In this document: piece after piece, positions 1-64,000 of the stretch | Position numbering within the stretch: position 1 is the first letter of the stretch | How the letters are laid out: each line of letters opens with the position of its first letter | DNA from: Saccostrea echinata | Taxonomy: Eukaryota | Assembly (NCBI RefSeq): GCF_033153115.1 | Contig: NW_026889761.1 | Span: forward strand, 17,794,001 to 17,858,000 | DNA length: 64,000 bases | Reading direction: 5' to 3' | Notes under the pieces: model-generated | Seen by the model: only the letters and a program-made list of their open reading frames with translations | Databases searched by the model: none | Told to the model about the DNA's origin: nothing | Position numbers and translations under genes: made by a program

Positions 1-1900
1 AAAATACCATCAATGTTGTCCAAAAACAAGACAGTATCTATTTTCAAAAATAAATATGTCTTAAATTTAGTACAAGCAGGATGCCTAAATACAAAAATTA
101 CATTCACAAATAAAAATCTCTTCCAAAAAATGTGTACCCGATTTTTCTTCATTAAATCTCTTTATAACCAATTTCTGTAAATGCCTCAAATCGTTATCCC
201 CTATTTCATCGTCTGCCGTGTGATCCATGGATAAAAATGGCAACCTCTCTCCAAATTTGGTCAATGTGTTGCGTATTAAATCGCGAAGAGTTGTCTCTTC
301 TCTGTGTATAAATCACACTAATGAATGAGCTGTACATGTACACATATAAACAATCTGAATCGCCTCGGTAATGAAATCCGCCGCTTTACCTTAAATCTAC
401 TTTAAACACATTCCATTTGTCTTCCATGTAGAGACGACGACATACCTCCACCGCCAAACTTGTTTTTCCCATCCCACCCATACCGCATATTAGAAGTCCT
501 GAAGAAAAAATTCAGATTGATATCACATACGTTTGATACTAATGTAAATCATGTACTGTATCAGTAAATCAGTACGGTACCAATTTTGATGCACCAGATG
601 CGCATTTCGACAAATTACGTCTCTTCAGTGATGCTCATGCCGAAAGGTTGGAAATCCAATATATTTAAATAAAAAAGACTTTGAAGAGCTGAAAAAAGTG
701 CCAAAGACTGGAGCCATATACGTCGAAGGATTAGAGCTATGCATGAGGGAGATAATCCTTAATTTTGAAATAAATTTTTAATTTTTATCACAGTAATTGA
801 ATTTATATCCGTATTTTTAAACTAGTACCGAAGTACTAGGCTACTGGGCTGTAGAGATGCTAGGGGACAAACAGTCCACCAGCAGAGGCCTCGACCCAGG
901 GGTCATAATGTAAATCATACACGGTACCAATTTTGATGCACCAGATGCACAAATTACGTCTCTTCAATATCAATGACTAGAATAATTTGTAGCTACACAG
1001 TTACATGCAGATTTATATATGTATTTGTAGTTTGGGTAGAACATGTATTTGCGAACTAGAATATAAAGATATACAATGGAGTCTCGTTCATCCGGACTCC
1101 AATATAAACCCGGACGCTTCACCCTCTGGACCTTGTGGGGAACAAATATATATACTATATGCATTTTTCACTCAATTTAATGTCATATTCTTTCAATTTA
1201 TCTATGTATTGGCGAAGATCGTCGGCGACTTTAGTTGAACCATCATCAACATGAAGACTAACTTCTTCGGTCAGATTGATGAGGAATTCGACTACATGAA
1301 AATGTTCCCCAAAACTATTTTCAAGGGTCTGGAAAAATTGTTCTCCATTCTAAAAATAGAAAGAATTACAAGAAATAGTTTTTGTTGTTTTACAAAACAA
1401 ATCATACAATGTGTACCTCATATTATATTTGGAAATTATCGCCTCAATTCATTTCACCAACTCAAAATCTTGAAAGACTGTTGTAGTGTGCAATGGGTAA
1501 GGCATTGCCGGTAGCAACTTATATTTATTGTGTATTCACCAACATTTTAACCACACGCACTTGAGAAATAAAAATGTAAATATATTTAATATCCTGTTAT
1601 TTTGAGCAAAGAAAATGGCATATGAAAACTACTCGGTAAATAACATGTATATGAGATATTTATGTGTATGTCTTTCATACATTCTATGTTCAATATTAAT
1701 AGTTTAGTCATATATATCCCCTACATAGTATACATGATTAAATCATATCTGACCTTGACTTCTTGTCCCAGTTTAGCAGTGGATAAGGCAAAGAATTCTC
1801 GTTCTATGTCCTTGTCTGTATTGATGACCTCAATGAGACAATTTTTAATTCCATCCCAGGACTCTAGCGGCTGGTTCAAACCCCGTCTTAGACTCTGCAT
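1..1900 (-). CDS. NLR-like paralog B (DED-like + NB-ARC), 5' part; continues off the left edge; exon 2 truncated (possible pseudogene or DED-only isoform)
   Basis: Exons read by hand. 1900-1754 MQSLRRGLNQPLESWDGIKNCLIEVINTDKDIEREFFALSTAKLGQEVK (147 nt, same length and phase as paralog A exon 1). 1349-~1155 NGEQFFQTLENSFGEHFHVVEFLINLTEEVSLHVDDGSTKVADDLRQYIDKLKEYDIKLSEKCI* (TAG 1157-1155). 498-390 LLICGMGGMGKTSLAVEVCRRL (Walker A). 301-138 EETTLRDLIRNTL...KRFNEEKS. 37-<1 TVLFLDNIDGI (Walker B). Intact junctions are GT-AG with the same phases as paralog A; the exon 2 donor is unresolved. Confidence 0.85.
541..966 (-). mobile_element. Retrozyme-like element: ~347-nt unit with terminal direct repeat carrying a hammerhead ribozyme
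   Basis: The segment aatgtaaatcat..cggtaccaattttgatgcaccagatgc..caaattacgtctcttca occurs at ~541-626 and ~907-966 (gcacca at 591 and 938). The intact HHR is in the first copy; the second copy lacks gcatttcg. Confidence 0.8.
591..634 (-). ncRNA. Minimal type I hammerhead ribozyme
   Basis: Minus strand reads GCAUCA CUGAAGA GAC-guaauuu-GUC GAAA UGCGCA UC^ UGGUGC: stem I GCAUCA/UGGUGC, full catalytic core, stem II GAC/GUC, palindromic stem III AUGCGCAU, AUC cleavage triplet (cut between 597 and 596). Confidence 0.85.
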
Positions 1901-3507
1901 TACGTCAATCTTGATAATGTTACGTAAGCTATCCTGTTGAGGAACCTAAAATAGGACGATGAGATATAAATATATCTTAAATTGAGTTACAATCTGCGTA
2001 AGTAATTTTTGAAATAAGTTCAATGAATAACAAAGTATAAAACACTTGCTTTTATTATCCAATGTCCTTCTTTACATTTCTCTTTTTGTAGGTAAAAAAA
2101 ACTGCAATCGATTAACTCTTATAAACGAAACCTTTATACAGTGACTGGTTAAAATTTTCCTGTTTATTTTGAAAGCCACAAATCGGCAAGTACAAGCATT
2201 TTAAAAACAGCTTAATAATATGTACCATGTATTTAGAAAAAGGGCACTTCACTAAACAATCCATAGATTTATGTTATATGACACTTCCTCAGTAACGATA
2301 TACTTTATTATAGGCATTTAAATTCCAGGTTGAATAATACTTAAAAACACCGTAAAACTACAAATAACTAACGTAATGCAAACAAGATTTCAACATCATT
2401 TTTTTCCCATTTTTTTTTTATTTTTGAAGTAGTGGAAAAGAAAAAGATTACTGATATTCTACTTCGGTAATTAATTACATAAATACCTTGTAATCCTGCA
2501 GATTTTCTTTGCTAAATGTAGATACACTGCGGTGCATGCATAGACTAAAGGATATGTGCAAAACTTTGCATCGGTCCTATCTGGAAATGGACACTTTCCA
2601 AACCTACAAAAACCCTCTTCATTGAGCTAAGTATACGTTATCTCCTTTAAAATATTTGTCGTGCTAAAAACATATAAGTATCGACAGGATATTGTCCCTT
2701 ACAATATCTACAACACTCGTTTTCAACAACGTTTATCATTATAAAATGACACTACATACATTTTAACATGAAAATAGATCCCTTTTTAGGAGTATAATTC
2801 AACCATCACTTTATATTTTTTTGACACGCTATTTATCAATCACAATTACATTAGATATCATATGATACCTGTTCAGTAATAGCTAGTAGAACTTTAAAAA
2901 AAGTCCTAGAATAATTCAAGTTAGTTTAAAATAAATCGTTTCATTCGCGTAAGACAGTATCTACTTTGCTTTAATTATAATTAATTATAGACTGCATTCA
3001 ATCTCTGTGTCCTGTGGTCATTGAGAAGTCAAAAATCTAAAACGTTAACAGAGAGACAGGTGAAACAAAAACAAAGTATGATCGGAAAAGGCTCACGAGA
3101 GCCTTTGGTTCTGGTGAGTTATAAACAAACAGTGCACAAAAAACTAAAAATCTTTTATGTAATTTATTGCTACAAAAAGAAGTTTGAAATCCGTAATGGA
3201 GCATGGCATATAAAAGTATTATTAAAATCAACAATGAAAATGTTACACTCCTTTCATATCTTTCATCTGTAAATTTTTACTCATATCACAGACGGTAGAT
3301 CATTATTGATCCGAATAAAATCAAAGAAAAGAAACAAACTGGTGTGCAGTTGGAAGATAGGCATTTGAAAAAAATCACAAAAACATTCAATAATTGAAAA
3401 GCAATTAACACATACAATAAAGAGTTAACTTTGCAATTAACCGAACTGAATGATTGTTCGATAGTTTTGGGATAACCTACTCAAAAGCGGATGTTAGCGA
3501 AAATATT

Positions 3508-4419
3508 CTAATATGCATTGTTAGGACCCATGCATTGAATATTTTCATCAAAACCTTTTTGTCTTTTTAATGTACATGTGTTATGCCTGTCCGAAGATGA
3601 CCTCTTTTTAAGAAAATTGAAATGATTCAAGACACTTTTTTCACAAGAAGAGAATACATCTTCCTCCATTGACCCTGAGGGTATGAACGACAGCCTCGGT
3701 TTCGAATCAGAATCTGTCAAAGAGGGGAAACTCGTGATGGAATCTCCCATACCACTGTCTATAGACCCGCTGTGAAGGCTGCTTTCTGGCTTTCGTGTAC
3801 TTATAACGTTCATTGTTTCATCAGAATTTGTAACGCCCACACTTTCTGTGCATCCATCAAAACTCAGTGTTCTATCATCACATCTTTTAATAACTGAGAT
3901 TTCCTCCTCGGATGTTATACTGAGAAATGAAGATTCAGAGTCGGATGATGGCGAATCAGACCCTTCATTGCTTTGATCAGTTGAAAATGAAGAAAGTTCA
4001 TTGTCTAGGTCCATACTTTGATTACGGAGGATTTTCTTGTTAAGTTTTCCAGCTTCAAAATCCTGTTTGCATAAAAAAGAACTAACATATATTGTACTGG
4101 ACATCAAACGATCAAAAGTCATAATATGTATTCAATTTGGATATCATTAGTTAATATTATTTATACCTTGTAGAAATATGGTCTTACCAGATAGAAGCCA
4201 TTCACTTGTTCAATTTCCCTCTGATCCTTATTCAGTTGTCTTAAAACTATCTTGTGATTCTTCTTTATTTGATCGTAAAGAATTTTGTTCTTCTGCCAGT
4301 TGAAAAATCCTCCTTGTTCAATCTGTCTTTGAATCTCCTTGTAGTTAGCATCAGCTCTGGCAAGGAAAGATGCTGCCTCTGTCGCTTTATACAGTAAAAA
4401 AAAATAATAGATAAGTGAA

Positions 4420-4508
<89 letters not shown>

Positions 4509-7500
4509 GTGTGTAATATAAAAAAAGTTAATATACAATACGTACAAGGCTCCCTTAATTTCAACAAGTGCGTTGCTTTCTGGACGAACAGGGAACTTAT
4601 ATCTTGGTAGGACGATATCAGATTTATATGGGGTGGATGTACATATTGTTTCCATATATTCAAACTTTCTTGTAAATCTTTTTCCGAAGCTTCGAATTTC
4701 CCTTGTAAAAGGTAAAGTTTGCCCCTCATTTTAAGAATTTTGGCTCTTTTTTCCGCTCTTGCTGTTTCCATAGAAAGAGCAGTATTATAGTAAATCTCTG
4801 CTTCTTGTAAGGCATCCTCACGTAGACGGTCTTGATCCCACTCCTTTAAGAATGCACTTCCTATGTTAGTCAGGAAAATGTCTTTATCGATGAAATCATC
4901 GTGTTCTCTTTCGACTGTTGTGAGAGCTCTTGAGTGGTATTCTCTCGCAGTTTTATATTCCTTGGATTTAAAGGCAATAACTCCCATTAAATTGTAAATA
5001 TTTGCAATCTGTGACCAACAGTCCCTTTCCTTTTTCATTGTTGTACATAATGCCATTTCAAGGTACTGTTTGGCTTCACCGTAATTTTCAAGCATGCTTA
5101 GATAACGAGCATGCATAGTCCAGAACCCACCAAGAATCAATGCAGAAGGGTAATCCTTAACCCTTCGTTTGTTTTTCACATAATTAGCTGCTTTTGAGAG
5201 TTGTTCATGTTCAATTATTGTAGAATCAATTTCGGTCAAAATTCTTTGGCAGCTCTCCATTCTTTCATTATCAAAATAAAGTTTTGCCAGACAAGTTTTA
5301 TAATAAACAAGGTCTAATACCTTGTCATCTTCTTCAGCGTTAGAAATCATATTTTTATAATATTGACATCGGCGAGTGGTGTCCAAAATCAGATCCGTTA
5401 ACCATTCAGTATTGACAACACTTAATGCACTGGGGAGATCTCTTAAATTAGGTTTAGGATTTGTATGTAAATCCATGACATATTCGTAGAAAGTGTGAAA
5501 ATGAGGTTCGTATTTGGCAATGGTCCTTAGCGATTCAGCAGAAGCCATTTTTGCCGTTTTTGAGACAGTTTTGTAGATATACTCGACATATCTTTCCCTT
5601 GCATTGTTAACAAGGACTTGATATTGTGCCTCCTTGGATTTTAAGAATTGATAAACTAGTGGATGAATATAATAGCATTTTGATGAATATGCTTTTTGTG
5701 AAGACTTTTCTTTTATAATTTGATCATTTGACTCTGATTTAAATAAAGTTCCGATGGATGATTCTAGGAAATGATATCGTTTCAAATAGACGATCTCCCA
5801 TTCCATGCTTGCCTTTCCTGAATTTGTGCTTCTACCACAAACAAACTTTGCAGCCTCGATATCAAACTTTATTGTTCGAAAAACAAACAGTTGCATAAGG
5901 GTGCACGTTATTTTATTTTGTTTACCCGATTTGTCAAGCACTGAGAAGGATTGTTGTAGACAAGACTCTATTCCAATGATATTGTTTTGAATTGCAGAGT
6001 TGGTGCACAGTGAAAAGGTTTCTGTTAGTTTACTCGGAGATATGTCCTTTAATACACTGCTAAGAGAAAGCATGGCCAATGGACAGTACGAACAGATGGA
6101 TGCCATCTTCTTTATGTCTTCCTCTTTCTGGATAAAAAGTAGAAATAACAGTCATCAGTGTATGATATTTTCAAATTAAATCTTATTTCTGTTAATAAAT
6201 TTATGGATCAATTAAATCATTACTACAATTAATTAATTATTTTTTATTCATTATTCTTTACACAGTAAGTTGTACTAACACATTGTATATTTTGCTGGGT
6301 CAACTCCTGCTTGAAAAGTGTTATCGCATGTTGCTCAGAAAGCTCTTGAAGTTTAATTTCGACGAAGACTTCTCGAAGAATCCGAGCTTTCTCGGTTGAC
6401 GGGAGACTTGGACGAGAGGTTATTAAAACCCTTGTCTAAAAGATAAAAGTTTGAAAAAAAAACCCTTTCAGAACAAATAAACTTATTATTTCATCCTATT
6501 CAGAAAAAGGAATAAAAATTATCAGAAGTAAATATATACGTTATTCTCTCTATAAAGGCATATTTAAAAGCAAATCACGTCAAGAAATATCATAAATGTA
6601 AATTATATGACTCATTACCTTCCCTTGATGCATTTCATCCTCCTCGGCTTCAATAAGCATATTTACCAATTTATTTAGAAAGCTAATAACGTCTCCCTCA
6701 TTACTCGCTAAAATGTCATCCATATTGTCTAAAAGGAACACTTTATTCTGCTCTGCAAAAAATTAAGTCTCAATTTGTTATTCATTTGGACATAGTTTTG
6801 GTTTTTCGTCATGATGTCATCTTGATTTACAATAATAAGATATACATTTCTGTGTGCTCTTGTGTGTAGCAAGAATTGCTTTCATTGTCTCAAATTTATT
6901 TAATTATTCAATTCGCATAAAAAGTAACAAATCAAGCATACTTAATATAGAGTAAATAGTAGAGAAATTGATTATTATTGTTATTTTGGGATTGTTACAA
7001 TTTACCTGAGCTTTCACAACATCTTTTAATCAAAAGATGTCTCCGTGAATCTTGATTAATATCTTCAAAATAGTCCTCCTCATCTAATTTACTTGCGGAC
7101 TCCAAGTCTCCATCTGATAATTCTTCTCTATTTGACGTCATCAACAATTCTCCAAGCAGAATGAGTGCACTTCTAACGAGATCTCGCACGTGTTTCTGTT
7201 CCCTTGTAAATAAGACTTACAATGAATCACTTTAAATTTTTATTTTAATATCCCAAACCCCTTTCAGACATAGATTTATTCAAGTCTCATAGTTTGGTAG
7301 ACAGATGAAATAAAATGGTAAGAATGTTTTTGCCTCAGAAAAAAAATGAGGATACATGGAGTTACCTCACACGATATAGTTCACTTAATTTCAAGTATAA
7401 AAGTATAAAAACTAAAAACTTAAATGTTTCATTAAAATGAACATTGACTGAAATGACACTTTCGTTTACTATAGTCAGATAGTTCTGGGTGTAAACACAA

Positions 7501-8834
7501 CGTAAAACAAATAAGTGCATTAAAATCACAAATTAAATTATTAAGGTAGGACATCTTTCTATAACTCACTCATGATAGCAATTAAACAAGTTAACAGTAT
7601 GCAATTCTTTGCGGCAACTAGTACCTTAATTCGACTTTTAGGATCCTCCAATTTGCTGTTTCTCCTGACAACCTCCTACAAACTTCGTCAGCAACACTGG
7701 TTTTCCCCATTCCACCCAATCCGCAAATCCACACACCTACAATAAACAATATTTACACACTGATTGTCGATGGATTTTTCGGTTATTTCCCGATCATGAC
7801 AAGGAGCATACGGTGGGTGAAACCGGTCGGCAGGGAATGCTCACTCCTCCAGGGCACCTAATCCCACCTCTGATGTCTTAGAGGTCCGTGTTTGCAATGC
7901 TCCTATTTTGTAATGTTAAATGGACTTTTTAGCCCGAATACTGTTCGTTACCTCCACATATTTCATTGAAGTCAGAAATAACAGATCCACATGTCACAAG
8001 TAACAAGTGAAAATAAAAAATACAAATTCCAGCATACATTGATATATACTTCACCTTTACTTTGCTGATTTTGGAGAGAATCCATGGCTTTTTGTATCTC
8101 CTCTTCTCTCCCAATGAGGTCACATTTACTCCAGATTTTCAATTGCTTCATTTTCTCGTCGTTCTTCCTGCGTTGCTCTGTGTATTCTTTTAGAATTGAG
8201 GGCAAGGAGGTTGTGCCCTCATCCAAATGCAGTTTTGTTTCTGTTGTTAAGTGGATCAAAAACTCGACGACAGCATCCCTTTTATGTTCGAAATGCCCAT
8301 CTAAAGCCTCGAAATAGCTTATACCGTCCTGTACAATATCGACAGACAAAAATTTTTAAAATGTTTTCAAAATTACTTTTTTTTTTTTTTTTTTTGAAAG
8401 TACAGATTTCTCGACTCTGACCTTGTGTATCATGTGCAACTTTTAAAATTTGTATGATAGCATTAAAGAAGAACAATTTAAATATATCGTGTACAATGAA
8501 TTTTCATATCTTCAACATGATGTTTTCAAAAAAATCAAAAAACAAAATACTCGAGGTTGTATTCCTCCATTGTACTTTCATCAACAAATAATGAGTTAAC
8601 AGAAGACTTCAAATGAAATTTTGCAACATTGTTTACAAACAAAATTCTACTGAAAACTTTTGAAATAATATTTTTAAACTTTCTTACCGTAACTTTGCCA
8701 GTCTTAGATTGTGACAGTTGAAAAAGTTCACGCCGTGTTACATTATCGGAGTCTATCACATCAATCAGGGTCAACCGGAACTTGTCCCAGGGGTCGATCT
8801 GGGTCATATTAGGTCCAACGTTCTCAGAGAACAT
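3508..8834 (-). CDS. NLR-like STAND protein A: DED-like death fold - NB-ARC - TPR - Ser-rich tail (~1117 aa, 9 exons)
   Basis: Exons 8834-8688, 8328-8055, 7736-7625, 7202-7006, 6752-6619, 6435-6280, 6127-4546, 4384-4188, 4062-3508; total 3354 nt, open frame, GT-AG. Motifs: LIGREEEI, Walker A GLGGMGKT (7722-7699), Walker B VFLLDNMDD, RVLITSR, LQELSEQHAITLF, YCPLA (GxP-like), IHPLV (MHD-like), and TPR helices such as IANIYNLMGVIAFKSKEYKTAREYHSRAL and RAKILKMRGKLYLLQGKFEASEKDLQESL. Confidence 0.9.
4423..4504. repeat. (TA)n microsatellite in intron 7 of NLR-like gene A
   Basis: About 41 TA units; explains the YIYIYI runs in the ORF track. Confidence 0.98.
7759..7966 (+). mobile_element. 3' tail fragment of a Penelope-like (Naiad-type) retroelement in NLR intron 2
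   Basis: cccgatcatgacaaggag..ggtcggcaggg..atgctcactcctcc..cacctaatcccacctctgatg..gaggtccgtgtttgc matches the tail that follows the RT relics at 16855-17030 and 54040-54200. Confidence 0.75.
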
Positions 8835-9166
8835 CTTTTCTCTTCCTCAATGTATTAGCATCTTTCTCATAGAGTCGTTTTTCTTCCTCTTTCCTGGGTG
8901 GTAGAACCACGTTAGTTAAGCTTTATCTGAACAGTACGTTTTGTAATCTTAATCAAAAGCCTTATGTCATCTACAGTCATCTGAATAACATCCTAGTTTT
9001 CGATTGGGTACACGGGAAAACAATAAGGAAAGGATTTATTTCCATTATTAGGTTCTCTGTCTCACTTATCTCTGTGCATTACAGGCACAGAAAGCAATGT
9101 GTGAATAAAATAATTTGTCAATTCAGTTGACCAGTGGAGTTGAAAATCCGCTCCCCTCATTTGTGC

Positions 9167-9190
9167 AGAGAGAGAGAGAGAGAGAGAGAG
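9167..9190. repeat. (AG)n microsatellite
   Basis: Direct observation. Confidence 0.95.
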
Positions 9191-12100
9191 ATTTACGTCT
9201 AATGTGTTCTGAATAAAACAAATAGTTCAAAAGAACTCTACAATATCTACCCATTCTACTTGCTAGATAGAATATTCGCTTTCATCTTTAACCTTTACTC
9301 CATCTCCCCTCCCCCGCCATCCACATCCCAAAGCTTACAAATTTCCAAAGTGTTTTCATTTATTAGTGAATAAAAGAAAATACTCTACTTAATTTACAAA
9401 ATTTACGATAAATAACATGCAAGGTTTCAATTTGATATCTACAAAAGATTCAAAAGAAACTTTGGCTATACCATTTTATGAGATTAAAAAGTTGTTCATC
9501 ATCAGGGTTCCCGCTATCGAAATCTGGCAAGGTTTATTTCAGAACTGGTCAAAATTGTTCTCTGGCCCAGAAAATAAAATTATATATACTATACAATATT
9601 CATGTACATAATTTATTGAAACTACTAAGAACTCGTAGTTTGATCGTATGCACAGCATTCTTTAGATTCGTGTGGATTTTCTAATCACATGCATACAATG
9701 TAATAGTTTTTGGAATGAACAAGGTATTGATAACTACTGTCCTGCAATATTGCAACTGTTCACCCCCGTATAAACCAAGAAAGTATCTCATTGTTTAAAA
9801 ATTCCCCCTGTCATGCCAGGTTACATTACCTGATAAAAATGCAATGATAAACTGTTTTGAGTTTGTTTTGATGGCTGGAATATTATGTCAAAATCTGTGT
9901 AGTCCTCAAAAAAGGTCTAATGAGTGAAAACACACGCATAGGGATGGTCGAGAGAGATGTTTGTATATAATTTTCTTCATTTTTTGTATTCTTTTTACAA
10001 TGCATTGCCTTGAGTAATTTTCATATTTTGTATTTTTCAAACCAGGTGTTGTTGGCGTCTTACAATTTTGAAATTGTATGCATTTTTAATGTTTTTTATC
10101 TAAGTTGTATAATGGCTTCATTATTTTTTACACTTTATAAACGGGCTTATTTTATTGATAATTTGGATTCAAGAGAAAAGATTAAAATCCAATTACAGCA
10201 AAGGAAGCTCCGGAAAATTATTTATTATGCAATTTAACAGCACAATTAAATGAAAATTGTAATTTGCAGATAGAAATTACAAAATACGGTTGAAAATGAT
10301 TATACAATATAAAATCATCTAATATAAAAAAAATGTATTTTCATAACTAGAAGAAAAGATTAATAGTTGAATTGTTTTACATCAGCTCATCAAGAAAGAT
10401 CACATGCACAAAGACATTATTGAGAAAAAAAATGAAATTTGTCTTTGATTTTGCAATACCAGTTTGAACAAGTTTGGTTTGTCTCAGCTTAGGAATTCAA
10501 CTATCGATCCATTTGCCAGTCATGGTTAGATTTTCTTTTTTTTTTCAATTATGTAAATATATTTTTTTCCATTTCAAAGTGATTTTAAAAGCATTATAGT
10601 TTCTTCTTTTAACATAAATTTGAAAAACAAAAATGACAAAATTATCTATTTCCCATTTGCACTCTAAATTTAAGTAAGTTAAAAAAACGTTTTATGCGAG
10701 GAAAAATTGTTAGGTAACCGTAACGGTAGGTCGATATGCATAAAGTAACACCCAGATCAAAATAATGCAAATTAAAAATTGTATTTGTTACAACCACTTG
10801 TTACACTTGCAAATGAACAAGGCATTGTCTATACTTATATGATTTTATAATGTTAGAACGCACTGCTGAATGGTCTTGTGTTGGTTTTCTTTATATATAA
10901 AGGAGGACGCCATGATTTGATCATTATCTGAATTAGTATATCATGCCCTACTCGTACTTCATACTTAAAATGGTTTACACCAAATGCTGGGTCTTTTGTC
11001 ACTAAAGAATATATCATTAATTATGCATTATAAGATCATTAGGAAAGCATTGTATAATTTTTCATCTTTTTTTTTTTTATATTAAATCAAGGTTAGAATC
11101 AAGCAGGAACAAGTCAATTTTACGTTGCACTTGATCACACGTTACAACTTTTTAGATAACACATCGTGAATCGACATGTGTGTTTGTGACCTACATATAC
11201 TTAAATTTTTAAAAAGCTAGTATACTACGTTGTTTTTCAATTGTTTACACTTTTACACAGCTTAAATAAGTGACTGTCATTTTTTCTTAAATCTTAAATT
11301 CTTCACAAAGAACACATTCTTACCTAACTGTGATATTCTCCGGAGGACTTCCTTCTTCTGGACAGATATTTAATACAAACATGAAACATTACATGCATAG
11401 TGCATTGATTATCTGGCGGTCGACTGTTGACGATGACATCACAGCACTATTTTTTTTCTAGCCATTCAAGCATTTCAGGATATTTCTCCTGAGGTTTTCA
11501 AGTGGGCCCGCATTGGAAAAATGGGACCCTGGAAAAGCATTACGCTGGGTATTGGATCTAAGGATTCTATATTGGAAGGTTTGATCATGCTGTGAAAAGT
11601 GTTTTGAAGTTGAATTACATGTGTAATCTTTTTTCCAAAAAAAAAAAAAGAATCAAAAGATAAAACACCTTATTGTAATTTGTAGATTAAAAATCTGTAG
11701 GAATAAATGATAGGAGATTACTTGACAATTATACCGATGGCATTTTAATAGGAAAATATACGCTCCAGTACTATTTAATTGACGTAAGCTGCAATTGCAA
11801 TCAATGCTAGTATTTGCATTCAAGATCTTTTAAATCAATTATCCATAATAATGCTTCCAAAGATCCAGAATTAAGATACAAGAATAAAGTTACACGTACT
11901 TTTTAGTTGCAGTGAAACTTTGCATAATAAGACAGACTGAGTTTCCTGCAGAATACACCTGGAATCAATTCACTTGTAATTTACAGCTGTGTTGCATGTG
12001 TTTTGTGTTACTGTAGAAAACAAGGGAAACTCCGAACCTTTTACAAGCATGGCCATGAACTTTACGCTTACATATTTTTAACATTGAAATTAATTATTAT

Positions 12101-36433: not shown

Positions 36434-39400
36434 TCAGACTGGTGGAGATATTGGAGGTTTGTAGTATTGTCTGCATCGCTCTTGGAAAGCCTTAAAAAGA
36501 TCATGAGTATATAATGAAAGAAAAACAAACATTAACTTTTGATCACCATCTTTTCACGTATTTTGGTTATTGCTCTATATAGTCTTTAATACATTAGTTG
36601 ATTTATATGCGAGAATGAAATTTTCGTGAGCATATGGTCTCGTGTAATTATGCAAAAATAAAGTTCTTATTAATAAAAAGTGATGTACAGTATATAATAG
36701 TTCACTAACAGTAACAAAGGGTTAGGCATTTAACATCAAAGTGAAGACCCACTAACAAAGACATAATTTTTCTTTGAATTTATTTGCTGACTTTGCATTA
36801 CAATGTACTTTCCCCAAGTGTTGAATTTTATCACATTTCTCAAAATTTATTTAATATTTGACAAAGAATGATTTATTGAATTTGCCACTAAGTCTATGTT
36901 TCTAAGGGTATTGTATATAATAATCATTGTTACCTTTAAACTTGTGTCTTTGACTACTTCTTCTACACATAGCTCTTGCTGCATTAATCTTAACTGAAAA
37001 AAGAAGATAAAATAGACAATACTTGTTATGGTCTTACCAAACAAAATACACCATAACCCCCAATAACAGTGAGTGTTAAACTAAATGATTTAACAAAGAA
37101 TTTGACTGGTGTTTGGAGATGTCATAATAATGTACAAAAGATTTACCATAAATCAAAATACAGTCAAACCTCAAACCTCGTTATCTCGAACTCGATGGGA
37201 CTAAGAAAAAACTTTGAGATAATTAAAAATTCGAGATATTGAGAGTAAAATACTTAAGAAATACGTGGTTGGGACTTCCAAATTACTTTGACAAATCCAT
37301 GGTATTCGAGATATCCATGTTCGAGATACCGAAGTTCAACTGTACATGTACCACCATCACCACTATTCTTTTAGAGATGTGATAATTGTAATGTATTTTC
37401 CTTTTATTCATATACTCGTAACAAAAGGACATCATCTGTTCTCACAGTATCATCGTTAACGAGAAATAGAAGATGTAGATAAGAACTAATGCATGTGTTC
37501 ACAACTTAGCTATACATTAGATAAGAACTAACGCATGTGTTCACAACTAAGCTATACATTAGATAAGAACTAATGCATGTGTTCTCAAATTAGCTATAAA
37601 TATTTAATTTCACATTTATTTTGCTTTTAGAGTGTGTGGAAAGCAACAGCATTCAGAACACCATAGGGGGGCATGGGGGTGGGGTTGGGGTGGGGGCATG
37701 GGGGCGGGGTGGGATGGGGGTGGGCGGCGAAAATCAAAATTCATGCTCAAATTGAACAGAAACTGTTGCAATCAAGGCTCTTCCATTAAACATAACTTAT
37801 CCAAAGTATAATACAGGGATTAGAAATATAAATCACATTTGAAGTCAAAGCAAGGAGTTAAAAAATGTAAATGTAAGTCAATTTTTTAGAAAGATGTAGT
37901 CTAATAACTGCAACGGTGTATGCAAAATGCGTTCGTTACTCATTGACAATTTGTTTGCACACACCGTTGCAGTTATGAGACTACATCTTTCAAAAAATAA
38001 TGATTCAATGCTTTTAAAAGTATACCTTAGATAAGAATTAATGCATGTGTTCTCTAATTAGCTTTACCTTAGTTTGTTCTTTACGTAAATTCTTCGTTAG
38101 TTCATAGTCATCCATATTGTTTTCCCGTTCCTTTCGTAGTATTTCTACTTTTTTGGACAATAGAGCGACACAGGATTTAATTGCTGTCTCTCTTTTCTCA
38201 TACTCCTTACTCAGCTGTAAAATATAGCAGATTCTATTATAATACATTTGAAAATAGTAAAAATTGATACTACAATTAAATAAACATAATGTACAAATAA
38301 ACATGCAATAAATTATGTCTATTCTGGACACCAATGATTAAAAAAATTACTTAAAATCCAGAATGAATGTGAAAAGGAAAAAATATGTCATGATTTAGGA
38401 GTTACTTCCCTTACTTTGTTGGTTAAATTTTACATTGGGATCGTTGTTATTCCTTTTTTTAAGAGGGGATACTCTGTTTTGTGGTGTCTCTCTTTAATTA
38501 AGTTATCAATGACATAATAATAATTTATATGTCTGATATTATATAAAAAAAAGGATTTACTGACAAATAAAAACAATTTAACTGCCAAGTTTCTCATAAA
38601 TCTATTTAGATACAGAGGGGGTAGTATTTTTTGATCTCAAGCTTCATTTGCAACTTAACGATAAAAATTCAGGTGCCTGTTCTAGGATGTATCTTTGATG
38701 CAAGTTTGGAAGAAACATTCATTTATTACATACTTAGTAATAAATACAGGTTTTTTGCATATGCGATATGCCTGATGTCACTATAGCCCTATCAGCTTTC
38801 AGGGCTGATATGGATCCTGCAGGGCTGATATGGATCTGCAGGACTGACACGGATTTACATGTATATCACACCCTTAGTAGATTAAACCTTTAAAAAACAG
38901 TACTTCTGATAATAACCCATTTTGTTGTTCACATTCTCTTCATTTTTAATTACTGTTCTTTGATTATTAACTTGTTTTTTCTCAAGTTGATGTGTGCTGT
39001 ATTTTATTACTAAGTATGTTATAAACATAATAAAACATACCCTTTTCCACATCACATCCTGTATCAGCCCTTGAGCAATATCAGCCCTTGGGCCTTCGGC
39101 CCTCTGGTTCTCTGGCTGATATTGGTGTCTCGGGCTGATACAGGATCTGATATGGAAAAGGGCATGTATTTTTCTCTATGTATTATGAAGAACTGATACA
39201 TTGTATTTTCTTTGGAAATAAACATCTTTACAAAATCTGGATCTTAGTCAATATACATCTTAGCAATGTAGATAAAAAACCCCAAAATAAATTCTCATTG
39301 GAAAAGTAAACATTTTCCTCCATGAGAATAGGCCTGTTATATCCCAGGTCTCAAACATACTCATCATCACAAGCCATTTTATTTCCACAAATTGTGGTTG

Positions 39401-41214
39401 TCCTTTGAATTTCTCTTGTTCTCGTAAATATTAATAACACACATTCAACCAATGGAATAATAATCTGACACATCAAGTCAGAAACTTTTTGTCCAATGAA
39501 AATGATCTGTTTATTTTGTATTTGGATGTAACCATAACCATGAGATGTAACTCAACTTCGGTTGAAATTTCCTCAACTAAATGAGTGACGCTATTCAGTG
39601 TATTCAGACATCTGCATTTGAAACCCTGTCTTTAAATGTTAAGCTTTGTAAATATTTTAGAATATAAGTAACTTGCCTCTGTTCTTCAGGATGTATCATA
39701 TTTTTATTAATAAATCTGCCACACACAGCAACTATGAATTCATTATGAGCAATGCCATGTAAATGTACCCAAAAGTGCCACAGAGTGATTTCATTGGTCA
39801 AGATAAATCTGGTATCACTTGATTCAATGATGCAAGAACAAGAGAATTTTGTAGTGGACAGCCAAGGTTTTGTGAAAATAAAATGGACACAAATCCTGTG
39901 GCTTGTGATGATGAAAAATATGTTTTATACATGTATACCTCTTTATATAAGCTTTCACATTTGGTGGTCCTATCTGCAGGGAAGGATATTGTAGGCAGGG
40001 AGGAATTCAATGTGTTAATGATTCTATCATCAACCAATCTGTGCTTCTTCAGCTGTTCCTGAAAGTGTTTTAAATCATACTGGTCACATAAGTGTTTTAA
40101 ATCATACTGGTCATATACATACATATAATTTGTTAATTTAATTAACAAAATTAAGCAAATACTTCAAAATTAAAACACACTTATCTAAAATATTTCTGTT
40201 CTCTGTAACCACGTACACTTTTTGGCATACATGGTCACCTCTATATTCATTAATGATAGTGTCAAGAAAAACAATAAATATATATTTCATAATAAGAAGG
40301 TAATGGCACATTATTCTGAATATAACTTTCATGGTTGCAATGGTAACACAGTGTAGCCACATAAAATTTGTTGCTAAGTTATGATTTATGTTGCTATCTT
40401 AGGGAAAAACATGGAAAATCAACACTGCCAAATATACTGGTTTTATTTTTATGAATGAGGACAGAAATTTAAAATGTAAACAATGCAACTGTGTCCAGGC
40501 TGACGCCCCTTTAAAGTTAAGAAAGGCCAAAAAAATAATATAGTCTTGTTTCCTGCTGAAAAAATAGGGTAGGTAGGTGGGAAAATTATTTTATTTTATT
40601 TTTTTATTTTTTCCGATGGCATTTTTTTTTTTATATGAAATAATAAAAGATCAAATTAAACATGTCCAAGGTCAATATTGTCTTTAAAATTAAATTTCAT
40701 GTTTTTTGATGCACAACTCCATTGGTATTTTATGAAAGTCCATATTTAAAACAGAGAATTTCATGAAATGCTTGTTTTTGTGTTAACACAGAAACTGATT
40801 ACAGTGTTTATTTGTGATTATCTAACACTAAACTATGTCTTATGCAACCAAAAATAAATAAATATGTATATCATCTGATTTCCAAGATATAATTAAGAAT
40901 CTTTCACACAAATCAACCTTAGAGGTTACGAATATTTTTCTAAGGCTGTAGATGAATTAAAAATACATAATATTTTGAGTGAATATTTCTAAATGTAATA
41001 ACCTCTAGAGGAAATTCGAGTCTTACAAAACAATAACGACAAAAATGAAACATCCTTACATTTCTTAAATTAGCAAGAATGATACTTTTACAACTTTAAA
41101 AATCCATAGTAGGAAGCATATGTGGATATAATGTAACACTACCTGAAATGCTAAGAAATCGTCACATAAATCGCATGGTAGGTCATTTTCATGCTTGGCA
41201 CTGGAGGCAGCCAT
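36434..41214 (-). CDS. MIX23: Mitochondrial intermembrane space protein MIX23 (CCDC58), 151 aa
   Basis: Exons 41214-41143 (MAASS..CDDFLAFQ), 40058-39939 (EQLKKHRLVDDRIINTLNSSLPTISF..KCESLY), 38214-38068 (RETAIKSCV..LRKEQTK), 36993-36934 (LRLMQQELCVEEVVKDTSLK), 36490-36434 (AFQERCRQYYKPP*). All phase 0. Confidence 0.93.
37161..37342. mobile_element. Tc1/pogo-type MITE (TA TSD)
   Basis: ta|cagtcaaacctc..tatctcgaac ... gttcgagataccgaagttcaactg|ta; related remnants at ~49915-50040 and ~58794-58937. Confidence 0.75.
37477..37597. repeat. ~42-bp tandem repeat x3
   Basis: agataagaactaatgcatgtgttcacaac.tagctatacatt; a fourth copy sits at the MIX23 exon 3 donor (38029-38065). Confidence 0.85.
37882..37996. 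repeat. Palindromic hairpin element
   Basis: gaaagatgtagtct.ataactgcaacggtgt.tgcaaa / tttgca.acaccgttgcagttat.agactacatctttc. Confidence 0.8.
38729..39172. mobile_element. Non-autonomous element: IR-bounded segment plus terminal palindrome
   Basis: IR catacttagtaataaa (38729) / tttattactaagtatg (~39018); hairpin ~39034-39172 centred on gggccttcggccc; gggctgata repeated internally. Confidence 0.6.
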
Positions 41215-41496
41215 GTTTAATTGTGAATTCTCGGCATGAGGAGATCGAATGAAAGAAAGGACAATAATTTTTTTTTTATTTCATTACAACTGAGAAAAAT
41301 ATTTTTTGAATAAATTTACCCCAAACCAAATTTTTTTCTAGATCAAAAATATATGTAATTTTCCGGGAAATCAGCTGTTGGAAAACGCATGCTCGGTTCG
41401 TCTGAAGTAAAATGGTGGTTTCGTCTTAGAAAGGAAGAAAGAAGCCATATAAAGTTTCTAAAAACACTTGATTTATGAACCTAAATGCCTTACGAT
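41215..41496. promoter_or_regulatory. Putative bidirectional promoter and 5' UTRs between MIX23 and importin-alpha
   Basis: Divergent genes. A likely non-coding first exon of importin ends at donor GTGAGT (41497), because the ATG at 41799 is directly preceded by ttttag. TSS positions are unknown. Confidence 0.55.
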
Positions 41497-41798
41497 GTGA
41501 GTAGAAGTCATAAATGTACCCTGACATATCTTATAATAGTGACATTTCTGTATGATCGTGTGATTTGATGTTGTTGATAGTAAATGTGTCAGTCACAAGT
41601 CTGAATAACTGAAAAAACATCACATTAGTCATGACGTTCTTTGTTATCTCCGCCTTATTTTAACTTTTGTTGACATCATTTGAAAGACAAAAATTAGAAT
41701 TGATCAGTAGAATGCTTTCATCCAGAGGTGCAAAACATTAATTGCAAAGAACAAGGTTCAAAGTTGAATTATTTAAGTAAATTAATTCCATATTTTAG

Positions 41799-44043
41799 AT
41801 GTCATCTAATGCAGAAAGTCCAGCCAACAGGCTCAAGTCTTACAAAAACAAAGCACTAGACTCACAAGAACTCAGACGAAGGCGTGAAGAGGAGGGGATC
41901 CAGCTCAGGAAACAGAAAAGAGATGAACAGGTAAACACAGGTGAAAGTAGGTAAACACAGGTGAAAATATTGGATTAAACAAAAGATTGCCTTAGGCTGT
42001 TCATTGTAAACTCAAAACATGTACAAATTAAAAGGTGATAAAAATAAAACATTTCAGTGGTAAGTGATTTATTACTTTTGAACACATAATGAATTAAACA
42101 ATTTGAGTAGAAACAAGTTAAGGGGCATTATAAGACACGCATTGCCGTTTTGTTTATCATTTTGGCATATTTGATTTTCTCATTTAAATTATTTAAAAAT
42201 AATTTCAGTGTAAGGATTTGAACTAAATTGAAAATTCTTAACATTAATTGTAATCAAAAGTAAACCTACTAAATAACTATATTGTTTTTTTTATGAAGTT
42301 CCATGTGTGTAAAGAATGAAATAGTAGAAATTGACCTTATGAAAATTTGTAGAACTTTTATATAACAAATGAATGTGGTTACTCTAAATGTGTACAATAC
42401 AGAACTGATTACTCAGCATTTAGTAATCTTTTTAAACAACATGAACAAGGTTTAGTACATTATTACAAATTTCCTCTTGTAGCTTTTTAAAAGGAGGAAT
42501 GTTTCCATGCCAACTGGAGGTCCAGAGGATTTTGCTGGAGGAAATATCCATGACAGTACAGTTAGCTCAACCCCATACACTGTGAGTTCAGATCTCATGA
42601 TTAAGCTTAAAGGACTTATCGCATGTTTCTAAATTATTTGAAATCAAAAGCGTAAAACGTTCCTTATAACCACAGTTTATAAATTTTGTGTTTTTGCTGC
42701 AGATAAACCGCGGTAATTAACCAATTATTGACTCAAATGAAAACCCCTGAATTAAAAATCTAAGTTTATTAGATAGCGATCACGTGACCCTGTGACGTCA
42801 AAGGCGACAATGGCTGATCAGCTCTATAGTTAATCTTACTAAAATATACGCGATACAACATGAATATTCTGCATTGTGGACGACCATTTCACTGATTTTA
42901 TCGATATGAAATTGAATATCCAACCTTATATTTTAAAGTTGTCATCAAGAAAAAATCTGAAAAATCTGTTAACATATAGCAGCGACGATATCGAAAGAGA
43001 CGCGGCGAAGACGAAGAAACTCGCCATCACAATACAATTTGATTTGTCATCTTATCACATGTATTAACTTCATTGATTTACAAATTTAATATTATATAAC
43101 TGTTATTCTTCGTTTTTAGCATAATATTAATTTACTTATGTTTTGTAAAGGATGGCAGTCTTGAAAAATAATTTTCCGATCACGAAACATTGCCGTAATC
43201 GGAGCTGTACAGATTCTGAATGTTTCGAATAAAAAACGAAAATATCTCAAAAGCCTTATACCTTAGAACTAGTTAATGTTTCTATAGTAATTAAAAAGCA
43301 CGCTAGGAATTAATTTTTTCAGCATTTTTCTTAATTAAGCTGCATTTGTCGTCGATAACTCCGTAAATCGTTTACATATTCTCATCTCTCTATCACTGAA
43401 TTGTCGCATATGACGTCAGAGCAGTATTTCGCCGAAATCCGACTGAAATATGCATATTGCCGTATTTGAATTTCAACTTTCAATATCTCTTAAAATATGC
43501 TTTCAATAACGTTTATTGTATTCAGTATTTTAACAAACAAGGTTGTAGATAATATTTTTCATAAAATCACGATTTTTGAAAGATCATGCGATAAGTCCTT
43601 TAACTTTAAATAATTTATGAATCATACTTTCACATAAATTACCTGAATCTGATTCTTCAAGATACATTTGTGAAAAAAAAATACTATTACTCTCTGAATG
43701 ATGAGACCATGCTCTCCAGCATGATAAAACATAGCAACAGTCAACATTGCTTGATGACTGGTGATATTCCAAAAAATGTTGACTGCTCAGAAATTATGTC
43801 TTTGTACAAAACATTCAGTATCATATAAAAATATTGCATGTAGTTAAGGGTAAAATTGAAAATTTTCACCTAGAGAAAACCATTGTCACTCAGGGGTAAG
43901 TTTTATGATCAATCCAACTTCCTGTTTAACCAAACAGGTTTTGTAGTCTTAAAAAGAAAATTTATCAGCTGCCCTTTGCTAATGAGGACTGCAATGTAAG
44001 ACAATGGTCATACTTTATTGCATTGAAATATGGGACTAAGGAG

Positions 44044-44074
<31 letters not shown>

Positions 44075-47000
44075 CAAATTCATATTTTATTCTGAAAATT
44101 CTGTTGTACTTGACAGGGAGGCATTACTCAGGAAATGATCCAAGTGTTGTACAGTGAAAATGTGGAAGAACAAGAAGCAGCAACACAGAAATTTAGAAAA
44201 CTCCTGTCCAGAGGTGAGAAAAGACTTCTGTAATCAGGGATTTAAAATATGTTAACATCTTAAAATCTTATATGGGGAAAATACTGATAAAAATGTTTAA
44301 CTAAACACTGAACAATATTCAGAAAAAAATAGATAATTTTATGAAATCTGGTACAAGACTTTGAGGGAATGTAGTACAAATTACAGGATATTTAGTGCAT
44401 ATGCCATCAGTCTTGCAAGATGCTGTGCCTATAATTGCTTTGGTTTCTACTGATATCCAAACATATTAAAAACATTATTAACAAATTAAAATATTTTTGT
44501 CTATGTAGAGCCAAACCCACCAATAGATGAAGTAATTCAGACAGGCATTGTTCCAAGATTTGTTGAATTTCTACAGAAGGATGGCAACTGCTCTTTACAA
44601 GTTTGTATCACATATATTTCTACAATATTAAAAAATATATATATTGCAAACTCTTTTTTAGCTCTTAGTCAGCTCACATTACAGTGATCAAACACCGAGA
44701 AAGGACATGTCCATTATGACCTGAATCATTGAAAAAGACTGTGTAAATTTTAGTGTTTTCTAAACTCTAGTTTGAAGCTGCCTGGGCCCTCACAAACATA
44801 GCATCAGGTACCTCCCTACAAACCAGAGTGGTGATAGAAGCAGGTGCTGTGCCAATATTTATAAAATTGCTTGCATCAGATATAGAGGATGTACAAGAAC
44901 AGGTGAGATATATACATACTTCACAGGTAAAAGTGCATGTGTCATAGGTGAGACATTACCTATTTCATAGGTCACACATAACACAGGTTTATTCTTGCTT
45001 TATGACAAAGGATTTTCAATTTCAATTTGTATAAGTGGCAAGGAAAATTGTAAAAGTTTTGAACTTAATTAAATCTTTCTGCTAGGACATGTATGTCTAC
45101 ACTTCCTGAGTTTAAGGTGTAACTTTGTAATGTACATGTATTTTATTAAGAAATAACTTTGTTATTTGTTTTTCATGACGTAAAGATATGATGAGCTTTA
45201 CTTTCCAAGGTCAAAGTTATTGAGCATTTAGATGTTCAAGTTGTATCACAAGTCAATTCTGAGTTTTAATCTTAAATCTTTAATTTTCATGGATTATACG
45301 CACATTTAAATATAATTTCCTAATGATTTCATTAATCTTGACTCAAAGTTATGTCACCAGGCCATGATTGCACATTCAACTTTAAATTCATAATATACAT
45401 GTATAATTGTGTAAATATGCAAAGAAAAAAACTGTTGGTGTAATAGTATTCACTGCTATTGTTTGGGGATTTCAAAAAAATTTAATGTGTTTTGTGTATT
45501 AACAATATAGACAATATCTGATATTGTACAGGCTGTGTGGGCTTTAGGAAACATTGCTGGAGACAGTCCGGAATGTAGGGACTATGTACTGAACGAAGGA
45601 ATCCTGGTCCCTTTGTTACAGTAAGTGTCCAGTTTATAGCCTTCCTTTGATGACGGGATCAAAGTTGGCAGTGGGATATTTTACAACATTCGTATGATTT
45701 AAGAAATTAAGAAGATATGCATGTTAAAAGAATGGAAGTGACAGAGTAATGATTGTCTTGCATTGCAAAATACCTTATCCACATACATGTATTAAGGGAT
45801 TGATGCAGAGGACTATAATATGCATGTATAATATCAGAAAATTGTTTGGTACTTTCATTTAAAAATATCAAAAATTGATTTGTCTAGTAATTTTTGACTA
45901 ATAACGTTATCTTTTCTCAGATTATTAAGCAAAAATACCAGCAGTTTATCTATGACCAGGAATGCAGTATGGTGTTTATCTAATTTGTGTAGAGGAAAAA
46001 ATCCCCCTCCAGATTTTGCAAAGGTAAAAAAAATATTTCAATTATACTTCAGTTTGACTTTTTTTTTGTTTAGTAAAGAGTACTATAAAATACAGTTGTT
46101 CTAATGTATGCCTATAACTGCTTGTCAGTGGTCGCACCATGAACTTTACAATAGAAAAATTCCTTTTATTATTAAATGGGGGGGGGGGGGGGGGGTTAGG
46201 TTACAATATTGCGAGTATAATTTGGTTTTGTTTTAGGTTTCTCCCTCCTTACCTGTGTTAGCCAGACTGCTGTTTCACACAGATAAAGATGTTCTAGCTG
46301 ATGCATGTTGGGCATTATCTTACTTATCTGATGGTCCCAATGAAAAGATTCAGTCTGTGATAGATTCAGGGGTGTGTCGTCGACTGGTGGAACTACTCAT
46401 GTAAGTTTGTAAAAAGGGACAGCCTATCTGACAATGTGATGGTAACATTCATTTAGATTCAGTGTCGTTAAGGCAGTTTCAAAAACTTGTTGAAGGAAGA
46501 TTTTACTTTGAGAAGACTCTGATGACTTAAATAAGAATTCTTGTTAGAAATATTTTTGAAACATGAAACCATAGAAAAGTGAGTGTAAAATTACGACCAT
46601 TGAATTTGTAGGTATACACATCAGAGTGTTGTCTCGGCAGCCCTCCGAGTTGTTGGAAACATAGTAACGGGAGATGATTTTCAAACACAGGTATTGATTG
46701 AATTTATCCTTTTACATGCAATAAATTCTTGTTGTATATTCTTGCATACTGTAAAAAAAATGTTCAGTATGTTATAAATTATTAGCATCTGTTCAAACTT
46801 AACTGGAATGGATTTTTTTTTCTAGATTATCTTGAACTGTTCTGCTCTGCCTTGCTTGTTACATTTACTCAGTAGTTCTAAAGAATCAATACGAAAGGAG
46901 GCATGTTGGACAATTTCAAATATAACAGCAGGAAACAGAATGCAAATACAGGTTTGTGTTCTGAAAATATACTTCATATAAAATTCACATACAACAGCAG

Positions 47001-50000
47001 GAAACAAAATGCAATACAAGTTTGTCTGCTGAATATGTACACTTTGTGTAAAATTTACTTAGAAAATTACTAACATTCAGACTCACAGAATTGAAATTAA
47101 ATGTTCATTCTTAAAAGTTGGATAAAGTCAAAAATCATGCTTAAGGGTTTCAACCCTAAAGCTAGTGGGAGGACTTAAAATTTTGCACACTAATAGACCT
47201 AATTACATATCTATAAAAAGGAGTTAGGAATAAAGGTAGAGAAAACATGCATCGTAGATGTGAAATTTAAAGAAAAGTTGAAAAAGATTATGCTGATCTA
47301 TATTATGAAGCTTTGTAATAAACATGACATGATTTCAATATGAAAATTGCTATTTTTGTTTAAGAAGAGGAAATATTATTTAGATACTGTTGTACACTTA
47401 AGTGTTTTATTTTACAGATAGTACAAGATACAAGCATAAATACTTATTGTTCTTTTTATTGAATTGACAATTTAAGATTTTTTTTGTAGTGTGTCATTGA
47501 TGCCAATATATTTCCTGTTTTGATTGATATTCTGGGTAAAGCTGATTTTAAGACAAGGAAGGAGGCAGCATGGGCTATCACTAATGCCACATCAGGGGGG
47601 TCACCAGAGCAAATCAGGTAAAATATTGAAAACCACATGAATATAGAAATCTTGGTCAACCAGGTAAAGCTCTGGTCAGTCAAATATTATAGAAATCTAT
47701 ATAAAATACATGTAGGTAAATGATGAAAACCAGGTCATTCATTTGAATATTATAGAAACTATGTCATTAAGGTAAAGATCAGAATATGGTCAGTCAAGTA
47801 AATAAAGAAATCTAGGTCAATGAGATAAATATAGAGAAACAGGTCAGGTAGGTAAATACAGTCAACTACTGTACAGCAGGAAATTAACTCGCGGAGTTAA
47901 TATTCACTATATTCGCGGAAATAAAAATTCCGCGAATTCAACATACAGTGAATAATTCTTCAAAAATTGATAAGGATAAATTGAAATATTACCAATATCT
48001 GTGATTAGATACGTTAACTCTATTTGCGTTTCCTTGCAAACATAAAAGCAGTAATTAATATATAGCGGAGATGTAGACACGTAGTTGTTGTTTTTTTTAA
48101 GCTTAATTGATAAATAAACATCCATAACTAACATTTAATTCTGCCAACCAGTAGAGGTGCGATGTAATTATCTATGAAACATGTATTGTTAGATTTCACT
48201 CATGCATATCACTTGGTCTTATTATCTTTAATCAAGGCACTTACGTAGTAAAGACAACACTGTTACACATTAATTCAATTTTATTAACAGTTCAACATTT
48301 TGACTATCGGTACTGACAACTGATCTAGATTCAGGGGGATATAAATATACTGCAGTAAATACTACTCTGTACTCTACTCAAAACATACCTATGAACGAAC
48401 ACCTGCCAAAGGGCTTCATTTTTTTTTTTACATGTATGTTTTGGATACGACTGGAAATCACTTGAATAAATCACTCGAGAATAAACTCATATGTATTTCA
48501 AAAATATTTAATAAAAAGAAAGAAAGAAGAAAATTTATCTGAATGCGTAACCTGTAAATCGTACAACATTTTGTCTTCTAATCGGGATAAGTATGGTGTT
48601 TATTTCTATTTAATCGGGTTCAGAATCGACACAATACGCAAGGAAAATATTTGCAGTGCTGAAAAAGTTTTTGCATAATTTTTCCTTTCCGCGAATTCAA
48701 TCGACCGCGATTTGCTGCAAGTTGAACAAATCACGATCTTTTCCGACCGCGATTTTAACCTGCTGTACAGTATTTGTAGTGTTTGAGAGCCTAAGTTAGC
48801 CCCATGATCCACACAAAACAACTGATTTCAAAGTAAAGACATTTTTGATTGCATCCCACGTGAAATTAATGTAAGGACATTTTGATGCCTGCTGTTATGG
48901 TACAGACATATTTAAAATAATCTTTTTTCAGTGTTTTCATTTTGAGGACTAAGCATATCTTACTTTGACCTGTTCGGATTTTTCCTGTAGGTTTTTGGTA
49001 GACCAGGACTGTATCCCTCCTCTGTGTGATTTACTGACAGTGATGGATGCTAAGATTGTACAGGTGGCTCTTAATGGTTTGGAAAATATTCTACGACTTG
49101 GAGAGCAGGACGCTAAAAATCACAATGGCACAAATCCATATGCTGTTTTAATTGAGGAATGTTATGGTAAGGATTATCCAGATAATCTCTGGAAGTCTTT
49201 AATTTATCCCTGATGACAGCTTAAACATGCACGCACCTTAATTTAAATTAATTTATAAAGTTATTAATGCTTTACAATTTAATGTCAAAAGACTGAGTAG
49301 AAATCACAATTATGATGATTTTAAATTTTAATGTCTCGTTTTCTGTTGGTATTGGAGAAATTCCAAATTTTTTTGGTATTTTGGCAATAGAAAGTGTAGT
49401 TCACACATAACCTTATGGTTATTGTGGTATTATTTTACACATAGCACAAAACATCTCCAGAAGATATGTGGACACCTTCACTCAATAAATAAAGGTTAAA
49501 ATTTTTTGGATGTCATGGTTTTTTAGAACACCTGAGTCTTAGGCTCAGATTAGTCTAAGGCTCAGGTGAGTGTTGTGGCACATTGGCCTCTTCTTCACTC
49601 ACGTCTGAAAATATGACAAACTGACAACATAAATTTCAGTCAGAATAATAAATATTGCAACTTTTCGAATTTTGTACAAAGAAGCAAACTTTAGAAATAA
49701 ATTTGAATAAAAACCGTATGTGCTTTAAAAAGTTCATTTGAATTGTACAGTGAATATGAAATTCATAAAATTAATGAACATCTGTGAAAAGAGATTTATT
49801 TTTGTTATTTAAGAAAATGAATATTTCTCTTTCTGATTAACTTTTCTTATATAAACCAATGAATTTATTCTAAAATTAAAGTTGAGTTCTTCTTGAAGAA
49901 CTAACATTTATAGTACAGCCAAACCTTGTTATTCGATGGGACTAAAATTTGTAGATCTCTGAGGATTCGAGATATCAGTGGTTGGGACTTCCAAATCACT

Positions 50001-50255
50001 TCAACATATCCATGGTATTCAAGATATCAGTGTTTGAGATACCTTTTTCCTCTGTATGTAGGTTTAGACAAGATAGAATTTCTACAAAGTCACCAGAACA
50101 GAGAAATCTACCAAAAAGCTTTCGACATGATTGAGCGATATTTTGGAACGGAGGAGGAGGATAAAGCTGTTGCCCCTCAGCTGGATGAAAACGCTCAGCA
50201 GTATGAATTTAACGCACCTGCTGAAAATGTTCCCATGGGCGGTTTCCAGTTCTAG
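41799..50255 (+). CDS. KPNA6: Importin subunit alpha, alpha-1 clade (KPNA1/KPNA5/KPNA6-like)
   Basis: 13 coding exons: 41799-41930 ([34 protein letters not shown]), 42483-42581, 44117-44213, 44509-44600, 44771-44902 ([13 protein letters not shown]), 45532-45620, 45921-46023, 46237-46400, 46612-46690, 46826-46951, 47490-47617, 48991-49166, 50062-50255 (PMGGFQF*). The symbol denotes the clade, not 1:1 orthology. Confidence 0.95.
42611..43599. mobile_element. Non-autonomous DNA transposon, TTAA TSD (Kolobok-like)
   Basis: ttaa|aggacttatcgcatg ... catgcgataagtcct|ttaa. Confidence 0.85.
47869..48770. mobile_element. Tc1/mariner-type MITE, TA TSD
   Basis: ta|ctgtacagcagg ... cctgctgtacag|ta; absent at the homologous site of the duplicate (~57665). 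Confidence 0.88.
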
Positions 50256-52210
50256 GAGGTGCTGTTGTATTCACTGGCTATAGAACTGTTGAGAAGCGGT
50301 GATGGAGGATATAGTGTTACAGAGCATTATGAAGGAAGTTGTCATCTCATGAGAACTATCTGGTCTTTCTACCTCTGTGTAGATTATTTCATCGCGGGTT
50401 GGGGATGTTACGACGCATTTCAAATAATCAATTTTATTATCTTTCCCACAGTGAATTGTAAAATATAGTTCAATCATTTTTAAAAGAAGGCCCACTGATG
50501 GTTTAATCTGGCCCTGTAAAATTTCTTCAATATTGATCACCATCAGGCAGATCTCAAAGGTTTCCAAAGGTGTAAAAAAAATTGTGTTGGTTTCTGGATA
50601 TCCTGAAAAATCTTGAATACAGTTTATGTTTATATTAATACTCAGTATTTGAAAGGAAACCCAAATAATCTCAAAATCTATACAATAGTCTCATGTAAGA
50701 ACTTTTGTGTATAAAGTCTGTTTTTGTGTGCTTCACAGGTTCAGTTGCCCACTCTTTCCTATTTAAGAACGGTTATGAAATATGATTGAAGATTTTAAGA
50801 GTACTTAGTATAACCTCAGAAACTGGTCAGATGCTGATATTTTATTAAAATGAAATTTACAGGGCTGCATTATGCAAAAGTGAACCAAGCTATTTACTTA
50901 GGTTAATTAGTATCTACAGCTTCTTTAAACAATTTCAGTACTTGGAGTTATCTCCCCTATTTCTAAACGTAAATGTTTGTTGTTGTTTTTATGTAAGAAA
51001 TTATTTTAAGTATAAAGCAGATTATGTAACTGTTGTGATTTTTTTGGAATGTTTGTATTCTTATATGGAGCTTAATATATTCATTCTTTGTCATTCTTTA
51101 ACATGGGTATTTTTCATTTTTTTTTCTCTTGTTTAAAAGCCTTGCGTACTGAATGTTGTTTAGGTCTTCATTTGTTTCAGTTCTCTGTAAACTTCTGTTA
51201 TTATATCAAATTTTCTTTGTAATTTTGAATCTCTATGTCAAATGACAGCTTTCTAAGCAAATATTTTTGTTCAAAACCCAGTGATTTTAAAGTATATTAA
51301 TTAGCACCTTCTCTCTTAGGTTAGATTTCCTCTGCTTTTTATGTACATGGGAGTATATAGTTAGGTAATCTTGTATGTCCCTATTTGTATTTTTACCTCA
51401 CATCTTTTCTGTTCTTGTAGATATCCTGTTGGGGTGTGATAATATACAAGTACATGTTTCATCTTTGATACCTTGCTTACAAATCTGTTTATATTTGTAT
51501 TTTGATACTGTTTGAAAAAAGACAAAGGAATATGGTGGTATCTTGTTACCATGCAATGTCAGAGTCACTTATTGCAAATTTTATCAACTTTTTAAAATTT
51601 AGTTTTCTCATAATTATAATTCCAAAGTTTGTTGTTGCAGAGGTATTTTCAAGCTTTCCTTTTTTTTCTTGATCCACAATCATTTTTGAACAGGTCAGAT
51701 TTATGTCAGGTATTTTAAGCCAATGAAATACTAACTTATATTTCACAGAATTATAAAGGGTACAGTAATTATATTTTTATGTAAGGTAATGAAAATAATG
51801 ATAATTGTCTCTGATATTACTTTGTTGGACGTGTTTCATTTCCATTGGGTCATAATTTTAATTATGTGAATTTAAAGCATATCTATTTTAGTAATTGGTT
51901 AATTGAGCAGTATTTGTATATTATTACACCCCTTATGTTTTGTAAATACGCCAAAGAAGTAAAAACAAAAGAGTCATATTATAACACAACTTTCAAAAAT
52001 ATATTACCTTTTAGGAAAAGAAAATATGAATGAAAAATTGTCACATGTCAGATGTAAATGTACATTTATACAACCACAAAACAACTTCAACCATGAAAGA
52101 ATACATGCTGAGAATTATCAGTTACACACATGCATGCTCTACTGCCATTCAGTACAGTTCACGGACAATTACACACGTGAATTAACATGAAAACATTTGC
52201 CCTTTGTTTA

Positions 52211-52425
52211 CTGTAGATTCCTTATTTACGCAAGTCCTTAATATCGCAAAATGACTCTAGGACGTCAAATCGCAGGAACAATAATTCGCGAGTGAATGCT
52301 TGATCTAGAGATTTACATACATTTAATCACCATAAAAATAAAAGTGAGTAATTTAAATTCCTGAGTAGAAGTACTTGCAAAATCACGCAATAATTTTTTC
52401 CTCGCGTATATTTAGGAATCTACAG
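52211..52425. mobile_element. Tc1/mariner-type MITE, TA TSD
   Basis: ta|ctgtagattcct ... aggaatctacag|ta; absent at the homologous site (~61500). Confidence 0.88.
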
Positions 52426-53339
52426 TATACTCTCTGCCCTCAGGATTGAGTGTTCATGATTTCTGAGTAAAGCCCCGAGATCTCACTTTTTTTTATATGG
52501 CCCTGTTGTGAAGGGCATGCAAAACTGAGTTCTTTCCGATTTTATATTATTATAATTTTATTGTTGCTATTATAGCAAATGGTGCTTTTTATATAAGGAT
52601 GAAATTTTTCTTGTCTTTGTTAATTCTTTAGAGGGAATTACTTCAAAAATCTCCAGTTATTGAGATTGGCATAATAAAGTCAATGCTGCTTATCAAGATG
52701 ATCAAGATGTAATGTCTAGCAGTCAAAGAAGAGTTTTTGCCCCTTTAGATGGTTGTCAAACAACAGCGCCCCCTGAGAAGTAAATGGTTCTATTGGGATG
52801 GGGGGTCCTCACGGACAGTAAACAGTTCCACGGGAAGGGGGGTCCTTAAGGACGGTGAACACTTCCCCAAGGCCCCAGATTAAAAAAACACACGTCAGGG
52901 AAAGAAAAGTTCCCAGTAACATAACACCAAACTCACACAGACGACATACTATTCCACACTGTCAATTGTCAAGTCAAACGTGTGACCATTTGTTATAAAT
53001 AAATCATTAAACCTATGCCAGTGTTGCGTTCTTCTTTTGGAAGCTATTCTGATTTCCCCCCCCCCCCCCCCCCCCCCGTGAAATGGTTGGTGGAAAAATC
53101 GTGTTGAGGTAATATATTGATTATTGGTGAAGATTCCTACAAATATTGCCATAGTGTGACCTTTTTTTTTTTTTGCATAAATCATTTGATATCCACAAAT
53201 ATAAATACACTCTCTAAAGATGGCATGTATTATGATATGGCATTCATGTTCATTTGTCTGTTAGATTTACAGTGTCTGGTTCCTAACCCAGGAACAAGAG
53301 GCATAGAATCACAAAACTGTCAGCTGGTACATCTTAGGT

Positions 53340-54205
53340 AGAAGGTGTGTCGCAGATTAAAAATAAGTCACTGTGATCTATAATTATGTAGTTTTCGGAG
53401 ACGAAGTCTTCCAACAATCTGTTGGAATTCCCATGTGTCCCAATTACGCTACCTTATTAGCAGACTTATTTTGTATTCACATGAAGCAGAATTTGTTTTA
53501 AAAACTTCTACATGAAATAAAGAAGTCTTACTATGGCCTTCAATTCGAAATATAGATATATCGACGATGTTTTATCAATTAACAATATTCATTTCCACTC
53601 CTACGTTGATTCGATATATCCCCTTGAACTCGAAATAAAAAGACACCATAGAGTCTGACACATCTATTTCATATTTAGATATTCTACTAGAAAAAGACAT
53701 TAATGGCAACCTAACAACAAAACTTTGATGATAAACTCGATGACCAACTTTTCTATCATCGACTTCCCTTATTTATGTAGCAATGTGTCATTATCACCTG
53801 CAATGGAGTCTATGTCTCCCAGTTGATTCGATACGCAAGAACATGCTCTACGTACGAACAATTTACGAGTCAAGCTATTGACAAATAAGTTGATTTCAAC
53901 TGGGATATCAATATTCTATGGTCAATACGATGGCCTTGTTAGCAAATACAATCTTTTTTGTTGTGAAATAATGACTGATGTTTTTCAAACAAATTGTTAG
54001 GCCATTGTTTTCACACAGAATTGTTTACGGGTTTTCCGTTTGCCCGGTGATGACAAATACCGTAGCACACGGCGGATGTGACCGATCGACAGGGGATGCT
54101 TACTTCTCCATGGCGTCTGATCCCACCTATGATGTTTTAGAGGTTGTGTTTGCTCTGATTCCAATCTGTATTGTTCCAATGGATTTTTGAACTGTTCGTT
54201 ATCTT
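53340..54205 (+). mobile_element. 5'-truncated Penelope-like (Naiad-type) retroelement, RT pseudogene
   Basis: FQQSVGIPM..NYA.LLADLF, YRYIDDVLSINN (YIDD at 53557-53568), YPLELEIK, SYLDILL, FPYLCSN, VSQLIRYAR with frameshifts, then the conserved tail. Confidence 0.8.
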
Positions 54206-54335
54206 TATTTTTCATAACCAAGTATGTTAAATATTTGTCTGTCTTATTACTGGGAAACATTTACCCAGAATCATCAAATTTGGTCAGTTAATGTATCTTA
54301 TGACATATTAAATATCCAATAATAATGTACAGGTA

Positions 54336-55351
54336 CAGGGTGTTTCATAGTATATGTTACATTTTGAATCTTCAAATTAACAAACACAAGAAAAAGACAC
54401 AGAAAAATGTTCACATCAATTTAATACAGGTGTCCATTAGATTCATTATGTAAAATTACCAACCAAAATATTAAACACTGGACAAAATCTTAACCATTAA
54501 TGAAAGTAAGCAAAATTTCTAAATCATTTTTGTTACGTTGAAGTTCACAATGTCAAAGCCTCACATTACATGTTCTAAATCATCTCCGCCTATTTCAACT
54601 ACAAAAGAAAGTTCCTCATGGAAATTTTTATAACTGTTGTCACACATTGGTGAGACACTCATATTTTGTGTACTGTCCTTTATAAGCCATTTAGTATCTG
54701 GGATCTAGGATAAAGACCCTGTTCTTGAGAAACCTTTACAGAAGAAGGCTTAAAGATTGCAAATTCAGGGGCCAAAATCTTTATTTGGGGCGTTGCATTA
54801 TTGAGAATTTGTATGTTGATAACTTCATATTATATTTAAAGCTCAATACACACACAAAATGCTGATATGTCCAGGTTCAATTTCTGAAAACATCCATCTG
54901 ACACTTTTCTATAGAGTTTGCTGCATTATTTAAAGTCCCCACTTCAAGAAGATTTTCCCTTCTTGATCACATGAAGTCCTTATAATTAGTCTTCCTGGAT
55001 TATTGTGTCATTTCTCGCATATTGCCATCCTTGCCCTAACCTTTGTTACAAGCATTCTGATAAGCATCTTAGAAAGCTTCTTTTCTTTTGGAATATTTTC
55101 CTTCAATTTCTGAATGAATTCAATTTAGCAATATGTAGATAAGTTATGTCCATTTCAAAAAATATTCAAATAATGACAACGACATTTCTGTCTCAACTTA
55201 ACAATATAACTCAAAGATTTCCTTGACTTTTTCATGTTGAATTAAAATGGAGGATTTGATGTTTAAAATGATATATGGTTTGTATTAGAAATATGAAAGG
55301 TAAGAAAAATATCTAGATCAAAAAATGTAACATACATTATGAAACACCCTG
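54336..55351. mobile_element. Mariner-like transposon relic
   Basis: ta|cagggtgtttcata..tatgttacatttt ... aaaatgtaacata..tatgaaacaccctg|ta. Confidence 0.8.
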
Positions 55352-55448
55352 TACTACAAAAATGTACTGAAAAAAAGTTATGCAAGAGTTCTAATTGGAC
55401 ATTGGTGTTATCCATATCTCTCAGGAATAGGGCAGAGGAATTAAATCT

Positions 55449-55683
55449 GGCCCCAGGATCATGAAACATCTTAAGCTTAAGTCAATGTTGAGTTTTCTTT
55501 TATGTTGAATGTATTAAAGTTTTGTAGAAGTCAAGCAGACCAAAATCAAAATATTTTTCAATATTGCTTCACAAAAGTGTTGTTATCTGCAAATTTAGAG
55601 ATTAATTCAATAAACATTAAATATTTACAGCCATTTGAAAATTTGACTTAAGTCTAAGTCTGTTTCATGATCTCCTTACCTGG
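55449..55683. mobile_element. Short MITE-like inverted-repeat element
   Basis: ccaggatcatgaaaca.ctta.gcttaagtcaa / ttgacttaagtctaagtctgtttcatgatc..cctgg. Confidence 0.55.
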
Positions 55684-55924
55684 TCTCTTAATTGCAATTG
55701 ATAGCATCTGTCAAATTAAAAAAAATCTTCATGCCCAGCCCTTTGTTTTCAAAACTAATTTGACATTAACAAAATATTAAGTAATTTCTGCACCAAAAGG
55801 CAATAAAATGTGGAGGTTCCGATCCAAAGTCGAAAGGAATATTAATTCCTTAAAGCATATCATTGTTCAACGATTCAATAACGATTCAATCTTTGATCAA
55901 TTTGTCAAATTAATAACTGATTAG

Positions 55925-58900
55925 GTTTCTCTCTCTATGCCTGTGTTAGCCAGATTTCTGTTTCACACAGATAAAGATGTTCTATCTGATGCATGTTGGG
56001 CATTATCTTACTTATCTGATGGTCCCAATGAAAAGATCCAGTCTGTGATAGATTCAGGGGTGTGTCGTCGACTGGTGGAACTACTCATGTAAGTTTGTTA
56101 AAAGGAACAGCCGATCTGACAATGTGATGGTAACATTCATCTAGATTCAGAGCCATGTAGGCAGATTTGAAAAAAAAAAATATGAAAGATTTTGGTCAGA
56201 GAAGGCTTTCAAAAATGTTCTTTCATGAGCTAAACAAGAAATCTCGCTAAAAGCATTATTTTGAAACATTAAACCGTAGAAAAGTGAGTGTAAATTCTGT
56301 CCGTTGAATTCGTAGGTATATACATCTGAGTGTTGTCTCGGCAGCCCTCCGAGTAGTTGGAAACATAGCAATGGGAAGTGATTTTCAAAGACAGGTATTG
56401 ATCGAATTTATCATTTTGCATGCAATAAATTCTTGTTGTATGTTCCTGGATAATTAAAAAAGTGAGATATGATATGAATTATTAGCATCTGTTCATACTT
56501 AACTGTATTTTTTTTTTTTAATTTTTCCTAGATTATTTTGAACTGTTCTGCTCTGCCTTGCTTGTTACATTTACTCAGTAGTTCTAAAGAATCGATACAG
56601 AAGGAGGCGTGTTGGACAATTTCAAATAACAGCAGGAAACAGAATGCAAATACAGGTTTGTATGCTGAATATACACTTTATATAACATTTACTAAAGTTA
56701 AGACCTAAGAATTCAAATAAAATGATCTTAAAAGTTAGAGAAAAACCAAAAATCATGTTTAAGGGTTTCAACCCTAAAGCTAGTGGGAGGACTTAAATTT
56801 TGCACTCTAATAGATAAAACCTGCAATTATAGAAGTGAAATGTAAAGAAAATTGAAAAAGATGATGCAAATCTATATTTCATAGCTTTGTTATAGACATA
56901 ATATGACTTCAAAATGAAATTTCTATTTTTGTTATAGAGGAAGATTATTGTTTAGATACCAAAGTACACTAAGTGTTTTATTATCCAGATAGTACAAGAT
57001 ACAAGTATATGTATTTCTTATTGAAATGACATTTTGAGGCTTTTTTTGTAGTGTGTCATTGATGCCAATATATTTCCTGTTTTGATTGATATTCTGGGTA
57101 AAGCTGATTTTAAGACAAGGAAGGAGGCAGCATGGGCTATCACTAATGCCACTTCAGGGTGGTCACCAGAACAAATCAAGTAAATTTTGAAAACCACGTC
57201 AAGGGGGGAGGGTCACCAGAACAAATCAGGTAAATATTGTAAACCACGTCAGGGGGGTCACCAGAACAAATCAGGTAAATATTGTAAACCAAATCAGTGG
57301 GGTCACCAGAACAAATCAGGTAAATACTGAAAACCACGTCAGGGGGGGGGGGTCACCAGAGCAAATCAGGTAAATACTGAAAACCACGTCAGGGGGGTCA
57401 CCAGAGCAAATCAGGTAAATATTGTAAACCACATCAGGGGGGTCACCAGAGCAAATCAGGTAAAATATTGAAAACCAGGTGAATATAGAAATCTTTGTCA
57501 ACCAGGTAAAGATCTGGTCAGTCAGGTAAATATTATAGAAATCTAGGTCAATCAGGTAAAGATCAGAATCCGGTCAGTCAAGTGAGTAAAAAAATCTAGG
57601 TCAATCAGGTAAATAAAGAGAACCAGGTCAGATAGGTAAATACGGAAAATAAGCCAATGTCAACTGTTTCTTGTGTTTGAGAGCTTAGTTGGCCCCTTGA
57701 TATTATACATAAAACATTGAATTTCAAAGTAAAGGTATTTTGTTTGCATCCCACTGTGAAATTAATGTATAGACACTTTGATACATGTCATTAATGTACA
57801 GAGGTATTTAAAATAATCTTTTTTTTTCAGTGTTTTCATTTTGAGGACTAAGCATATCTTACTTTGACCTGTTCGGATTTTTCCTGTAGGTTTTTGGTAG
57901 ACCAGGACTGTATCCCTCCTCTGTGTGATTTACTGACAGTGATGGACCCTAATATTGTACAGGTGGCTCTTAGTGGTTTGGAAAATATTCTACGACTTGG
58001 AGAGCAGGACGCTAAAAATCACAATGGCACAAATCCATACACTGTTTTAATTGAGGAATGTTACGGTAAAAAGTGTCCAGATAATCTCTGGATGTCTTCA
58101 ATTCATGCCTGATGACAACTTAAACATGCATGCACTTGAAAGAACAAAGTACTTGTTGGGCTTCATTTAAATTAATTTCTAAAATGACTGCTTTACAATT
58201 TAAGTATCAAATGACTGAATAGAAATCGCAATTCATGATAATTTAAAATTTTTCTGTTGGTATCGGAGAAATTACGAATTTTTAAAAATTTTGGCAATAG
58301 AAAGCATAGTTCGCTTGCATAACCTAACTGAAATTCCTCATGTTAATTTTGATATTATTTAACACATAATACAAAAAAATCTCAGGGAGATGTATGTGAA
58401 CACCTTCAATTATTAAAGGTTAAAATTTTTTGGGTGTCATGGCTTTTTAGAACACCCGAGTCTAAGGCTCAGGTGAGTGTTGTGGCACATTGGCCTCTTC
58501 TCCACTCATGTCTGAAATATGACAAACTGATAACATAATTTCAGTCAGAAAAATAAATATTACAACCTTTCAAATTTTGCACAAAGATGCAAACTTTAGA
58601 AATAAATTTTAATAAAAACTGTATGTGCTTTAAAAAGTTCATTTGAGCAGTGAATAAGAAATTCAAGAAATTAATGATTATCTGTGAAAAGAGATTTTTT
58701 TGTAATTTCAGAAATTAAATATCTTTCTTTCTGATTATTTTTTCTGTATAAAAACCAAATAACTTCATTCTAAACTTAAGGTAGAGTTCTAGTACAACCA
58801 AACCTCGTTATCTCAAACTCGATGGGACTGAGAAAAAGATATCTGAGGATTCGAGATATGAGTGGTTGGAACTTCTAAATCGCGTCCACATATTCGTGGT

Positions 58901-59189
58901 ATTTAAAATATCAGTGATTAGGATACCAAAGTTTAACAATAATTTGAGCTAGAGTATTTACACACTTATCCTTTTTCCTCTGTATGTACATGTAGGTGTA
59001 GACAAGATAGAATTTCTACAAAGTCACCAGAACAGAGAAATCTACCAGAAAGCTTTCGACATGACTGAGCGATTTTTTAGGACGGAGGAGGAAGATCAAG
59101 CTGTTGCCCCTCAGCTGGATGAAAACGAGACGCAGTTTGAATTTAACGCTCCTGCTGAAAATGTTCCGATGGGCGGTTTCCAGTTCTAG
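55925..59189 (+). pseudogene. Partial tandem duplicate of importin-alpha (coding exons 8-13 with introns); homology extends to ~62088
   Basis: Exon copies 55925-56088, 56316-56394, 56532-56655 (2-bp deletion AATATAACA>AATAACA, frameshift), 57052-57179, 57890-58065, 58996-59189. [11 protein letters not shown] is changed to NIAMGSDFQRQ; no 5' exons or IBB. Confidence 0.9.
57149..57478. repeat. 45-50-bp tandem repeat x7 spanning a splice donor of the importin duplicate
   Basis: ggtcaccag at 57161, 57211, 57256, 57301, 57351, 57396, 57441; single copy in the parent gene (~47598). Confidence 0.92.
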
Positions 59190-59351
59190 GAGGTGCTGTT
59201 GTATTCACTGGCTATAGAACTGTCGAGTAGCGGTGAAGGAGGATATAATGTTGCAGAGCATTATGAAGGAAGTTGTCATCTCATGAGAACTATCTGGTTT
59301 CTCTACCTCTGATTATTGCATCAAAATTGGTACCGTATATGATTAACATTA

Positions 59352-59393
59352 TATCACTGAAGAGATATAATTTGTCGAAATGCGCATCTGGTA
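59352..59393 (+). ncRNA. Minimal type I hammerhead ribozyme within an internally deleted retrozyme copy (59317-59425)
   Basis: UAUCA CUGAAGA GAU-auaauuu-GUC GAAA UGCGCA UC^ UGGUA. The direct repeat catcaaaattggtaccgtatatgatt.acatt occurs at 59319 and 59394. Confidence 0.8.
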
Positions 59394-60382
59394 CATCAAA
59401 ATTGGTACCGTATATGATTTACATTCATTCTTTGTCATCCTTGAAAATGGGTATTTTTTTATTTCTCTTGTTTAAAAGCCTTGCATACTGAATGTTGTGT
59501 AGGTCTTCATTTGTTTCATTTTGTATCTTTGTGTCAAATGACAGCTTTCTAAGCAAAGATTTTTGTTCAAAACCCAGTGATTTTAAAGTATATTAATTAG
59601 GGCCTTCTCTCCTAGGTTAGATTTCCTCTGCTTTTTATGTATATGGGAGTATATAGTTAGGTAATCTTGTATGTCCCTATTTGTATTTTTACCTCACATC
59701 TTTTCTGTTCTTGTAGATATCCTTTTGGGATGTAATAATATACATATTTCATCTTTGATACCTTGCTTACAAATCTGTTTGTATTTTGATACAGTTTGAA
59801 AAAAGACAAAGGAATATGACAATATCTTGTTACCAATTTCAGAGTCACTTATTGCAAATTTTATCAACTTTTTAAAGTTAATTTTTTTCAACTTTTTGAA
59901 ATTAAATTTTTTCCTAATTATAATTTCAAATTAGGTGTTGCAGCGGTATTTTCAAGCGTCCCTTTTTTCTTGATGCACAATTATTTTGAACAAGTCAGAT
60001 TTATGACAGGTTATTTTAAGCCAATGAAATACTTGTATTTCACAGAATTATAAAGGATACAGTTATACCATGTTTATATAAGATAATGAAAATGATGATA
60101 ATTGTTTCTTATATTAGTTTGTTAACTGGACCTGTATCATTTCACATATGGGTCAAAATTAAAATTGTGTGGATATAAAGCATCTCTGTTCTAGTATAAT
60201 AAGAAAGGGAATTGGTTAGTTTGAGCAGTATTTGTATATTAATACACCATTTATGTTTTGTAAATACGCCAAAGAAGTAAAAACAAAAAAGTCATATTAA
60301 AACAGAACTTTCAAATACATGTATACCTTTTAGGAAAAGAAAATATAAATGAAAATTTTTCACATTTCAGATGTATATTTAT

Positions 60383-61371
60383 TAGGGATGGCAGTTTGTA
60401 ACCGGTTAACCGATTAATCGGTCGCAACGATGGTAATCGGTTAGGAAATCTGTAATCGGTTAGTTGGAAAAAAATAAAAATATGTGTAATTATCCTTAAA
60501 ATTAAATTTGCAAGTTAAAAAAAAATGAATGTTGATAAGTTATAGCGTTTTTACGTGCATGTATTTAGATATAACTTATTAGGACTCTTCGGACGGAGGT
60601 GTTGGGGTAATTGGTCAATTTGTGAAGTGTTAATTGCTGTTTAAACACCATGCCGTTACCCAGCTTGTCCTCTACATGTATTTCTTTAATGATAATAATT
60701 AAATCACCGTTGAGTATTGTGAACTGATTACATTGTGTATCTTAATTTTGCAGTTATCTGCCAATTTATATTTTTATGCAAACATTGTAAATCAAGTAAT
60801 AGTTTAAAAAGGTTTGTTCTGAGCTTTTGAGCAGATTTTTGTCTTGACCTCTTGAAAAAAAAATCGGCGTAATGTTTTAGTTCTTATAATAAATTTGGAT
60901 TCTACAATGCAAAATAAAAATCTATATTCAATTAAATCCCCATGATTTAATTGAGCTATGTGTATAGATTCTAAAAAATATACTTTGATAGCAGGATCCA
61001 ACCTCCTTAAACTTTGTTTCTGTTTATGGTGACAATGCAGAATGACCGTATGTAATGTTTGGGGTCGTCAGAAAGTTATCAATGTCCTTGATACAAGTAT
61101 CTCTTGGATGTTTTATGGTTTTCCTTTCGAAATTGAATTAAAATACGTAAAATAATACAGATCAAGCATAAACAGAACATTATTAATGCCTTTTTTCTTT
61201 TCTTTTCTTTATTTATATATTAATTTATTGGGAGGGGGGTATGAATAGAAGTAATTTTTTAAAAACGATGTCCGGAAAAGAGTATTTTGTTACGATTAAC
61301 CGGTTAATCGGTCGGAACGCCTTACGGTTAACCGATTGGCAATTTTGTATTCGATTCGATTGCCATCCCTA
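60383..61371. mobile_element. hAT-type non-autonomous element, 8-bp TSD
   Basis: atatttat|tagggatggca ... tgccatcccta|atatttat; subterminal aaccg/cggtt repeats; empty site in the parent copy (~52062). Confidence 0.92.
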
Positions 61372-62329
61372 ATATTTATCAACCACAAAACAACCTTATA
61401 TGAAAACAGAAAACATGCTGAGAATAATCAGCTACACACATTCACTACAAATTAAAGACAATTACACATGTATTGAACATGAAAACATTTGCCCTATGTA
61501 TATGCTCTCTGTCCCCAGGATTGAGTGTTCATGATTTCACGAGATCTCACATTTTTATATGGCCCTTTGTGAAGGGCATGTAAAACTGAGTTCTTTCCAA
61601 TTTTATATTATTATAATTTTATTTTGTTGCTATTATAGCAAATGGTGCTTTTTATATAAGGACGAAATTTTCTTATCTTTGTTAAATCTTGAGAATGAAA
61701 TACTTCAAAAAATCTCCAGTTATTGAGATAGGCATAATAAAGTAATCGGTCATGTAAATGCTGTAGATCCTCATAGAGAGGATCAAGATGTAATGTCCAG
61801 CAGTCAAAGAAGAGTTTGTCCCTTTAGAGGTTGTCAAACAACATCACCCAAGGGGGGTCCTCACGAACTGTGCCATGGGAAGGGGGCCCTTAAGGGCAGT
61901 GAACATTTCCCCATTTAGGGCCCAGGATTTAAATAAAAACCCACACACGTCAGGTAAAGAAAAGTTCCCAGTAACATAATACCAAACTCACACAGACGAC
62001 ATATTATTCCACACTATCAATTGTCAAGTCAAACGTGTGACCATCTATTATAAGTAAATCATTAAACCTCTGCCAGTATTGTATTCTTTTTATTTTAGAG
62101 AAGTCTTTTATTCGTGAAATTTTTGGTAAAAAATGTTTTGACGTTATCTTTTGGTAAATGTGCAGTTATCTGCAAGTATATGTACTACAAATGCATCACT
62201 GTCCATTTCGTCTCCAGTCCTTCAGCAATGGATGTAATAAACACAGTTAAAAAAAACTTTAAAACTTTGTTTAAAGCTGGTGACGTTTTTGTGTAAGGGA
62301 AAATAGATTTAACCCCATACAATGACAGA

Positions 62330-62436
62330 TGGAGATAACGAACGGTATTCAAGCTCAAAGTCTATTAAAACAATACAAATCGGGGGCAGAGCAAATACAG
62401 ACCTCTAAAAATACCAGACGTTGGATCAAGTGCCAT
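62330..62436 (-). mobile_element. Penelope-like element 3' tail fragment
   Basis: ggagataacgaacggtattcaagctcaaagtc..agcaaa..gacctct..ggatcaagtgcca, as at 13555-13655. Confidence 0.65.
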
Positions 62437-62879
62437 CAAAGAAAAGAAAGTATCAAACATAATTAGGACCAGTTTTTTAAATTTACTTTTTTTTTGTTTT
62501 AACCCGGGTTAACTGAAGAAATGTTAATTGGAGTGCTTGTCAACTGACACAGAACTTCAAGCCGATGTGTACCCTAAAATTAGCCTTAATACAAGAAGTT
62601 AATTTCCTGTTATATTTTTCTTATTTTTTTTCTTTTAAATCCCACAAATGGAAGCAGGTGGTTGTGTTAATTTTTTTTTATAATAATGATAATAGATTAT
62701 CTATATAACTTAAACTATAATACTTATTGATACTGTATTTGACATGTATATATATTTCATTGATCTGAGTTTATTCCGATGACAATTCATATCTGTTTTA
62801 ATGACCTTCACAATAATCTATTTTTAATCATCATTGCATTTTGCTTAAAGGTTACCCCATAAAATAAAATAACCAAAGC

Positions 62880-63075
62880 ACACATTGCATGCAGAAATAA
62901 CTCCAAATAAACCCTATCACACATTACCAGAAATTAACTACAAAAATAACCCCAACACCCATTACCAGAAATTAACACCAAACTAACCCCAACACACATA
63001 ACTCGAAAAAATAACCCCAACACAGATATAAACTCCAAGATTACCCAACACACATTGCCATATTTTAACTCCATA
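62880..63075. repeat. Degenerate ~35-40-bp tandem repeat
   Basis: Recurring ataaccccaacac.cattaccagaaattaact. Confidence 0.7.
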
Positions 63076-63603
63076 TCGAGTGCTTGTTGATGCTAATATT
63101 TCCTGATTTATATATTTATTTCAACAAAATGTCACTCAATAACAACAAATTAACATGGACACTGCATGAAAAGACATTGCATGGAATTTTCAGTTTAGGA
63201 TCTTAAACAGCCACTGCACTTTTGACTCTAAAATGTTTTGGTATAAAATAAAATTGGTAATAAAAATCATCTAACCAAATGCGATATGTTCATTTTATGT
63301 ATATTGATATACGTGATAACATTGGTAAACATGTCACTAACGTGATTATAGCTTAACGAAAGCTGATAACGACAACAGAGTGGAAAGTACTCGAATTCGT
63401 AAAATGGCTTCTTCATTGAAAGGACCCAATACACAAGTGTCAGGTAAATTTGTTTTTGTTTTAACGTTGCTTTAACGTTAAATTTTAATGTTTTTTTTTC
63501 TTGTAAAGCATTTGTTCTCTTGAATATGTACATTTTCTTGTTGTCTATATTATCATTTACACGACCACATAATGTGTTATACATAAATCTTAATATATGT
63601 ATG

Positions 63604-63907
63604 TTTTGTTTGTTTGTTTGTTTATTGTTTAACGTCCCTCTCGAGAATTTTTCACTCATATGGAGACGCCACCACTTGCCGGTGGAGAGCTGCAAACTTT
63701 TGGCCTATATTCGGCACTCAGGGCCGTTGAGCAGTGAGGGATCTTTTTCGTGCCAGCACCTACTGCGACACGGGACTTCGGTTTATACGGTCTCATCCGA
63801 AGGACCGGTCTCCACGTCCCACACTGGGATTCGAACCCGCGACGTAAGGATCAACTCCTTACTCCGCGACTCTAGAGCGAACGCTCTAACCAATGCGCCA
63901 CACGGGC
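63604..63907 (-). mobile_element. tRNA-derived SINE
   Basis: Minus strand GCCCGTG-TGGCGCATTGG (A box)...GGTTCGAATCC (B box), ~200-nt body, (AAAC)n tail. Confidence 0.85.
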
Positions 63908-64000
63908 GACTAATATATGTATGTAATCATTTATGTGTTTTACATAGGCATTTCTTGATACATAAAATAATATGAAAAGACAATAGGCATTCAGCGGCAT

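What the first reader, a model, noticed from the sequence alone, without database searches (positions are those of the whole stretch)
541..966. Hammerhead-ribozyme retrozyme inside an NLR-like gene intron, in sense orientation
Seen: a complete minimal type I hammerhead (591-634, minus) whose sequence recurs 347 nt away as a broken copy. Known: 170-400-nt repeats bounded by type I HHRs are non-LTR retrozymes that yield circular RNAs and are thought to use Penelope-like RTs; minimal HHRs with a palindromic stem III (here AUGCGCAU) cleave mainly as dimers. Inference: it lies sense in paralog B pre-mRNA, between the death-fold exon and the P-loop exon, so cleavage would separate effector from NTPase coding sequence. 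Because the second core is broken, efficient cleavage might need a partner in trans.
Basis: partly seen in the sequence, partly recalled or inferred. Interest (0 to 1): 0.82.

Follow-up and report, generated by a model that had tools for sequence, protein, structure and literature searches.

The report
Decayed hammerhead retrozyme copy in NLR-like gene
This is one worn, 1.2-unit copy of a self-cleaving-ribozyme retrotransposon (a "retrozyme") present in well over a thousand copies in this animal genome; it sits on the sense strand of a transcribed NLR-like gene, but it is an ordinary passenger insertion and nothing shows it acts as a regulator.

Summary
Window 591-634 (minus) is a complete minimal type I hammerhead: Rfam Hammerhead_1 31.4 bits, E 9e-6, every core nucleotide present, predicted cut at 597/596. 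A broken copy lies 347 nt away.

The retrozyme reading also holds. Window 541-966 belongs to a 347-nt-unit family with at least 1,177 near-consensus hammerheads genome-wide and none in a reversed-pattern control. Insertions carry 1.1 to 3.7 tandem units, a fixed 3' end 35-37 nt past the ribozyme cut site, and 5' ends at variable positions. This is the insertion signature of Penelope-like elements.

A 90%-identical paralogue 47 kb away is an empty site. It shows the copy entered the intron about 43 nt upstream of the P-loop exon, in sense orientation.

The functional inference is not supported. This gene copy has also lost the end of its upstream exon and that exon's splice donor. Its frame stops at 1155-1157, and RNA contigs read straight through into the retrozyme. 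The only junction seen into the P-loop exon uses a cryptic donor inside the retrozyme, in one contig of one run. The upstream hammerhead was incomplete from insertion, so this locus cannot release a circle.

The scan's first readers noted this family 13 times elsewhere in this genome. It is a known kind and of low interest.

The parts
541..966 (-). The whole retrozyme insertion: a 23-nt 5' remnant, one full 347-nt unit and a 3' tail (about 1.2 units).
   Evidence: It matches more than 2,000 first-look candidates in the genome; scored copies are 86-92% identical. It is 91.7-93.4% identical to the family majority sequence. Removing it in silico restores collinearity with paralogue C.
591..634 (-). 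Intact minimal type I hammerhead ribozyme; predicted cut between 597 and 596.
   Evidence: RF00163, 31.4 bits, E 9.2e-6, full model length. All core nucleotides can be read directly.
597..943 (-). One complete 347-nt family unit, from cut-site equivalent to cut site.
   Evidence: blastn against the family majority sequence covers positions 1-347 at 93.4%. The MFE fold is -79.1 kcal/mol, z -1.6.
938..966 (-). Upstream hammerhead remnant. It is 5'-truncated at U4 (no C3, no helix I 5' strand) and lacks 9 nt including GAAA.
   Evidence: Sequence, repeat D6, and a 5' boundary at family position 317.
541..596 (-). 3' tail. It holds the first ~35 nt of the next unit and ends in GAUUUACAU, with a ~21-nt local duplication of the tail end (541-563 versus 564-583).
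   Evidence: The 3' end lies at family position 35-38 in 20 of 27 distinct insertions, and in all but one the element still ends with ...ATTTACAT or a near variant before unique flank. The duplication appears as D3 and as a downstream tail score of 17.
579..581 (-). Cryptic 5' splice site inside the retrozyme (exon ends at 581, GT at 580-579), 16 nt downstream of the ribozyme cut site.
   Evidence: Joint L001 1457>1540 equals window 497>580, with CT..AC ends at cut +1. It was seen in one contig of run X1 only, depth 5.3, shorter side 30 nt.
390..498 (-). P-loop exon of gene B (LLICGMGGMGKT...).
   Evidence: Joints at window 301>390 in all four runs and at 497>580. Pfam gives weak nSTAND3 and NB-ARC hits.
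1155..1349 (-). Upstream exon of gene B. Homology to paralogue C ends at about 1165, and the frame runs into TAG at 1155-1157.
   Evidence: Joint 1349>1754 in all four runs. Alignments to paralogue C are; the translation is.
967..1154 (-). Former intron sequence that mature-looking RNA contigs now read through.
   Evidence: Contig records 5, 12, 20 and 25 span window 878-1351 without a joint. The 3' part aligns to paralogue C's intron.
59317..59425 (+). A second, 109-nt fragment of the same family elsewhere in the window: a tail-like 36 nt, the last 36 nt of a unit and a 37-nt tail.
   Evidence: blastn against the family majority sequence and the sequence itself.

Best explanation
Window 541-966 (minus) is an old, 5'-truncated, 1.2-unit insertion of a high-copy non-LTR retrozyme family. 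The family is non-coding and has a 347-nt unit carrying one minimal type I hammerhead.

Family mechanism (inferred from anatomy and the literature). Tandem copies are transcribed. Hammerheads with a loop-less palindromic stem III cut best when two of them pair. Unit-length RNA is then ligated into circles. A Penelope-like reverse transcriptase copies this RNA, starting at an internal site about 35 nt downstream of the ribozyme cut site and running for a variable distance. That gives DNA copies with a fixed 3' end, a variable 5' end and partial tandems.

This copy (shown). It landed in sense orientation in the intron just upstream of the P-loop exon of an NB-ARC/TPR (NLR-like) paralogue. It has only one intact hammerhead, so it cannot release a unit-length RNA or a circle. 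At most it could cut the host transcript once.

Host gene (shown). The gene has separately lost its upstream splice donor and carries an in-frame stop before the retrozyme. The retrozyme is therefore carried along in read-through transcripts, and one of its GT dinucleotides serves occasionally as a cryptic donor. It is a passenger; no evidence makes it a regulator.
For: - Ribozyme: full-length Hammerhead_1 match with an intact core. Typical family copies score 32.1 bits.
- Family size: more than 2,000 first-look candidates; 1,177 hammerheads at up to 3 mismatches versus 0 in the control; the tail motif occurs 1,560 times, of which only 326 continue into the unit interior, so about 79% mark insertion 3' ends.
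- Insertion anatomy in 27 distinct insertions: 1.1-3.7 units; 3' end at unit position 35-38 in 20 of 27; 5' ends from position 44 to 339. Short flank matches of 6 nt or more occur in 5 of 27, against 29 of 702 mismatched flank pairs.
- Neutral decay: the hammerhead bins are 94.5-96% identical among copies, against about 95% for the whole unit.
- Penelope-like elements are abundant: at least 1,175 GIY-YIG candidates, with open frames up to 951 aa.
- Literature: metazoan retrozymes, including 350-390-bp mussel repeats with about 5,000 hammerheads and abundant circRNA (PMC7229834); 5' truncation, partial tandems and a 30-40-bp tail in Penelope-like elements (PMC8557442); internal initiation of reverse transcription that defines genomic ends (PMC11167929); retrozymes as derivatives of Penelope-like elements (bioRxiv 10.64898/2026.07.22.740005).
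- Locus: the empty site in paralogue C; minus-strand GT..AG joints in four RNA-derived runs; an exact 201-nt contig of this very copy; read-through contigs; a single cryptic-donor joint.
Against: - No autonomous Penelope-like element sharing the retrozyme's 3' end or hammerhead turned up in 30 GIY-YIG loci.
- Target-site duplications are weak and inconsistent.
- Circularity and cleavage could not be tested, because the runs are contigs.
- The hammerhead scores just below Rfam's gathering cut-off.
- The monomeric catalytic fold is thermodynamically poor: -1.6 versus -8.7 kcal/mol for the MFE alternative. Activity of this single copy is therefore doubtful either way.
- The cryptic-donor joint rests on one low-depth contig.
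Confidence: 0.85

Rival explanations
1. One reading: the sense-strand hammerhead is a working cis-regulator that cuts the NLR paralogue's pre-mRNA and uncouples the N-terminal effector part from the NTPase part, perhaps with a partner ribozyme in trans.
For: The ribozyme core is intact and lies in the sense orientation in a transcribed gene. The family's RNA is abundant in the same runs, with summed depth up to about 2,470 over the hammerhead-bearing bin, so trans partners for stem III pairing exist. The palindromic 8-nt stem III can form a duplex of -10.5 kcal/mol.
Against: The ORF is already stopped at 1155-1157, upstream of the retrozyme, and the native donor is deleted. The copy is among the more diverged in the family, at 91.7-93.4% against 94-97% for most copies. 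Hammerheads are no better conserved than the rest of the unit. More than a thousand similar copies lie all over the genome, and first readers noted several others in introns. No ends at the cut site were seen, although contigs cannot show ends.
Confidence: 0.05
2. The element is a SINE-like or satellite repeat spread by LINE machinery or by DNA-level duplication, and Penelope-like elements play no part. The hammerhead is incidental cargo.
For: No partner Penelope-like element with a matching 3' end was found in 30 loci. A fixed 3' end with 5' truncation is also the signature of LINE-type target-primed reverse transcription.
Against: Insertions have no poly(A) or A-rich 3' end; they end at ...GAUUUACAU followed directly by unique flank. 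Partial head-to-tail tandems of 1.1-3.7 units at dispersed sites are typical of Penelope-like elements and retrozymes and are not seen in SINEs (PMC8557442). The 3' end lying about 35 nt beyond the unit boundary matches the 30-40-bp tail of Penelope-like elements (PMC11167929). About 1,200 separate 3' termini argue against a pure satellite.
Confidence: 0.08
3. The hammerhead-like motif is a chance match with no ribozyme identity.
For: The score is below Rfam's gathering threshold (31.4 versus 34). MFE folding does not recover the hammerhead fold (z -0.2).
Against: E is 9e-6 locally with every invariant core position present. The 44-mer recurs 1,177 times against 0 for the reversed control. Its architecture is identical to the Rfam type I consensus, including the loop-less 4+4 stem III.
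Confidence: 0.01

Closest known systems
Metazoan non-LTR retrozymes (Cervera & de la Pena 2020, PMC7229834), especially the mussel 350-390-bp repeats
   Same: A short non-coding unit (347 nt) with one type I hammerhead per unit. Head-to-tail partial tandems. Thousands of dispersed copies. Abundant RNA. Co-occurrence with Penelope-like elements. The hammerhead lacks the usual loop-loop tertiary contacts.
   Different: The species is unknown here, so identity with the published mussel families could not be checked. Circular RNA was not demonstrated here. This particular copy has only one intact ribozyme.
Minimal type I hammerheads of newt satellite 2, schistosome Sm-alpha and axolotl retrozymes (Rfam RF00163 seed type)
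   Same: Open helix I, short helix II, and a loop-less palindromic helix III that cannot close within one molecule, which implies action as a double hammerhead.
   Different: The sequence is specific to this family. Monomer versus dimer cleavage was not measured.
Penelope-like elements and their non-autonomous derivatives (PMC8557442; PMC11167929; bioRxiv 10.64898/2026.07.22.740005)
   Same: 5' truncation, partial tandems (pLTR-like), a hammerhead near the 3' end, and a fixed 3' terminus 30-40 nt beyond the unit boundary (the tail). One mini-copy in the window carries a tail on both sides.
   Different: There is no RT/GIY-YIG ORF. No sequence homology was found to the 3' regions of 30 Penelope-like loci in this genome, whose hammerhead-like motifs are of other types.
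Conserved intronic hammerheads of amniotes
   Same: A hammerhead on the sense strand within a host gene's pre-mRNA.
   Different: Those are single-copy and deeply conserved at orthologous sites. This one is one of more than 1,000 transposon copies and shows neutral decay.

Membership tests
Hammerhead ribozyme type I (Rfam RF00163) | Invariant catalytic core: C3-U4-G5-A6-N7-G8-A9, G12-A13-A14, A15.1-U16.1, and H17 at the cut site. | tested here: met
   CUGAAGA ... GAAA ... AU|C are all present at 591-634 (-); see the alignment to the model and the sequence.
Hammerhead ribozyme type I (Rfam RF00163) | Three helices around the core, with helix I open (5' and 3' ends). | tested here: met
   Helix I has 6 bp, one of them G.U. 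Helix II has 3 bp plus a G.U. Helix III is AUGC/GCAU. This matches the model structure.
Hammerhead ribozyme type I (Rfam RF00163) | Score at or above Rfam's curated gathering threshold (34 bits). | tested here: not met
   31.4 bits for the window copy and 32.1 bits for typical family copies. Both have E about 1e-5 in short scans. It is a near miss on a curated cut-off and does not touch any catalytic feature.
Hammerhead ribozyme type I (Rfam RF00163) | Self-cleavage activity. | not testable with these tools
   This needs in vitro transcription or end mapping. The contig-based runs cannot show RNA ends.
Non-LTR (metazoan) retrozyme | A 170-400-nt non-coding unit, repeated head to tail, with one type I hammerhead per unit. 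| tested here: met
   The unit is 347 nt. Arrays hold 1.1-3.7 units, with hammerheads 343-351 nt apart. No ORF of 45 aa or more lies within 541-966.
Non-LTR (metazoan) retrozyme | Many dispersed genomic copies (a mobile element, not one array). | tested here: met
   More than 2,000 candidates spread over many contigs, 1,177 hammerheads and about 1,200 separate 3' termini.
Non-LTR (metazoan) retrozyme | Expression as unit-length linear and circular RNA. | tested here: inconclusive
   RNA-derived contigs cover the element at high summed depth, and one 201-nt contig matches this copy exactly. Neither circularity nor unit length can be seen in contigs. This locus has only one intact hammerhead.
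Non-autonomous derivative of Penelope-like elements | The insertion signature of Penelope-like elements: variable 5' truncation, partial tandems, and a fixed 3' end with a 30-40-nt tail. | tested here: met
   A tail at both ends appears in the mini-copy at 59317-59425, but no 5' tail appears in 27 other insertions.
Non-autonomous derivative of Penelope-like elements | Sequence shared with the 3' end or pLTR of an autonomous Penelope-like element in the same genome. | tested here: not met
   blastn (word size 7) of the element against 30 GIY-YIG loci gives no sense-strand match. It gives only an unrelated antisense 79% copy in L052. The sample covers 3-4 families out of at least 1,175 candidates, so this is a limited negative.
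NLR-like (NB-ARC/STAND + TPR) host gene | A P-loop NTPase of the STAND/NB-ARC type followed by TPR repeats. | tested here: met
   The P-loop exon gives weak nSTAND3 and NB-ARC hits (E 2e-3 on 35 aa). The downstream exon gives TPR_12 at 2.5e-20.
NLR-like (NB-ARC/STAND + TPR) host gene | An N-terminal death-fold domain. | tested here: inconclusive
   No Pfam hit on the exons at 1754-1945 or 1161-1349, even at E up to 10.

The most novel reading that the evidence does not exclude
The retrozyme has been drawn into the gene's processing. After gene B lost its own splice donor, a GT inside the retrozyme, 16 nt downstream of the ribozyme cut site, became the only link from the N-terminal exons to the P-loop exon. 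Hammerhead cleavage, helped by abundant trans copies pairing through the palindromic stem III, would then compete with splicing on the same short stretch. The outcome would set the ratio of an N-terminal-only (decoy-like) transcript to a full-length one.
Probability: 0.05. Interest if true: 0.6.

Novelty: new member of a known kind. Interest (0 to 1): 0.25.

Why it matters
As a single locus it matters little. It is one of more than a thousand copies of a known type of element, and the host paralogue looks damaged for reasons that have nothing to do with the ribozyme.

The family-level by-product is more useful. In this invertebrate genome the DNA copies do not end at the ribozyme cut site. They end at one fixed position 35-37 nt downstream of it, with variable 5' truncation and partial tandems. 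This is the pattern expected if a Penelope-like reverse transcriptase initiates internally on retrozyme RNA, as shown biochemically for an anole element. It gives independent, sequence-based support for the proposal that animal retrozymes ride on Penelope-like elements.

There is also a caution for annotation. Sense-strand retrozyme copies bring a usable GT donor into host transcripts, and Rfam-based genome scans miss these minimal hammerheads altogether.

Tried and rejected
- Rfam at gathering threshold on the whole window, RF00163 over the whole genome and an E-value scan of 23 kb were all blank. This is a filter and cut-off artefact: short scans find the motif.
- Aligning gene B to paralogue A within the window to find an empty site failed because the introns are too diverged. 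Paralogue C, found by a genome search, worked.
- The search for an autonomous partner element used the GIY-YIG family over the genome, 30 loci, blastn and a motif scan. Three other hammerhead-like motif types turned up, but none is homologous to the retrozyme. Rfam does not recognise one of these types.
- A 5' tail was tested in 27 insertions: no signal above flank controls.
- Target-site duplications show only a weak excess of short matches and no consistent length. No clear duplication flanks the window copy.
- RNA contigs in three runs seemed to join gene B to foreign sequence at the retrozyme's 3'-terminal motif. The foreign part maps to the flank of a 118-nt retrozyme fragment on contig C45. 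I take this as an assembly-graph chimera through the repeat and reject trans-splicing.
- MFE folding of the 44-nt motif and of the unit does not yield the hammerhead fold.
- A nearest-neighbour energy for the double hammerhead could not be computed, because it is a pseudoknot in two-strand notation. Only the stem III duplex energy was obtained.
- Death-fold assignment of the upstream exons by Pfam gave no hit.
- The supplement of PMC7229834 holds no sequence text to compare with the mussel hammerheads.
- The species could not be named with the tools; run organisms are coded.
Exons were searched singly by reference.
Full report
**1. The observation**

Read on the minus strand, window 634->591 has the layout of a type I hammerhead:
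- helix I 5' strand GCAUCA;
- core CUGAAGA;
- helix II GAC(G)/(U)GUC with a short loop;
- core GAAA;
- the palindrome AUGCGCAU;
- C at the cut position;
- helix I 3' strand UGGUGC.

A cmscan of window 400-1150 reports Rfam RF00163 Hammerhead_1 at exactly 591-634 (-). The score is 31.4 bits (gathering 34), E is 9.2e-6, and the match covers the whole model.

A second copy of the flanking and ribozyme sequence lies 347 nt upstream in RNA sense (families D1 and D6). It starts at U4 of CUGA, at window 966. It therefore never had C3 or the 5' strand of helix I. It also lacks 9 nt that include GAAA.

Rfam's blanks at gathering threshold on the window and over the genome mean nothing here. The family's best copies score 32.1 bits. 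The filters also drop the motif in longer scans: a 23-kb scan is blank, although a 511-nt scan of one of the same loci finds its two hammerheads.

**2. What it is: the family**

The 426-nt stretch hits more than 2,000 first-look candidates in the 923-Mb genome, and the scored copies are 86-92% identical. The family's 44-nt hammerhead occurs 1,177 times at up to 3 mismatches, with no hit for the reversed pattern.

From 30 fetched loci I extracted 30 distinct complete units. The modal length is 347 nt and identity to the majority sequence is about 95%. The hammerhead is no better conserved than the rest of the unit (94.5-96% against about 95%). That is what neutral decay of transposon copies predicts.

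The anatomy of insertions is informative. In 27 distinct insertions the array length is 1.1 to 3.7 units. The 5' end falls anywhere from unit position 44 to 339. The 3' end falls at unit position 35-38 in 20 of 27. In all but one of the 27 the element still ends with ...ATTTACAT, or a near variant, directly followed by unique flank.

Genome-wide, the 24-nt tail motif occurs 1,560 times, but only 326 of these continue into the interior of the unit. About four in five tail motifs are therefore insertion termini, which implies on the order of 1,200 separate insertions, many shorter than one unit. This is a rough figure, because the two patterns allowed different numbers of mismatches.

Short flank matches of 6 nt or more occur in 5 of 27 insertions, against 29 of 702 mismatched flank pairs. 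That is a weak, variable target-site duplication.

There is no poly(A) tail, no LTR, and no ORF of 45 aa or more in the element.

**3. How the family most likely works**

Established for metazoan retrozymes (PMC7229834): tandem units are transcribed, the hammerheads cut, and host ligase circularises unit-length RNA. Penelope-like elements were proposed as the mobilisers.

Established for Penelope-like elements: 5' truncation, partial tandems and a 30-40-bp tail (PMC8557442). Reverse transcription starts at internal sites of the RNA, and those sites coincide with the ends of genomic copies (PMC11167929). A 2026 preprint derives vertebrate retrozymes from the pLTRs of these elements (10.64898/2026.07.22.740005).

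Inferred here: the fixed 3' end 35-37 nt past the cut site, the variable 5' ends and the partial tandems are the same signature. A Penelope-like RT therefore probably copies retrozyme RNA, circular or multimeric, from one internal start site.

Penelope-like elements are abundant in this genome, with at least 1,175 GIY-YIG candidates and open frames up to 951 aa. However, none of the 30 loci examined shares sequence with the retrozyme, so the partner remains unidentified.

The hammerhead's helix III is a loop-less palindrome. The monomeric catalytic fold evaluates to -1.6 kcal/mol, against -8.7 for the competing MFE fold. Two stem III strands can form an 8-bp duplex of -10.5 kcal/mol. This agrees with the known behaviour of such minimal hammerheads as dimers. 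Activity was not measured.

**4. The locus**

RNA support. The four runs returned by the run search are labelled only as possible RNA. Laid on L001 (window coordinate = L001 coordinate minus 960), their contigs skip five intervals with CT..AC ends in all four runs. These read as GT..AG introns on the minus strand, so the runs are RNA-derived and the gene is transcribed and spliced on the minus strand. The exon boundaries within the window are 138-301, 390-498...-1349 and 1754-1947.

Host gene. The exon at 390-498 encodes LLICGMGGMGKT... and gives weak STAND/NB-ARC hits. A downstream exon gives strong TPR hits. The host is therefore an NB-ARC/TPR, NLR-like gene. No death-fold hit was obtained on the single upstream exons. 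I searched exons one at a time by reference and did not build or search a joined model.

Empty site. A close paralogue lies 47 kb away on the same contig (paralogue C; 90-91% identity). Once 541-966 is removed in silico, gene B aligns across the gap to C's intron. The retrozyme therefore inserted into the ancestral intron, about 43 nt upstream of the acceptor of the P-loop exon.

Lost donor. The same alignment shows that gene B lacks about 400 nt present in C. The missing stretch includes the last ~75 nt of the upstream exon, which carries a ...VGREEEL... segment also present in paralogue A, and the GTAAGT donor. B's frame runs into TAG at 1155-1157.

Transcripts. Consistent with the lost donor, contigs in all four runs run unbroken from 1346-1351 down to 878-921. 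No joint from the old exon end to the P-loop exon is reported. The only joint into the P-loop exon comes from a GT at 580-579 inside the retrozyme, 16 nt downstream of the ribozyme cut site. It was seen in one contig of one run (depth 5.3, 30 nt on the shorter side), so it is weak evidence.

Other points:
- One 201-nt contig (window 737-937) matches this copy without a mismatch, so this copy itself is in RNA.
- A contig from the run labelled organism B spans both the retrozyme's 5' junction and the deletion junction with two mismatches. Both events are therefore shared by organisms A and B.

**5. Verdict on the interpretation**

The retrozyme identity, the sense orientation, the position between an upstream exon and the P-loop exon, and the expected dimer dependence all stand.

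The proposed consequence does not stand. The coding continuity of this paralogue is already broken upstream of the ribozyme, and the interval is no longer spliced out as a simple intron.

With a single intact hammerhead the locus cannot yield a unit-length or circular RNA. The copy is more diverged than most in its family, at 91.7-93.4%. Its tail end also carries a 21-nt local duplication.

**6. Comparison and novelty**

This is a member of a known kind, the non-LTR retrozyme with a minimal type I hammerhead. It is closest in size and copy number to the mussel families of PMC7229834. The species could not be named, and the supplement holds no sequence text to compare.

The scan's first readers noted the same 347-nt family 13 times elsewhere in this genome. 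Another note on this same stretch proposed a death-fold-only or linker-less paralogue. My alignment and RNA evidence show the missing linker and donor. They favour an interrupted gene over a clean linker-less splice, though they do not prove it.

**7. Scores**

Interest is 0.25. The finding is correct but ordinary. The fixed-3'-end signature that supports mobilisation by Penelope-like elements is the only part a specialist might want to follow up.

Noticed in passing
window 59317-59425 (+): A 109-nt mini-copy of the same retrozyme family. It consists of a tail-like 36 nt, the last 36 nt of a unit (a 5'-truncated hammerhead) and a 37-nt tail. It is the only case seen with a tail on both sides, a feature described for Penelope-like element insertions.
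   Followed up: partly
G000:C12:17747001-17747877 (L065/L071), 47 kb left of the window: Paralogue C of the NLR-like gene is 90-91% identical in its exons. It keeps the exon end (...VGREEEL...) and the GTAAGT donor that gene B has lost, and it has no retrozyme in the intron, so it serves as the empty site.
   Followed up: yes
window 1043-1168 (-): About 100 nt of the former intron (containing GGAGUCCGGAUGAACGAGACUCC) matches 16 other genomic sites at 72-80%. It is probably a fragment of another small repeat, lying next to the deletion junction.
   Followed up: no
L033 (G000:C45:5323085-5326114), around 1380-1500: A 118-nt 5'-truncated retrozyme fragment. In three runs, RNA contigs join its 3' flank to gene B's upstream region. 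This is most simply an assembly-graph chimera through the shared repeat.
   Followed up: partly
L034-L063 (GIY-YIG loci across the genome): Penelope-like elements are very abundant, with at least 1,175 GIY-YIG candidates. They often sit as inverted pairs 1-4 kb apart and sometimes beside (TA)n. They carry three other hammerhead-like motif types 600-900 nt downstream of the endonuclease domain. In the one example of these motif types scanned (L045), Rfam gave no hammerhead match.
   Followed up: partly
window-wide and genome-wide Rfam scans: Minimal type I hammerheads of this family score 31-32 bits, under the gathering score of 34. cmscan's filters lose them in scans longer than about 20 kb, so standard Rfam annotation of this genome would miss more than 1,000 ribozyme motifs.
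   Followed up: yes
window 3508-8834 (-): Paralogue A of the same NB-ARC/TPR gene family has its P-loop at 7699-7722 and a 613-aa TPR-bearing ORF at 4265-6106 interrupted by a (TA)n/(AT)n-like microsatellite. It has an intron at the same phase-1 position before the P-loop exon.
   Followed up: partly

Follow-up and report, generated by a model that had tools for sequence, protein, structure and literature searches.

A mechanism has been described for STAND-TPR proteins of the PH0952/MalT type (available passages of PMC6468293). In animals, APAF-1, CED-4 and Dark join a death fold, namely a CARD, to an NB-ARC domain, with WD40 repeats or no sensor at all. In fungal NLRs NB-ARC is preferentially joined to TPRs in a tripartite layout, the effector domains are HET, HeLo, PNP and others, and about a fifth of the NB-ARC-TPR members carry near-identical, length-polymorphic repeats. 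Bona fide animal NLRs are defined as a NACHT domain plus LRRs (PMC3879445), of which one survey counted a single true example in C. gigas, and reports on molluscs, annelids and Lingula find no APAF-1 (available passages of PMC11463336 and PMC10959488). Together, these reports raise the question of how intracellular sensing is coupled to death in bivalves.

Here we analyse LOC133185449 of the oyster Saccostrea echinata, which lies in a stretch of 64,000 nucleotides (the window): nine minus-strand exons, 8834-3508, encode a product of 1117 aa. The gene, A1 in comparisons among its copies, belongs to a duplicated tandem A+B pair, with one of the four copies (B1) broken. The features are:

11324..11420, minus strand: candidate 5' UTR exon (inferred), with a GTAAGA donor, conserved before paralog A2
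8847..8870, minus strand: upstream ORF of 7 codons, in frame, its stop 4 codons 5' of the main ATG; also in A2
8688..8834, minus strand: exon 1, aa 1-49, predicted DED helices 1-2; Q39-L40 (8720-8715) is the FL-motif position
8055..8328, minus strand: exon 2, aa 50-141, predicted DED helices 4-6, hairpin, linker and hhGRE motif
8229-8206, minus strand: predicted His83-x3-Gly87 hairpin at the RxDL site, exon 2
7625..7736, minus strand: exon 3, Walker A GLGGMGKT (7722-7699) and RNBS-A
7006..7202, minus strand: exon 4, nucleotide-binding domain with an acidic insert (aa 200-226, low model confidence)
6619..6752, minus strand: exon 5, Walker B VFLLDNMD (6741-6718)
6280..6435, minus strand: exon 6, sensor-1 TSR (6420-6412) and RNBS-C
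4546..6127, minus strand: exon 7, HD1 with PLA (GxP equivalent), winged helix with IHPLV (MHD equivalent), arm and most of the predicted TPR solenoid
4188..4384, minus strand: exon 8, final TPR-like helices; boundaries set by identity to the RefSeq protein
3508..4062, minus strand: exon 9, DFExG cap, disordered Ser/Asp/Glu-rich tail (aa 961-1117) and stop
3759-3739 and 3609-3556, minus strand: tail motifs in exon 9, DSGMGDS and a bipartite basic motif, respectively
1..1900, minus strand: 5' part of broken paralog B1, with exon 1 (1900-1754), truncated exon 2 (from 1349) and exons 3-5; B1 extends past the window

Translation of the exons reproduces the RefSeq LOC133185449 protein residue for residue over 1117 aa, and all eight introns are GT-AG. 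Logan contigs from four runs (at most three samples and two studies, RNA type predicted and none recorded as RNA) join all six introns within 4520-9150, the interval compared, at exactly the sites of the exon model; introns 7 and 8 fall outside this interval, and the contigs give no expression level. In all four runs the contig pieces break at 4546/4547, the end of exon 7, and then run on. The candidate 5' UTR exon matches in size the 97 unplaced letters of one contig. Alternative exon 7/8 splice choices and a donor at 4167 were rejected because the chosen set alone yields the RefSeq protein. The spliced 1117-aa frame proposed in the preliminary description is therefore borne out by RefSeq identity and by the contigs, which join its exons across the six introns examined.

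The same description had assigned NB-ARC-type STAND motifs and a TPR region, and both hold on Pfam scanning, motif conservation and fold matching. Pfam detects TPR_12 (E 6e-12), TPR_1 and TPR_10 above cut-off; NB-ARC scores 23.6 bits, marginal against a cut-off of 23.5 (relatives reach 55.8), and NACHT 13.8 bits, below its cut-off of 26.7. The STAND motifs LIGREEE (hhGRE), GLGGMGKT, VFLLDNMD and LITSR are all intact and kept in 28-33 of 32-33 family rows. Among 33 family sequences the Walker A lysine and Walker B aspartate are invariant (33/33 each) and the sensor-1 arginine is found in 28/32, as are Pro356 of HD1 (YCPLA) in 32/33 and His495 of the winged helix (IHPLV) in 31/31; the textbook GxP glycine and MHD aspartate are not retained. 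The full-length predicted model (pLDDT 78, pTM 0.73) has PH0952 (6MFV) as its top Foldseek match (E 9e-12), followed by NRC, Apaf-1 and CED-4 chains, and VIA superposes it on the NRC1 NB-ARC at Z 25.7 (rmsd 3.5 over 320 residues) and on 6MFV at Z 24.8 (rmsd 7.7 over 597 residues). By profile and fold, the ATPase core is NB-ARC rather than NACHT. Neither Pfam nor the full-length model reveals a DNA-binding or enzymatic output domain.

While PH0952 is the best whole-model match and has the same order of NOD, arm and TPRs, it is prokaryotic, lacks both a death-fold effector and a disordered tail, and is 14-16% identical to LOC133185449. The NOD also superposes on those of APAF-1, CED-4 and Dark at Z 24; however, the oyster protein has a DED-type N-terminus, TPRs and no WD40, and is not a CARD-NB-ARC-WD40 ortholog of APAF-1. 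Unlike the fungal receptors whose tripartite layout it resembles, it carries a DED-derived domain and no internal repeats of the fungal type (85% over 100 aa). With NB-ARC and TPRs, it stands outside the bona fide animal NLRs and is NLR-like only. The architecture was at first described as more familiar from fungi and bacteria, which is overstated because animal genome surveys report combinations of death fold, NB-ARC and TPR: the available passages on Acropora (coral), Trichoplax (placozoan), amphioxus and Nematostella list NB-ARC proteins of the same domain classes, with DED and TPR among the options. The death-fold/NB-ARC/TPR architecture is thus not new to animals. Those passages describe neither this DED-NB-ARC-TPR family, its molluscan members nor a hairpin DED, and give no tested function for the proteins that they list; we found no paper on the family itself.

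The N-terminal predicted model (pLDDT 87) has five long helices (15-29; 31-40 with a four-residue continuation, 42-45; 51-61; 66-80; 91-111) and a hairpin. DEDs fill the first six VIA ranks (Z 9.1-9.7, under VIA's own safe level for helical bundles), among them PEA-15 (rmsd 2.7 over 85) and FADD (rmsd 2.3 over 82); pyrin domains lie within 1 Z unit of the DEDs, and the first plainly unrelated title is at rank 36 (Z 6.0). Foldseek gives no match at E≤0.001 (best PEA-15, E 0.57), and the ESM Atlas no usable match to aa 1-118. Of the six-helix death fold suggested earlier, the death fold stands and the helix count, now five plus a predicted hairpin, does not; the N-terminal motifs quoted then (WDKFRLTLIDV and others) are present and RxDL is absent, as stated.

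Pfam DED (PF01335) finds nothing at E≤1 in the S. echinata proteins P0001 (LOC133185449) to P0003. It matches 7/23 relatives at E≤0.01 and exceeds its cut-off in two, both hemichordate (E 3e-15 and 1e-12). When a profile is built from 24 other family N-termini, the same two hemichordate sequences score 36 and 29 bits, against control maxima of 11.6 bits (1500 shuffles) and 8.8 bits (656 helical windows). Canonical host DEDs score −0.3 to 6.4 bits with the family profile, within noise, and a profile from 10 short family N-termini, none of them with a Pfam DED match, finds no DED in the PDB; because family profiles miss canonical host and PDB DEDs, sequence ties the N-terminus to DEDs only transitively. 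By descent, via the hemichordate members, this domain is a DED. Pfam-based surveys would miss the family, since its DED is undetectable and its NB-ARC score marginal.

While fold and descent are common to this domain and the canonical DEDs (FADD, caspase-8, cFLIP, PEA-15, MC159), it lacks the helix 3, FL phenylalanine and RxDL that they have. The helix-3 segment is deleted in the oyster DED, the region being 5 residues short (spacing 14 vs 19). At Q39-L40 on helix 2, glutamine replaces the FL phenylalanine, although F38 sits one position before the site and a register shift is possible. This position is polar in 9/10 of the oyster, scallop, mussel and pearl-oyster rows having a residue there, as opposed to F/Y/L in 8/8 host DED rows, and an aromatic is retained in 4/31 family members. 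The E/D-RxDL charge triad is absent at its site in 31/31 family rows, whereas R-x-D is found in 7/8 host DED rows; the site is occupied by a six-residue His-x3-Gly insertion between helices 5 and 6, predicted to be a hairpin and common to the lophotrochozoan members, with His83 (25/31) and Gly87 (24/28) the most conserved non-core N-terminal positions. The family thereby documents the stepwise rewiring of a death fold, which is canonical in hemichordates, has gained the hairpin in lophotrochozoans, and has lost the FL motif in pteriomorph bivalves and helix 3 in oysters.

The A+B unit was duplicated entire, introns and flanks included, and two older paralogs lie 1.2 Mb away; searches of the genome with exon 2, exon 7 and PF01335 give at least six family copies. 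Tandem duplication together with one pseudogene fits receptor-type birth and death. Comparison of A1 with A2 gives dN/dS 0.36 (0.29-0.43); the TPRs (0.37) are not evolving faster than the other domains, and positive selection on the TPRs was not seen in this one pairwise comparison, which is blind to single sites. Within 3400-9000 no tandem repeat has a period longer than 14 bases, and the coding exons lack the fungal hypervariable type. We counted this dN/dS and the lack of hypervariable repeats against an immune role and, together with the small number of copies recovered, against the reading preferred below.

With moderate confidence, we take this combination of an intact NB-ARC-type STAND ATPase, a DED-derived N-terminus and a TPR solenoid to be likely an NLR-like switch inside the cell. 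By analogy with PH0952/MalT, Apaf-1 and plant NLRs, from which autoinhibition, nucleotide exchange and oligomerisation are borrowed, the resting protein would be an ADP-bound monomer kept shut by the arm and TPRs; ligand binding to the TPRs would open it, and the open protein would oligomerise and cluster its N-terminal domains, which would then recruit a partner through their remodelled surface and not by imitating FADD. More tentatively, the ligand may signal infection or damage, and the output face may comprise helix 1/4 and the His83-Gly87 hairpin, which would engage the protein's own copies or paralogs in the first place and, secondarily, a death-fold protein of the host. A putative immune role would, if true, be relevant to oyster disease resistance, and the family supplies specific candidates, each with its NB-ARC switch intact, for the coupling of intracellular sensing to death in bivalves. 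A bolder and rather doubtful extension is that the family serves APAF-1-less lophotrochozoans as an NB-ARC death platform that has been overlooked: a 'DED apoptosome' that senses through TPRs, whose hairpin DED would be a new, Pfam-invisible subtype acting on a cognate partner of its own. Such an apoptosome would connect intracellular sensing to bivalve cell death. A profile search of 7997 scored candidates for longer proteins joining the family DED to another effector recovered only three family members, all from Mytilus, and was too weak to rule out a cognate partner.

Direct coupling to FADD/caspase-8-type partners, as first proposed, is weakened. In that reading a DED apoptosome would nucleate FADD/caspase-8 chains directly and stand in for APAF-1, whose reported absence from molluscs, annelids and Lingula (available passages of PMC11463336 and PMC10959488) favours it, as do the DED fold and ancestry, the FADD-like and DED-caspase genes of the S. 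echinata genome, the FL aromatic of a few members and the dispensability of FADD D74 (RxDL) in human cells. However, human FADD requires F25 and K33 (helix-3 surface) for caspase-8 activation, and we disfavour the coupling because these surfaces are lost or changed here, with the FL position polar in most bivalve rows, helix 3 shortened and an insertion at the RxDL site, while S. echinata FADD and caspase-8 DEDs retain the FL phenylalanine and helix 3; on balance it is improbable. Modelled as a complex, the N-terminal domain and the oyster FADD-like DED scored 0.00, but the prediction used no alignments and weighs neither way. A domain that has lost the FL donor but retains helix 1/4 would instead be able to bind without chain extension, so that a nucleotide-gated decoy or brake might cap FADD/caspase-8 chains like cFLIP, MC159 and PEA-15; MC159, PEA-15 and vFLIP are among the best structural matches, but structural rank is no proof of function and a decoy needs no full STAND core, which makes this quite unlikely.

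A non-immune nucleotide switch, i.e. a stress, developmental or nuclear regulator resembling MalT/AfsR, with turnover and nuclear import controlled by the tail, is likewise unlikely, if less so than a decoy. Purifying selection is uniform across domains, a long-tailed paralog class is conserved throughout bivalves, and the tails of the S. echinata and C. gigas proteins, although divergent elsewhere, both retain DSG-x3-S and bipartite basic motifs, which would read as a beta-TrCP degron and a nuclear signal, respectively; PEA-15, the top Foldseek match of the N-terminal model, has a DED that binds ERK2. Nevertheless, the protein has no DNA-binding or enzymatic output domain, a STAND core with a death-fold N-terminus usually signals death or immunity, and the degron-like motif is found in just 7/24 tails (1.2 expected), several of the seven being related. 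That A and B form an obligate sensor/helper pair is very improbable: the unit was duplicated entire and A proteins share about 31-36% identity with B proteins, but the genes lie head-to-tail, the P-loop is kept in both classes, and B1 is broken, yet A1 beside it is intact and spliced. The NLR-like switch is the reading that we prefer.

Relatives of LOC133185449 are found in bivalves, a chiton, Lingula, a nemertean, hemichordates and corals, the Montipora NB-ARC-TPR proteins being among those recovered. Horizontal transfer from bacteria or fungi was considered and is not supported. In a quick tree of 58 rows (68 minus 10 near-duplicates, SH-aLRT support only), bivalves and Lingula form a clade with support 95, which also contains two further long-branch rows.

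Nine coding exons on the minus strand (8834 to 3508), separated by introns that are all GT-AG (8/8), make up the gene A1, and their conceptual translation reproduces exactly the 1117-aa protein P0001, named uncharacterized LOC133185449 of Saccostrea echinata at its source. Contigs from four public runs (no more than three samples, from two studies; their RNA status is a guess) were compared over 4520-9150, a stretch with introns 7 and 8 outside it. Within this stretch, all six introns are joined at the predicted sites, each by 2-4 runs, which bears out the spliced frame of the preliminary description. At 4546/4547 the aligned part of contig pieces stops in all four runs although the contigs run on, and one extends 895 letters further, a length that exons 8-9 (752) and 143 of UTR would account for. 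A1 is a real, spliced, intact gene.

The contigs also hold several irregularities. In run X3, one carries, at exon 1 (8688), a loose end whose letters match 2572-2601 on the minus strand, as expected if the exon 1 donor at 8688 were spliced to an AG acceptor at 2603, which would skip exons 2-9; the reading frame across this junction meets a stop after 7 further codons. Letters typical of the tandem paralog A2 occur inside otherwise A1-like contigs, in exon 3 (7665-7671) or at the exon 2/3 border (8055-8064), and represent either gene-conversion mosaics or assembly chimeras formed via a shared stretch. An interspersed repeat of ~210 bases lies in intron 2 (7756-7967); it has 8 copies within 164 kb, is covered very deeply by public contigs and, by impression only, is SINE-like.

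The Pfam scan of P0001 returned clear TPRs, NB-ARC barely above the cut-off and NACHT far below it. The full-length AlphaFold model, built from a 52-row alignment, is confident over residues 14-960 except for short loops, and disordered past 961. Among matches to the whole model PH0952, an archaeal protein of STAND-TPR type, ranks first, with chains of plant NRC, Apaf-1 and CED-4 next. The NRC1 NB-ARC can be overlaid on residues 117-509 with Z 25.7 (rmsd 3.5 across 320 residues), and TPR solenoids, APPBP2 and LGN among them, match the C-terminal part (Z 24-26). Across 33 aligned family sequences the key residues are kept: Walker A Lys (33/33), Walker B Asp (33/33), sensor-1 Arg (28/32), HD1 Pro (32/33) and winged-helix His (31/31). 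Both the NB-ARC-type STAND motifs and the TPR sensor region proposed earlier are thus supported, and, judged from sequence, P0001 appears to be an intact switch and no dead scaffold. In the disordered A-type tails, DSG-x3-S (3759-3739) and a bipartite basic motif (3609-3556) are conserved; the first may serve as a beta-TrCP degron, the second as a nuclear signal.

While P0001 itself has no Pfam DED match, three lines point to a DED at its N-terminus: fold search, Pfam matches of relatives and a family profile. The model of residues 1-112 (pLDDT 87) was searched against 48,161 chains: DEDs fill ranks 1-6 (Z 9.1-9.7), pyrin domains come nearly level with them, and no clearly unrelated title appears before Z 6.0. 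Foldseek ranked the PEA-15 DED top, without significance. Pfam DED was matched at E<=0.01 in 7 of the 23 relatives scanned, the two hemichordate proteins among them scoring above the Pfam cut-off, and a PDB search with one hemichordate member matched PEA-15 (E 2e-4). A profile of 24 other family N-termini scores these two proteins at 36 and 29 bits, against noise of at most 11.6 bits in 1500 shuffles and 8.8 in 656 helical windows; it does not directly detect the host's own DEDs. We are almost certain of the DED/NB-ARC/TPR architecture of the A1 protein itself.

The domain is, however, remodelled, as seen when 31 family rows are aligned with 8 DED rows of the host, taken from 15 genome DED matches and including two copies of the FADD-like gene. 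The FL Phe position holds F, Y or L in 8/8 host rows, Gln in P0001 and a polar residue in 9/10 pteriomorph rows. The FL leucine and the helix-4 aromatic stand 19 apart in 6/8 host rows and both hemichordates; this spacing is 17 in C. gigas, 15 in Ostrea and 14 in P0001, and helix 3 is missing from the P0001 model. RxDL is absent in 31/31 family rows; in 29 of these its site carries an insertion (spacing 19-24 vs 15 in the two hemichordates), modelled in P0001 as a beta-hairpin (residues 83-90) with conserved His83 (25/31) and Gly87 (24/28). The earlier reading of a DED-like N-terminus without RxDL stands as a predicted death fold nearest to DEDs, albeit one modelled without helix 3. Intron 1 (8688/8328) of the A and B genes sits at the helix-3 deletion, and this site is intronless in the older paralogs at 18.97 and 19.00 Mb.

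By homology with PH0952/MalT, as covered in an excerpt of PMC6468293, resting P0001 would likely be ADP-bound, with the arm and TPRs making contacts that keep it closed; a bound ligand would permit exchange for ATP as well as oligomerisation, and the N-terminal domains would thereby cluster. We give roughly an even chance to the whole chain, in which the clustered N-termini signal in defence or in the sensing of damage, using a remodelled face made up of the hairpin and helix 1/4. The preliminary description had the receptor coupling directly to FADD/caspase-8-type partners. According to excerpts of PMC11074299 and PMC4558505, caspase-8 activation by human FADD needs F25 and the helix-3 residue K33, D74 being dispensable; since the FL Phe and helix 3 are altered or lost here, FADD-style nucleation by the P0001 N-terminus is disfavoured. 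The helix 1/4 face remains and might still allow direct nucleation, which we nevertheless consider unlikely. Somewhat less likely still is a non-immune switch, a decoy is improbable, and an obligate A/B pair very improbable.

The family search over 1.84 billion representatives gave 253 matches at E<=0.001. Of the best 150 of these 253, 30 were examined by name: 25 carry animal names and 5 are unnamed or metagenomic. Named matches include bivalves (oysters, pearl oyster, scallops, mussels, Solemya, Mactra, Mercenaria, Mya and unionids), the chiton Liolophura, Lingula, the nemertean Lineus, two hemichordates and a Montipora cluster. Two proteins of coral type, P0138 and P0111, start at NB-ARC. 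A quick tree places A1 with a C. gigas pair (99) and an Ostrea B-type protein (98), and deeper nodes lack resolution.

NB-ARC proteins with death folds, DED among them, and with TPRs are noted, in the portions available of each source, from Nematostella, amphioxus and sea urchin (PMC2246300), Acropora (PMC4083563) and Trichoplax (PMC6321704), and fungal NB-ARC domains are usually paired with TPRs (PMC4986451). Under the NACHT-LRR definition excerpted from PMC3879445, P0001 does not qualify as a true NLR. The available text of PMC8195603, PMC2575513 and the TeTIR preprint contains no description of the family, nor did full-text searches including six gene identifiers find any (subscription journals and supplements lay beyond their scope); this lophotrochozoan-hemichordate family is apparently undescribed. 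APAF-1 is reported missing from molluscs, annelids and Lingula (excerpts of PMC11463336; PMC10959488). Going by these partial sources, the layout is of a known kind, already noted in animal surveys, and what is new is the hairpin DED and the occurrence of a platform of this type in molluscs that lack APAF-1.

A1 comes first in a head-to-tail array of ~60 kb, A1-B1-A2-B2, which arose by duplication of an A+B unit including introns and flanks; the units share 77-90% nucleotide identity in long blocks. A2 (G000:C12:17770887-17763328) has nine exons and an open frame of 1120 aa; its public protein LOC133186044 (P0005; 760 aa, without DED and most of NB-ARC) is probably a truncated gene model. B2 is open across the eight exons assembled, and B1 is damaged (truncated exon 2, two in-frame stops, one frameshift). 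Two further paralogs lie 1.2 Mb off, most of their exons 78-95% identical to a longer S. cucullata protein. In the single pairwise comparison of A1 with A2, dN/dS is 0.36 overall and <=0.44 in every domain. The TPR exon of A1 contains no tandem repeats.

Elsewhere in the window, an ORF at 39798-40163 (-) without a Pfam match at 0.001 presumably resembles CCDC58/MIX23, and two further features were matched:

23309-24688, plus strand: coiled-coil exon, then C1q-domain exon (PF00386, E 2e-19)
49914-50255, plus strand: importin-alpha-type last exon (Arm_3, E 1e-17)

Other contigs of the genome carry FADD-like, DED-DED-caspase and DED-DED-DD-caspase genes, labelled from frame reading. One stretch, L039 (G000:C56:14677001-14687000), has exons that encode two DEDs, a segment resembling a death domain and a QACQG caspase; should these belong to a single gene, its DED-DED-DD-caspase layout would be unusual. 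In another, L038 (from G000:C25), a cysteine-rich exon at 4472-5014, labelled TNFR-like by eye, lies a few kb downstream of a caspase-8-like gene.
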